From NCBI GenBank assembly GCA_001938485.1, contig MQRK01255104.1, positions 108,609 to 172,608 on the forward strand: a stretch of 64,000 nucleotides of DNA, given 5' to 3'. The first letter of the stretch is position 1. The number at the start of each line of letters is the position of its first letter. This DNA is from Girardia tigrina. Its lineage: Eukaryota. The notes under the pieces are model-generated. The model was not told the DNA's origin, did no database searches, and saw nothing but the letters and a program-made list of their open reading frames with translations. Below are positions 1 through 64,000 of this stretch, in pieces. The position numbers and the translations under genes were made by a program.

Positions 1-263
1 CCCGAAGGTCTTGCGGATTACTCTACAGGTGATTTATTTGTTTTTTGTCAAAATTCTAATTAATTTTTTCCTTGTTAGGGTTGCCAATTCCTCTCCGGGC
101 GCCAGGAAGGGTGCCAAAAGAATCCCAACGCCGCAGGACTGCCCTCTCATCACAACTGTTTTTCTTTTTCATTTGTGTTAATAATTATATTTATTCGTGT
201 TTCTAATTATAATTTTTTTTTGAATATCATAAACTTTATATTTTAATTGTTCTTTCGACCGCA

Positions 264-900
264 ACACATATATTCAAACAATCAGCACAACATTGTGATC
301 AAAGTGTTACTATCATAGTTCCCCGGTCGAGTTGAAAATCATCGAGAGTCACCAACAGCTATTAACGTCTCCACTAGGACAAGAGAGGCAGAACTATCAT
401 TGCCCGTGTTCTAAACATGTTGATAAGTCAAAATACGAAAATTTATGCCAGGACGTACCTGACGAGCGAAATGGTCCCTCCGACCCTCTCATTGTAGATC
501 TCAACGAGGGCTTTCAGTGAAGGTTTTAATTGCATCGAAATCCAAATATCCATCGAAGAATTATCGGCCTCTAAAGAAATGTACAAATTAATTAAATATA
601 TAAAGATTAATTAAAAACTTACGATGGTTCAAAGAATTTCTAAAAACTATCACGCGCGCGATTATTCATTCTGAATCATCATGAATAATCTCAGACATGA
701 AAGCACGCTATTAGCCTGGCACACTCGAGAAGATCTGACACGATTATCATTGACACAAGAGCATGCATATACCTGAAATTAACACACGCATAAACGCTGA
801 GGAAAATAGTCAAAACTTACCACATGCTGACTCGTGGTGCATCGATACGGTTATTAGAGAATGATTGACCAGAGAAATGCAAAATAGAAAACAAGTTGTA
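264..900 (-). repeat. Copy of a dispersed, degenerate repeat family with short GT-AG introns on the minus strand (unidentified, possibly a TE accessory gene relic)
   Basis: Blocks acatatattcaaacaat (~266), aagattaattaaaaacttacgatggttcaa (~603) and tcattctgaatcatc (~666) recur in the same order at ~3224, ~3786 and ~4968. Minus-strand GTAAGT donors at 820 and 622 pair with acceptors at ~773 and ~571. All frames of the 150-nt intervening exon contain stops. Confidence 0.45.
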
Positions 901-1583
901 TTTTAAAGTGGAGCGAAATGATTGGCTACCACTTAAAAAAATGAAAGAGAAAAATCATACACACAGTATGAATCCAGTTATATATACCACAGTGATTCTC
1001 AGACAATCGTCAGATTTTTTAACAAAGTTTAACGAACGTTGAACCTTTAGGAACAAAAATCGACAATTCCACGACTACAAAACATTAGATAATTTGAATC
1101 TTCCGAGAACAATTTCGATATTGTCACCACAACATTTGACAACGATTTTCAACAAACAAATTTTCCATTAAACGAAAAATATTTTGGAAACTTTCCTCCG
1201 GATCCGTTCAATTGTATCAAGAATCACAGACGTTATTCCAAGATGTAAATTTTCGTCATAAGTTTCTTAATTATTAAATATATGTATTTGATAATTTAAT
1301 TTACTTTAATAATAAATAATTTTACTTGAATAATCAGAGCAAGGTCGAGAGATATTCCACATTTGCCACTTAAATTTTAATCGTTAAAGTCAGCCGTCGC
1401 CGTCGTTCCCCGTCCTCTGATGTATGATTACGAAATTTAATATCATCAGTGAATATTTTCATCCGATCGTTGTTGAGACAATAATTCTAAAATTTTGTAA
1501 ATTATGATGACAAAGTATTCAGTAGCATAATCTCGGAGAAAGAATCAATCGGAATCCCCACAGCTAAAGTAAATCGTATAGCC

Positions 1584-2748
1584 CAGTGGTGGCCAAACTG
1601 GGTGTCGCGGCGAGCCTTCAAGGGTGTCGCGAAAATTTTTCAAAACTATCAAAAATACTCACTTTTTGGAAAAAATCTTTAGAAACTCGATTGCTTCCCC
1701 GGTTTGGACTCTTTGACTGGAAAAATGGAAATTTATTGAGATGTTATTGAAGTGCTCAAGAACCTCGCCACCGCTTTTAAGCAATATTTTCCAGACATTG
1801 ATGTTAGCAAGGATTTATGGGTCGTTAATCCACTTATTGCAACTGAAACAAATCTAAACGGCACGCTTGAGGAAAATCTAATTGACATTAGAAATGACGT
1901 ATCATTGAGTGTGTTGTTTCGCGAGGAGACGTCAGAATTTTGGATTTCAATCNNNNNNNNNNNNNNNNNNNNNNNNNNNNNNNNNNNNNNNNNNNNNNNN
2001 NNNNNNNNNNNNNNNNNNNNNNNNNNNNNNNNNNNNNNNNNNNNNNNNNNNNNNNNNNNNNNNNNNNNNNNNNNNNNNNNNNNNNNNNNNNNNNNNNNNN
2101 NNNNNNNNNNNNNNNNNNNNNNNNNNNNNNNNNNNNNNNNNNNNNNNNNNNNNNNNNNNNNNNNNNNNNNNNNNNNNNNNNNNNNNNNNNNNNNNNNNNN
2201 NNNNNNNNNNNNNNNNNNNNNNNNNNNNNNNNNNNNNNNNNNNNNNNNNNNNNNNNNNNNNNNNNNNNNNNNNNNNNNNNNNNNNNNNNNNNNNNNNNNN
2301 NNNNNNNNNNNNNNNNNNNNNNNNNNNNNNNNNNNNNNNNNNNNNNNNNNNNNNNNNNNNNNNNNNNNNNNNNNNNNNNNNNNNNNNNNNNNNNNNNNNN
2401 NNNNNNNNNNNNNNNNNNNNNNNNNNNNNNNNNNNNNNNNNNNNNNNNNNNNNNNNNNNNNNNNNNNNNNNNNNNNNNNNNNNNNNNNNNNNNNNNNNNN
2501 NNNNNNNNNNNNNNNNNNNNNNNNNNNNNNNNNNNNNNNNNNNNNNNNNNACTATATTAAATGTTTCATCATTAATAAATAAGTTTTATCCAACTATGCT
2601 TGAAAAGCTAAAAGTTATGTCTTTTTCATTTTCAATTCCAATGACCGAAAATTCTAGTTATGTAGAAAGACTGAAAGGCATATGGGTGTCGCGAAATTTT
2701 TCCGTTTACAAAAAGGTGTCGCGGCGCAAAAAAGGTTGGCCACCACTG
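1584..2748 (+). mobile_element. Non-autonomous hAT (Buster/Charlie-type) DNA transposon with transposase C-terminal remnant; contains an assembly gap
   Basis: TIRs CAGTGGTGGCCAAAC (1584) and GGTTGGCCACCACTG (ends 2748). Perfect 8-bp TSD GTATAGCC at 1576-1583 and 2749-2756 has the Buster-type central TA. Subterminal GGTGTCGCG repeats. Remnant peptide FKQYFPD...WVVNP...EENLIDIRND...EFWI (1752-1952). N-gap 1953-2550. Confidence 0.92.
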
Positions 2749-3375
2749 GTATAGCCAATTGTGAGGGGAGACTACAAGTAGTCATATCGTGAAGCAGAGT
2801 CACCAAACCGGTGAGAGAGATCATAACTGTAATCGTTAAAACGAAGGGAAGAAAATTTTCTAGTTAGCGCTCTCGAACTGATTCATATTATAATTCATCG
2901 ATATGCCACAGTTAATGTGGATGTAACTTTTCAGAAAGATTAAATCCAATCGATGAACTCATAATAAATGAATATCATTTCATAATTTCATTTCTTATTT
3001 TTTTAATATTATAATTAGAATTGTTATCTCACCATTTATAAATTTGAATTTCATAATTTTATTCAATGATTTCTTATATATTAAAGTGTTGTCATCATTT
3101 AATCGGTTTTCAGTTAAGCTGTCTCGTTTGATAATTTTTGCGGTCACTGATCCATCCGAGATGTGTAAAAGACATAAATAAATTTATAAGAAATAAATAA
3201 TGCAAATCAGACGACAGTTCAATACATATATTCAAACAATACATAAGTTAAGGTTGTGGTATTGCCGAATTCTGACGTGAGACCGCCATCCGTTTCCACT
3301 GCGCCCAAACTCGAGCGTTCCTCTTTCGTAGGTGGTCTGTCTGGATATCTTGTGCATCTTAAAGAACAACATTAA

Positions 3376-3607
3376 CCCTACAATGCGCAATTTTTTTAAT
3401 TATCATTTAACACGCGGCCAGTATTACAAACTGAACTGTCATTTTTGTTGACAAAATATATTGCATCTATGACTTTATGGGCAGTTATCATTCCATAGAC
3501 AATGTTTTTGATTCACAGTATGTAAACACTCAAAGAATATCACGTGATTAAAAGATATTGAGGTAAAATATGGTTGATTCAAATATGAATCACGGCGCAT
3601 TGTAGGG
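3376..3607. mobile_element. piggyBac-type MITE (232 bp)
   Basis: Perfect 13-bp TIRs CCCTACAATGCGC / GCGCATTGTAGGG, flanked by TTAA at 3372-3375 and 3608-3611. No ORF. Confidence 0.9.
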
Positions 3608-3845
3608 TTAACCGAACCAGACGAGACCTCAGAAGGACTTACCAAAGGACCAATACAGTCATCCTACCCTCTATGGCACGGTCGCAGTGACAGAAATCCA
3701 TACTTCCAATCCGCTTGACGAACCGATGATCCCATGAAAAGTTATCGAACTTTAAAGTGTCAAAACAAAGTTAATGAAAAATAAAAAGATTAATTAAAAC
3801 TCACGATGATTCAAGTAGAATTCCAAAATCGACGATTATCCTATG

Positions 3846-4959
3846 TGTTGCAGTAGCAGCACAGTGGAAGCTTATATCATCTCCGCGGGTCATCAAGGAA
3901 AGGGAAGTGGGTTCGATAATGGTGTTCTCTAATTTATTATTATTATTGTTTTTATCTATATTATCGTTACTGTTAACTTTATCCTTATTGCTTTTATTTT
4001 TATTTTTATTATTTTTATTTTTGTTAATACTTTTACTATCATTTTTACTATTATTTTTACTGTTATTTTTATTATTATTTTTACATTTGCTGATATCTAT
4101 TTTAGAATATATATATATATATATATAACATACAGTTATCTGTTTTCGCAAGTCTTTGATTCCACCTCACAAATTCGCGTCCGTCGCACGTTATCCACAT
4201 TAAAAAAGGATTTTTCGAATTTATTTTCGTTTGGAATTCAGTAATCAAATCATTGCTTTGGTTGACCGTTTCTATTATTGCTGCTCGTAGCGGATCAAAA
4301 GATCCGACAAAAAATCGATTTCCCCTTGAAACATGAAAGAATCAGAAATATTCGACATTACAAATCGAACATTTGAAACGTTTTTCGTCGTCTGATGTTT
4401 GAATACATTCAGGATAGAACCGATGTTCACAATCCGACCATCCGGTCACTTCATATTCATTTATATGCTTGTTACATTTCTGGCATAACTTAGAACCTGC
4501 AGTTGAAGGTTTTTCGGAATTATTTTGATCGTTATTTACGTTTTCGTATCCGTCAATTTCCAATGAGTTATTATCAGTAATTTTACTTCTCTTAACAAAA
4601 CATTCATTTTTTATTGGAGTATCAAAATCGGTTGTACCCAGTCGCTTATACTTTTCTCCTACCATTATCAAATATTCAGAATTCAATTTCAGTATAAATT
4701 ATCTTTATTGATTTATTTTTAACTGTACAAATTTTTACCAACTTACGGAGATACCGTAATTGGTTTAAACAAACCAAACAAAACTTAATTATAAAGAATA
4801 AATATATATTTATATATATATATATATATATATATACATTTCCTCATATAAATATATATATTATTTAAATTTTTCTTTTCATTTTTTTTCTTGAATAAAT
4901 TTAATAAAAAATAAATTTTCCTTTAATGAAATTTAATTTAAAAAAACGAAACCCGAACA
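3846..4959. mobile_element. Solo-LTR-like element, copy 1 (TGTT...AACA, 5-bp TSD), carrying a Cys-rich ORF
   Basis: Starts TGTTGCAG at 3846 and ends CCGAACA at 4959. Perfect TSD CTATG at 3841-3845 and 4960-4964. Colinear and highly similar to 32593-33736. It splits an older repeat whose halves rejoin across it. Confidence 0.85.
4342..4686 (-). pseudogene. Degenerate PHD/RING-like Cys-rich finger ORF inside the solo-LTR-like element
   Basis: CQKC-x12-(W)SDCEHRFYPEC-x11-CSIC pattern at the C-terminus. The terminal TGA is TGG in copy 2, where the frame reads on into GSFDPLRAAIIETVNQSND. Confidence 0.5.
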
Positions 4960-6087
4960 CTATGAATCATTCTGAATCATCCTGATTCAGCAATCTGGTG
5001 ATTCGGAGAGGGCAGCCTGCATTCTGGAAAATTTTTAAAGGGCGCGCACAACTTGGTGTTGAAATCATTTAGACACCAACACTGCACATCAGTCAAATAG
5101 ATTCCGCTGCATGGTTAATTTAATATTAATATTATTATCTATAATATTATTTCGAAAACACATCGTTTATTAATCTCAGGGAGAAACCCTGGAATAGTTG
5201 AGGAGAACTGCATTCAAGTCGACACTTACGAGATCTGTTACGAAGTTGAAAACGCGAGCTTATCCGTTAGGAATCAATCGAGGAAGTGATAAACCAACAC
5301 CGCAACACTCAGATGAAATGTACATTTTAATTTTTCATGAATTCATTTTAATTTTCTACGAATAACAAATAATTTTGATTTATCTCTTGTAGTCTTCAAT
5401 ATATTTTACAGGTAATTTCGATTTATTTAATTCCTTTTATAATCATAATTTGTTAGATTCTATTCAACTTTGCTAATGCTTAATTTCGAGATGTTTAATA
5501 TCAATTTTGGTAGAACAGTTCAGTGATCCTGTCACTGCAGCCGCCAGTAATTTCATTGTTTCGGTTAATTATTAGAAGTGCTAGCGAGTGCCCATCGATC
5601 ATCATAATATGCTTCAGGTCAAATACGCGGTTGATAATCCCAATGGACCGTTTGAAAATGAGGAATCGTATCCCGACCAATCATAGAAAAAGGGCGCATC
5701 GATGGGTTGTTGCATTATGGACAGCCTCTATTGGAAACGTAAAGTGATCGATAAGAGGATAAGGAGAAAGAGTAGGAATCACTTCATCTCGTTCAGCCGA
5801 GAAGGACGAGGGTGAAATCCGGTTGTGAGTAGACGTATCCAATTCCGTATTTGTAAATAAAAATTGTGAATACCATCCAAAGTATTCCTGCAATTTAATA
5901 GAGACACATCTGATTCATGTCGACAAAACTGAGACGTAAATAGTGATCAGACGCTGATCGATTAATTGTTGTGAATATATCTGAGCTTAGTCAATTAATA
6001 ATTAAGGCGGGCAAAAGTCAATAAAGTCAAAATGGAATCATGCAGCAGAAATAGTGAGAGAATCACAAAGGCACACATAAATATATA

Positions 6088-7921
6088 CAAGGATACCCCT
6101 GCCCAAAGGTCAAAAATGTCAAAAAAATTTGTTATGTCAAAAAATTTCAAAATAAGAAAAAATAATTCAAAATTAGAAAAATTAAGTCAAAATAAAATAT
6201 TTTGTCAAAAATGCCAAAATATGTCAAAAATCGAATTAAGTCCAGCATTTTAATTAAACAAAGTAATAAAAAGTAAAGAAACATATTTTTTAAAATATTC
6301 AATGTTTTCAATTTTTAAATTGTTCTGGTTTATTTTGATTGTATTTATTCTTCATTCTCAATATTCACTATTTGTTTAAATATTCAATTAATTTTGTTTC
6401 ATTTGAAATTGTTTTGGTTTATCTTAATTGAATTGATTCTTTATTCATTTTCATTTATTAATGTTTTTATAATTTCAGTGGTTCATAAAGTTACAGTTCA
6501 AACGTCATGCAAAATTAATTCCATTGTCAGGTAGTATCCAAATGAATTCATTTCAACAACAAATAGTCAACTATACTACAAGTTTTGCGACACTTTGGTT
6601 CAGCATGCCAAGGCATTCTTTATAGACAGCCCTCGTAAATCAGTAAAACATTCCGCCAAGGTTCAATAATCATCGTCAGCTCTAGTTCAAAGTTTTTTAG
6701 ATACCAATACTTTAGCTGAGAAATTAACAACTGCATTCATTTCAGCTGATATTCCATTATGTAAACTTGATCATCCAGCTATACGTAAGTTGTTTACACA
6801 AAGGACCCATCAATGTCCATCAAGGACTTTATTGGATTCTTGCTCACAAGTCATTATAACGAACACCAAAATTTATTTCTATAACAATTTGAATTTTTTA
6901 AACAAATATTTTTGAGGAACTTTTGTACTATCTTTTTTTACACAACCAATATAAATAAAAATAGATATAAATAAAAATATGATTCGTATATTTTTACAAA
7001 TTAAAATTCAATATTTCCTTAATAAAAAATATAGTGAATTAAAATTTTGTCACAAAGATTTTGTTGCGTCTTTTATTAATTTTTCAATTTTATGGAACAT
7101 TTAAATTTTCCTGTTTCTCAATTACATTTTTCAAAAAAAAATTAAAATCGCATTTTTTATTTAAGTCGATTTAATGGTTCTACAATTATTTTTTTACTAT
7201 CAATTTTAATTTCCGAAAAATTATAATTACATTTTCAAAAAAAAATATAACTACATTTTACAAAATAAATTATAATTACATTTTACAAAATAAATTATAA
7301 TTACATTTTACAAAAATTTATAACCACATTTTAANNNNNNNNNNNNNNNNNNNNNNNNNNNNNNNNNNNNNNNNNNNNNNNNNNNNNNNNNNNNNNNNNN
7401 NNNNNNNNNNNNNNNNNNNNNNNNNNNNNNNNNNNNNNNNNNNNNNNNNNNNNNNNNNNNNNNNNNNNNTTAAATTTCTGAAATCTTATTTTATCATATC
7501 TATAACAATATTTTACGGAATTTAATTGTTTGTTTAATAAATTGATAAAATACAAAAATTTTATATTTTATGAACGTTCCCAACAGACTTCATGTCGCCT
7601 ATTCATTCCTCAACTGGCATCTGATAGCAAGGACAATGAAAAGAAAACTGTGTCTGGTGGTTATCTGTTCATGACAATTGACGAAACTGATGTTTGTGGT
7701 TATAAATATATAAACGTTTTGATGGGCACGGTGGAGGCCCCAAATAACTCGTACATGCTGGACTGCATTCCTATTGCAGGTACCATGGACAACCAAGTTA
7801 TATGCCATATGATTCGAATCCTTGAAATCCCACACCAGCATTTTGTACTTCTGACGGAAGTCGCAAGGTATATGGTTAGTGCAGGACAAGTTCTGAAGAC
7901 AATGTATCCGCAACTGTTTGG
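6088..7921 (+). mobile_element. Degenerate hAT-superfamily transposase fragments (CGGBP1-like lineage)
   Basis: ~6695-6835 translates FLDTNTLAEKLTTAFISADIPLCKLDHPAIRKLF...PSRTL. ORF 7530-8048 has the hAT catalytic-region motifs FMTIDETD..G.KYINVL.G and FVLLTE.A.YM..AG..LKTMYPQL, and breaks off before the C..H motif. Ends are not confirmed by a TSD. Confidence 0.7.
7200..7334. repeat. Short tandem repeat (~25-30 bp unit aattataattacattttacaaaata) next to an assembly gap
   Basis: At least 4 imperfect copies run into the N-gap at 7335. Confidence 0.75.
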
Positions 7922-8714
7922 GTTGTCTGCTTGGGTGGATCCCGATGGGTTATTGATATTTAGATACAGAATATTTAATATTATATATTATTTAATGCAA
8001 TATTTAGAAATGAAACAAATAGTAGATAGGTCGTGTCGTTGGGACTGATAGTAAAGAACCGAATTACAGAAATGGGACCTTGGTTCTGCCCTCGACTACT
8101 GTATGAGGGCCAACATCCTAAACGTATCTTACGGATAATCCTAGCTTCAGACAATTAGGGTATCCTGGCCGAGAAAGGGTGTAAGCGTACACGAAAAGTC
8201 AATGACAATACAATAACAATGTGAACCATTTACTTAATATACATGACTGACGCTTTAGATCACAAACAGGAACAGTTATTTATTATCGGAAATTTTCTTT
8301 GTGTAAATACGTCATTTAAAATAACAAAAAATGATTATGTGTGGTACATGTTTAAGGGAGAATGTGAATGGTGTGTGATTGATACGTGTGTGTGTGGTTT
8401 ATGTGTGTATGTTTAATTGTCACAATAAAAAAATAAAAATTTGAGTTTTGTCGGTTATTTTTTGATTAAACATACTGCACAAATATTTACTAAATGTATA
8501 AAAACATTTCAAATACATTCCAGAATCGTGCATATTGATAAATTGTTGTCTGTTGATTAAAATTTTTCTTTAAAATTTAGAAGGGTGACGATCATATCAC
8601 AATAGATAGTCACATAGGTAAAAGAACACACTGTCATCCCCGAACGATATTGAGCTGGCTGGGGGACTATTCACCCGTCCCGGCCTTCCGAACCCGAAGG
8701 CGCTTCTACCCTTT

Positions 8715-9115
8715 TTATTTCCAATTATCTGGGAGTTTCTGATCGACTGATGTAACTCCACGGCGAACAACACCATTTTGTTTCATGAAATTGGAAACCC
8801 AACAGCAAGATTCTTTGAAGTCATTAATTTTCATCCGAATTGCATGTGCTTTTGCTTCACGCTTAATAACCTTTCCAGACACTGGATGACCTTCTTTACG
8901 CTGTGCAGCAATGCAGGTCTTCATATGTACATCTATTGCTGGGTATTTTGCTGATCTTTTTCGTTTGACAACATTTCCTTCCTTCTTTGTCGCAGCTTCC
9001 ATTTTTAATTGTTGTTTTTTCCATCGCCTAATTTGACTAATGTTTACTCTAAAGTGCTCAGCAGCTTTTGCTAGAGAATTATCGACTGCAAACTTGACAG
9101 CTTCGAGCTTGTTTA
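8715..9115 (-). pseudogene. pogo-family transposase N-terminal fragment (Brinker-like HTH + CENP-B HTH), truncated before the DDE domain
   Basis: Translates KLEAVKFAVDNSLAKAAEHFRV...IRRWKKQ...KYPAID...RKEGHPVSGKVIK.EA...FK.S..WV.NFMK.NG..RR..TS..QKLP, typical of POGK-like pogo transposases. Confidence 0.85.
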
Positions 9116-11601
9116 GTAACTAGGCTTAGTAACTAGTAGAGGCTTATAACGAGATTTCAGGTAATCTTGTTAATTCGATTTTTATATTTTGTTTGAATAT
9201 TCCGTTTATTGCGAAAAACATTTTTTTCTATATAATTCAATTTAGGAACTTGTTATTCATTGTCATTCTCTACAACAATTAACTTTTGTACTTTATAATA
9301 AATCTTTGCATAAATCTTTTAATAAAACTACCGTAAAATTTATTTTATTTCTTACATAAATTAAATTTTACATTAAATTTCTTAAAATCTTATCTTAACA
9401 TATCTATAACAATATTTTACTGAATGTAATTGTTTAATTCTTAATTTGATCAGCTTGTAAATTCAAATTTTTTTTGAACTCAACAACGCTAACAATACAG
9501 GCAATAATCGGGAACCTAAAGCAATCATATATAACGATTTTAAAGAATATGAAAGATGATCAGTTATATTACTAGGCGTAAGTCTTGTTTTATTCTTACT
9601 TCTTGCAATATATGAAATGAGACAAATATACCATAAATATAAAAAGAAACATTTGACTTTGAACTTGTATTGTATATCCTTGTGAAAGTACGTAAATACC
9701 ACACAGGTATAAAAATCAAATAGAATTGCTGTATGCGCATAGAGATTTTAGATCTCATCTATATTTGTTTATTTTTTTATATTTCAACTTCTAATTATGT
9801 TGAAATTGACAAAGTTTATTTAAGTTTTATATTTTCAGATATCAAAATGAAACCAACATCGGAACAATCAAAACAATTATTTGAAAGTAGGAAAAAGAAA
9901 TATCTCATGTCTTCTTACACATATATGAAACCAAAAGAGCCAGTTGAGCCTGTACAGACGATTTACGCTTCGTCAGTAACAGTAGATACATGGCTAAAGG
10001 AGAGATTACGAGAGCCTAGACCAGTTATACCCAACGCCTTATTCAGTCTGTCACCATAAGCACTTTGAAATAGATTGCAGATGTATCTATCAATGTATCA
10101 AGGAAAGAAAATGAAAAATCTGTGGTAATTAACTTGATCGATGACACAGACGAAAGTCTTGAATTAAATGCTCCTGTTGAACAAGGGTTAACTCCACATA
10201 TGCCACCGATTTCTACCCTAATGTAGTTCCTAGAAAATTAGCAGAATGTGAAGGGCTATCGAGCCTTCTTTAATAGAAATTTCAAGGTTTCTAACCATAA
10301 TCCGGTTTTCTTTGTTCACTTACGCACTCCCCACATATATAGGCCAGGGGATAGATGCTCCACGAATCCTTCGTACTATCCAACCATAAACAAATATCAA
10401 AATTCATCGGCAACTGACACACAGCAAGTCTAGAGAATCTGAAGTTCGTCTGGACGCGCACCAATCTTCAAGTCGCAAGCGGGATACAATCCGTTCCGAA
10501 AGGTGAGAGCTTTGCCCGACGATTGAAGCGATGTACGCAGCAGCTGCCAAGAAATTTATCAGAAAATACAAAACAACAATGACTCTTATATCAGCTTTGA
10601 TTACTTGATATTTGATCTTTTGTTTGAAATTTCATTTATTCATAATTGACTATTGGAGTTCAATAATCTCATTAGTATAGATGTCTTTTTTATTGTTTTA
10701 ATTTATGCTTACAGTATTATCTCGTGTGTACATATTCTCTTTTAATTAACATATTTTTGTAATGCTATTGTTTATTGTTTTTTTAATTTTAAAGGTTCAA
10801 ATTTTCCCCAAGACAGCCTTTAAATTTTTAATTTTAAAAATCGAATTTGTAAAGAAAATTTTCAAGTTTTGATTTGTAAAAGCATCGAATTTCCTCAAGA
10901 AAATTTTAAATTTTTAAAGGGCATATTCTAGTGTCATTTGAGAGGAATAACTTCATTAGAGAAAAAGAAGACGTGATAAATAATTTAATGAATTTGAAAG
11001 AATGTATTAACAGAAAAAGTTATTATCAAAATTGTCTTACATTGATTTTGAGTATCTGTATTCTCGTCTTATAAATAAGGTGACCATACGTCCTATATGT
11101 TTCGTGACGGGTTTTAATTTAAAGAAAAAAATACAAATAAATCGAATCCGAAATCAAATCGACATTCGATGGAATTCTATCGACCACAGACCGAATCATT
11201 GAATATCAGTTCATATGACAGTTGAAACGCATCATAGACCAATACTCAACTTATCGACTGAAAATATTTTAAATAGATTTTTCATCGCCTTTTATCAGAA
11301 CTATTATATCAAAGAAACATTTTTCATGGAATCCATCAAATTTAGTGTACTATTTATTCACATTTCATTCAAGTCGGAAACAAAATGGAAACTCAAAACT
11401 TCAATTTTGATTCATCATTCGTACTGGTTAAAAAACAATCATTCATAATTTAATGTAACATTATAATTAATTCGATTGAATTTATAATTATTAAATCAAA
11501 TGTTTATTGATTTATAATTTTTATTTCGGGTTTTAATTAATTATTTGCGGAATTGTTGTTAATTTTTATATTTGTTTATTCGAATTCATTTTAATTTATG
11601 T

Positions 11602-12760
11602 TGGCGCAAAGTTTTTAAAAATTGAAATTGAAGTCGCCATTATGTTTATTATCGAATTCGGATCGAATTGTGGATATAAATAAATAAACAGTGTAAATAA
11701 TTGTTTTCTTCTTTCAAATCATTTTTAACTTGAAAAATGATATTTTGTTGATATGATATTTTATAATGATAGTAAAAATAAGTATAACGACAAGGATAGC
11801 AATAATTATTATAATGCCCATGGATGTAATAATAGTAGTAAAATTATAGCGTATAATAAAAAGGAACATGGTTGTAGAAGAAGTTTATAAACAAAATACT
11901 GAATTACGTTCTATGAATAAGATGGTTGATTTTTTTATGAATGAAAACGGCACAATAAATTATGTATTCAATGGACTGCAAAGTATGAAAACTAAATGAA
12001 AGAATATAGAAATGAATTGTTTATTTGACACGGAGCCCGAATTAATTTTGTAAATCGAAAATTAGTTGAACAATTAGAAATTATTAATTAATAATACTAG
12101 CAGAAATTAATAATTTCAGCAGTATGTGCGAATGGGACCAATATGGAGTTGAACGGATTGTGTTTTATAGATGTAAAGTGGAAAAATATCAAAACGCGAA
12201 AAATATTTTATGTTTCAAAGGAAAATTTCCCGACAATCATCTTTGGAATTGGACTGATTAAAGATCTTGGTTTTGAACTCGGATGTCAGATGAATAAGTT
12301 AAAGGAAAGGTAAGAAAAATTGCAAATATCAGAGATGTCAAAAAATTATATTATTTTTACTATTGATCCATAAATAAATAAATGCAAATACTCAGCCGCT
12401 GATAAATTAATGTATGCTAAAGAGAAGTTATAGCTTCGCGAAGGAACCCAATTATATAAATGCATTGAGAAATATTAAAATATTTTATGGCTGGAAAGTG
12501 GGACATCGGTAAAACCTCATTGATCAGACATGAAATTAAAACAAGTGGATTGCCAATTTCACAGATACTATGGAGACAAGCAGCACATTTGGAACGTCAT
12601 AAAGAAGATGCTATCAGGAATTTTGAGCAAAATGGAATAAAAAATGTTCATCACCTTGGAATACATCAATGGTCTGTGTTTGGAAGAAAGAGAAAAATGA
12701 AATTCGGTTACGTCTGGATTTTAGGTTAAATCAAGTCACAGAGAGACCAATATTTACGAA
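11602..12760 (+). mobile_element. Degenerate Ty3/Gypsy 5' fragment (PBS-like site, protease, start of RT)
   Basis: TGGCGC PBS-like start (~11602). CLFDT(G) protease motif with frameshift at ~12018. ANGT.MELNG. KWDIGKTSLIRHEIKT..PI, followed by SPWN...EIRL.LDFR RT N-terminus. Multiple stops and frameshifts. Confidence 0.8.
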
Positions 12761-12777
12761 GATTTCTTATCTTCTAG

Positions 12778-12890
12778 TTTGATCAAATTTTTACATTATA
12801 ATTTATTGTCATCGAAAATGAGTAAGTGTGCAAAGTTTGGAGAAAATTAATCGAGTAAAAAAACTTCAAAATATGTTTAAATTTCGTTTA
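12778..12890 (+). repeat. Fragment of a non-autonomous repeat family also present at 58520-58630, 58885-59000 and more distantly ~46640-46730
   Basis: gatcaaatttttacat...tttattgtcatcga(a/g)aatgagtaagtgtgcaaa is shared with the 58.3-59.0 kb tandem pair. Confidence 0.7.
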
Positions 12891-15099
12891 GAGTCATAAT
12901 TTGATGAGGAATTATATTTATAGCGTTTCTATTTTTCCGTGAAAAGATAGATGATAAATAAATAATTGTTAAGATAATCAGACTTTTAACAAAGTGGTTG
13001 ACAATCCAGTTTAAATTTGTTTCGTTTAAACTTTCGACCATGGGATTTTAGTAAAAAATGGTTTATATTAAACATGAAACTCTATACAAATTTTACAACG
13101 CTACGGTCCTCTTCACGAACGGCACACCGATCTTCTTCGCCTGACCATTATTCCCCTTAATTACAATTTTCCCGCGATCCGTGTCTTTCCCAATGCTCTC
13201 GCCCCAAGAAACTCTTTCTCATCGAAGCCTAACCTAAGACTGACTACTATTCTCTACCGGTTGTAATTAAATGTATAAGCGATGGCTTAGATAAAACAAA
13301 TAACCTCTATAAAATATATCAATTAAATTAGAATAATAAAGTATATTAAATAAGCAATTAAATAAAACTCATGAATTCAATAAAATGTATTAAGTTAATT
13401 CAAGCATCCATGCACATAAAAAGGAATATAACATAAATTAATCTCATAGAAATCAAGAGACAATACTAAAGAATATAAAAATTGGACTTCATTTACCATT
13501 TCAAATGTTGACTAAATAACGTTTCTTCGAAATAAAGTTGCGATGAAATTTAATGGTAAAATATTGTTATTAAATTTGTTAATAATTACTGGCAAAAATT
13601 AACGAATTACTGGCAAACAAACACGGAAACATGCCGGTATTTATAGTTATCTCGTTCCACTATTCATTCGAGAACGCCGGCTGTTCTGTAACCCGTTTAG
13701 TTATCAGATTGTTAATCTGATTGTTTATCGAAGAACTGCCAGTCACATATATTAAGACTGTAATCATTTCGGGTAAGTATTAATCTTTTTATTTGGGTAT
13801 GTCTGCAACGGCCATCGGTTTTACCATTTGTATTCGCAGAAAACCTGTTGATTACTGTTTCTATGTCGGGTTGAGCTAGTCGGTCGCCTGAACTGTTTAT
13901 TGCAATCGTCTTAGTTAATGATGGTGTTTCACGTAGATGTGTATCCATCAGAATAACGGGTGAGGGTTAGTTTCTAAATCTAGTCTTGTTCTGATGGGTT
14001 TATTCATTTCAGACGACTACCGCCAGTGGGTTCGCTTTTGTTTATTCAGATTTTCAATTATTGATAAGGTAAGGATATCAGATTACCTCTTGATTTATTA
14101 TGTCGTTTATTACAGGGCGCCTAGTACAACTCTTGGACCAACTGCCGCGGTTAATGAATTATCGGCAGTTCAGATCGCCGCAACTGTTCTCGAATCACAA
14201 GGCGATTGAATAACCGTGATTCTGTTCTTTTAAGTCATTAACTTTTTAATTAATTAATTATGTTCTGAAATTTCTTTTACATTACAGGGTCTACAAAGGT
14301 TGTCACAATTTTACAAGGGTGTGGATCCCGGCTCCGTCTGACGCAATGCCTCTGGGCCTTTACGGTTCGTGCGGTTAATCGTGTTGGATGGGGCCTATTT
14401 AAACTTACTGGGAATAGTTGAGTTAGACTATTCCATTTCTCTTTCATAATGTTCACAAAAGGTCGCGTCGTAACATGACGGTCATTATTTTTATTTATTT
14501 TTATATTTTTATTGTGTCATATAGTACGTGTTGATATGGAGCATCGAATTACGTGTACTCATTTTAAGAACTGCACTGACTTTGAGTTGTACTTGTATTT
14601 CTCTTTATTATTTAATACTTATAATTATATGATGATGCAAATTTAAATTATCATCGATTATTAGATAATTTATTTTAAAAAATATGGGAATAAAAATTAT
14701 TTTTGCCATTGTTACGACAATATTACAAACAGACACTTAAAATTTGAAGCTTTAACAGTTTTTCTAATAATGGTTTTCAACATTCAATTTATGAAAATCA
14801 GATTTCTAAAAATTATCTCTCCAACTACTATCGTTTCTTTAGAAAACCAATCGAACATTTAGACTGGTTACAATACAAGATCAATTATTATCGAATTCTA
14901 TTTAATCTTGTATATTGTAATAATAAAAAAATATAGTTTCAAAATGACCATTAAACAGTACAGAGTGAAGTAACTATTTGTTGAAATCATCTATTATATA
15001 ATTGTATTTTGTTTTATCATCATCAATTAAATATTATCATACACATTACTTTTACTTATTCTCTAATTAAAATACACCTATAGATTTACTAATATTACT

Positions 15100-15878
15100 T
15101 AACACATTGACTGCTGTTGACATCATGCACCGAACGTCTGCTACGCGCGCTACGCGTAAAAAATATGATCGAACATTGTTGCCTTTTTAGCATTCAATGT
15201 GTTAATCTGTCGACTTGTTATAAAAACGCTATTATTTTGTTTTATTATTTCAAAAGTGAGTTTAACGTTAGAAAATCAGAAAATATGCAATCCAAAAAAA
15301 TCAGGTGCTTTGTACACATTTTATCAAATGTGCGTAGATTATTTAAATAATTGGGACGTGTTTTAAACGTGAATTAAAAGTGCTTGAATGGGTCATATAA
15401 CACGGAATTCTTTTTTGAGCGAAGGGAGAGGAAAACTATATTTACATTTCGAATCATTGATCGGAAAAATATACTTGATGGTCAATTATTTGATAAAGTT
15501 TCATGCATAAATAATACGTAACGACCTAAAAGATCAACGAATGGCGACAGACTAACAATCCCTGCAATAAAAGGTGAGTTTAGATTTTTGAACATTTTAA
15601 AACAAAAGAAATTTCATTTAAGCATTTGTAAAATCGTACCATTTTCTTTATGTTTCCCCTGAACTAGTGCTCCCGTTGAACGAATATTTTCATTGGTGAG
15701 TAATGTGTGGACTAATGAAAACACCCAGTTAAATGTAACTAAATTAGAAGGGTGTATTTCCGTCAAATACATCTTTAAAATCAACGGTATGGAATTTTAT
15801 GATTTCTTAAAACTTGAACCGGTGATATTAAAAAAATTAGTTCTGTTGAAAAGTATCAAAATTAATGTATTTGTGTAA
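15100..15878 (+). pseudogene. hAT transposase C-terminal remnant including the dimerisation domain
   Basis: TH*LLLTSCTERLL (degenerate TRWLSL motif). FP*TSAPVERIFSLVSNVWTNE...L.V.KLEG.ISVK..F...EFYDFL matches the hATC dimerisation motif. Confidence 0.8.
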
Positions 15879-16381
15879 AAATTAAATAATATTAAAAATG
15901 TAATGAATGAAATGTTGTATGAATGTCTATGCCACTTGTAGTGTGACATTTTCATATAATCTATTTGTATGGTATGTCGGTTTATTGTATTTTTGTGTAA
16001 GAATTGTTTATTTTAAAGTGTGTGTGATCACTGTGAGGCAACCATATATGTGTTCAACCATTTTATGTGGAATCCATCTTTATTTTTTTTGTTTTTGCAT
16101 GTATTGCCCTTATAGATCTTCTAAGACTGTGTAGTTTCGATGTGGTGTTATTACTGTTGATTACCTTTTTTTAGTGTTTATATTTGTTGGTTTTTTTATT
16201 ACGTCTTAACAAAGAACAGTTTATGTTTACGCCTATTAATTTTATTCATTTATCTGGAAATATATGTATATATTAATTAAAATTATAAGTTTATTTATAT
16301 TAAAATCGTAAGTTTTTTTATAATTATAATTTAAAATTTTAATTTAAAATTTTATCCATAGTAATATGGATTAGTAATATA

Positions 16382-18477
16382 CAGTCTACTCTCGTTAAAA
16401 CGCCACCCTCGTCATTCGCCGGTATTCAGTCTGGTCCCAATCAACATCTATATGTTTAACTCGATATAACGCTCTTCCCTCGCTGTTTGCCTTACACCGG
16501 TTAATTTCTTGTTCCAAATAGGAAGAATCTCTCGTTAAAGCGTCACAACGTAGTCCTTAAACTTGCATCATAAAATCTTGCATCATCTCTTAATAAATAA
16601 TTATATAAATAACTGCGTTAATACAATGTTTTCAAGTGTGTAAATCTTTAATAAAGCAATTATTTACAGACTAATACATTAAATAATTTTCTTTTAGTTT
16701 ATATTTATCTTGTAACAAATACTTTAGAATACAAATACCTTTTAACAAATACATCATGAATTCTCAACAGCGTAAACGTGAATCAATTTTAATTAAAAAA
16801 AGGAGATATGTCAATTCGCAAAGAATAATCCTATGATGCTGAAAATGAAATTAGAGTGATTCTTACTTCTACGAACATCTATTCCAGATATTCTTGCTCA
16901 TACAGAAAATTATGTACATCAAACTGTTTGTTTCTCTAAACGGCAGAGTTAGAAAATTTAGTGAGTTGTTGAACTGCTTCACTCAAATGTGTGCCAATAA
17001 CATTATTATTACTGATGATATGTTAAGAAAGAAAGCAAAACATTTTGGGGAATTATTGAATGTTCTAAAAGATTTTGTGTACAATAGTGGATGATTGCAA
17101 AGATTTAAAGAAAGATTTTGTATTACGTGAAAACGGATCTCAGGAGTGGGCTCATCGGCTTCCGCGGCAATTGTTGACGAAGAACTTTAAAACTTTAACA
17201 ATATTTCGATGAGCTACGGATATGTTCCAGCCGAAATTTACAATGCAGATGAAACTGGATTAGTTTTTCAGGTGCTTACTGATAGAACGCTTGCAAATAA
17301 AAAAGAAACCTGCCACGGTGTCAAAAAGCTAATACAACGAATCACTGTACTGTTATGCTGCAATTTTACCGGAACTGACAAAAGGCGATCACTGATAATT
17401 GGAAAATCAACGAAATCCCGATGGTTCAAGAACTTTAATGTTAACTTCTACTGCACTTACAAATCTAACAGCAAACCATGAATAACCTCGCACATCTTTC
17501 AAGAATGGTTAATGTAGTTCAAAAAGCAGCTCATTTTAAAAGGACGACGTATCATTTTGTTGTTGGATAACACCACTTCACATCGCGTACAAAATTCTGG
17601 CCTCAGAAACATAAAAATCCACTTCTTTCCATCAAATATGACAGCTAATCTGCAACCACAAGATATTGGCATAATCAAAAGTTTCAAGTCTCATTATCTC
17701 AAGCTGCAACTCAAAAAAATAGTGGAATTAGCTGATGCTTATCTACCTACAGAATTATGTCTGGACTATGCAATGCGCTATTGTAACATGGCCAGGGATT
17801 CTGTGACTGTAGATACAGTTTACAAAGGCTGGAATAATACTGCTATTCGCTTCGCTTCAAGTGCCACAGTCAATTCTATTGAATACGGAAATCTGTTTAG
17901 TCGCATTAAAGAAATGTTTACTATTTCATTTGAGAACTTGATGGCTGAAAGTGAGTTTCAACGGATTGGTGATTCACAGGAAACAGAAGTCGAACTTACC
18001 GACGACAATTTTCTGGTGTCTAATGCTACAGTGGAAGAAGAACTTATTGAGAATGAATGAACTTACTGCAGATAATACATGACTACAATCTTTAAAGGAA
18101 GTTAGAACAGCTGCTGAGACTGTTTTATTTTTTTCTAGAGCACTCTATGAGTGCTACATCTGAAGATGTCGACTTATCCACCAAATTGATAAGCCGTATT
18201 TATGCAATAAGTGAGAAATATAAAATGCAAGTTGTCATCACGGACTTCTTCAAGAAAATGTAGTGGCTTCTTTAATAAATAAAATATTTACTAATGGTTT
18301 TGGATTCATTACACCTATTGATCATATATTGAATAAAAAATGAAAAATATTGTGTTTTTGTACATAGTTAATGTTTGTTCAAATTTTTATCTTAGGCTAA
18401 CTACAGACAACGCCACTCTCGCTTTAAGCCGCTTTTTTGACAGGTCGCGAGAGCGGCTTTATAACGAGAGTAGACAG
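16382..18477 (+). mobile_element. Full-length Tigger/pogo DNA transposon (2.1 kb), inactive
   Basis: TIRs CAGTCTACTCTCGTTA / TAACGAGAGTAGACAG (1 mismatch), with TA TSDs at 16380-81 and 18478-79. Confidence 0.93.
16756..18263 (+). pseudogene. Tigger-like DDE_1 transposase pseudogene
   Basis: CENP-B HTH (ITDDMLRKKAKHF...SG*LQRFK). DDD-region motifs IYNADETGL, RITVLLCCN..GTDK, LLDN...H and FFPSN.TA.LQP.D.GII. C-terminal ITDFFKKM*. Several stops and frameshifts. Confidence 0.92.
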
Positions 18478-19208
18478 TATAATTATTATAGATAATCTTT
18501 TATTTTTGCATACGACTGAAATGAAATATTAAAATTGTTAAATTTTTATGCTTGGGGCCTAGTTTCCGGGATGGTTTTCAAATCGAGGTGCCGTTTACCC
18601 AATCAAATGCGCCGGGAACGTGTCCCCATGTAGTGACATCCAGTCAAAAAAAAAATATATATATATACATATATAAATAAATATTTATATCTATAAATAA
18701 TAAGGATTAAAAAAAATCAATAACAATATGGATTTTTTATATTGTTATTTTTTATATTAATCAAATCCTAACAATTGTATAAAAATTGGATAAGAAGCGT
18801 GATTCCTTTCGATTCCAGTTCCAGCAAATTTTTGTCCGTGTACAAAACTGAGATCAACTCCCCATTCGATCCAAGGAATTACTTTTCCAGATACCAATCT
18901 CAATAAATACCTCTCCATTTTTTCAATCAAAGAAAAAATATTTCTCTATTGTTATTTTTTGTCAAATTAATCCAAATCAGAAACGATTGCTACATAAAAT
19001 TGTCTCGGGATTTGAAAACTATATTGATCGTCCTGTACCATAACAATTTGAATTCGTTGAATCTCTTTCCCCCTTGTCACAATCGGCAGTTATCATTAAT
19101 ATAGTTTTGTTTAATTTAAGTTATATTTTTATTTATTTAAACATATCGTTAAAAGAGTTCACTGAAACATACGTTTCAGTTAACTCTTTTACACCCCACA
19201 AAATCAAA

Positions 19209-19328
19209 ATGAAAGGGACTGGGTTCCAACGAGTCAAGACCACTCCAAACCATCCGCCGGCCATGGATATGATCAAAGCTACAATCAAATCAATCCAAGA
19301 ATGTTCAGAAATGTCAAAAATGATTTAA
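19209..19328 (+). pseudogene. Fragment resembling the start of the histone H1 globular domain
   Basis: HPPAMDMIKATIKSIQECSEMSK resembles the H1 consensus HPP..EMI.AAI..LKER.GSS. The fragment stops after helix 1. Confidence 0.5.
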
Positions 19329-19537
19329 AAACGCGTCTGGAGCCAGAGTCGAGAGGAGGATGATGAACACTATCAGGTCTGGTGGTTTTGTTTTGAATGT
19401 TGAGTGTGAATGTTATCGTTTTACATTTAATGTAAGGCAAAATATGAGAGTGTGTTAATTTTTGTAATATATAGTATATGCATGATAAAATTAATTTTTT
19501 AAATATTAAAAAAATATTAAGCAAAAATAAAAATAAT

Positions 19538-19696
19538 CTAATTAAAAAATATATTCAGGAAAAGAAACTTGTTTCTTTTAAAAAAGAAGGTCTCGTATTG
19601 TCAGATTATAAGAGAATTCAAATATTTGTTACAACATTAGCAGCCAAAACCATAACTTTAGAGATTGGGTCCAATGCCAATCTATCAAATTTAGAA
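19538..19696 (+). pseudogene. Ubiquitin-like fragment
   Basis: IQIFVTTLAAKTITLEI matches ubiquitin MQIFVKTLTGKTITLEV at 12/17 positions. It is preceded by IQEK...EG..LSDY, which resembles parts of an upstream ubiquitin unit. Confidence 0.6.
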
Positions 19697-22192
19697 ATAA
19701 TCAATAACCACGGAAAATATCATTCATAAAACATTAATCCTGATTTATTTTATGAACATTAATCCTGATTTATTTTAAGAACGTCCTTATGTAAAGCCAA
19801 GAAGGTTTATCATTGATTATTTCGTTTTTAATTATATTGTTCCAGGGTTTTATTTTAGTTAATAAATATTTATTAATCTCGCTATCACTAGCAATAATAA
19901 GGTGATTCAATTAGTTAATTCTGATTTAGCTTTTTTATATAGACAATTATTAAGGTGATTCTTAGTCAATAATTCTTTTTTCCGGAAAATATTTTAATAC
20001 TACTATTTACATAAATAAATGTTTTGAACTTATAAATTTTACAGGTATTTTTCATTTTCTTCGATATGCCCTTTATTTTCATAAACAAGTTTGGTCACCG
20101 TAACTTATAACTTTTAAATGAAGCACAGGTATGAAGATGAAGACAATATTGCTCTATCAAATGTCATTCAATTATGAAGGCAAGAAACGGAAAAAATAGT
20201 TCAGTAGTCTAACGAACAGTGTTGTGATTCATATACTAAAAAACCTGAAGCCGATTCTGCCACAAGCGAGATGAGGCCAAACATGTGTGTAGTATCGACT
20301 ACTCGCACAATATGACGGGAAATATTTTATCATGATGGAATAACGACGTAAATAGTGTCCTAATCTGAGGATTTCAGCTTTTCGCGATAAAATTAATGAC
20401 TTTGTTTCAAAAAAAACAATTGATTCATATTCATCAGTTTAATTGGGTTATTATAACTGTGCTTATCGCTGTTGACGAGACCTATCTAAAAATATACAGT
20501 TTATGGTTCCTTGGATGCTCCTGGTACCCGTTATTTGCTGCGATAAACACATGCATACATATACGGACATGATGAATACAATATCGCATTTTTTTCATGA
20601 GAAAATGCACTAACAAATTCAACACTTTCTTCAACATTTAACACAAATTTTAACGATTTTCATGAGTTTAATGGAAGTTCAAATCGCCAACCCGTTTTTA
20701 AAATGAGTACCAGACTGAGATGCACACCGCCAATGCCAGAGTGCAGCGACCACGCAACAAGGTTCGCTTTGTTAACAAACGACCTAGTTCAATAATTTGG
20801 CGTGTGTTGTAATTAATATTTAAATTCATTATAATAAATTTTAAATTGGGGAATACTGTTCTGGCATCCATCGAAATATTTTTTGGGTTAGATTTAATAG
20901 CAAAGGTTACGGACAATTTAGTACTAACCTTAAATATATTTTTATTAAAACTAATTATTAAAGAATAGTGTCAAGTTAGATAAGTGTTAAAAAATTTTTA
21001 ATTTTTTGAATGTTTTCAAAAATTGTTTATTGAGTAATCGAGAAAGTCTGTAGATTGCAAATTGTTGCGACCGGTTTTCAGTTAATGTGCCGTACCAATT
21101 ATTCGACACCCCTAGGGACGTGAGAATCCGTCTGTCAAGCATTTGCTAGAATCATTTTTGCTAGACAACCCAACCAAAAAACCGCAACCGCACTCAGAAG
21201 CGTGGTGACGAAACAGCGAACAGAGTCTGAAAATATTTATCGAAAATTCCCAATTATAACCGAATCACCATGAAATCAACTTCAGATCATTCAACCCAAA
21301 TATACAACACAATCAATCACTATCGCCTCAACAAAAGTCCCTAAAATTAAATCTCCACATAAATATTTATTGATATCAAAAGATGCTTGTCAGTGCTTCG
21401 AAGAATTGCACATGTACGCTTGACCTACTGTCTGAACAAGTGGTGAAGACAGCAGTCACACCATAAGGAAATCCCCGAACCCATCGAATTTGGTTTACAT
21501 AGGACAGCCGCCGAAATCATATGAGAAACCCCGAGGAGACTTTGTAAAGAGATATGAGAATCTTCAGCTTATTTAATCAATTAATTAAACCTCAGTCTGC
21601 TTAAAAACGATGAATCAAACGATCATTAAACACCCATGATTCATAGTGAATCATTTGACCGCGTGAGTGCAAAAGCACGCAATAAGAACCAACACGGTAC
21701 CACCGAGTTGCTCACATCAACAATCGTCAAAAATCGCTCATCGACAGTGGTTATAAACTTAAATTGTCTAACTCAGTGTTTCCCAACATGGGGCAATTTC
21801 ATTTTTGAGGGGCATTTTAAAATTTCCTGCTACTGGATTTGATGAAGACAGTTTACTATGATTTAAATCACGACTAAGCGATTTTTAACCTAATTCAAAT
21901 AAAAATAGAAATTAATAAACATATAATTTGAAACTATTTATTGTCTATTGAAAATATGATATGCACTAAAAATTCAGTTCAATCAAAAACAAATTAAATG
22001 CAAGATAATTTTTATTGCCAATATTCTGACATGTTGGGGATTGTAATTATTTTGTTTAATTTTGACTTTATTTATTGCTTATTTTTGTTGATTTTTTTTA
22101 ATTTATTTATGCTTATTATTGCCTTAATTTATTTTTTTATGATTGCTTTGTTTACAATAAATGTATAAATAATACGAAGCTGTTATTTATTC

Positions 22193-22418
22193 AAATAAAT
22201 ATTATATGTAAAATTTAAAATAAAATATTATAATTACTATAAATAAGTTAATAATTTTAATATTATGTTTATTATATGATCTGGAAGAAGTTATAAAGGT
22301 TAAAAATGCAAATAAATATTATATGTAAAATTAAAAAGAAAATATTATAATTACTATAATAATTTTAATATTATGTTTATTATATGATCTGGAAGAAGTT
22401 GTAAAGGTTAAAAATGCA
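22193..22418. repeat. Tandem duplication of a ~110-118 bp AT-rich unit
   Basis: aaataaatattatatgtaaaatt...atgatctggaagaagtt(a/g)taaaggttaaaaatgca occurs twice head-to-tail. Confidence 0.85.
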
Positions 22419-22585
22419 TTATAAGGTTAAATAAAAAGCCAACGCAGAAAATGTTGAATCAACCAACGTAGGTCTACGCTGACCCACATAGCTTAAGATG
22501 GTATAAATAAAATTGCAAAAATCACAAAAAAAGAGATAATTTAGAAAATTTTCAGGCCTCTGAATTATTCAAGAAAATCTATTTC

Positions 22586-22800
22586 GAGAAGAATTTTGTT
22601 AAAGGCTATTTATTAAATTTGATTTTGTCCAGAAGAATTTTGCTGAAGAAGACTATTTGTCGAAATTTGATTTTGTCCAGAAGAATTTTGCTGAAGAAGA
22701 CTATTTGTCGAAATTTGATTTTGTCAAGAAGAAATTTTGTTAAAGAAGGCTATTTGTCGAAATTTGAATTTATCAAGAAGAATTTTATCAAAATTTGATT
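22586..22800. repeat. 48-bp minisatellite, ~4 copies
   Basis: Unit aaatttgattttgtccagaagaattttgctgaagaagactatttgtcg starts at 22615, 22663, 22711 and ~22760. Confidence 0.85.
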
Positions 22801-24679
22801 TTATCTGATTTATTCAAGAAGAATTTGAAGAAGATTTATTGAAACTCTGTAAATTGGTTTTGATAGGAGATCGTTTTTCACATTCGGTGAGAATAATAAA
22901 AACCTTTTTAATTATTATTATTATTATTATTTAAATTTTTATATTTTAAAATCAATAATCCTTATTATATTGTTTTTTTTATTAATCTTAAAATAATAAT
23001 TTTTATTACTTTAAAATCTCTTAATCCTGGTCTGCAGTCGATGTACTGTGACCACCCCTAAAATCTCACATCACGCATTGAGGATATTGAATTATATTTG
23101 TAAAATCTTATTTGTAATTATTGTATATTTCAATAAATTTATTTTGAAAAATTTTCTTGTGTTGTCATTCAATTATTTAATCCTATAATCTAATCTCATT
23201 TAATCATTTGTAAATTTTATTGGAAGGTTTAATTTAACTAAATTATATCTTCCTTTTCTGATATATTTCTACGGAGGTCGAGAATATCGTTGAGCCCCTT
23301 CGAGATCTGTCAGACAATTAGATTTGACAAATTTGACGTTACTAAGGGAAACAAAACAATTTTATTTAAATATATCGTATGCTCGGTGGGCGTTCTTGTT
23401 TATACTCCTCATTTTTTGAGTAAGTTGGAGTTTATTTTTAGTCATTTAAATTTTATAAGGATACAAAATTAGTATACATTTTTAAACAAAAATTATTGTT
23501 TGCAATTGGTTGACGTAATTATTGTGTATTATATAATTTTCCTATTATTATTATTCAATGATATAATTATATATAAATAACATTTCAATTTTTAAGTTTA
23601 GAATTCATTTCACCTAGCAGTGAATTTCACCCAATAGTCAAATTTTTTGTATTTATTAAATTAATCTTATATATATATATTTTGTTTGTAGAAAGAAATG
23701 AGTTGTGCGGCAAAGCAGAAGGTTCGTCAATATTCAAATAAAATCTTTAATAATCGCTAAATGTTTTTACACCGACGATGAGAAATTGAGATGGAAACAA
23801 CTTCCCAAGTTGATGTGTCCGTCTTGAAATTCAAGAGTTCACTTAAAAATTTTACCGGTGCTCTTGTACCCAAATAGGAATGGAGCTTCATTCAAAAATT
23901 CATAGGTTTGATTCTATCTCCTGTTGTCATACAATAACCAATCGGATCTTCCATGTTATGTTATTATGTTATTATCTGTGTGGTGGAATGAACAATTAAT
24001 AGATGAGTGTTGATATTATACTATTATCTTTGATGTCAATGTGGTACACATGCTAGCTCAGATTTAAATTATTTTCAAACTTTGAAAAAAAATTAGAACG
24101 GAGAACAACCTTGAAGTCATTATTTTCAGCTCAAATCTCAACTACAAATCGTACTCTGGAAGCTAGCTTTCAAATTTCCTAACTTATTGCAAAATCTGGA
24201 AAAAATCATACTATTGGTTAAAATTTAATCAAACCATCAATATCAGCATTTCTAAAAACTGTTTTGGAAAAGGACGATAAAGATGTAAAAGATATGCCAA
24301 ACAGTAATAATACTGTTAGCCGAAGCATAGATGAAATGAGTGAAGATGTTGAAAAACAACTGATTGAAAAAACTGAAGACAAGAGAGTTTTCACTGCAAA
24401 TGGACGAATCAACTTTGAGAGACAGTGAGGCGGTACTGATGGCTTATGTAAGATATATTGACAAAGGAGAATTTACTGAAGAAATGTTATTTTGTAAAGC
24501 ACTACAAAGTACCACAACTTCCCTAAATATATACCACACTAAAAAATTATTTAATTGCCAAAATTATTCCAATAAAATATATATCAAGCTGTGCAGCCGA
24601 TGGCGCTCCTAATATGATGGGCAAGAAAAATGGTTGTTTAAAATTAATAAAAGATGAAAATCCAGAAATGTTTCTGGAT

Positions 24680-25052
24680 GGGGGGAGCGTGACGAAGCAA
24701 ATCACTGACATTCGACAAACAGGCACACCACTATTATTAACTTCATTTTATTGATCCGCCGCGAACTGTGAAATCAAAGAGCGGTTGGCTGTATTACAAT
24801 CTGTTCTGGATTGTCGGTGATACACTGCGGGACGGCTGGCCAGCGGAAAACGAGAAGAATCGGACCGCATTAGCAGTGTGCACACCCCACATACAGAGAC
24901 CCGCAGGTATCGGATTTTCTACATAGTTCAAGTAATATAAATAGTAGAGTGAAATATATTCACGGCGCACACAATATTTTACACACCAAATCTCATAACA
25001 AATAAGTTATTTATTCTTGCAATTGCAATGTTCAACCAACTTCGACATCACA
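24680..25052 (+). mobile_element. Polypurine tract plus probable Gypsy-type 3' LTR (~365 bp)
   Basis: GGGGGGAG (24680-24687) is directly followed by (c)GTGACG, and the segment ends in CATCACA (25046-25052), a degraded TGTGA...TCACA pair. It coincides with the truncation of the hAT transposase. Confidence 0.45.
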
Positions 25053-26182
25053 AGGCTAATCCGAAAATGGTTTTTAATCCGACATAGGTTTTTATTATTG
25101 TCATATTTTATATTTGATGATGTTTTATATTAATTTTATTTTCTGCATGGGGTTTTACTATTATATTATTATTTCTTTTTATAATTGACTTGTATTTTTC
25201 TATGTTATTATCTGTGTGGTGGAATGAACAATTAATAGATTGGCGTTGATATTCTACTATTATCTTTGATGTTAATTTGATTAACTATTTGAGTATGTGT
25301 TGTTATGAACGTTTGTATTTAAATCTGATTTTAATTTCAATATAGTTTTTCATTATTGATTGTGCTCTATTTAACTTATATTTTAAAAGCTGGAGTAAAC
25401 TACTGTAGGATCATACTGGAGTCCAAACGTGCGATTGGAGTGTGGATCGACGTTTGAACTGTTGCATGTATGTATAGGACGGCTTTCTCTTGAACACTAT
25501 TGGGAGTTTAAGAAATTTATGGTTGAGAGACAATGGTAGTCGATTAACTGTGATATGAATATAATTAAATTTCGATATTTTTAACAGAAGTGGATAAATA
25601 AAAATCCCCTTTTAAATAATAGATCACCATTTTGGAGTGTAAATTCTGACTTAAGGTGGTTCGAAATGTGCTTTAATATACCTTAATATTTATCTTAATT
25701 TCATGATTTCGCATAAGTTAATAACAACAATTTGATGACAATATTACTAATTTAATTTATAAAAACCCGAAGATATAGTTATAGAACTATTAGTTTTCAA
25801 ATGATAAAGACGAAGGTTGTTTGTTATTTAAACACTGATTTGTTCAGGGTTTGCTCGTTGGTTGATGATTTGGTATTATAAACCCGTTTTGGTTTATATT
25901 AGTGAATTAATTCTATCCAAGACATTTATGCACGGGCTAATCTTAATAATATAAATGGTAATAATAACTCCAATAGTTACTGTAGTACCCTACTTACTGA
26001 CACGGCGTGATTATTTTTATTTATGTATTCTTTGACTTTTTTGTTTACTTTCGAGTGTTCTGATGTTTCTTTCGTGTTTGACGTTTGTATTTTCATCGTT
26101 GCTGTGCTTTCGAATGTTTGTTTGCTTGTTTATTTATTTTGCAAAAATGAACGTGATTCTTCACCTAAAAATGTACTTTTTT

Positions 26183-26325
26183 TTAATATTTTTCCTGTTT
26201 AAGAATACACATTGTGTGATCGAATAGTTGCTGAAGTTTCTCATTTGTATAATTACTGCGCAGTTGCTCAAAGGAATTAACTTCAAAGATCTCAAAGCCT
26301 ACAATATCAAGAATACAAAGGAAAT
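26183..26325 (-). pseudogene. Myosin heavy chain (myosin II-like) motor-domain fragment: switch II/relay helix
   Basis: [43 protein letters not shown] versus the conserved [38 protein letters not shown]. Conserved residues are substituted and an in-frame stop follows. No neighbouring myosin exons are recognisable. Confidence 0.85.
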
Positions 26326-29300
26326 TATTAATAATAATTAATACAAAAAAAATAAAATCAATAATCGTATGGATTAAAAAGATATTAATTGGCATTAACA
26401 ATTATGACTTATTTGTGACGACTTATCTATCCGACTTTGTCATGTATGTTTATTTATTTTATTTTTTTTGTATTAAAGAGTGGTTTTGTCTTGATTATTT
26501 TTACTAATTGTTTTTTTGATTTGATAATTTATTTTTTTTCTTTATTGTAAAAGCAGCGAATAAAAAATATTAATTACTCTACTGTAAAATTCGCTGATTT
26601 TACAAACTGGTGTCAGAAATAAAAATTTTAAGAAATGCATCCATACAAAATTAAATTTCCAGTACATAAAAAACTTTCTCAAACACAATACAACATTTAA
26701 ATACACAAACAAAAAATATACCAAATTATACAAATCACATTAGTTTTCAAGTCCACAATTCACAAACACATCACTACAGTTACTCAACATATAACAAAAA
26801 TCCAAATATTAAAACACTATACAAAAAATTAATGATCGTTCGAGAGCGTTATAATTTCTAATAAGATTACTCTCTTCATCCGCATCGTAATTAAGTGTTG
26901 CATGAAGGTCATCATTTATCGACAAATTATCTTTTTTTAAGATTGGAAATTGATGTTTTGCGTTTTCCATCTTGGCGTAGAAATTTATTGATAATCTTCT
27001 TTTGATACGATTGAATGTTCAAATACATAACCTTGATATTACGCTAAAATTTGAATTATACGTTCTTTACGTCCGAAAATCATAGTTTCTTTCTTGTGAG
27101 ATGGCGAGTTAAAAAAAAATAAAAATATAACCACGAACAAATTACATACCATGAACGAGAACAACTACACACACACAAAAATAAATACAACATCACCAAA
27201 AAAATATACAAAATAAATAAAAACAAATATAGGCTCAAAAAAATCCAAATAGTCGATAGATCAGAAAAGAAACTGGTGAGAGAAATTCACACTACAGTTA
27301 CATAATAGAGAATATAAATAAGTAACTGTTAATATGAATAATAATGTATTTGATATTAACGTTGACTCTTATTTAATAACTAGATTGCCTCAGATGAAGC
27401 TGTAACATTATCAGATTTACTTTCAGTTCACATTAGTATGAAAATGGTCAGAGGGAAGGTTCGACATTTGGACACTGACGTGTATCTGAGGGTTCATCCC
27501 TTTGTAAAGTTTAGTGAAAGCTGAGATTTTAAAAATAGTCTTATGAGAATGATGTTGTCTTAATGCATATCTGAGCAGGTGAAGAATGATATTACATCAT
27601 TCATAAGTGTTAATATAATAATGATGGTAAAATTCGAAGGATGTCACGTGGACGATACTGGCTATACCATCGAGTCATCACTTCGAGTAACCGCCATTTG
27701 TCTACATGATTTTCAAGCACAATTATAACTTATATCATATGGAGTTAATAAAATGGTTTAAATCGTTATCGTATTAATATTTTAGTTTATCATCGTAATA
27801 AGTAAATTTATTATCGTGTAAATACCGAAAGAATCCAAAGAGACGATGCTCTGCGTGCCGTTGTAGCATCGCACTCCGACACGAAGATCATTTAATCTGA
27901 GTTTGACAAAGTCGACAAAAGAGAGAATTAATGTAAATAGCGTAAATGTCGAATTCGTACCCCTTAGACGCTAGAGCTACCGATCGGGCCATACTCGTCG
28001 GTTTGAACCCGAAGACGACTCAAAATTTGGCACTACTTGTAGATGTGAAATGAAGAGTAGTAGTTCACTTTAATAATGTGATGGTCAACTTTTCGAGTAT
28101 CTCGAGCAATATGAAATCATTAAGGGTGATTCCCGCTAATCTGGTGGTTCAGAGCCTTACAAGATGTTTCGAGAAAGGAATTTTTCAACTTTTCTGTCAT
28201 ATCTAATTTTAGTAAACAGACGGTGTTCGATATTTTTGCGTGTATGTATTTCTTTTATTTCACTCCTTTTGAAGGTACTTATTTACTTTGGTCATTTATA
28301 TTTTCTTTCGTGTGTTCCTCCACTTTTATTATTGTACATCACTTGTGTCCTTTTACAAGTCGTTGTAATTTTATTTTATTTTATTTTTTTATTTCTTATC
28401 TGTTATGTCGGGTAATCTATGAGATTACAGAAGAAGTAAAAGAATTAAATGTCAGAAAAGAAAATGATCATAAAGAATATAGAAAATTAAAGTCAGGAAG
28501 AAAGAAAAAAGAAAGACGATTGCGTTATCTAATTATTATAATTTATTATAATTCATATTTCAATATGAATTCAAATTTGTGATCGATTTACAAATTAATT
28601 AATTAATTCAAAAGACATTTATTGTCAACGATTTTTTTTGACAGAAGTATTTTATAATGATAATTTGTCGTACGGCATAAATACTCGCTGAATTACTTAC
28701 TTACCGGTGAAATCCCCAAAGTGACTTTACGTTATTTATTTGTTATACAGTTTTTTTGGACTGATTAAAGTGATTTTAATTAAGTGACTTTAATTACGGT
28801 ATTTACCTGTTATACAGTTTTTTCCGCTGATTAAAGTGTTTTCCTTGATATTATTTATTATTGGACTTTTATTATTTTATTTTATTACAGTCACTAAGGT
28901 AGCCTAATTCAATATCGTATTCTACATTGAGTTAGACTAGTTTAGCATACTTGACTATTTTAGTCCTTTAGTAAAAATAGAGACTTGGTCACGATTCCTG
29001 ATCTCTATTTTTACATTTTCGATAAACGGATATCGAAAAAATATTAAAGCACATAACACAGACGTTGTTCCTAATTTCTTGAAAGCAATAAATATACTGT
29101 ATTTTCTGGTTTTCAAAAGTGATGGTAAGTTACCATTTTTGAACATTGAACAACAGAAAAAGTTTAAGATATTATGTAAGAAATTCTGTCAGTTAATATC
29201 CAAGATGATAATAGAATGTTACCGATTACCAAATCACAAGTACAGAAAACGATCCATTGAATCATATTGCTCTACAATGTTGCTAAGTCTCTTGAATAAT

Positions 29301-29809
29301 TTACCGTATTTCCTCTTTGGATGTTGCAATGTCGGTACATGATTGCAGAACAGACGCCTTGTGTAGGTGACAATATTAAAGTAGATCATCAAATATCTTT
29401 AACAGAGTTGATTGTTCGTGCAACACTACATTTTATTGAATCGATACCATATACAGGAGAGGCACAACAAGAGACTAACAAGATAATGTAAGTGACATAT
29501 AAGGGTTGGTAAAGTTTATTTTTTCATGTTTTTAAAATATCTGGGTATATTACATAACTAATTTATATAACTCCTTTTAGAAAATTCCAAGATGTATATA
29601 TATATATGTGTGTGTGTATATATTTATTTTCATGAAAATTAAAAAATTAATTTTTTTTAATCAATCAATCAATATATATATATATATATATANNNNNNNN
29701 NNNNNNNNNNNNNNNNNNNNNNNNNNNNNNNNNNNNNNNNNNTATATATATATATATATATAAATGTATATATGCTGTTAAGATTCATTTCACGTTACAT
29801 TTGAAGTTG

Positions 29810-30180
29810 ATGTATCGAAAAAAATTCCGTTTCATGTATTATTCCAATAATTTTTATCGCTCTGCGATCAATAATTCCCAATTGGAAGCCACAAAACCGG
29901 AGTCAGATAATCTGATCAAACATCTCATTTGGAATCAATTTCTCAATCAATCTGTTTCCAATTGTCAATAATTTTGAGAAATGTAATTCGAAGAACTAAC
30001 TCTTCAAATGTAATCATTGCGTCAAATCTTACAAAAAATAAAAATATCTCAATGAATATATGAAAGATTATTTATCATCGGACAAAACAAATATTTGTCA
30101 TTTTTTTATAATCTATATGTATAAACTATATATTTGTGTTAAATTGTGAGTATTACTGGTAACCTTTTTATAGCACTACC
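29810..30180 (+). pseudogene. Degenerate C2H2 zinc-finger gene fragment, inverted paralog of 54210-54780
   Basis: Translates FRFMYYSNNFYRSAINNSQLEATKPESDNLIKHLIWNQFLNQ...LFKCNHCVKSYKK*KYLNE. It is colinear with the reverse complement of ~54210-54590, including 3' non-coding sequence. Confidence 0.75.
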
Positions 30181-30976
30181 GATAATACACAATTTTTACA
30201 TAAATCAAAGCGAAAAGATTATTTTGTCAAAAGAATTTAAGAAGGCCACTCTATCTTTTGAAAGCTCCCATTTCAGTCTTATCAACAAACCAGCTTTTAA
30301 CAAACGGAAGCATTTTGCAATAAGTTTTTTTTCTTAGTCTTTATGTCTTGTAATCCTAGTGTAACAAAAATATATTTCATTTTATAGAGATCTCAGTTTC
30401 TTATTTCAAAGAAGACGATGAAATTTACTCATTCGACATACTTAAACATGCCATGTGTCAAAGGCAAAAGTTTCTGATCACTCATTTGTAATAGCAGAAG
30501 TTACTGTGATGAGCAATCAAAAACACGTTGCTTGGTCAGAACAATTATCAACATCTTGAGCAGCTGTGGATTCGGGAGTCATCTTATTTCGGAATTTGCT
30601 TATCTTAAAAGTTGATAAAATTGCACAAACAATATGAACTTATGAAAAGACAAACTAGCCTTACTTTCAGAAGACACTCAAGTGAGAAAAGAGAAAGAAT
30701 CTTTGAAAATGATGAAGCAGTTATTTGACACATCACACTGGAATTTCGAAGAATTAATTTGAAAAGTCAAATTAATGCCTAAAAGTGAAGAACCTATACT
30801 CCAAGCCAATATTTGTTTATTAAAACGTATAGTCGCAGGAGGAAACAGCAGTATGGATTTATTCATCCAGTACCATTCCCCTACGCCAAAGTGAAAATCC
30901 TTATCGAAATAAGGATCACGGATTATTTACTTTGATTCGATCACAATCAACGTCTTCCAAACCAAATTTCGATTTA

Positions 30977-31150
30977 CAGTCACATCTCTCATATCCGTCA
31001 GGGTCGGTTTTTTCGAAAGTGTGATGGATAGAGAGAGTGACGGATATGAGAGGTCGTTTTCAATGGCGATTTGAAGCTCCGTCAAATGAAAATCGCGACA
31101 GAATGAGAGGGTGACGGTTAGGAGAGGGACGGATACGAGATATCTGACTG
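30977..31150. mobile_element. Tigger/pogo-type MITE (174 bp)
   Basis: 23-bp TIRs CAGTCACATCTCTCATATCCGTC / GACGGATACGAGATATCTGACTG (20/23). Left TA TSD is intact. Internal gtgacggata.gagag repeats. Confidence 0.8.
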
Positions 31151-32260
31151 GATTTAACTCACACGTTGGTGTCCTTAGTCAAACAAATAACCGATTATTC
31201 GACTAACAGCTGACCATTCATTCTTTGATCCATCTACCATACAGCTAGTCATCTATCCGTATTCCGACCAATCATCTCTTCATTCCTATATCTATCATTA
31301 TCCCATCCATTTGTTCATATAATTCGTTTTGATCTGTTATCTATTATCAAATATATCCGTAAGACTATTTATTCTATATAACTGATAATTATTCCTTCGT
31401 TTAGTATGATCTATTTTTCTGTATTTCTTTAATTATTGTTTATTATTATAAATTTTAAATTAAACATATTATGCATTTGTTTTATTTATAACTAATGAAT
31501 TTATGATATAATAGAAGTAATAATTTTATGACGTGTAATAGAAAAGGTTTTTATACTTACAACTAGTATGGTACAACATGCGCAAGGACACAAAAGATTT
31601 CGTTTCCAATTTTTTGTAGAAAAGTTAATGAAAATGCGGTCCAAAAGTCGTATAAAACTCGTCAGATATCGGATTATCGTGTGAAATGTCTTGGAAATAA
31701 GGAATATCTATTCATGAATTTTCGGTTGGTGGTATGCTTTAACCTTTAAAAACTGATAGAGAATTGGAACATATTCTGGAATTAGCGTCTTCTTTTTTAA
31801 TTTAAGGAAACAAAAACGTTTAGAAACAATGAAATTGTCCGAAGACCAGAAATGTTTTGAATAACTAATAATAAGTTCTTCCACACTCCTGAATTTTATT
31901 TGAACAGTCGTTCTTCTAGACATCATGTATTATCCTTTCTGACATTATTTATATTTTTCATTTTTATTTTGACATGTACTTTGTGAATGGAGAAGTGTTA
32001 ATATATTTTGTAACGATATGTAATTTATTTTCTCTGTTGCATTTCTTTCGTTTCATAAGTGTACTTGCGTTTATTTATTTATATTTTTATTATTAAAAAG
32101 AAAGAAGGTTAATCAAAGAAGAAAGAAGAAGATAAGAGAAAGAAGAAAGAGAAGGAAAAGAAGCACTGGGTTATATTTCCCCGGTTATATATATATATAT
32201 ATATATATATNNNNNNNNNNNNNNNNNNNNNNNNNNNNNNNNNNNNNNNNNNNNNNNNNN

Positions 32261-32315
<55 letters not shown>

Positions 32316-32592
32316 TACAATCCTAATTATAATTATAATCAAAAATTGCTAATAGCAATATTTAAAAATTTAAATATTCAAATCGATAGACAATAATAAT
32401 AAATTCATTACTGTCTACAATATTATTTTCTTTCGACTGAATTCTAGTTTCTACAAACAATGATTGAGAATTTTACTTATTTACATGGATCCCCTGGATC
32501 GAGATAATATTACATGCCGAATTCCATTACCGTCTATGATAATAAAGACAATTACTATCATTCATTTTGATTTACTCTTGAACAATCACTAC

Positions 32593-33531
32593 TGTTGCAG
32601 TAGCAGCGCAGTTGAAGCTTATATCATCTATTGTTGCAGTAGCAGCGCAGTGGAAGCTTATATCATCTCCGCTAGTCATCAAGGAGAGGGAAGTGGGTTC
32701 GATAATGATGTTCTCTAATTTATTATTATTATTTTTTTATCTCTATTATCGTTACTGTTAATTTTATCCTTAACGCTTTTATTTTTATTTTTATTATTTT
32801 TATTTTCGTTAATTCTTTTACTATTATTTTTACTGTTATCTTTACGGTTATTTTTATTATCATTTTTACATTTGCTGATATTTATTTGAGGATATATATA
32901 TATATATATATATAACATACAGTTATCTGTTCTCGCAAGTCTCTGATTCCGCCTCGCAAATGCGCGTCCGTCGCACGTTATCCACGTTAAAAATGGATTT
33001 TTCGAATTTATTTTCGTTTGGAATTCAGTAATAAAATCATTGCTTTGGTTGACCGTTTCTATTATTGCTGCTCGTAGCGGATCAAAAGATCCGATAAATA
33101 ATCGATTCCCCTTTGAAACTTGAAAGAACCAGAAATATTCGACATTACAAATCGAACATCTGAAACGTTTTTCGTCGCCTGATGTTCGAATACATTCAGG
33201 ACAGAACCGAGGTTCACAATCCGACAATCCGGTCACTTCATATTCGTTTATATGCTTGTTACATTTCTGGAATCTGCAGTTGAAGTTTTCTCGGAATTAT
33301 TTTGAATGTTATTTACGTTTTCGTATCCGTCAATTTCCAATGAGTTATTATCAGTAATTAATAATTTAAAAGTTGTACCCAGTCGCTCATACTTTTCTCC
33401 CATCATTATCAAAATATTATAGAATTCAATTTCAATATAATTAACTTTATTGATTTATATAACATGCAATTCTGCCAATTACGGAGTTACCGTAATTGGT
33501 TTAAACAAAAACCAACAAGCTTAATTTTAGA

Positions 33532-33567
<36 letters not shown>

Positions 33568-33736
33568 NNNNNNNNNNNNNNNNNNNNNNNNNNNNNNNNN
33601 NNNNNNNNNNNNNNNNNTATATATATATATATATATATCAATTAAATTTTTTTTCTCATTTTTTCTTAAATAAATTTAATGATAAAAAATAAAATTTTTC
33701 TTTAATGAAATTTAATTTAAAAACGAAAACCGAACA
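32593..33736. mobile_element. Solo-LTR-like element, copy 2, with a 39-bp terminal tandem duplication
   Basis: TGTTGCAG at 32593 (repeated at 32632) to CCGAACA at 33736. Perfect TSD ACTAC at 32588-32592 and 33737-33741. Minus-strand ORF 32715-33236 is homologous to the copy-1 Cys-rich ORF. Confidence 0.85.
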
Positions 33737-33741
33737 ACTAC

Positions 33742-35570
33742 TGTAAGGTTATTTTTAGTTTGTTGGAATTTATCGGTACCTGTTGAATTGTTTTTTGAAC
33801 AATATATTTTTATTAAACTATCAAGCGTGTTAACTGTTGTGACGCTTTTATTTATATTAAAAATCAGTCTATCGTTGTAAATTCGTACCGTATATATAGT
33901 TCTCTGTATATTTATTACTGGAATAAACTGATTTTTACAATTTTTAACTATCTGTGCCACACCCTTTGTTGTGTGATCGAGTTGCCTTTGTTTATACTCT
34001 TTCAGTTGCTTTTGGTGTCATAATTAAATAATATATTTTAATTGTATAAAATTTAATTTTTATTCTTTTAACTATTTGGTTATTACAGTGTGTTTATTGG
34101 TCAATACGTCCATTATCTGTCAACTCATTTAATACAATTATAATATCAATCTAAATCATCTCAGAATCTAGCCCTTATAATCGCACTCCTCGATCTAAAT
34201 AAAAGCAAGACAACAATCCATAACAAAAGAAGTCATCTACTAAAAAAGTAACTTATCTATTCAAATCCCTCTCTTTCTTTTTTGTAATACACATCGGCAT
34301 CTTCTTTTTATCACTCCTTCCGTTTAAGTTAACATTAATATATTTGATTTTAAAATTATTGTTATCATTATTGTTCCTTTATACTCCTTTAGTTATAATA
34401 TTGTTGCTCGTATGAAAACTTCGATTGCTTTAATTCCAGAATTAGATAATGAATCTGCACTGATCGTTCTTGATGAATTAGAACCAGTTTTGAGTTGCTT
34501 TACAAAACACATGTTGGTAGACTTCGACAAAATAGAACGATAGCTTCACTTCTTTCATTCGAAGTTTGGTCGGTTAATTAGCTTACCTTAACTGGGTCTG
34601 ATAGAACCTCATCAATTGTACTAATTACTTTTTAACGACCAACTGACTTGCGAAGATGAATATTGCAATTGACACATTTCTCATTACAAAAATCCATGTT
34701 AACGACTGCAATAAAATATAACTTATATATTAAAACTGCATAAATATAATTATATATAAGCATATGTAAATATAGAGAAAATTTTACTTACCGCAACGAC
34801 AGAAACGATTCTAGCACTGTTAGCTAAAATTATGCAAATGAATATATATATATATATATATTAACTTATTTTAATTAAAAAAACATTATTTAAACAATAA
34901 TATATTTATGAAAAAAATATTTTTACGAATACTAATGGATGTTATTTAAAATAATAAAATTTTTAACATCAATTTCTTAATTTTTTAAATATTTTTATAA
35001 ATAAAATGTATATTTGCAGTTGAAAAATTATTTTTTATATATTTCACTTACATAATATTCAAAATATTTATTTAAATATAATTAGAGGAAGGTTTAAAAT
35101 TAAATATATTTATTTAATTTAATTAGAGTTTTAAACACGATATTTTGAAAAAAATATTAGTTTTTATTTTTTTAATTATGTATCCTCACTTCAAAAAGTT
35201 GCAAAAATTCCTGAGTGTAAAGAAGTGAAAAAGACATTTCCTAAAAAAAAATAGCGGTGGACACTTTTCAAAAACGCGATTAAAAAATTGATTTTAATTT
35301 TATTTCATTTTTAAAAATTGACTTCCCACCTGAGATTTACAGTAATATTTTTTAAATGTATTTTACTCCTAAGAATTAGGAAAAAATAATTATCGATTTA
35401 TTTTGAATTTTACTATTAAAAAAAATAAAATCGAAAAACGGTTTTCTTTAAAATACTCGAAAACCGTATGAGATAAGTAGCTGAAAATTTGGCTGAATTA
35501 TCTTTATTTAATATCAAAACGATTCCCCAAGTGCAAATCAAAAAACCCACAGGGGAAGATTTCCCTTTTA
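33742..35570 (-). mobile_element. Possible highly degenerate Kolobok/ISL2EU-like DNA transposon (left end and transposase traces)
   Basis: Minus-strand terminus TTAA-AAGGGAAATCTTCCCC at ~35570. Short intron ~34707-34791 precedes MDFCNEKCVNCNIHLRKSVGR. ORF 33712-33960 (FIP...DRLI...LIKIYCSK) is only weakly reminiscent of such transposases. Confidence 0.3.
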
Positions 35571-36208
35571 AACGCGGCTACCCTTTATTTACCTTTTTTA
35601 AAAAAAACAAAGCATCTTTGTCATAAATATTCATTCATCATTAATCATTTTTTATTGTTAAATGCTGCAATTGGATTATTAAATGCTCGGGGTGTAGTTC
35701 CGTATGAATCCTAGCAAATATAAAAATATGACAATAAATTAAAAATATAAGTATTCAAAGAAAAAGATTTAAAATATTTATTAAAAATTTTTAAAGTAAA
35801 CTAAATGTCGGATTTCAGTAATTATCCCAGACCGGTGGTGTTTGGTCAGGGATAATAAAATAAATAAATAAAAACAAATAATCATAATTATTACTATATA
35901 CAGTTATTTATTATTTGTTACTATTCTGTATTATTATTTATATATTATGTAACATATTATTATTTATTTATTATTTAAAATTAAATAAAACGATTAGATT
36001 TATGATAAGTAAAAATTAGAATTATAATTCTTATTGCTTACTGCTCCAATTTACCGAACGGAAATTATTATATTGCCAATCATCAAAAGAAGCCACTTCA
36101 ATAAAGTCATTTAATTCAGAACCCATAGAAACTAATCCGCAATCATTTTGATTAGCACGAAAAATCAGATTAGACTACATTCTTTCCAGAACTATCTATC
36201 CATTATAG

Positions 36209-36613
36209 CAGGCGCGTAGCCAGGGGGGTGATTGGGTGGATTTCCACCACCCCCTGATAAAATGCCCTAAAAATTGTTTAAAAAAATTATTACGAAAAAC
36301 AAAACTTAGAGGAACGGGACCTCTCGTTTTTCCCCCAATTAAAATCCAATTGGGCGTTCCCATTTTAATCCCCTGAAAACAAAGATTAATATAGAAACCC
36401 TTGATTGGATTTTAATCGGAGAGAAAAAAGGAGGTCCGTGGAACGTTTAAGGAGCTTAAGGATCGTTTAAGTTTAGAGGGTTAAAATCGGGAGATACCCC
36501 CACCCCTGAAAAAATTAAAACATAATTAGCCACCCCAATTATATTTAAGATTGCTAGATCTTTCAGGAATTTTTTTCCACTCCTCCCCCTCTGCAATCCT
36601 GGCTACGCCGCTG
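36209..36613. mobile_element. hAT-type MITE (405 bp)
   Basis: TIRs CAGGCGCGTAGCCAGG / CCTGGCTACGCCGCTG. Perfect 8-bp TSD CATTATAG at 36201-36208 and 36614-36621. Confidence 0.92.
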
Positions 36614-37437
36614 CATTATAGAAATAAGAAAAGTTACGGATATTCCAATTTTGACATTGTGCCGATCTTTTAAAGGAATATTTTCTTTCATAGTATTTTT
36701 AAATTATTCCGTATTTCCTTATAATCAATATTTTCAGTTATATTCCAATTTTTGATCCCTAGTTAACTCTTCTTTAACCTCTTTCGGTTATATTATTTGG
36801 ATTATTTATAACTATTATTTAAATATTCGTTTATTTATTTTTATTTATTGGTTTACTTGATTAAAAGGTGATTTCGGTTGAATAAAACAGTTTCTAGTCT
36901 AGATTACTTTTTGATCATAACACTAACCCTAAGGCAATATTATATATGTGTGTGTGTGTGTTACGCAATCACTAACTTCAATAGCTTATTCTAGAAAATA
37001 TTTGAACCACGATTTCAGATGGAAATAAATGTTTAAAAATTTATTTCATATTTTTCCACACATACCTGATGTATTTTATATACTTAATACTTTATATATT
37101 ATTAATTAAATATTTTTTTAGAATTGTTTTTTTCTGTTTTTAAAATTATTTTCAATTAATTTTTCTATGCAAAAATAAAAATGAAAAAAATTTTTAAAAA
37201 ATTATTAAAACAAATTAAAAAATATACATAAAATAAGCCAGAGAAGTCAGTTATCACGTAACCAGTATATATATTTTAGGGAATATTAGGTCTTAAAAAC
37301 CTTTCAAATATTTTTAAAAATATTTTTCCTGGGGTTCTTATAATATTTTATCTATTTTCATGTTTTGCTTGGGCAACTACGGAACTATACCCAGGGCTAG
37401 CAATTGTATATTTCCCGAAATATTTTCCTGCGTTCGC

Positions 37438-38348
37438 GCCTGCCCAGGTGTCCTGTGCCGTGCATTCACCCTTTCTCAATCGATCAAGACATTTATCGCC
37501 AATTTAACGAGGGATGAGCGAACAGAAATGAAAAATCACTCGCGAGGAAGAATAACCATCCGAAAAAAGATAACAGAACTTGGTGGCTAAAAAAGAACAC
37601 AAAGAAATTACGAATTATTATCGTCATTAAAAGTTTTAAGTACACCGCCTCAAAACGACCGATATCTGTGATTACTGAGTTCATAAATGCATCGAGTAAA
37701 AAATTTTAAATAAAATTATTAAGTTTTTTACGCATAATCTAAAATAAATCATAATACTCACATTTTACCGCCTCGCATTTGAAATCACTATGTAGTAAAA
37801 CAAATGACATAATGGGAAAATAATTTTCAAATTAATTAATATGGATTATTAATTTATATATATACAAATATGAATTTTTTATTTTCTATGTTAACATGTT
37901 TTTTATTAACTCGCTTTTGTTTCTGTCTGTGTTGAGGCGGTGTTTTCGAAATTTTTCGATTTTTCAACAACTTCTCAATGTCTGATTGAGCTGAAATTTC
38001 TCGAATGTGTAATCCCGATGGAAATACATGAATAAATGAAAGAATTTACTGCCTGAATGATTAATTAGTTTTTTTGCACAAAAACAAATTTGTTGTTATC
38101 CTCTATGTCTGATTTATAAATAAAATTGAACATTATAAAATTTGAATTCGTATTTTTATAATTGTCATAACTTCATAAATTTTCAGTATTTTTTAAATAA
38201 ATACTTTTTTTAGATTCCTTTATAATTATATTTCATTGGTTTACATCTTTGTGATGAGGAATTTTTATAAAAACACTAAATGATTTCTTCTACTCTTTTT
38301 CATAATTTTGGGGTTTAATGCACGGACAAGGCGCCTCGAGTACAAGGC
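37438..38348. mobile_element. Possible old MITE bounded by imperfect inverted repeats
   Basis: gtgtcctgtgccgtgcattcaccc (~37447-37470) versus gggtttaatgcacggacaaggcgcc (~38311-38335). No TSD recognised. Confidence 0.3.
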
Positions 38349-39389
38349 TATTTAAATCAGCATCTAATCGTTTGTTCAAATATTATAAAGTCGGATTGAA
38401 TAGTTTGAAATTTCACCGCAGTCCTAAAGTTTAAACCTCACCGAAACACATGTTGGTGGGAGAGGTGGCAAAGTGAAAGCTTTGTTTTCTATCCCTCAAA
38501 AAGATCCCTTTACATCGCACTGATAGCCGGTACGGTTAAACTTTTTCGACAAGAATTGTTTCATTTCTTACAATAATAATGCTTAATTCTCATATTTTGA
38601 AATAATTCTCAAAAAAATCTGAAGATTTGTTTATACCTCGTTTATTAGGTCCCATTTGTTGTGGTTCCGTGGTTTGCAAAACATGTGAACATATCTTGGA
38701 AAACTGAGTCGTTTGGCTTTTAGCCCCCAGGTTATCAGTAACCAACCATAAAAAAATTCAATCGATTATTTAAAATTATTGAATTCAATTGAATAAATTA
38801 TATAAAGTTTTTGTTTGATTAATAATATTTAATAAAGAATTATCATGTTTTAGGAGTGTTTGTCTGAATTGGATTTCGTAATTTAAAATTATCTAATAGA
38901 CTTTTAATAATTTTATTGAGTTATTGCTGTATTTATGATAAAGTTTATGAACTTTTCTGTGATTCGTACACATTATCCAATGGTAACAACTGCATGAAAA
39001 TTAAATAAATGATTTTGAACATTTAATACACAAAAATTCGAATTCCGTATTATTAAGTATGTTGTTTGATTGAAACTGTATAATAATGAGACAATTATGT
39101 TAACTTTAAATGTCATTATAAATTTTAAGTGATTAATTTAATGTACTGAAAGCAAAACTTAGATAAATGGTCATTTAAAAATGTCCTTAGACTGGTAGAT
39201 TAGTTAAAAATGTATGATACCGAACTATTTATGAGAAAGAAATAGTGTTTTGCGAATAATAAAAAAAGAAAAATTTTCAGAAAAATATAAATAAAACAAT
39301 GCGTTGAATATTCGTTTTTTGTGATATTTTAAGTTTAATGAAAGTTATGATAAATTTTTTGATGTTTAAATGAATTAATAAATTTTGTT

Positions 39390-42300
39390 TGGCGCGAGTT
39401 TTTTTGATAATTGAATAATTGAATCACCGTGGTAGTGGATTGGTAGTGATGAACAGTGAACAAACGAGCAGATTTAGCAGTAAGAAATATAACGGCGTCG
39501 AAAGAAGCCTCTGTCAGTCAAAAATGATTATGATAATGATTGTCCAAAACGATATAATAATCTCGATAACAAATTTACTGATAACAAAGACGATGACGAT
39601 GGAACCGTTTATGATAACGACAATAGAGGCAAATCAAACGAATGCGGTCCTATTCAGAACAGTCGATTCGATCGTGATCGCAGCGATTATCGAAAAGGGC
39701 GTGATGATTTCAATGAAAAACGACCGTCTTCGAATCGATACCGCAATGATTCCTACGATCGAAATAAAAACCGAGCTGATAAACGACGCGATCGACAAAT
39801 TCGATGAGAGATGGACGATATACAAATTTATAGTATTCAATTATCCCTCCCCGCAACCCGAACTTGTCCAATTACCTCTTTTATTATTTCATTTCGATTG
39901 ATCATGTCATAATTTTCTGAGATGTATTTCGTTACTTTCTCTGAGCCCGCGTGTGACAATAGCGTATGTATTTGTATGATCATTTCTTCTCTTTTTGACT
40001 TCGGTATTCAAATCTTTCCCCTGTTTGTTCTTATTATGCCGTCTTCAATCGTAAGCTTTCTTTCTTTACCTGAATTTGGGTCTCTTTTAATTTCTTCTAT
40101 TTCTTGTTGATATTTGAATATCTGCAATGTGTCCAGCACGTTGATTCTTCGAGTCTTTGTCTTCATCATTTTAGCATCTTCATGAGCCATCAAGCATTGC
40201 GTACATGTAACACATGTATTCCGAGACAACATATCTGCATTGGAATGATCTGTTACTTTTCTGTATTCTAAGTGCATGTCCAAGCTTGATAAATAAATTA
40301 TAAATGTCTGAAATTGCACCGTTATCAATTTTTTTGTTCTAACCATAAACGTAATTGCCTTATGATATGTTCTCAAAAGGAATCGCTTTCCGTATAAATA
40401 ATGATTAAAATGTTGACAGAAGTAATACATTGCCAACAGCTCATTCCGAGTAATGCAGTGTCCTTTTTCATTATTATTCATGGAGTGTGAACCATATGCA
40501 ATAACTCTCTCACGTGTGTCCTTGTCTCTTTGGGAAAATATTACTCTAATTGTGTCGAAACTGGTATCAATGTCTAGTATAAATTCTTTCTGGAAGTCTG
40601 GGAATCCTAGAATCGGTGGAGTTGTTAAAGCCTCTTTCATCTCTGCAAATACTATATCACATGCGTCTGTCCATAACAATTTCTTCTTCTTCAATCCACT
40701 TCAACATTGTTTTTGTTGCGGAGGAGCTGATCACAGAAGAATTGATTGTGTATTAAGAAATAAATGCATAATATGCGGAAAAGAAGGTCATTCATTTAAA
40801 AATTGTTTTATTATTCAGAACCGACAAACCAAAGTTCTAGCGAGAATATTGTGCGTCCATGAAGAACAACAAGAATATATAACAGACATTCATGACAAAA
40901 TTACCCATGACGTTGAAGATTATGAAGATGAAAAAAATGCTTTCCATTCTCCCGTATCTATCTCGTCGGTGGGGTTGTCGGGTCAATAGATAAAAATATC
41001 AGAAGAGATAGAGAGAGTGGAGGGTCTGTACAAAGAAGAAATAAGATGTTTCAGAAGTCAGATGTTCGACCATGGAGTGTTGTTATTTGCAATGATGTTC
41101 TAGTAAAAATGTTATGGGATTCAGGAGCCTCGGTTACAGTAATGAATAGAAAAACATGGAACTTAATGGGAGCATCATAATTTATAAAGTCATTAGTCAA
41201 ATTAGTCGGTGCTTTCTCAACATTTCATGAAACATGTCTGGGAAAGATACAAATACGCGTTCAATAGAAGGGGAAATCGGTGAAAACGGATATTATTGTA
41301 GTTAACACTATTTTGCCAGGATTTATCGGAGGAGTAGATATCATGAGATTGTTTCAAATATATTTGGCAGAAATCAACATCTTTAGAACACCTGCAGTAT
41401 TAGAAGATAAAGATAAAAGAATTTCAATGATATTAGAAATTTTAGGAAAAGAAAAATCCGCAAAATTTCGGAAACTAAGAGAGAAATATCAGAATATTTT
41501 TCTGGTTTCAAAATTTGATTTAGGTCTTACTAAATTGGTAAAGCATGGAATCGAAACGAACGGATCCCCGATTTCCCAAAATCCCGCAGACGGCGGATGC
41601 ACCTTAAAGACAAGATTGATGAGTTAATTAATAATTTATTATATTCAGGTATCATTAGTCCGTGTAAAAATCCATGGAATTCACCTTTGGTAGTTGTATC
41701 CAAGCAAGATGGCTCTATAAGAATGTGTCTGGATTTTCGGAAATTAAATGAAATTACATAAAAATATTCATTTTCAGTCCCGGATATAAACTTGCTTTTG
41801 GGTTCGCTAAATGGATCAGTAATTTTTTTCTATTGATTTAGGCGAAGCTTATTACCAAGTTGAACTTCTCGAGGACGCGAAGTTGAAGACATCATTCAGT
41901 ACTAAATGGGACAGTTCTGTTTCAACCGATTACCATTTGGATTATGTACCGCAGCAGCAACGTTTTAAAGTTTATTTCATAAGATTTTTGGAAATTTACT
42001 ATATAAAGGTGTTATAATTTACCTGGATGATATTTTGGTATATTCTAAAAATGAAGTGGATAACGCAAAACGATTGGAAGAAGTTTTTTCTCGCATACAA
42101 AATTCTGGATTGAAAGCAAACCAAGAAAAGTGCATTTCTCGAACAGAAAATTTAGTTTTCTTGGTCATGTAATCAGTCCCAAAGGAATCGAAACAAACGA
42201 TGACAAGATTTCCAAGGTCAAAGACACACCTATTCCAAACTGTGTTACACAAGTTCTTTCGGTTTTCGGATTATGTAATTATTATCGCAGGTTTATAATT

Positions 42301-44291
42301 GCCGCTCCTTTGTTCTGACGAAAAATGTGAATAATAAATTCGAATGGTCCAGCGCGTGCAATCAAAGCTTTAAAATGCTGAAAGAAAAATTATCATCTTC
42401 CCCGATTCTGGCATTTCCTGATTCGTCTAAAAATATGACTTTGGACACGGATGCAAGTTTCGGCGCTATTGGAGCAGTTTTGAGCCAAATAAATGAAAAT
42501 GAAACTGAAGAAGTTAGAGCATACGGGTCTCGAATACTTACTGATCACGAAAAAGGTTATTGTGTGACCAGAAAAGAGCTGTTGGCTCTCCATGAGTTCA
42601 TAATGTATTTCAAACATTATTTACTTGGAAAAAAGTTTGTGGCTAGAACAGATGATAAGGATTTGACGTATATGATAAATACGCACAAACAAATAAGCCC
42701 ACAGTTCCAGATATGGTTTGCTAATCTATCAGGTTTTAATTTTTATTTAGAATATCGAAAAGGCAGTGAACATGAAAATGCCGACGGGTTGTCAAGAATA
42801 TCAGAAAGTTTGTATTTTCAATGTTTGTCAAAACACGAAGACGCAAAAAGTGAAAAACCAAGAACCATATATCTAAATATCATGGATAACCTGAGGTCAG
42901 ATGATGAGATGAAGAAAATTCAAAATGGACATCCCATAATATTTTCAAATTTTAAACTGGTTGAAGGGAAATAATTTAGATGTCAGTGCGAATGTGAAGA
43001 AAAGTTGTTATTTCAAAGAATTAACAAACTAGGAGCTTGATGGAGATATCGTGATGTATCGTAAGAATGACCAGAAATTGATCATAATACCAGAATCATA
43101 TTCATTAAAATTGATTTCGTATATACATGAAGAATTATGCCATTTGGGAAGTAAGAAATTAATCGATTATATCAGTGACATATATTTCTGGCCAAACATG
43201 GTAAGATCAATTGAACACGAGATCAAGAAATGTATTATTTGCTCCAAGCGAAAAATATACACTAGGAAAACGAAAGAGGATTTTATTCCCCGAGAAAAAT
43301 TCGACCTTTAGAACAAGTAGGGATGGATATCGCATATTTTGCTGGCGAGAATGTCAAACACAAGTATCTTCTAGTATTAATTTAGTAAATTAGTAAGCCA
43401 TGGTGCGTCATGAAGAAAAAACAGTGGCTCAAAATATTTTGTATCATTGGATTTACAAGTTTGGAAAGCCTAGATCGTTTCTGTCTGATAGAGGCAAAGT
43501 TTTTGAAGGAAAATGCTTGCCAGTAAATTCGGTATTGAGCAAGAGTTTTCATCACCTTATCAGCATCAGTCAAATGGAATAGCAGAGAAAAAAATAAGAA
43601 CAGTCTGAGATATGCTTGTTACTTCTAAAATTGGAGAAAATTCTAATAAACAGTGGACTAGCTGGATACAATAGATCGAATTCTACATTAATGCAACTTA
43701 TCAAAGTTCAACTGGACGATCACCGTTTGAAATTATTTATGGGCGCAAATTATTACTACATGGACAATTCCAGGACTCCGAGATAGACCACAGTGGTAAT
43801 ATTGCTAAAGTAGAATTTTCAAGTAAGAAGACTGCAGACAAGTTGCGGTTGTTGGATAGATCCAAGAGGGGAGAGAGAGTTTTTCATGTTGGAGAAGAAG
43901 TTATGATAAAAATCGAGCCTCATAAGACAAAGAAAAACGGGTTCAGATACGAGGGACATTATAAAATTTTAGAATTTTTAAGTCCACGTCAGGTATTAAT
44001 AGATTTCCTGGGTCACTCAAAACCGAGAAGAATAGATTGGCTTAAGAAGAAGCAAGGATATTAAAAAGGAGGAAATTAGAATGTGTTCAATATGTTCTGC
44101 AATTGCGTAACAAGAATTAGCGATTACGCACAGAAAGGTTGTGTAATTGAAATTCACTCAACCCATTGGCGGGTCAGATCTTATTGCGTTGTTGGATATA
44201 TCTTGTTATATATATATCTTGTATTTTTGTATTTAAATGTAGTTTTATTTAACCGTTGTCTTTTAGTTCTTTTACTATCACGAACCCAACA
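39390..44291 (+). mobile_element. Degenerate near-full-length Ty3/Gypsy LTR retrotransposon (gag-PR-RT-RH-IN, PPT, 3' LTR)
   Basis: TGGCGC PBS-like site at ~39390. Two CCHC knuckles at 40705-40810. Protease LWDSGAS at 41112. RT motifs SPWNSP, MCLDFRKLN and YLDD (42020). RNase H LDTDAS...ELLA...NADGLSR. Integrase HEELCH...CIIC and SDRG...NG..E. PPT aaaaaggaggaaa at ~44063, then an LTR-like tail ending CCCAACA at 44291. Many stops and frameshifts. No matching 5' LTR seen. Confidence 0.93.
39842..40694 (-). mobile_element. Inverted pol fragment (RNase H to integrase zinc finger) of a related Gypsy element
   Basis: ORF 40008-40694 contains PILGFPDF..EFILDID.S, VIAYGS, ELLA and NADMLSR. After a stop the frame continues IHTLLSHAG (integrase HHCC start). 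Confidence 0.9.
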
Positions 44292-44373
44292 ACTTATACT
44301 AGAAATCACCCTATTTGATTACTTTTTAAAATTAAAAATTTGATCAGTGTAGTGACCCAGTCAATTATTATAT

Positions 44374-44416
<43 letters not shown>

Positions 44417-46619
44417 TTACTAAAAAGTATATCGATTATAAAAATCGATGAATAAAAATTTGATAATTTAAAGTTATCTTTCCTTGACTGAATTATGATC
44501 CTATCACTAGTGGTGTTGTTTGGACCGTTCTATTATTTATCAACTTAGCTGAGCGAAGTATTATCGAATCGAGACTCTGTCATCTAATTGTCGAATTGTA
44601 TCCTATTGCCGGACAATATCTTAACGATTTGCCGAATATTAAAGTTGTAATCATCAAACATAGAACGTTCAAGGATAATCCGTCATCTTTCAATTACCAA
44701 AATAAATATTAGAAGAAACGACACAACGAATAACCCAAGTTGTGTTGTCAAGGAATGACAGAATCATCGATTTTGTACGTTACGTCTTCGCCAATTACTG
44801 TGGTACTAAAAATCTTATATACGACTTGGATTCAAGCATGTTTTTATTATTTAATATAGTTTAATTAAAATTAATTTTTTTTATTTCTATTTATATAAAT
44901 ATTTTGATAAGTTAATCGAAGCATGTTTCAATTAGCTCTTTTACAATCAGATTATTTAATTTTCATTAATTTGAAAAATATCAATTCTGTTCGAAAGATC
45001 AGTGATCGCAAGTACGATTTTCACACAATTCCAATTTCAGCACACTCAAACACACACACCACATCCATACACAATTTAAAATATTCCTCACATTAACAAT
45101 TAATTAATCAAATTAATCATCCCAATAAAAAAGTCATTAATAACCACAAATTACATAAATTTCTAAACTATTTTCATCTAAAACATAAAACGTGTTAAAA
45201 ATTGAAGCAAAAAAAAACGAAAAAAAACAAAATTAAAAAAGAAAAATTCAAGTTGTATTTATTTCAGTTTATTTTTTTTTTGTTTCTTTTTATCTGTAAA
45301 TAAAATCGTAAGCACTTAATAAATTAAAACAAAAAATAACAATAATCACCAAATAAATATAAATATTATTCTTCTCGATTTATCCTAAATTAATTATAAA
45401 TAAAGAATAATTTATTTTAATTGCATGAAAAAAAACAGAGTAAAAAGAAATAGAAAAAACTACTTTCTCCACATCCTGTGCATCGCGATGTCACAAATCG
45501 TTGAGTTTTTCAGCAATTATTATCAATTTAATCGTGTCTTAGACGTGATTTCCAATACGTTACAAATTTCCCTTCAATTTTGTTCCAATACGACAAATTA
45601 TTCATTTAACTTTTATTCCTAACAATCTCGAGGACGGTTTATCTGTTTTCTTCTTGTAATCACTTATTAATATTTATGAATTGCTGCAACATTTTTGACA
45701 GAAACAAAACTGGAGTTAATATTACTTAGAAAGAACACATTTAACAAAGATTAATTGCATTTTATTTCGAGGATTTTGTGAACATCTTGTCATTTATTCT
45801 CGTTTTGACTAACTATTCCGGAATACAAATGTCATGGAATTGTTTTTTGGAAGAAATATTTTTACTCTTCGAAATTATTTATTTATATATATAAATATAT
45901 ATATTCATATATTTCTATATGCGGTTAGAGAAATAATTATATATTTTATATTAAAGTGATATAATTATAAATAATGATAAGTAATTGTTTAGGAAATCTG
46001 TTTTTTATTTTTAATAATAAAAAAAATTGAAAAGTAAATATTACTTAAAAAATGGATTTATTTGAAAAATATTAATGGTAATCATTTGGAATTCATTGAA
46101 ATAATAAATTCCATTGGAATATGAGTGAGTTTTAAAGAATATTTTTTCTGAAAAATATAAGAATTAAAGTTTTAAGAATAAATAATATTATTAATAAAAA
46201 AATTTTTTATAAAAACAACCACGTTTTTCAAGCATTACCAATGCACTAAAAAGAGGAAAATAATTTTTTTCTAGACATGTGAGAAATTTTATACCNNNNN
46301 NNNNNNNNNNNNNNNNNNNNNNNNNNNNNNNNNNNNNNNNNNNNNNNNNNNNNNNNNNNNNNNNNNNNNNNNNNNNNNNNNNNNNNNNNNNNNNNNNNNN
46401 NNNNNNNNNNNNNNNNNNNNNNNNNNNNNNNNNNNNNNNNNNNNNNNNNNNNNNNNNNNNNNNNNNNNNNNNNNNNNNNNNNNNNNNNNNNNNNNNNNNN
46501 NNNNNNNNNNNNNNNNNNNNNNNNNNNNNNNNNNNNNNNNNNNNNNNNNNNNNNNGTTTTTATAAAAATTTTTTTTTATTAATAATATTATTTAACTATT
46601 TTTAGTTATCATTTAGGAA

Positions 46620-46785
46620 TTTTTTTTTCAAAATTTTTTTTATCAAATTGTATTGTCATCGGAACCAAGCCTGTCTAAAAAATTCAGCTCAATTGGATGA
46701 CTGAAAGTGGTCGAAAAATCAATCGCAAGATTTGTTCCAGACAGACAAACAGACAAGAAAGCAAGCTAATAAAAACGTGGTAAAA
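46620..46785 (+). mobile_element. Helentron-associated (HINE/DINE-like) non-autonomous element end
   Basis: attgtcatcgg...aaattcagctcaattgg...caagattt, a (CAGA)n-like tract, and terminal gctaataaaaacgtggtaaaa. The inverted partner accacgttttt lies at ~46218. Related to the 12.8 and 58-59 kb repeats. Confidence 0.35.
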
Positions 46786-46849
46786 ATGATCTAATTTTTC
46801 ATTATTATAACAATAAAATCATATTATCCGCTGGGAAACATTCCAGGAG

Positions 46850-47590
46850 TTATGACACAGTCGATGGAAGAAGTATCCTTGCAACTAAAGAAAATTTGAG
46901 TAACTCCCTTTGGGAATTAGATAACGATTTGGAATGAAGTGCGAATGTAAAAATTTGAATAAAAGACCATTTTTACGGCATCTTCGGAATTGAACTTTTT
47001 TATTATCAAAATATTTTTCAAATTGAGGAAGAAATGGTAGTCGAGTGGGACTAGATCTAGTGAGTATGTAGGATGATGCAGGAGTTCTAAAATTAGTTCC
47101 TGTAGTTTCGTCACGGACTTAAGTTCAGTATGTAGTTTTGAGTTGTCGTGAACTAAGATGGAAGTCGACCTGTTTTACAGACGTGGCTGTTTTTTTGAGT
47201 TTCTGCAATCAGCTGCAGTAGACATCTTCTGTGATCGACGAACCAGGTTTCATGAAGTCATCATGTATTATACCCGCGGCAGACCTCAAAACACTCACAA
47301 TTATCTTCTTTTTATTAATGTTTTGCTTTGGACTGTATTTTATTGATTCATTCATCCACTCAGCTTGCTGAAGGTTTGTGATTTTCATCACAATTGCCTT
47401 ATGAATCTATAATGATTTGATAATTTGTTGATCATTAATTTTATTATCGTTCTCTCAATTTCTTTATGCAGTTTATTCTCACTAACTAGTTTGAATTTAA
47501 GTCGACAAAATGACTCTTTGCATCCCAGTTTTGAAGATGATGCTCCTAGTTCCGGTACCGTCTGTCATCTATCATCTTGACTCTAAGATC
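46850..47590 (-). pseudogene. Highly degenerate mariner transposase
   Basis: KKIIVSV...AGIIHDDFMKPG.SIT.DVYC, HDNS, and LLHHPTYSLDLVPLDYHFFLNL. Confidence 0.8.
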
Positions 47591-48074
47591 TATCATAAAC
47601 TTACATAGTTGGTATGATAATCACACTAACCTTGCCCTTAATTTTAATAAGCTGACATATTCTCATTTAGTATTATTAATTTTGTTTTAGTTTATTTTTA
47701 TTTTTTTTATTATTTTTTTGCAATCTTAAACATTTCGTTAGTTATGCAAAATAGATTTTAGTTGCTATATAAATTGTAAATAATCTTTTTTTCGTTTCCT
47801 TAATTCATATCGACCGATTAATTTGACCCGTAAAATCATAATTTAATGTTCCTTTAAAATATAGTTCTTTAATACTTATGTTCATCTAATTAATCGATTG
47901 ATTTTAGTTGAGAGTTTGCTCGATCGCTCTCAACTCTTGTTAGCCTACCATATGAATGTATATCTTTCTGATACATTACCTTATTTCTTGTTACTGGAAA
48001 TATATTTCCAAATATTCATTTGCTGTAACATTAAAACTTAACTGGTCAAGACTATATTGGAGTTCGGCTTATTA

Positions 48075-49314
48075 TTAGGTTGGTCGAAAAATAATGGCGG
48101 TTTTGGGACACAAACGTCAAAGACGTGCAAATTCACAGAAACAAAAGTTTATTAATCAAAGTATGAACCGTTGGCATCAATACATTTTGCCAACGAGAAA
48201 CAAGTTGTTTTATTCCATCAGCATAAAATGCATCGGTTCTCGAAGCGACGAATTCTTGGAAGGCATTTTGAGCATCATTTTGGTTTTTGAAAATATTTTC
48301 ACGTAAGAAGTTATACAAATGCCTGAAAAAGTAGAAGTTCGTTGGCGAGAGGTCTGGTGAATATGGTAGATGAGGCAGGGTTTCATAGCCCAACTCATTA
48401 AGCTTTTGAAGAGTCACTTTTGAAATATGAGGTCTAGCGTTATCATGAAGAAGGATGGNNNNNNNNNNNNNNNNNNNNNNNNNNNNNNNNNNNNNNNNNN
48501 NNNNNNNNNNNNNNNNNNNNNNNNNNNNNNNNNNNNNNNNNNNNNNNNNNNNNNNNNNNNNNNNNNNNNNNNNNNNNNNNNNNNNNNNNNNNNNNNNNNN
48601 NNNNNNNNNNNNNNNNNNNNNNNNNNNNNNNNNNNNNNNNNNNNNNNNNNNNNNNNNNNNNNNNNNNNNNNNNNNNNNNNNNNNNNNNNNNNNNNNAAAT
48701 GGATCGTTTTTATTGCGAAGATGATTGGCAGAACAAATTTCATAACGTCGGTTCTTTTGATTTTCATTCAAATCATGTGGAACCCATTTATCAAGTTTCT
48801 TGATTTTTCCAAGTTATTTTAAATGATCCAGGACTATTGATAGACTAATGCCCAACCCATCTGCAAGTTCTCTGATTGTTGTACGTGGATCTGTTTCTAT
48901 CATTGTGCTCAAATTGTCGTTGTTCACAGAAACTGGACGACCACGACCTTCTTCATCTTCAAGGTTTTCATCTCCATCAGAAAATTTTCGGAACCATCGT
49001 TGCACTGTGCGCTCAGAAGCTGTTCCTTTGCAAAACGCTTTATTGATATTGTGAGCTGTTTCTGCTGCTTTACGACCCATTTTAAATTTGTACAAGAAAA
49101 TTGCTCGAATTTTAATTTTTTTCCATTATTAATTTAGCACCGTAAATATTCTAAAAAATAACAGCAATATGTTAATAATGGCTATAGGAATATACAGCTA
49201 AGCATAAGATTTCAAATAATATCTAACACTAATGCATATAAACTTATATACATATCAAAGTAGATAAACAAAGTATTAAGCTCAAAAACCGCCATTATTT
49301 TTCGACCAACCTAA
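48075..49314 (-). mobile_element. Full-length mariner (cecropia/Hsmar1-like TIRs), inactive; contains an assembly gap
   Basis: Perfect 30-bp TIRs TTAGGTTGGTCGAAAAATAATGGCGGTTTT, with TA TSDs at 48073-74 and 49315-16. Motifs WVPHDL, HDNARPH and YSPDLSPTN (third D is N). In-frame stop at ~48814 and a frameshift near the ATG (49126). Gap 48459-48696. Confidence 0.95.
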
Positions 49315-52300
49315 TATGTAATTCTTAATTAATATCCTAAAACTCTTATGTTTTACCTTATTTGCTAGTTTTGATTCTTAAAATTGCATGTTATATAATA
49401 TTATCATTATTAACTTTTATTATTATGATTTCATTAATGAACTTTTGTAATAATGTAGTGATCGTATCGATGACTGGTAGGAATATTAAACATTGGTTTG
49501 TTGATTGATAATTTCATAAGTTACCGCGATAATTATAATTGTATTTAATAATGATAAGTGGTTAATAACTAAATAACTAACAATAATGATAATTATAATT
49601 TATATATTAATAAATTGTCATTAGATTTAGTTTTTTTGGTGTTTCAAACAATTATTTATTTATTTTTTAAAAAACTTCATAAAAACTTTACATATTTTTT
49701 ACATTCTAATATACATAACAACATTCATAAAAATAAACAATTTTTTTGATTAACAAATTCAAATAACATTCATAAAAATAAACACATATTTTAATTAAAA
49801 AATTCATTATCATTTTTTGAACAACACAACAGTACTAATATAACTACCCTGGTTAAACAGATTTAATTCTTTTATTTCGATTACTAGATTATGATAATTT
49901 TGATTTAATTTTGATTATTAATAGTACTTGTTTGGTATTGAATTCTTTGGATTTTGATAAAATAAAATTGCAGTTTACAAGGTGATAACGGTCATACTGT
50001 GGAAGCTGATAGCTCCAGTAACGTTTGTCATTTATCAACTTGACCTTATATTTTACAGGAGAAAACAAGTTTAAATGACTTTAGTTTAATATTTGAATTT
50101 GATAGATTTATCCTATTGCGTATCGTAAAATGTATCTCCTTGAATTATTAGTTCGATTTTGTTACGTATTAACATATAATTGTAAAACTTAACAAAAGAT
50201 AAGCGTTATGAAAGTATTAGCGACGATGCCCATGACATTGTTGTAGCTTGAATCTCCGATGTCAATGTTCATTTGCTTCTATGACCATTGTTAATCAATA
50301 TCCGATAAATAGTGACAATCCCTCTGTAGTAGCCATACCCCTATGGACATTAATTCATTGGCCGGGTCATCCTCAATGCCAGTTCCGAATCCGAAGATGA
50401 CTCGAAGTCTTACACTACTCGTATATGTTAGATGGAGAGGCATAGTTCACTTGAAGATCTTCAATTGGGAAATTGTCAAGAGCCTTTGAAGTTAGTAATA
50501 TAATGCACTTAAAGGTGGACTCACGAGCCTTAGTCGGTAGGTTAAGAACCTTTCCTTCTTAATCCTATCGGACTGGCCTCGACACACTATTGATGTTAAA
50601 ATTATCTTTCACGAAATTTTTGAATCAATTTGAGACTGTCTATTGCATAGTAGCATTGTATTAAAAAATACGCTATTGATATTATGGATGATTTCTGATA
50701 CTGATGTGCCGCGTACTTACTCGTACTTCATAAACATCGAATTTCTGCCTTTTCATTTTTTTAAAATATTGATTGTTAAAACATGTTATCAATAATTTTA
50801 ATTAATTTTTATTAATGTATGTAGATGTATGTAGAAATAAGACATAAAATAACTGAGCAACAAAGTATTATTTGAGTCATTGTCAAATTATTTGAGTTTA
50901 TTGTAATCATGTCTACAAATTTCATACTTGACAACCCAATAATATAAAATAAGACAAAACTCTCATTCTCCAATCTTTAAAAAAAACGCCATTTCATCAA
51001 CAAATTAATTCTCCTTAACTCATTAAAAAAAACTACAACATTCGTTCAAGTTTATTCTTCCTCTCCTCAAGTTGCCTCACAATTTATAATTTCCCAACAA
51101 CCAAAATTATTTACCCATCAAATGAACAATTTTCATTTACTCAATCCATTATTTTAGAAGATTGTTTGTTTTTGTCTACAACCAAATAAAAAACAACCCA
51201 AACTGTTCAAATCAGAAATTAGAAATGTTATTTGCATATTTAATACAAAATTAAAATTCATTTGAAAATCGACAAAAAAAGTATTTAAAATAAAATAAAA
51301 TAAAACTCAAACCCGGGAATCGTGTCGTCGAGCTGGCAAGTAGCACCGAGAATATATTATCAACTGAAACCCATATGATGAGTTTGTGATTAAGTAAATT
51401 ATGCTTCATTAATTTGCTGTGAGGAATTTAAAATTCAGAATCGAAATCCCATTTCTATATACCTAGTAAAGTAATTAACTAATATAATTTCTATCTGGAG
51501 ATATAATTTTCAAATCGGGTAAAGTTGTATTCAATATCTCGGGAGATTGTTTAAAGAAAATTTGTGGTCCTCCGAGACATAATGTTCTTGCTTATTGCTC
51601 AAACAAGAGAAGTGTATGCATTTTAACTGTTATACTATCTGTCCACTCCGACGATTTATCTTCTCATTAAATCGACCTTGTTCGAAAATAATCTGCAAAA
51701 ATCTTTCTCATTAACTTTGAACAACTCGACAATGAGTCGGGAATATTTTTAATGTATTTTTAAGCTTTGATTTTAATTAAAGAATTCGATTACGAATTTT
51801 GTTTCGTAACAATTTAGACCAAGACGAAAAGAAAAATGAAGAATAAAATAAATATTATTTTTTGTGGTGTTTTTTTTATAATTTTTTCACCAACGACAAT
51901 GATCTCAAAACCGAAGGAAAATGGAAATTGTTTTTCTTCAAAAAAATAAATAAATAAATAAAATAAAAATATAAATAAATACAACAAAATCTTAAACTCC
52001 GGGAGTTTTTTTTGTTATTTTCTTTCAATTTCAAGAATTGCGAATCGTCAAGAGAATGAATTGCAAATTAATAATGCAAACTTTCTGACAAAATGACAAA
52101 TAATTTGATGGCAACTGTTGTCATTCTTACCGAGAGACTATTCTCATCTTTATGCATTGTTCTTTCAGAAATTCAAACTCAGATTGAAGTTATATAGCAC
52201 CATATTAATAAATCTGTACAACATATAAATACCCAAGCGTATCCCATTAGACAGAATACTCTATAATTATTGTTTCGAAATATTTGTAGAATGCAAATAG

Positions 52301-54329
52301 AGGTAGTCAAAACGTTTGAGTAGTCAACTTAGGGGTGTACCGACCACTGTAGAGGTCTAAGGTGGAAATTTCCCAGAGACACCCATATTAGGATTATCTT
52401 TATATAAGATTTTAATATATAAAACTAAAAATATTTGAAATATTTATTGGTTATTTAAAAAAAAACATTAATATATTTTTCCAGTAAAATTGAAAATTTC
52501 AATTGAAAGCTTTACAAAAACTATTAAGATCATTATTATCAAAACTATTATTTGAAAGATCATTTTTATCTGTTTTAATTTTGAAAAAAAAACTTTTCTA
52601 ACAAGAAAAAATAAAACATACTTTGTTGAAAAAAATCTAAGAGATAAATATAAATGAGGGACTGATTTTTTAAAAATTTATTTCCACTATAAGCTTTAAC
52701 ATTTTCAAATCAAACAATTTTTACCTTCTTGTTTTTAGCTGTGATTACTTGAAGCAGATATACTAATTGTGTCATTTCTAGGAAATTTATTCTTCTTCAA
52801 TGTCCTCAAAAGTTTTTATGTGGCTAGTGTAAGGATGTGTGAATTATTATTATTATGGTTGATAATTATTATTGAAATTATTATTATAAACATATTATTA
52901 TCATTATTAGATATATGTGGAAAGTATGCGTGAATATGAAGTATGAAATTGAGTAATATGATTGAGAGTTTGATGATATAATGTATGTATATAATAGTGT
53001 GCGGTGTCAATCATGTGGAGCTAACCCAGCAGATCTCCCTAATCCAGTTATGCAACCGGATCGAGGTGTGTTTGTATATAAGATAGAATGATTAGTTTAT
53101 TATTGTGTTATTAATATATCTTAGCAAATAATCTTGTCTTTTAACAGCTAGTAATAGGAAGGTATGGGAGTCTTTGTCTGAACTGAATTTCTTATTTTTG
53201 ATAGACCGAGTGGATTCGAATACAATCAAAGAATCGTGTTTGACGACAGTAACAGGTATTTCAATCTGACCCATGATCCTGAACGGACATGATAAAAAAT
53301 AAAATTTAACCGGAACGTGAGAACAGGTCTAGTGATCAGCAGATGGTGTTGTTTTCTGAAATATTACGAAACAAGGCCAGAGAAAGATCCAATCGGTCGT
53401 CAAAAGGAGAGTCGACTGGAACGACGACGAGCGATGGGCAAGACTGGGTTAAATGATTGAGAGTTGGCATAACCACTGTATGGGATGTTGTCTGAGAACA
53501 GATATTTTGGAAGGAGGTTGACTTTATCGAATATTAGCGTCCCCATTCCTCTTCCAAGATATATAGATAATTTTCATTGAGATTTTTTTGTATTGTCTTG
53601 TTGACCAAATATTACATTATTTTATTGGGATAACTTGGTCGTGGTCACTTGGAGCACATTTTGCATGATCATTTTTTATATTGCTGCGCATTGACCAATT
53701 CAATATTTTTTGTGGCCCACGTTCCCTACGTTTAATTCTTAATATTTCTTTTGGCTACCTCTTTATACACAAACAGCTAGATGACAATCTTACCATTAAC
53801 CAGACAAACTACATCGTTATCAATCAAGTAAAATTATTAATCTTAATTGTTCATTTAAAGTAGCGATAACTGGAAAGATTTATCCCAAATGTAAACATTA
53901 TTTCGGTACAAAGGGAATAAATTTTTAATTTTTACAGTTACGTTTTGATAAATATTTACTACCAAAATTTCCATAAAAGTTTAATTTATAAATTGTATAT
54001 TTATGTTTTATACATATAAATTCATTATACATTTTTCTGTTATCATATTAGATCATTATAAATTTTATAATTACGTTTTAAAATAAAGTATCAGAATAAT
54101 CCGAATATCAAAAATATTTAAAATATTCATCTTTCATCTCGGTAAGGTAACAATTCCAAAACAATATGCCAAATGCAACTTTTAATAAACATTGTAAACA
54201 GTGTGCATTGTGGGAAGTGTTATATAAAGGTTACCAACAATAATCTCTATTTAACACACACACACATATATAGTTTATATGTATAAGTTATAAAAAAATG
54301 ACAAATATTTGTTTTGTTCAACGATAAAT

Positions 54330-54780
54330 TATCTTTCAAGTGATCATTGAGATATTTTAATTATTTTTACGATTTACCACAATGATTACATTTGAAGAGT
54401 ATTTTTTTCGAATTACGCTTATCAAAATTATTGACATAAAATTGGAACTGGTTGATTGAGCAAGTCTTTCCAAATGAAAGGTTTAATCGATTTATCTGAT
54501 TCCAGTTTTGAGGCTTCCATTTGGGCATTATTGATCACAGAGCGATAACAATTATTGAAATGATACTTAAAATGGAATAACGTATTAAATCGTTTGTTAC
54601 ACAAGGGACAAGAGTATTTCATTTTATTCGGTGAATGAAGTTCGCAAGAATATTCCTTCATTTTCCAATGTGACTTGTAATGATTTTTCAGGATCGATTT
54701 CAATCGGAAAAACTTGTGACACGTGTAACATAGAAATGGCTTCTGCTGAGTGTTGATACGAATTAATGCCTCGGTCGTTA
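54330..54780 (-). pseudogene. C2H2 zinc-finger gene remnant (two recognisable fingers plus a broken third)
   Basis: KPFLCYTCHKFFRLKSILKNHYKSH and YSCPLCNKRFNTLFHFKYHFNNC, then after a stop LFKCNHCGKS*K*LKYLNDH. Confidence 0.75.
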
Positions 54781-54851
54781 AGGAAAAAAATAATAATCCA
54801 TTATTGATTCAAATACATTGGATCAAATTTCAATTTTTCTTTAAATAAATA

Positions 54852-55872
54852 CAGGGTGCGGCAGCTATTTGAGAACACGTAATATAGACACCATATCTTT
54901 TTGTGTGTTATAATTACATAATTTTATTTTTGCTGGTAGACATGGCAGAAGCTACTCTTANNNNNNNNNNNNNNNNNNNNNNNNNNNNNNNNNNNNNNNN
55001 NNNNNNNNNNNNNNNNNNNNNNNNNNNNNNNNNNNNNNNNNNNNNNNNNNNNNNNNNNNNNNNNNNNNNNNNNNNNNNNNNNNNNNNNNNNNNNNNNNNN
55101 NNNNNNNNNNNNNNNNNNNNNNNNNNNNNNNNNNNNNNNNNNNNNNNNNNNNNNNNNNNNNNNNNNNNNNNNNNNNNNNNNNNNNNNNNNNNNNNNNNNN
55201 NNNNNNNNNNNNNNNNNNNNNNNNNNNNNNNNNNNNNNNNNNNNNNNNNNNNNNNNNNNNNNNNNNNNNNNNNNNNNNNNNNNNNNNNNNNNNNNNNNNN
55301 NNNNNNNNNNNNNNNNNNNNNNNNNNNNNNNNNNNNNNNNNNNNNNNNNNNNNNNNNNNNNNNNNNNNNNNNNNNNNNNNNNNNNNNNNNNNNNNNNNNN
55401 NNNNNNNNNNNNNNNNNNNNNNNNNNNNNNNNNNNNNNNNNNNNNNNNNNNNNNNNNNNNNNNNNNNNNNNNNNNNNNNNNNNNNNNNNNNNNNNNNNNN
55501 NNNNNNNNNNNNNNNNNNNNNNNNNNNNNNNNNNNNNNNNNNNNNNNNNNNNNNNNNNNNNNNNNNNNNNNNNNNNNNNNNNNNNNNNNNNNNNNNNNNN
55601 NNNNNNNNNNNNNNNNNNNNNNNNNNNNNNNNNNNNNNNNNNNNNNNNNNNNNNNNNNNNNNNNNNNNNNNNNNNNNNNNNNNNNNNNNNNNNNNNNNNN
55701 NNNNNNNNNNNNNNNNNNNNNNNNNNNNNNNNNNNNNNNNNNNNNNNNNNNNNATCCTTTGGACTTTTACGTGTGGGGCGTAGTTGAGAGGGACTCCAAT
55801 AGTCATTCCCACAACACCATTACAGCTCTCAAATCTGCTATAGTGGATGCAATGGCAAACATTCCAAAGACT
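54852..55872 (+). mobile_element. Tc1/mariner-superfamily (maT/rosa-like) element, mostly in an assembly gap, 3' truncated
   Basis: TA followed by a CAGGGTG terminus at 54852. After the gap it translates PLDFYVWGVVERDSN...HNTITALKSAIVDAMANIP, the C-terminal region following SPDLNP. Confidence 0.75.
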
Positions 55873-56535
55873 TCCAAATATTCTTCACACGTAAAAATAA
55901 TATGATGAATCTTAAATTACAAAATTTATACGATTAAATCCTTCAACACATTTATTTTTATTTATCTATTTTATTAGATCAAATGTTTAAATACTTAAAA
56001 AAAGATATTTAAATAATTAAATCAAAATTTAGTTTGTATTTTTCTCAATTTGTTTTTTTTATTTTCGTTTTGATTACGTATATTTTGATAAAAAGATTTT
56101 TATAAATTATAAATTATAAAGTATTTTCTTTTTATATTCCAGATTCGACAATAAAATTATTTTCTTGTTACAAAATTATGAAAATACAATATTCACATAA
56201 ATTATTTTATAAAGGTTCCACAACTCAAATGCCGGTAATATTTAGTTATTTTTGTAAAAAGTGAGTCAAATGAATTAATTATTATATTAAATTATTACTT
56301 TTTTAAAACGTGACTGCCGAACTTCAATAAAAATCAAGATTTTTAAAATACGTTATGTAAAGAATAGTAGCTATATAGAATAATTTTTAATAGAATAAAA
56401 TTTATTTATGGTCTCCAATTTTGATGAGGTTTGTGCTGCAAACAGCTTTTCTAACACGTTAAATGGGTTAAATATAATCAAACGGTGGTGATTTTTTGTC
56501 TAAAAAATAATACAATACTCATTTAGGATTATATA

Positions 56536-57703
56536 CCGTGTTCTCCCTATTACAAACCATGGCTTGTAATAAATTTTTGACAAAAAAAGCGATGGTGACT
56601 TGAATTGAGTTAGTGGCATGTATTAATTTTTATTAAACAAATTATTTTAAAAAGTTAATAAAAATTTAAATAAAATTAAGTATAATAGAATCATATGTAA
56701 TACATCACTTTAACATATCAACAATAAGTATACTAAATATAATATCTTATAATTTCAACAAATAAGTCTAACGGCAAATAACAAAATTTATTCAAAAACA
56801 ATAGTTTCATCATGCCAGTCAACATCCTCGCCAAATCTCTTCAATTCACCGGCTTGTTCTGTTGTTTTTTCCAAAATATTTTTAATTTTCTCACCATAAA
56901 TTTGATATTTATAAATTAAAGTTTTTGAAAAGCTTTGATCAAGCACTAAAATCATTTTTTTATTATCTTCGGGTGATCATGGTCTATGATTTAGTAATTC
57001 ATCCTGTAACTTCATCGATTGTAGGTTTGGTTAAATTTCCTCGAGCGTTTCTTACCATTCAATGTAGTTGTTAATTTCTTCTCTTAAATAATCTGTGAAA
57101 GGCTTATTTATCCTCTAAACCAATATATCTTCAAGCATAGGAAGGATGACTTTTCTCTCGCCATCCTCGATTCTAGATGTTCTTATTTGTATTTCTGAAC
57201 CTCTAAATTTGATTTCATTAGCCATCAAACGTTTAACCATTCGTAAATCAAGCATTTTTCCAAGACAAAACGCAGCCATCGATTGGTTTGAAGAATGAAA
57301 TACTTCTATAATTTTAAGTTTAAACTAAAAAGTATAGTTTTTTCTCGAGACTTGGTGAGTCATGCTTTAATTTAAAAAAAAACAATATTTATGCAATTTT
57401 TTTACGAAGATTAATGTATGTTTTTTTTATCAAATTTAAAATAAACACGATATTTTGAAAAAAAATTTTTATTATTACTATTTTTTTCTAAATGTTCCCC
57501 CACTTCAAAAAAAATTCAAAATTCATGTAAATGAATAAAAAAGCGTATTTTTTAATACTTTGATTTTTTTACAATATATTTTCTGGTGGCTAATAATAAG
57601 GTAGGCTGTATTAATTTTTTTTATTTAGTTTGTATTTTTCTCAATTTGTTTTTTATTTTCGTTTTGATAAATAATGGAAAGGCTTGTAATAGGGAGAACA
57701 CGG
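56536..57703 (-). mobile_element. Internally deleted pogo-like DNA transposon (1168 bp)
   Basis: 23-bp TIRs CCGTGTTCTCCCTATTACAA(A/G)CC (22/23), with TA TSDs at 56534-35 and 57704-05. Minus-strand remnant GERKVILPMLEDILV resembles the start of a CENP-B HTH. Confidence 0.85.
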
Positions 57704-58321
57704 TATATTTAACATGGATAAAAGGTCTTCCATAAAAGTATGTAAAAATAAAAAAAGAAAAAGAGTAGAAGACGCAAGGGATGTGAATGGACACGTTTAT
57801 GTATCAGACAGGTTTCAAAATATAATACTCATTCTTGAATTGGATCCAAATATAAATATTTTTTTTGTAAAATATAAAAGGAGACAAAGTCATTCTAGGA
57901 AAAGTTTATGTTATAAAAGCAAGAAAATTTATCAAAATGATAATTTATTTATAATCTCCTATTTCATCATTCACAGACCAAATTTTGGACAATGAGTCTT
58001 GTTCTCTTTTTGAAATTGAAAAAAAATTAATAGTTCAGTCAAGTTAGAGAATGACAAGAAGGACATGATATTGTATGAGATACAATAAAAGAATATAAAT
58101 ACATTTTTAATTAGAGTAATCAACTGAGCAATTAATAATTTAAAAGATTCTATTGATAATTTTGAATTCTACTGGTAAATCTTTTGAAGCCATTTAATTT
58201 TATGGAACAAAGTTACTGACAATTGAAATACAATAAATAAAGACGACTATTTTTAGACCTTTTGTTGATAAAATAAGGCATATTGTTACGCTTCGTAATA
58301 ATAAAACTAGTAAATCAAATA

Positions 58322-59005
58322 ATTAAATTTTTTATATCCATTATTTATGCAGACAGAACTCTACTTTGCCAATAAAGTTTTAATTAATGAAATAATTTTA
58401 GAAAAACACAATAAAAAATTAATATAAACTACTTATAATTTAAAAGTAGATCTTTTTCAATTAATATTTTTCAGCAACTCCTAATTTACCGTTTTTCCCA
58501 TTTGGGGACCTTAACAAGTTTTTTTTGATCAAATTTTTACATAATCATTTATTGTCATCGAGAATGAGTAAGTGTCAATAGATTGGAGAAAACTGTTTGA
58601 GTAGAATGTCTTCAAAAATAGATTTCTAAATTTCATGGATACATATATAAATATATCAAAATATTTAATTTTTTATATCCATTCTTTAAGCAGACAAAAC
58701 TCTACTTTGCCAACAAAGTTTTTAAAATTTAAAAAATTTGAAATTAAATAAAATTTAATTAAAAAACACATTAAAAATTAATATAAACTACTTATAATTT
58801 ATAAGTAGATATCTTGCAATTAATATTGTTCGAGAACTCCGAATTTTCTGTTTTTTCCCATTGTGGGATCTTAAAAAGTTTTTTTCGATCACATTTTTAC
58901 ATGATCATTTATTCTCATCGAGAATGAGTAAGTGCGCAAAATTTGAAGAAAATCAATTGAGTACAAGGCCTTCAAAAATAGGTTTCTAGATTCCATGGAT
59001 TTATA
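58322..59005. repeat. Tandem duplication of a ~340-360 bp non-autonomous element fragment
   Basis: Two colinear copies (tatatccatt...actctactttgcc...gatca.atttttacat...gagaatgagtaagtg...cttcaaaaatag), followed by (TA)n. Confidence 0.85.
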
Positions 59006-59008
59006 TAT

Positions 59009-59045
<37 letters not shown>

Positions 59046-59235
59046 TTTCAAAGATTTTTTTAAAACAAGTTATAAAAATTAATTTTTATGTAAAAAATAA
59101 TAAATGTTCCAGACATTTCTTGTATGTTTTTTAAATGTGTTGTTACCAAGCGACTTTTGTGTGTTGACATTCAGTGATTGAAATTGAGATTTTGTACTTG
59201 ATAAAAGTAAATGTTGAATAAGTGGTGCTTACATC

Positions 59236-59412
59236 AATTTTGTGTTCTGATTTTTGAAAAAAAATGTTATCAAAATAAAATATCCATCTGAGACGAAATC
59301 AGTCAAATTACGAACTGATCGAATGATTCTCGTGCTTGAACAATGTATAAAAGTGTACGATTTAAAAGCTTTACCTAAACGTATGATTGAATGTCAAACT
59401 GGAGAAAACCGG
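59236..59412 (+). pseudogene. WIPI3/WIPI4 (WDR45-family PROPPIN) fragment
   Basis: LKKNVIKIKYPSETKSVKLRTDRMILVLEQCIKVY...QTGEN resembles the WDR45B-type [36 protein letters not shown]...ETCYN (recalled, not searched). The upstream Trp position is TGA. Confidence 0.65.
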
Positions 59413-60077
59413 AGGGATAAAAAGGTCGGACGTGTAGCTGCTTTGAATTCGACACTATGAAATTGAAACATACAAACCCCCATCAACTTTTGTGTCCATC
59501 AAAATCCATTTTCAACTGTGGTTCTGAAAAATGACTTTTTTGAAATTGGAACTGAATATGAACATTTGGAACAGGAGGTCACCGAAGTCTTGATCCTGCC
59601 GCCCTGGATGTACTCTTACAATCATACAATTATAGAATTAGAACGCAACAGGGGGTTGAAGAGGATAAAGTCAAAGGCCATGAATTATCCGAAGATGAAG
59701 AAGAAGTCTCTTTCCCATATAAGAAGCCGGTTGGAGATTAGTCTGAGGATGAAAAAAACCATCATGGGAGGAAGAGATATCCTCCAATGATGAGTTGAAA
59801 GGGTTTGAGTGAAAGTGTCGGACTTGACTGAAACGATCACCTAATTGAAGGGTTCGGAGGGAAGGCCGCGAGAAAAGAACCCCTGTGAAAACCAGGGCAC
59901 ATGTTGAGGACGGCTACGGCTCGAAACATAGTGCGTATGAATATATGTTCCAACTGGGCACTTTTGCTCACTGACGAAAAAAATTTATTGACAAAAATAT
60001 ATTTGTAATTTATAAAAAATCATGTGTAAAAAATGAATGAATAATGTTTTTTTATGTTTGTTAGATAAAAAGTATTA

Positions 60078-61346
60078 TTAGGGTGAACCAAAAGTCTTTT
60101 CGTACTTTCTGCGTCTTTTTGTTCAATTGTTTCTTATTACCAAATAAAGATATTTTATATACATGTGTTATATGTTTTTATAGCTCTTGAACTGCTCTAT
60201 CACAATATATATTAAAACTTCTAATTAGTCGTTAATATAATTTTTATGGAAAATTTTGAAATTCGTGTTCTTTTACACCATTACTGGAAACAGGGCTTAA
60301 ACGCAACTGCAACAACAAAGAAGATATGCGAAGTTGAAAGCGATAATGTGGTCTCAAATCGTACTGCGCAAAATTGGTTCAAAAGGTTCAATGAAGGCGA
60401 CATTGACCTGGGAGACAATGCACGTTCAGACCGACCTATCACCGTAAATTCCGGAGCAATCCGTGAAGCCGTCGATAGAAATCCGTCAGTAAGTACTCGC
60501 AGATTGTTGGTCAAACTCGATATTCCTCAAACATCAATTGTACGACACCTTCACGCTCTTGGCAAGGTCAATAGACGATGTCGAGAAGTGCCTCATGAAT
60601 TGACACAAATTCAAGCCAAAAAGCGTTTCGAAACTTGTCAAAAATTGCTTGAAAATCCGCGCGATGACCGTTTCATCCGTCGAATTGTAACTTGCAATGA
60701 AAAGTGGGTTTACTTCAGTAATCCAGACCAACAACATCAATGGTTGGACCTAGGCCAAATGGCGAAACCGGTAGCGAAACGAGATCGTTTCTCAAGGAAG
60801 GCACTTTTGTGTGTTTGGTGGAATTTCGAAGGCATGATTCACTTCGAGCTGGTTCCAAATGGTCGTACCATCGACGCTGACCTTTACTGCGTCCAACTTG
60901 ATCGAATGTATGCGGCACTTGGCGAGAAATACCCCGCTTTGATCAATCGAAAGTGAGTACTTCTACAACAGGACAATGCAAAACCGCACACCGCCAAACA
61001 AACAAATGAAAAAATCAAAAATCTCGACACCTTGGAACTTCTTCCGCACCCAGCGTATAGTCCGAACCTTGCGCCATCCGACTATCACTTTATCCGCTCT
61101 ATGGCACACTTTCTTCGTGGTCGCAGCTTCAATAATCTGGCTGAGGTCGAAAACAGGTGTCACCAGTTCTTCGCTTCTAAGAGTAGGGATTGGTACCGCA
61201 GCGGGATCGCACAACTTGCCCATAGATGGGTTCAAGCTATTGATTCAAATGGCCTTTACTTTGAAACTTAAATGTTTTTTATTTGTTGTAAAATTATGTT
61301 TAAATTTTTAAAAAAAATATACGAAAAGACTTTTGGTTTACCCTAA
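60078..61346 (+). mobile_element. Full-length mariner (1269 bp) with DD35D-spaced transposase
   Basis: 27-bp TIRs TTAGGGT(G/A)AACCAAAAGTCTTTTCGTA (26/27), with TA TSDs at 60076-77 and 61347-48. Confidence 0.96.
60246..61271 (+). pseudogene. Mariner transposase, 341 codons in one frame with a single nonsense codon
   Basis: ORFs 60246-60956 and 61032-61271 are in the same frame, separated only by TGA at 60954. Motifs EVPHEL, VTCNEKW (first D is N), QDNAKPH and YSPNLAPSDY. Confidence 0.93.
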
Positions 61347-63636
61347 TATTATTTTTTAAAAAAAATTAAAACTTGTTGTTTGACAGAGGTAAATGCACTT
61401 GCGAATTAAAAAACGAGATAAATTTTTATACATATGAAGAAAAATAAAGTATTTCGATAATTTTCGAGTTTTGTTTCAATAAAAAGAAAATATAATTGAT
61501 TGAATATGACGTATATTAATGATGGAGAAGTCGAATATATTGGGATCATGATTTCATTAAAGAAGCCTTGTATGGAGAATTGAAGGCTCTCAGTCACGAA
61601 ACGAAAAGAAATTATAATCGTCCAGCAATTCGCCGATGAACTGGTAATAAGATGAAAACATAGTTTAATCCTATTTTTCTTGATCGATGCAGATTGATTC
61701 TTCATTTATCGGATTTGTGTTGTTTCGAGAGAACGTTATTTGATTATAATAATTGCCTGGTGCCGCCGAGGTGGAGAGCCACGGCGGTGAGGAGTTACAA
61801 TCACACAGCTGCACCCGCTCTGCGACCAACTAGGACGTTTCTTGCAACCGATTCTACAAAAGATATTGCGGATAGATGTAGTCACGTTTTAAAATTTTAT
61901 AAACGTTTAAACTGTCTTCGTTTATTGTAATAAACGTTTAAAAACATGTAAATGATCTCTAACTTCATGAAGAAACATCGCGACTAAGCTATATTTTCTT
62001 CAAAATCCATTCATTTTGATAATTCCATGGATTATAAATTTATTGTAGAAAATGTTTACAAGAAATTCTTAAACATACAATTTTGTTCGAACAGTTGATA
62101 CAAAAATAATCGTCTAGTCGCAATAAGCACATCGTGTTTACATATCTGTCACATTCAAGGAATGCTGCATGAAAATTCTTCGATATCATCTTTTAGTTTG
62201 ATGCCGACTTTGATGATTCGACTGTATGAAGAAGAGTATATTTTAAAAATTACAACTCTGAACAAAAAGTCTACAGTGTAAAAAGGGCTATGTGCTCACC
62301 GTAGGTTTAAATTGCAGCAGCTGCAACAACTTTGTACTAGACCTACGATGTGCTTGTAGTAATTTTTTTTCAGTATAGTATCAGCTCATGTGTATGTGTA
62401 CGTTCTCACAAATTTAAATAAGGTTTAACTTCGCTTTTGTCAGTTTATATGAACCTTAATGTCAGAAGTAGTTATTTTAATGCACTAATATAGATGTGAC
62501 TTCGCATCGCAGATTGTAATGTAAATACAGTAAATACATCTAGTAGATACACACACACTCATCCACAAACTTTTACATATGTAGTGTATGTGAGACTGTG
62601 TGTTCCATGAAAAAGTATTTGTTATTATTAGAAAACTCCGTCCGCCACCTTTTACAAGAGAAGAAAATGAATGATTAACAGAAGTTAATTGTTTAATCTA
62701 TCCAAATTTTATCTTTTGAAAAAGCACTCAGAAAATTTCAATGAAAAATTTAAAAGGGCTGTGTCAAGTCAAATGCATATGATACGAGAAACAGTTTGAT
62801 TTAACAGAATATGGGTGAATTGTGCATGTACCCCCCACAATTTCCATATTTTGCATTTATAGTTCCACGAAAAAGCTCAATAGATTGGTACAATGTGTTC
62901 TTTAAAAGTGAATAGGCCTCAGATAGCCTGATAAAAGATTCAAAAAATGAAGATGAACTTAAGAATTACACGTTCGTTTATAAATTGCTAAACTTTTTAA
63001 CGTTATAGAAAACGTTTAAACGCTTAACCCAGCTCTAGTTGCGAGCATATACATAATTTCATTCGGTAAAAACACCTCGATGATATCCATGGCAGGCAGT
63101 TATGATGGGGTTTGTCTTCATTGGTATCGAATGATGATCATTCTGAGAGCTTATCTGCAAACAATACGAGGGATAGTTTCAGTTCAGATGGTCAAGTTGT
63201 AGATTATGATCTTCTTGGCCATAGTAAATTTGTTGCTTGTGCCATTCTTACTGGTGCATTATCTTCAACAAAATTTGTTTGGCAACGATTAGCGACGTGA
63301 TAAACCTTAGGGTCGCTGTCCTATGGGTTCGAGTACTCTTGTTCCCCATCTAGCTGTCAAAAACACCAACAAAGGTTTAAAGCTTGAAACAAAAAGTATT
63401 CAAGTGATGTTCACCCAAATAATTTAATAATGCCTGTCGTTCGTTTGGAAACGCCATATTCTTTAATTCTAAGATGCTGCACTTTTAGTGGTTTAGATTG
63501 TTTTATCATTTTTTACTGGACAAATACTAGTATGACCAACTCCATTTAATATACAATTAATTAGTTATTCATTTTTGAAAACTTTTTTTAACAAAAACTA
63601 TTTAATATCAAAACATGATCTGGTAATAAGACAAAT

Positions 63637-63987
63637 TTAGTTTGTATGATTGTTGTATTCTGTTGTTTTTTGAATGACATAAATGTGACCTAGATGCACC
63701 TTATTTCTGCCCCAACGGTCTTGTTCTGCATTGTAATGGGAGCGAAATCGGCAATCAAAATAAACTTTACCATCGGTGAATGGGACTTGAAAAATGTAGC
63801 ACAGGTCGCCATCAAGCCAAATTGTGTTCATACATCGTGATCTGACGGCGCAAATTGGACTGGTCAGAGGATTCATGAACAAATCGCCCATGACAGACAA
63901 AATTGAAATCAATTTCGTGTCGAAATATATTGAAAATTCGAATTGAACACACGCATCATATATTTTTATCATTACACAGTTTGCCAT
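63637..63987 (-). CDS. Possible terminal exon or ORF of unknown function (may continue beyond the window)
   Basis: 116-codon stop-free frame with complex composition and higher GC than its flanks. No recognised motif. Confidence 0.2.
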   Translation of the reverse strand: MANCVMIKIYDACVQFEFSIYFDTKLISILSVMGDLFMNPLTSPICAVRSRCMNTIWLDGDLCYIFQVPFTDGKVYFDCRFRSHYNAEQDRWGRNKVHLGHIYVIQKTTEYNNHTN

Positions 63988-64000
63988 TGCATCACCTGTT

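What the first reader, a model, noticed from the sequence alone, without database searches (positions are those of the whole stretch)
3841..4964. 1.1-kb solo-LTR-like element that carries a PHD/RING-like ORF, inserted twice independently
Seen: two colinear copies (3846-4959 and 32593-33736) each begin TGTT, end AACA, and have a different perfect 5-bp TSD (CTATG; ACTAC). They are therefore two separate integrase-type insertions, not the two LTRs of one element and not a segmental duplication. There are no real TIRs beyond 4 bp. Established: TG...CA ends with a 5-bp TSD are the signature of solo LTRs (Bel-Pao, Copia, some Gypsy). Unusual: the unit contains a Cys-rich finger ORF on the minus strand. 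Copy 1 stops at TGA where copy 2 has TGG and reads on for ~70 complex residues, so the ancestral ORF was probably longer. Inference: either an LTR that captured or encodes a chromatin-reader-like protein, or a small Ginger-like element that moves a PHD gene.
Basis: partly seen in the sequence, partly recalled or inferred. Interest (0 to 1): 0.7.

Follow-up and report, generated by a model that had tools for sequence, protein, structure and literature searches.

The report
Coding LTR of a Bel-Pao retrotransposon
The two copies are leftover end repeats (solo LTRs) of a Bel-Pao jumping gene; unusually, the end repeat holds a RING-finger reading frame that in related copies runs on into the capsid gene and is likely made as its front part, and sister versions carry a piece of a host stem-cell Tudor gene in the same frame.

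Summary
Observation confirmed. Both copies are solo LTRs of a Bel-Pao retrotransposon, not a Ginger element. Elsewhere in the genome the repeat abuts a tRNA-iMet primer site (17 exact junctions), a polypurine tract, and gag, protease, RT and integrase-tail domains. 19 of 22 solo copies have an exact 5-bp TSD. The finger is RING-HC, not PHD, and lies on the LTR's sense strand. Its frame starts about 820 nt before the LTR end. In natural copies it runs through the LTR end and primer site into a ubiquitin-fold domain ending RGG, then Gag. Variants shared between lineages never create a stop in this frame (0 of 153, against 29 of 455 private changes), but RING amino-acid constraint is not significant. 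A sister LTR type (29 exact junction matches) has 300-380 nt of the host tud-1 gene spliced in frame behind the RING; the window copies do not. No copy has the whole frame intact, and translation is not shown. The scan noted host-gene capture in this genome before, but not this architecture.

The parts
3846..4959 (-). Solo LTR copy 1 of a Bel-Pao family (window type, 'A'); sense strand is minus
3841..3845 (.). 5-bp target-site duplication CTATG, left
4960..4964 (.). 5-bp target-site duplication CTATG, right
4342..4665 (-). Copy 1 ORF from the conserved ATG through the RING finger to a premature stop (107 aa)
4345..4488 (-). RING-HC (C3HC4) finger; one ligand substituted in this copy
4126..4341 (-). 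Type-A middle segment of unknown source; its distal part resembles DUF5738-type LTRs by eye. Sister LTRs carry host tud-1 sequence here instead
3846..4125 (-). (TA)n plus Asn/Lys-rich coding stretch to the LTR end; out of register with the finger in this copy
3862..3871 (-). Box complementary to host tRNA-iMet positions 13-22 (10 nt here, 13 nt in most copies); likely second part of a bipartite primer site
32593..33736 (-). Solo LTR copy 2 (type A), with a 39-bp duplicated 3' end and an assembly gap
32588..32592 (.). 5-bp target-site duplication ACTAC, left
33737..33741 (.). 5-bp target-site duplication ACTAC, right
32715..33296 (-). Copy 2 open frame (193 aa): RING, middle segment, Asn/Lys-rich part; cut off from its ATG (33406) by a frameshift
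32645..32657 (-). 13-nt box complementary to tRNA-iMet positions 10-22

Best explanation
Both copies are solo LTRs of a Bel-Pao retrotransposon family, and the RING frame inside the LTR runs in register through the LTR end and primer site into a ubiquitin-fold domain and Gag, so it is likely translated as the front of the Gag polyprotein. Shown: LTR identity, RING-HC type, frame continuity in natural copies, the ubiquitin fold (predicted model) with an RGG end before Gag, and exchange of the LTR's middle segment, including an in-frame piece of host tud-1 in a sister type. Inferred: transcription starts in the first ~290 nt of the LTR, so the ORF lies in R/U5. Inferred: reverse transcriptase template switches while copying U5 brought in host mRNA pieces, and only in-frame ones survived because Gag lies downstream. 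Inferred: a host deubiquitinase cuts after RGG and frees Gag from the RING-cargo-UBL leader. The window copies are decayed solo products of LTR-LTR recombination and cannot make this protein.
For: PBS junctions 17, control 0; PBS pairs with a host tRNA-iMet gene; PPT before the LTR start. DUF1759, Asp protease, DUF5641, RVT_1 and Peptidase_A17. L135 is open for 528 aa from before the RING through LTR end, PBS and UBL into Gag; L060 is open for 650 aa. At PBS junctions the two other frames close within 30 codons in 12 of 17 loci. LTR-end-to-UBL distances of 267, 309, 471, 528, 576 and 795 nt are all multiples of 3; 13 of 26 loci are in register and 8 have no stop; the 309 class has no Met for 89 codons. 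ATG-to-RING spacing is in frame in 38 of 48, over classes of 39, 96, 144, 177 and 180 nt. Shared variants give 0 stops in 153 against 29 in 455 private, p=2.7e-4; control frames give 31 in 326. LTRs with other cargo (L063, L213) are also open to the LTR end in the same register. UBL model pLDDT 86, ubiquitin TM 0.72; GG end in 23 of 28; UBL shared omega 0.21-0.28.
Against: No copy has an intact ATG-RING-PBS-UBL-Gag-Pol frame. Only 2 of 18 gap-free LTRs are open from ATG to LTR end. In type A only 5 of 14 gap-free copies are in register from finger to LTR end, no better than chance, and a (TA)n run sits in the frame. 13 of 26 LTR-end-to-UBL distances are out of register. RING amino-acid constraint is not significant (shared omega 0.75-0.89, p=0.08-0.14), and the type-A middle and LTR 3' end have omega near or above 1. 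A conserved Met just before the UBL could start Gag on its own. The shared/private test ignores phylogeny, and loci were picked partly by protein search. No transcription start, translation or cleavage data.
Confidence: 0.7

Rival explanations
1. Same solo LTRs, but the RING and cargo are passengers. Captured coding pieces stay open by inheritance, and Gag starts at the Met before the UBL.
For: Omega near 1 over most of the LTR ORF; many copies out of register; tud-1 5' pieces are also scattered outside this family, so capture of an abundant mRNA may be generic.
Against: No shared stop among 153 lineage variants, while control frames have 31 of 326; different cargoes and many indel classes keep one register across the PBS.
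Confidence: 0.2
2. The RING is joined to Gag by splicing, or is a separate short upstream gene; the (TA)n and AT-rich stretch is an intron.
For: A GTATGT donor-like motif precedes the (TA)n run, and the run varies in length between copies.
Against: The stretch is open in register in 8 of 23 gap-free copies. No GT-AG joint appears in laid contigs, and one contig (RNA is a guess) crosses it at nearly genomic length.
Confidence: 0.07
3. Small Ginger-like DNA transposon that moves a PHD gene.
For: TGT...ACA ends; some Ginger1 transposases carry a PHD (PMC2836005, passages).
Against: Ginger has 40-270 bp TIRs and mostly 4-bp TSDs. Here there are 4-bp ends, 5-bp TSDs, PBS, PPT and Bel-Pao gag-pol, and the finger is RING.
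Confidence: 0.01

Closest known systems
Bel-Pao LTR retrotransposons (PMC3118150, passages; Achilles, PMC4580426, passages)
   Same: LTRs with TG...CA ends of about 1.1 kb (review range 0.2-1.2 kb), PBS, PPT, gag DUF1759, protease, RT, Peptidase_A17, DUF5641; solo-LTR formation.
   Different: About 270-300 codons of the Gag frame lie inside the LTR, with a RING-HC finger, swappable cargo and a ubiquitin-fold domain before Gag; Gag has CCCH fingers. Not seen in the passages read. N-terminal PHD fingers in some Bel-Pao Gags are recalled, not checked.
Yeast Ty1 (PMC4974528, passages)
   Same: Bipartite tRNA-iMet primer site that lies inside the GAG ORF, so Gag starts upstream of the PBS.
   Different: Ty1's PBS is at nt 94-104 of the RNA, so only a short stretch precedes it. 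Here a folded domain and hundreds of codons do, and the second tRNA box is 5' of the PBS, inside the LTR. Different superfamily.
TART-A/nxf2 and piwi/aub captures by Drosophila telomeric retrotransposons (PMC7785250, abstract; PMC13534243, abstract and first part of section 8)
   Same: A retrotransposon lineage carries a ~85-92% identical fragment of a host gene tied to germ-granule/PIWI biology.
   Different: Those are non-LTR elements with 140-235 bp fragments acting through piRNAs. Here it is an LTR element, with 300-380 nt in frame in a Gag-linked ORF. piRNA targeting is untested, and only the sister LTR type has it.
LTR-mediated retrocopies (PMC5131818, abstract)
   Same: Host mRNA piece fused into an LTR element, sense and in frame, with short similar sequence at the joints.
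   Different: There the piece lies between discontinuous LTR parts in single loci. Here it sits inside the LTR and was amplified as a subfamily.
Ubiquitin-fusion precursors and pestivirus ubiquitin insertions (recalled, no call)
   Same: Ubiquitin fold ending in RGG directly before a functional protein.
   Different: About 20% identity to ubiquitin; cleavage not shown.

Membership tests
Bel-Pao LTR retrotransposon | Direct terminal repeats with TG...CA ends flanking an internal region | tested here: met
   L059 and L061: LTR-PBS-gag-protease...PPT-LTR start; L178 has two LTR ends 99% alike over 210 nt
Bel-Pao LTR retrotransposon | PBS complementary to a host tRNA 3' end, and a PPT | tested here: met
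Bel-Pao LTR retrotransposon | Short TSD (5 bp typical; recalled) | tested here: met
   19 of 22 exact, 3 with one mismatch
Bel-Pao LTR retrotransposon | Pao-type gag-pol domains (DUF1759, protease, RT, Peptidase_A17, DUF5641) | tested here: met
   found in separate broken copies, protease below its Pfam cut-off
Bel-Pao LTR retrotransposon | Integrase DDE core and RT-tree placement in a named clade | not tested
   No integrase core fetched; no tree built
Ginger1/Ginger2 DNA transposon | TIRs of 40-270 bp | tested here: not met
   4-bp ends only (definition)
Ginger1/Ginger2 DNA transposon | 4-bp TSD (5 bp in TDD-4/5) and no RT or gag | tested here: not met
   5-bp TSD with linked gag and RT
RING-HC (C3HC4) finger | C-x2-C...C-x-H-x2-C-x2-C...C-x2-C ligand set and profile match | tested here: met
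   PF00097 22.3 bits over cut-off 21, profile 1-40/40, in L135; all 8 ligands in 52 of 87 copies; window copy 1 alone only E=0.11
RING-HC (C3HC4) finger | E3 ligase activity | not testable with these tools
   Needs an assay
PHD finger | C4HC3 ligand order | tested here: not met
   His is ligand 4, not 5; no PHD among 19 families at E<=5
Ubiquitin-like domain | Beta-grasp ubiquitin fold with C-terminal GG | tested here: met
   sequence searches alone found no ubiquitin
Ubiquitin-like domain | Cleavage after GG | not testable with these tools
   Needs an assay
TART-type anti-silencing gene capture | TE carries a fragment of a host silencing-related gene | tested here: met
   Sister LTR type only: 85-92% nt identity to host tud-1 in 13 of 13 loci compared; window copies lack it
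TART-type anti-silencing gene capture | TE-derived antisense piRNAs lower the host gene | not testable with these tools
   No small-RNA reads available

The most novel reading that the evidence does not exclude
This family uses its LTR as a protein-coding capture cassette. A RING E3 ligase plus a swappable host-derived segment is made in front of Gag and released at a ubiquitin-like RGG site. The tud-1 piece, with its GRGRG motif, aims the ligase or acts as a decoy at chromatoid bodies, or turns the element's piRNAs against a host silencing gene: an LTR-encoded anti-silencing module in planarian stem cells.
Probability: 0.25. Interest if true: 0.85.

Novelty: new variant of a known kind. Interest (0 to 1): 0.64.

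Why it matters
LTRs are treated as non-coding control DNA, and annotation looks for Gag after the PBS. A family whose Gag frame starts about 820 nt inside the LTR, with a RING finger and a ubiquitin-like release site, would show a route for retrotransposons to gain accessory proteins: anything copied into U5 is doubled into both LTRs and fused to Gag. The tud-1 capture extends the Drosophila pattern of retrotransposons taking pieces of silencing-related genes to an LTR element in a (likely) planarian, where it can be tested by RNAi and small-RNA sequencing. Each solo LTR also leaves a promoter-ATG-RING unit that could fuse to neighbouring DNA.

Tried and rejected
Source of the RING and type-A middle: not found. 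The own-genome search gave 125 matches of 132 scored, ranked like family copies and not fetched. A longer-protein search gave none of 149 candidates. The Atlas gave only generic RING clusters, several viral. Full-length relatives with UBL plus Gag: none among 2428 candidates; the 50%-cluster search gave 6 hits. DUF5738: no paper and only two close relatives. The first UBL fold, with 5 sequences, failed (pLDDT 45). The Pizza-protein hits for the UBL are repeat artefacts. RNA data are contigs only, mostly guessed RNA, so they show no strand, start or level. They do cover the finger, and one contig from an RNA library bridges LTR end and PBS. An intron in the AT-rich stretch was not supported. 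Segmental duplication is rejected (unrelated flanks, different TSDs). Ten literature searches listed no paper on a RING- or UBL-led Bel-Pao Gag or a coding LTR of this kind; subscription papers, Repbase and supplements were not seen. The Spoltud-1 paper was not held. No complex prediction was run.

Full report
Observation. They align at 88% mean column identity with unrelated flanks. The genome (1.43 Gb) has 985 candidate places, of which 40 were scored. Of 30 LTRs with both ends among fetched loci, 8 have a PBS or PPT flank (one, L086, only by a loose G-run rule). Of the other 22, 19 have an exact 5-bp TSD and 3 have one mismatch. A public contig joins window 3828 to 4963 with 15 other letters between, which fits a relative of the flanking DNA without the insertion.

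Identity. Two copies shared a flank that reads, on the minus strand, LTR end + 2 nt + TGGTAGCAGAG. An exact search found 17 such junctions, control 0. The site pairs over 14 nt with the 3' end of a tRNA-Met(CAT) gene of this genome, and a second 13-nt box inside the LTR end pairs with tRNA positions 10-22 (the query was a recalled motif). A G-run precedes the LTR start. Internal ORFs hit DUF1759, aspartyl protease (below cut-off), DUF5641, RVT_1 and Peptidase_A17. L059 and L061 run LTR-PBS-gag-protease...PPT-LTR. So this is a Bel-Pao element, the minus strand is sense, and the window copies are solo LTRs. Ginger needs 40-270 bp TIRs and mostly 4-bp TSDs (PMC2836005, passages), which are absent.

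The finger. A protein search gave 150 matches of 150 scored. The pattern is C-x2-C-x14-C-x-H-x2-C-x2-C-x11-C-x2-C. All eight ligands are present in 52 of 87 readable copies, and each position in 78-84 of 87. An intact natural copy passes the PF00097 cut-off over the whole profile, with no PHD family listed. The best PDB sequence hits are RING E3s but weak (E about 0.07). Each window copy has one ligand substituted. Copy 1 stops after the finger, and copy 2 is frameshifted before it. 82 of 84 exact junction matches read on.

The frame continues into Gag. The ATG lies about 820 nt before the LTR end. L135 is open for 528 aa from a contig edge before the RING through the LTR end, PBS and the next domain into the start of Gag, where the copy breaks off. 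L060 is open for 650 aa from the last cysteine pair. At PBS junctions the two other frames close within 30 codons in 12 of 17 loci; the other five share a deletion that moves the downstream frame. LTR-end-to-UBL distances are in register in 13 of 26 loci, in six length classes, 8 without a stop; the 309-nt class has no Met for 89 codons. ATG-to-RING spacing is in frame in 38 of 48. Related LTRs with no RING, one with DUF5738 (119 matches), are also open to the LTR end in the same register. Counting codon variants per column, those shared by 3 or more copies include 0 stops in 153, against 29 in 455 singletons (p=2.7e-4; at 5 or more, 0 of 70, p=0.023). The control frames have 31 shared stops in 326.

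Against it. RING shared omega is 0.75-0.89 (p=0.08-0.14 against private), and the type-A middle and LTR 3' end are near or above 1. Only 5 of 14 gap-free type-A copies are in register from finger to LTR end (3 fully open), against 5 of 7 of the sister type. Only 2 of 18 gap-free LTRs are open from ATG to LTR end. The test ignores phylogeny. No whole intact element was seen in this fragmented assembly.

Ubiquitin-like domain. The domain before Gag has 122 matches of 144 scored. Folded from 28 natural copies only, it gives pLDDT 86. Ubiquitin is the top Foldseek match (TM 0.72), and ISG15/UBL domains lead the wide search (Z 9.1, rmsd 2.0, 68 aligned). 23 of 28 rows end in GG; one row was cut before that position. 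It is under purifying selection (shared omega 0.21-0.28). Sequence searches did not detect it. Cleavage after GG is inferred from what I recall of ubiquitin precursors.

Host capture in a sister type. The 50%-cluster search with L135 hit P0009, an RRM plus Tudor protein named Tudor domain containing 1 of Schmidtea polychroa. That protein localises to chromatoid bodies and is needed for neoblasts (PMC3552358, passages); a direct piRNA role is my inference. The own genome has an orthologue covering most of residues 48-769 without stops, in three matches with assembly gaps. All 13 sister-type loci compared match it at 85-92% over 301-377 nt, sense and in frame, right behind the RING; the window copies do not. 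The junction has 29 exact matches. The segment exists in the S. polychroa protein, so the direction is host to LTR. It lies within one exon, so an RNA route is not proven. Other tud-1 5' pieces occur outside this family, and an earlier unchecked note (e1-9523125) reports Tudor scraps in another repeat, so capture of an abundant mRNA may be generic.

Comparison. Ty1 has its bipartite PBS inside GAG (PMC4974528, passages), so a Gag start upstream of the PBS is known, but over a short stretch. Capture of silencing-related genes is known for Drosophila telomeric LINEs (PMC7785250, abstract; PMC13534243, abstract and first part of section 8). LTR-mediated mRNA capture by template switching is known (PMC5131818, abstract; lead from e1-9162187). 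Passages of PMC3118150, PMC4580426 and PMC3601003 showed no coding LTR. Ten searches listed no report of this architecture; Repbase, subscription papers and supplements were not seen.

Verdict. Real; Bel-Pao solo LTRs (about 0.97). The LTR frame is likely the front of Gag (0.7). An anti-silencing role is possible (0.25). New variant of a known kind; interest 0.64.

Noticed in passing
L063:2459-3283, L213:1456-2304 (G000): Related LTRs without a RING carry other cargo (one DUF5738, one unassigned) and stay open to the LTR end in the same register; DUF5738 has 119 matches in the genome.
   Followed up: partly
L226:2452-4730 (G000:C251368): Host RRM-Tudor gene orthologous to S. polychroa tud-1; many 71-93% identical 5' fragments lie elsewhere, mostly without marks of this LTR family.
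   Followed up: partly
L057:2345-4000: The Gag of this family has CCCH-type fingers where CCHC knuckles are usual (usual state recalled).
   Followed up: no
window 32593-32670; L059: The 39-bp duplication of the LTR 3' end in copy 2 also occurs in a PBS-linked LTR and keeps the frame.
   Followed up: partly
L021 / L031-L032 (G000:C245027): One LTR has a PPT on one side and a PBS on the other, suggesting a tandem or recombined element; a 155-aa RING/TRAF-like ORF lies 4 kb away.
   Followed up: no
window 40008-40700 (-), 42279-44064 (+): Gypsy-like RT/RNase H and integrase-like fragments, judged by eye from translations.
   Followed up: no
window 48133-48813 (-), 60225-61311 (+), 8715-9119 (-), 17518-18060 (+): Mariner- and Tigger/pogo-like transposase fragments, judged by eye.
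   Followed up: no
window 54428-54808 (-), with inverted copy near 29824-30139: C2H2-finger ORF in a region that has an 81-85% inverted repeat 24 kb away.
   Followed up: no
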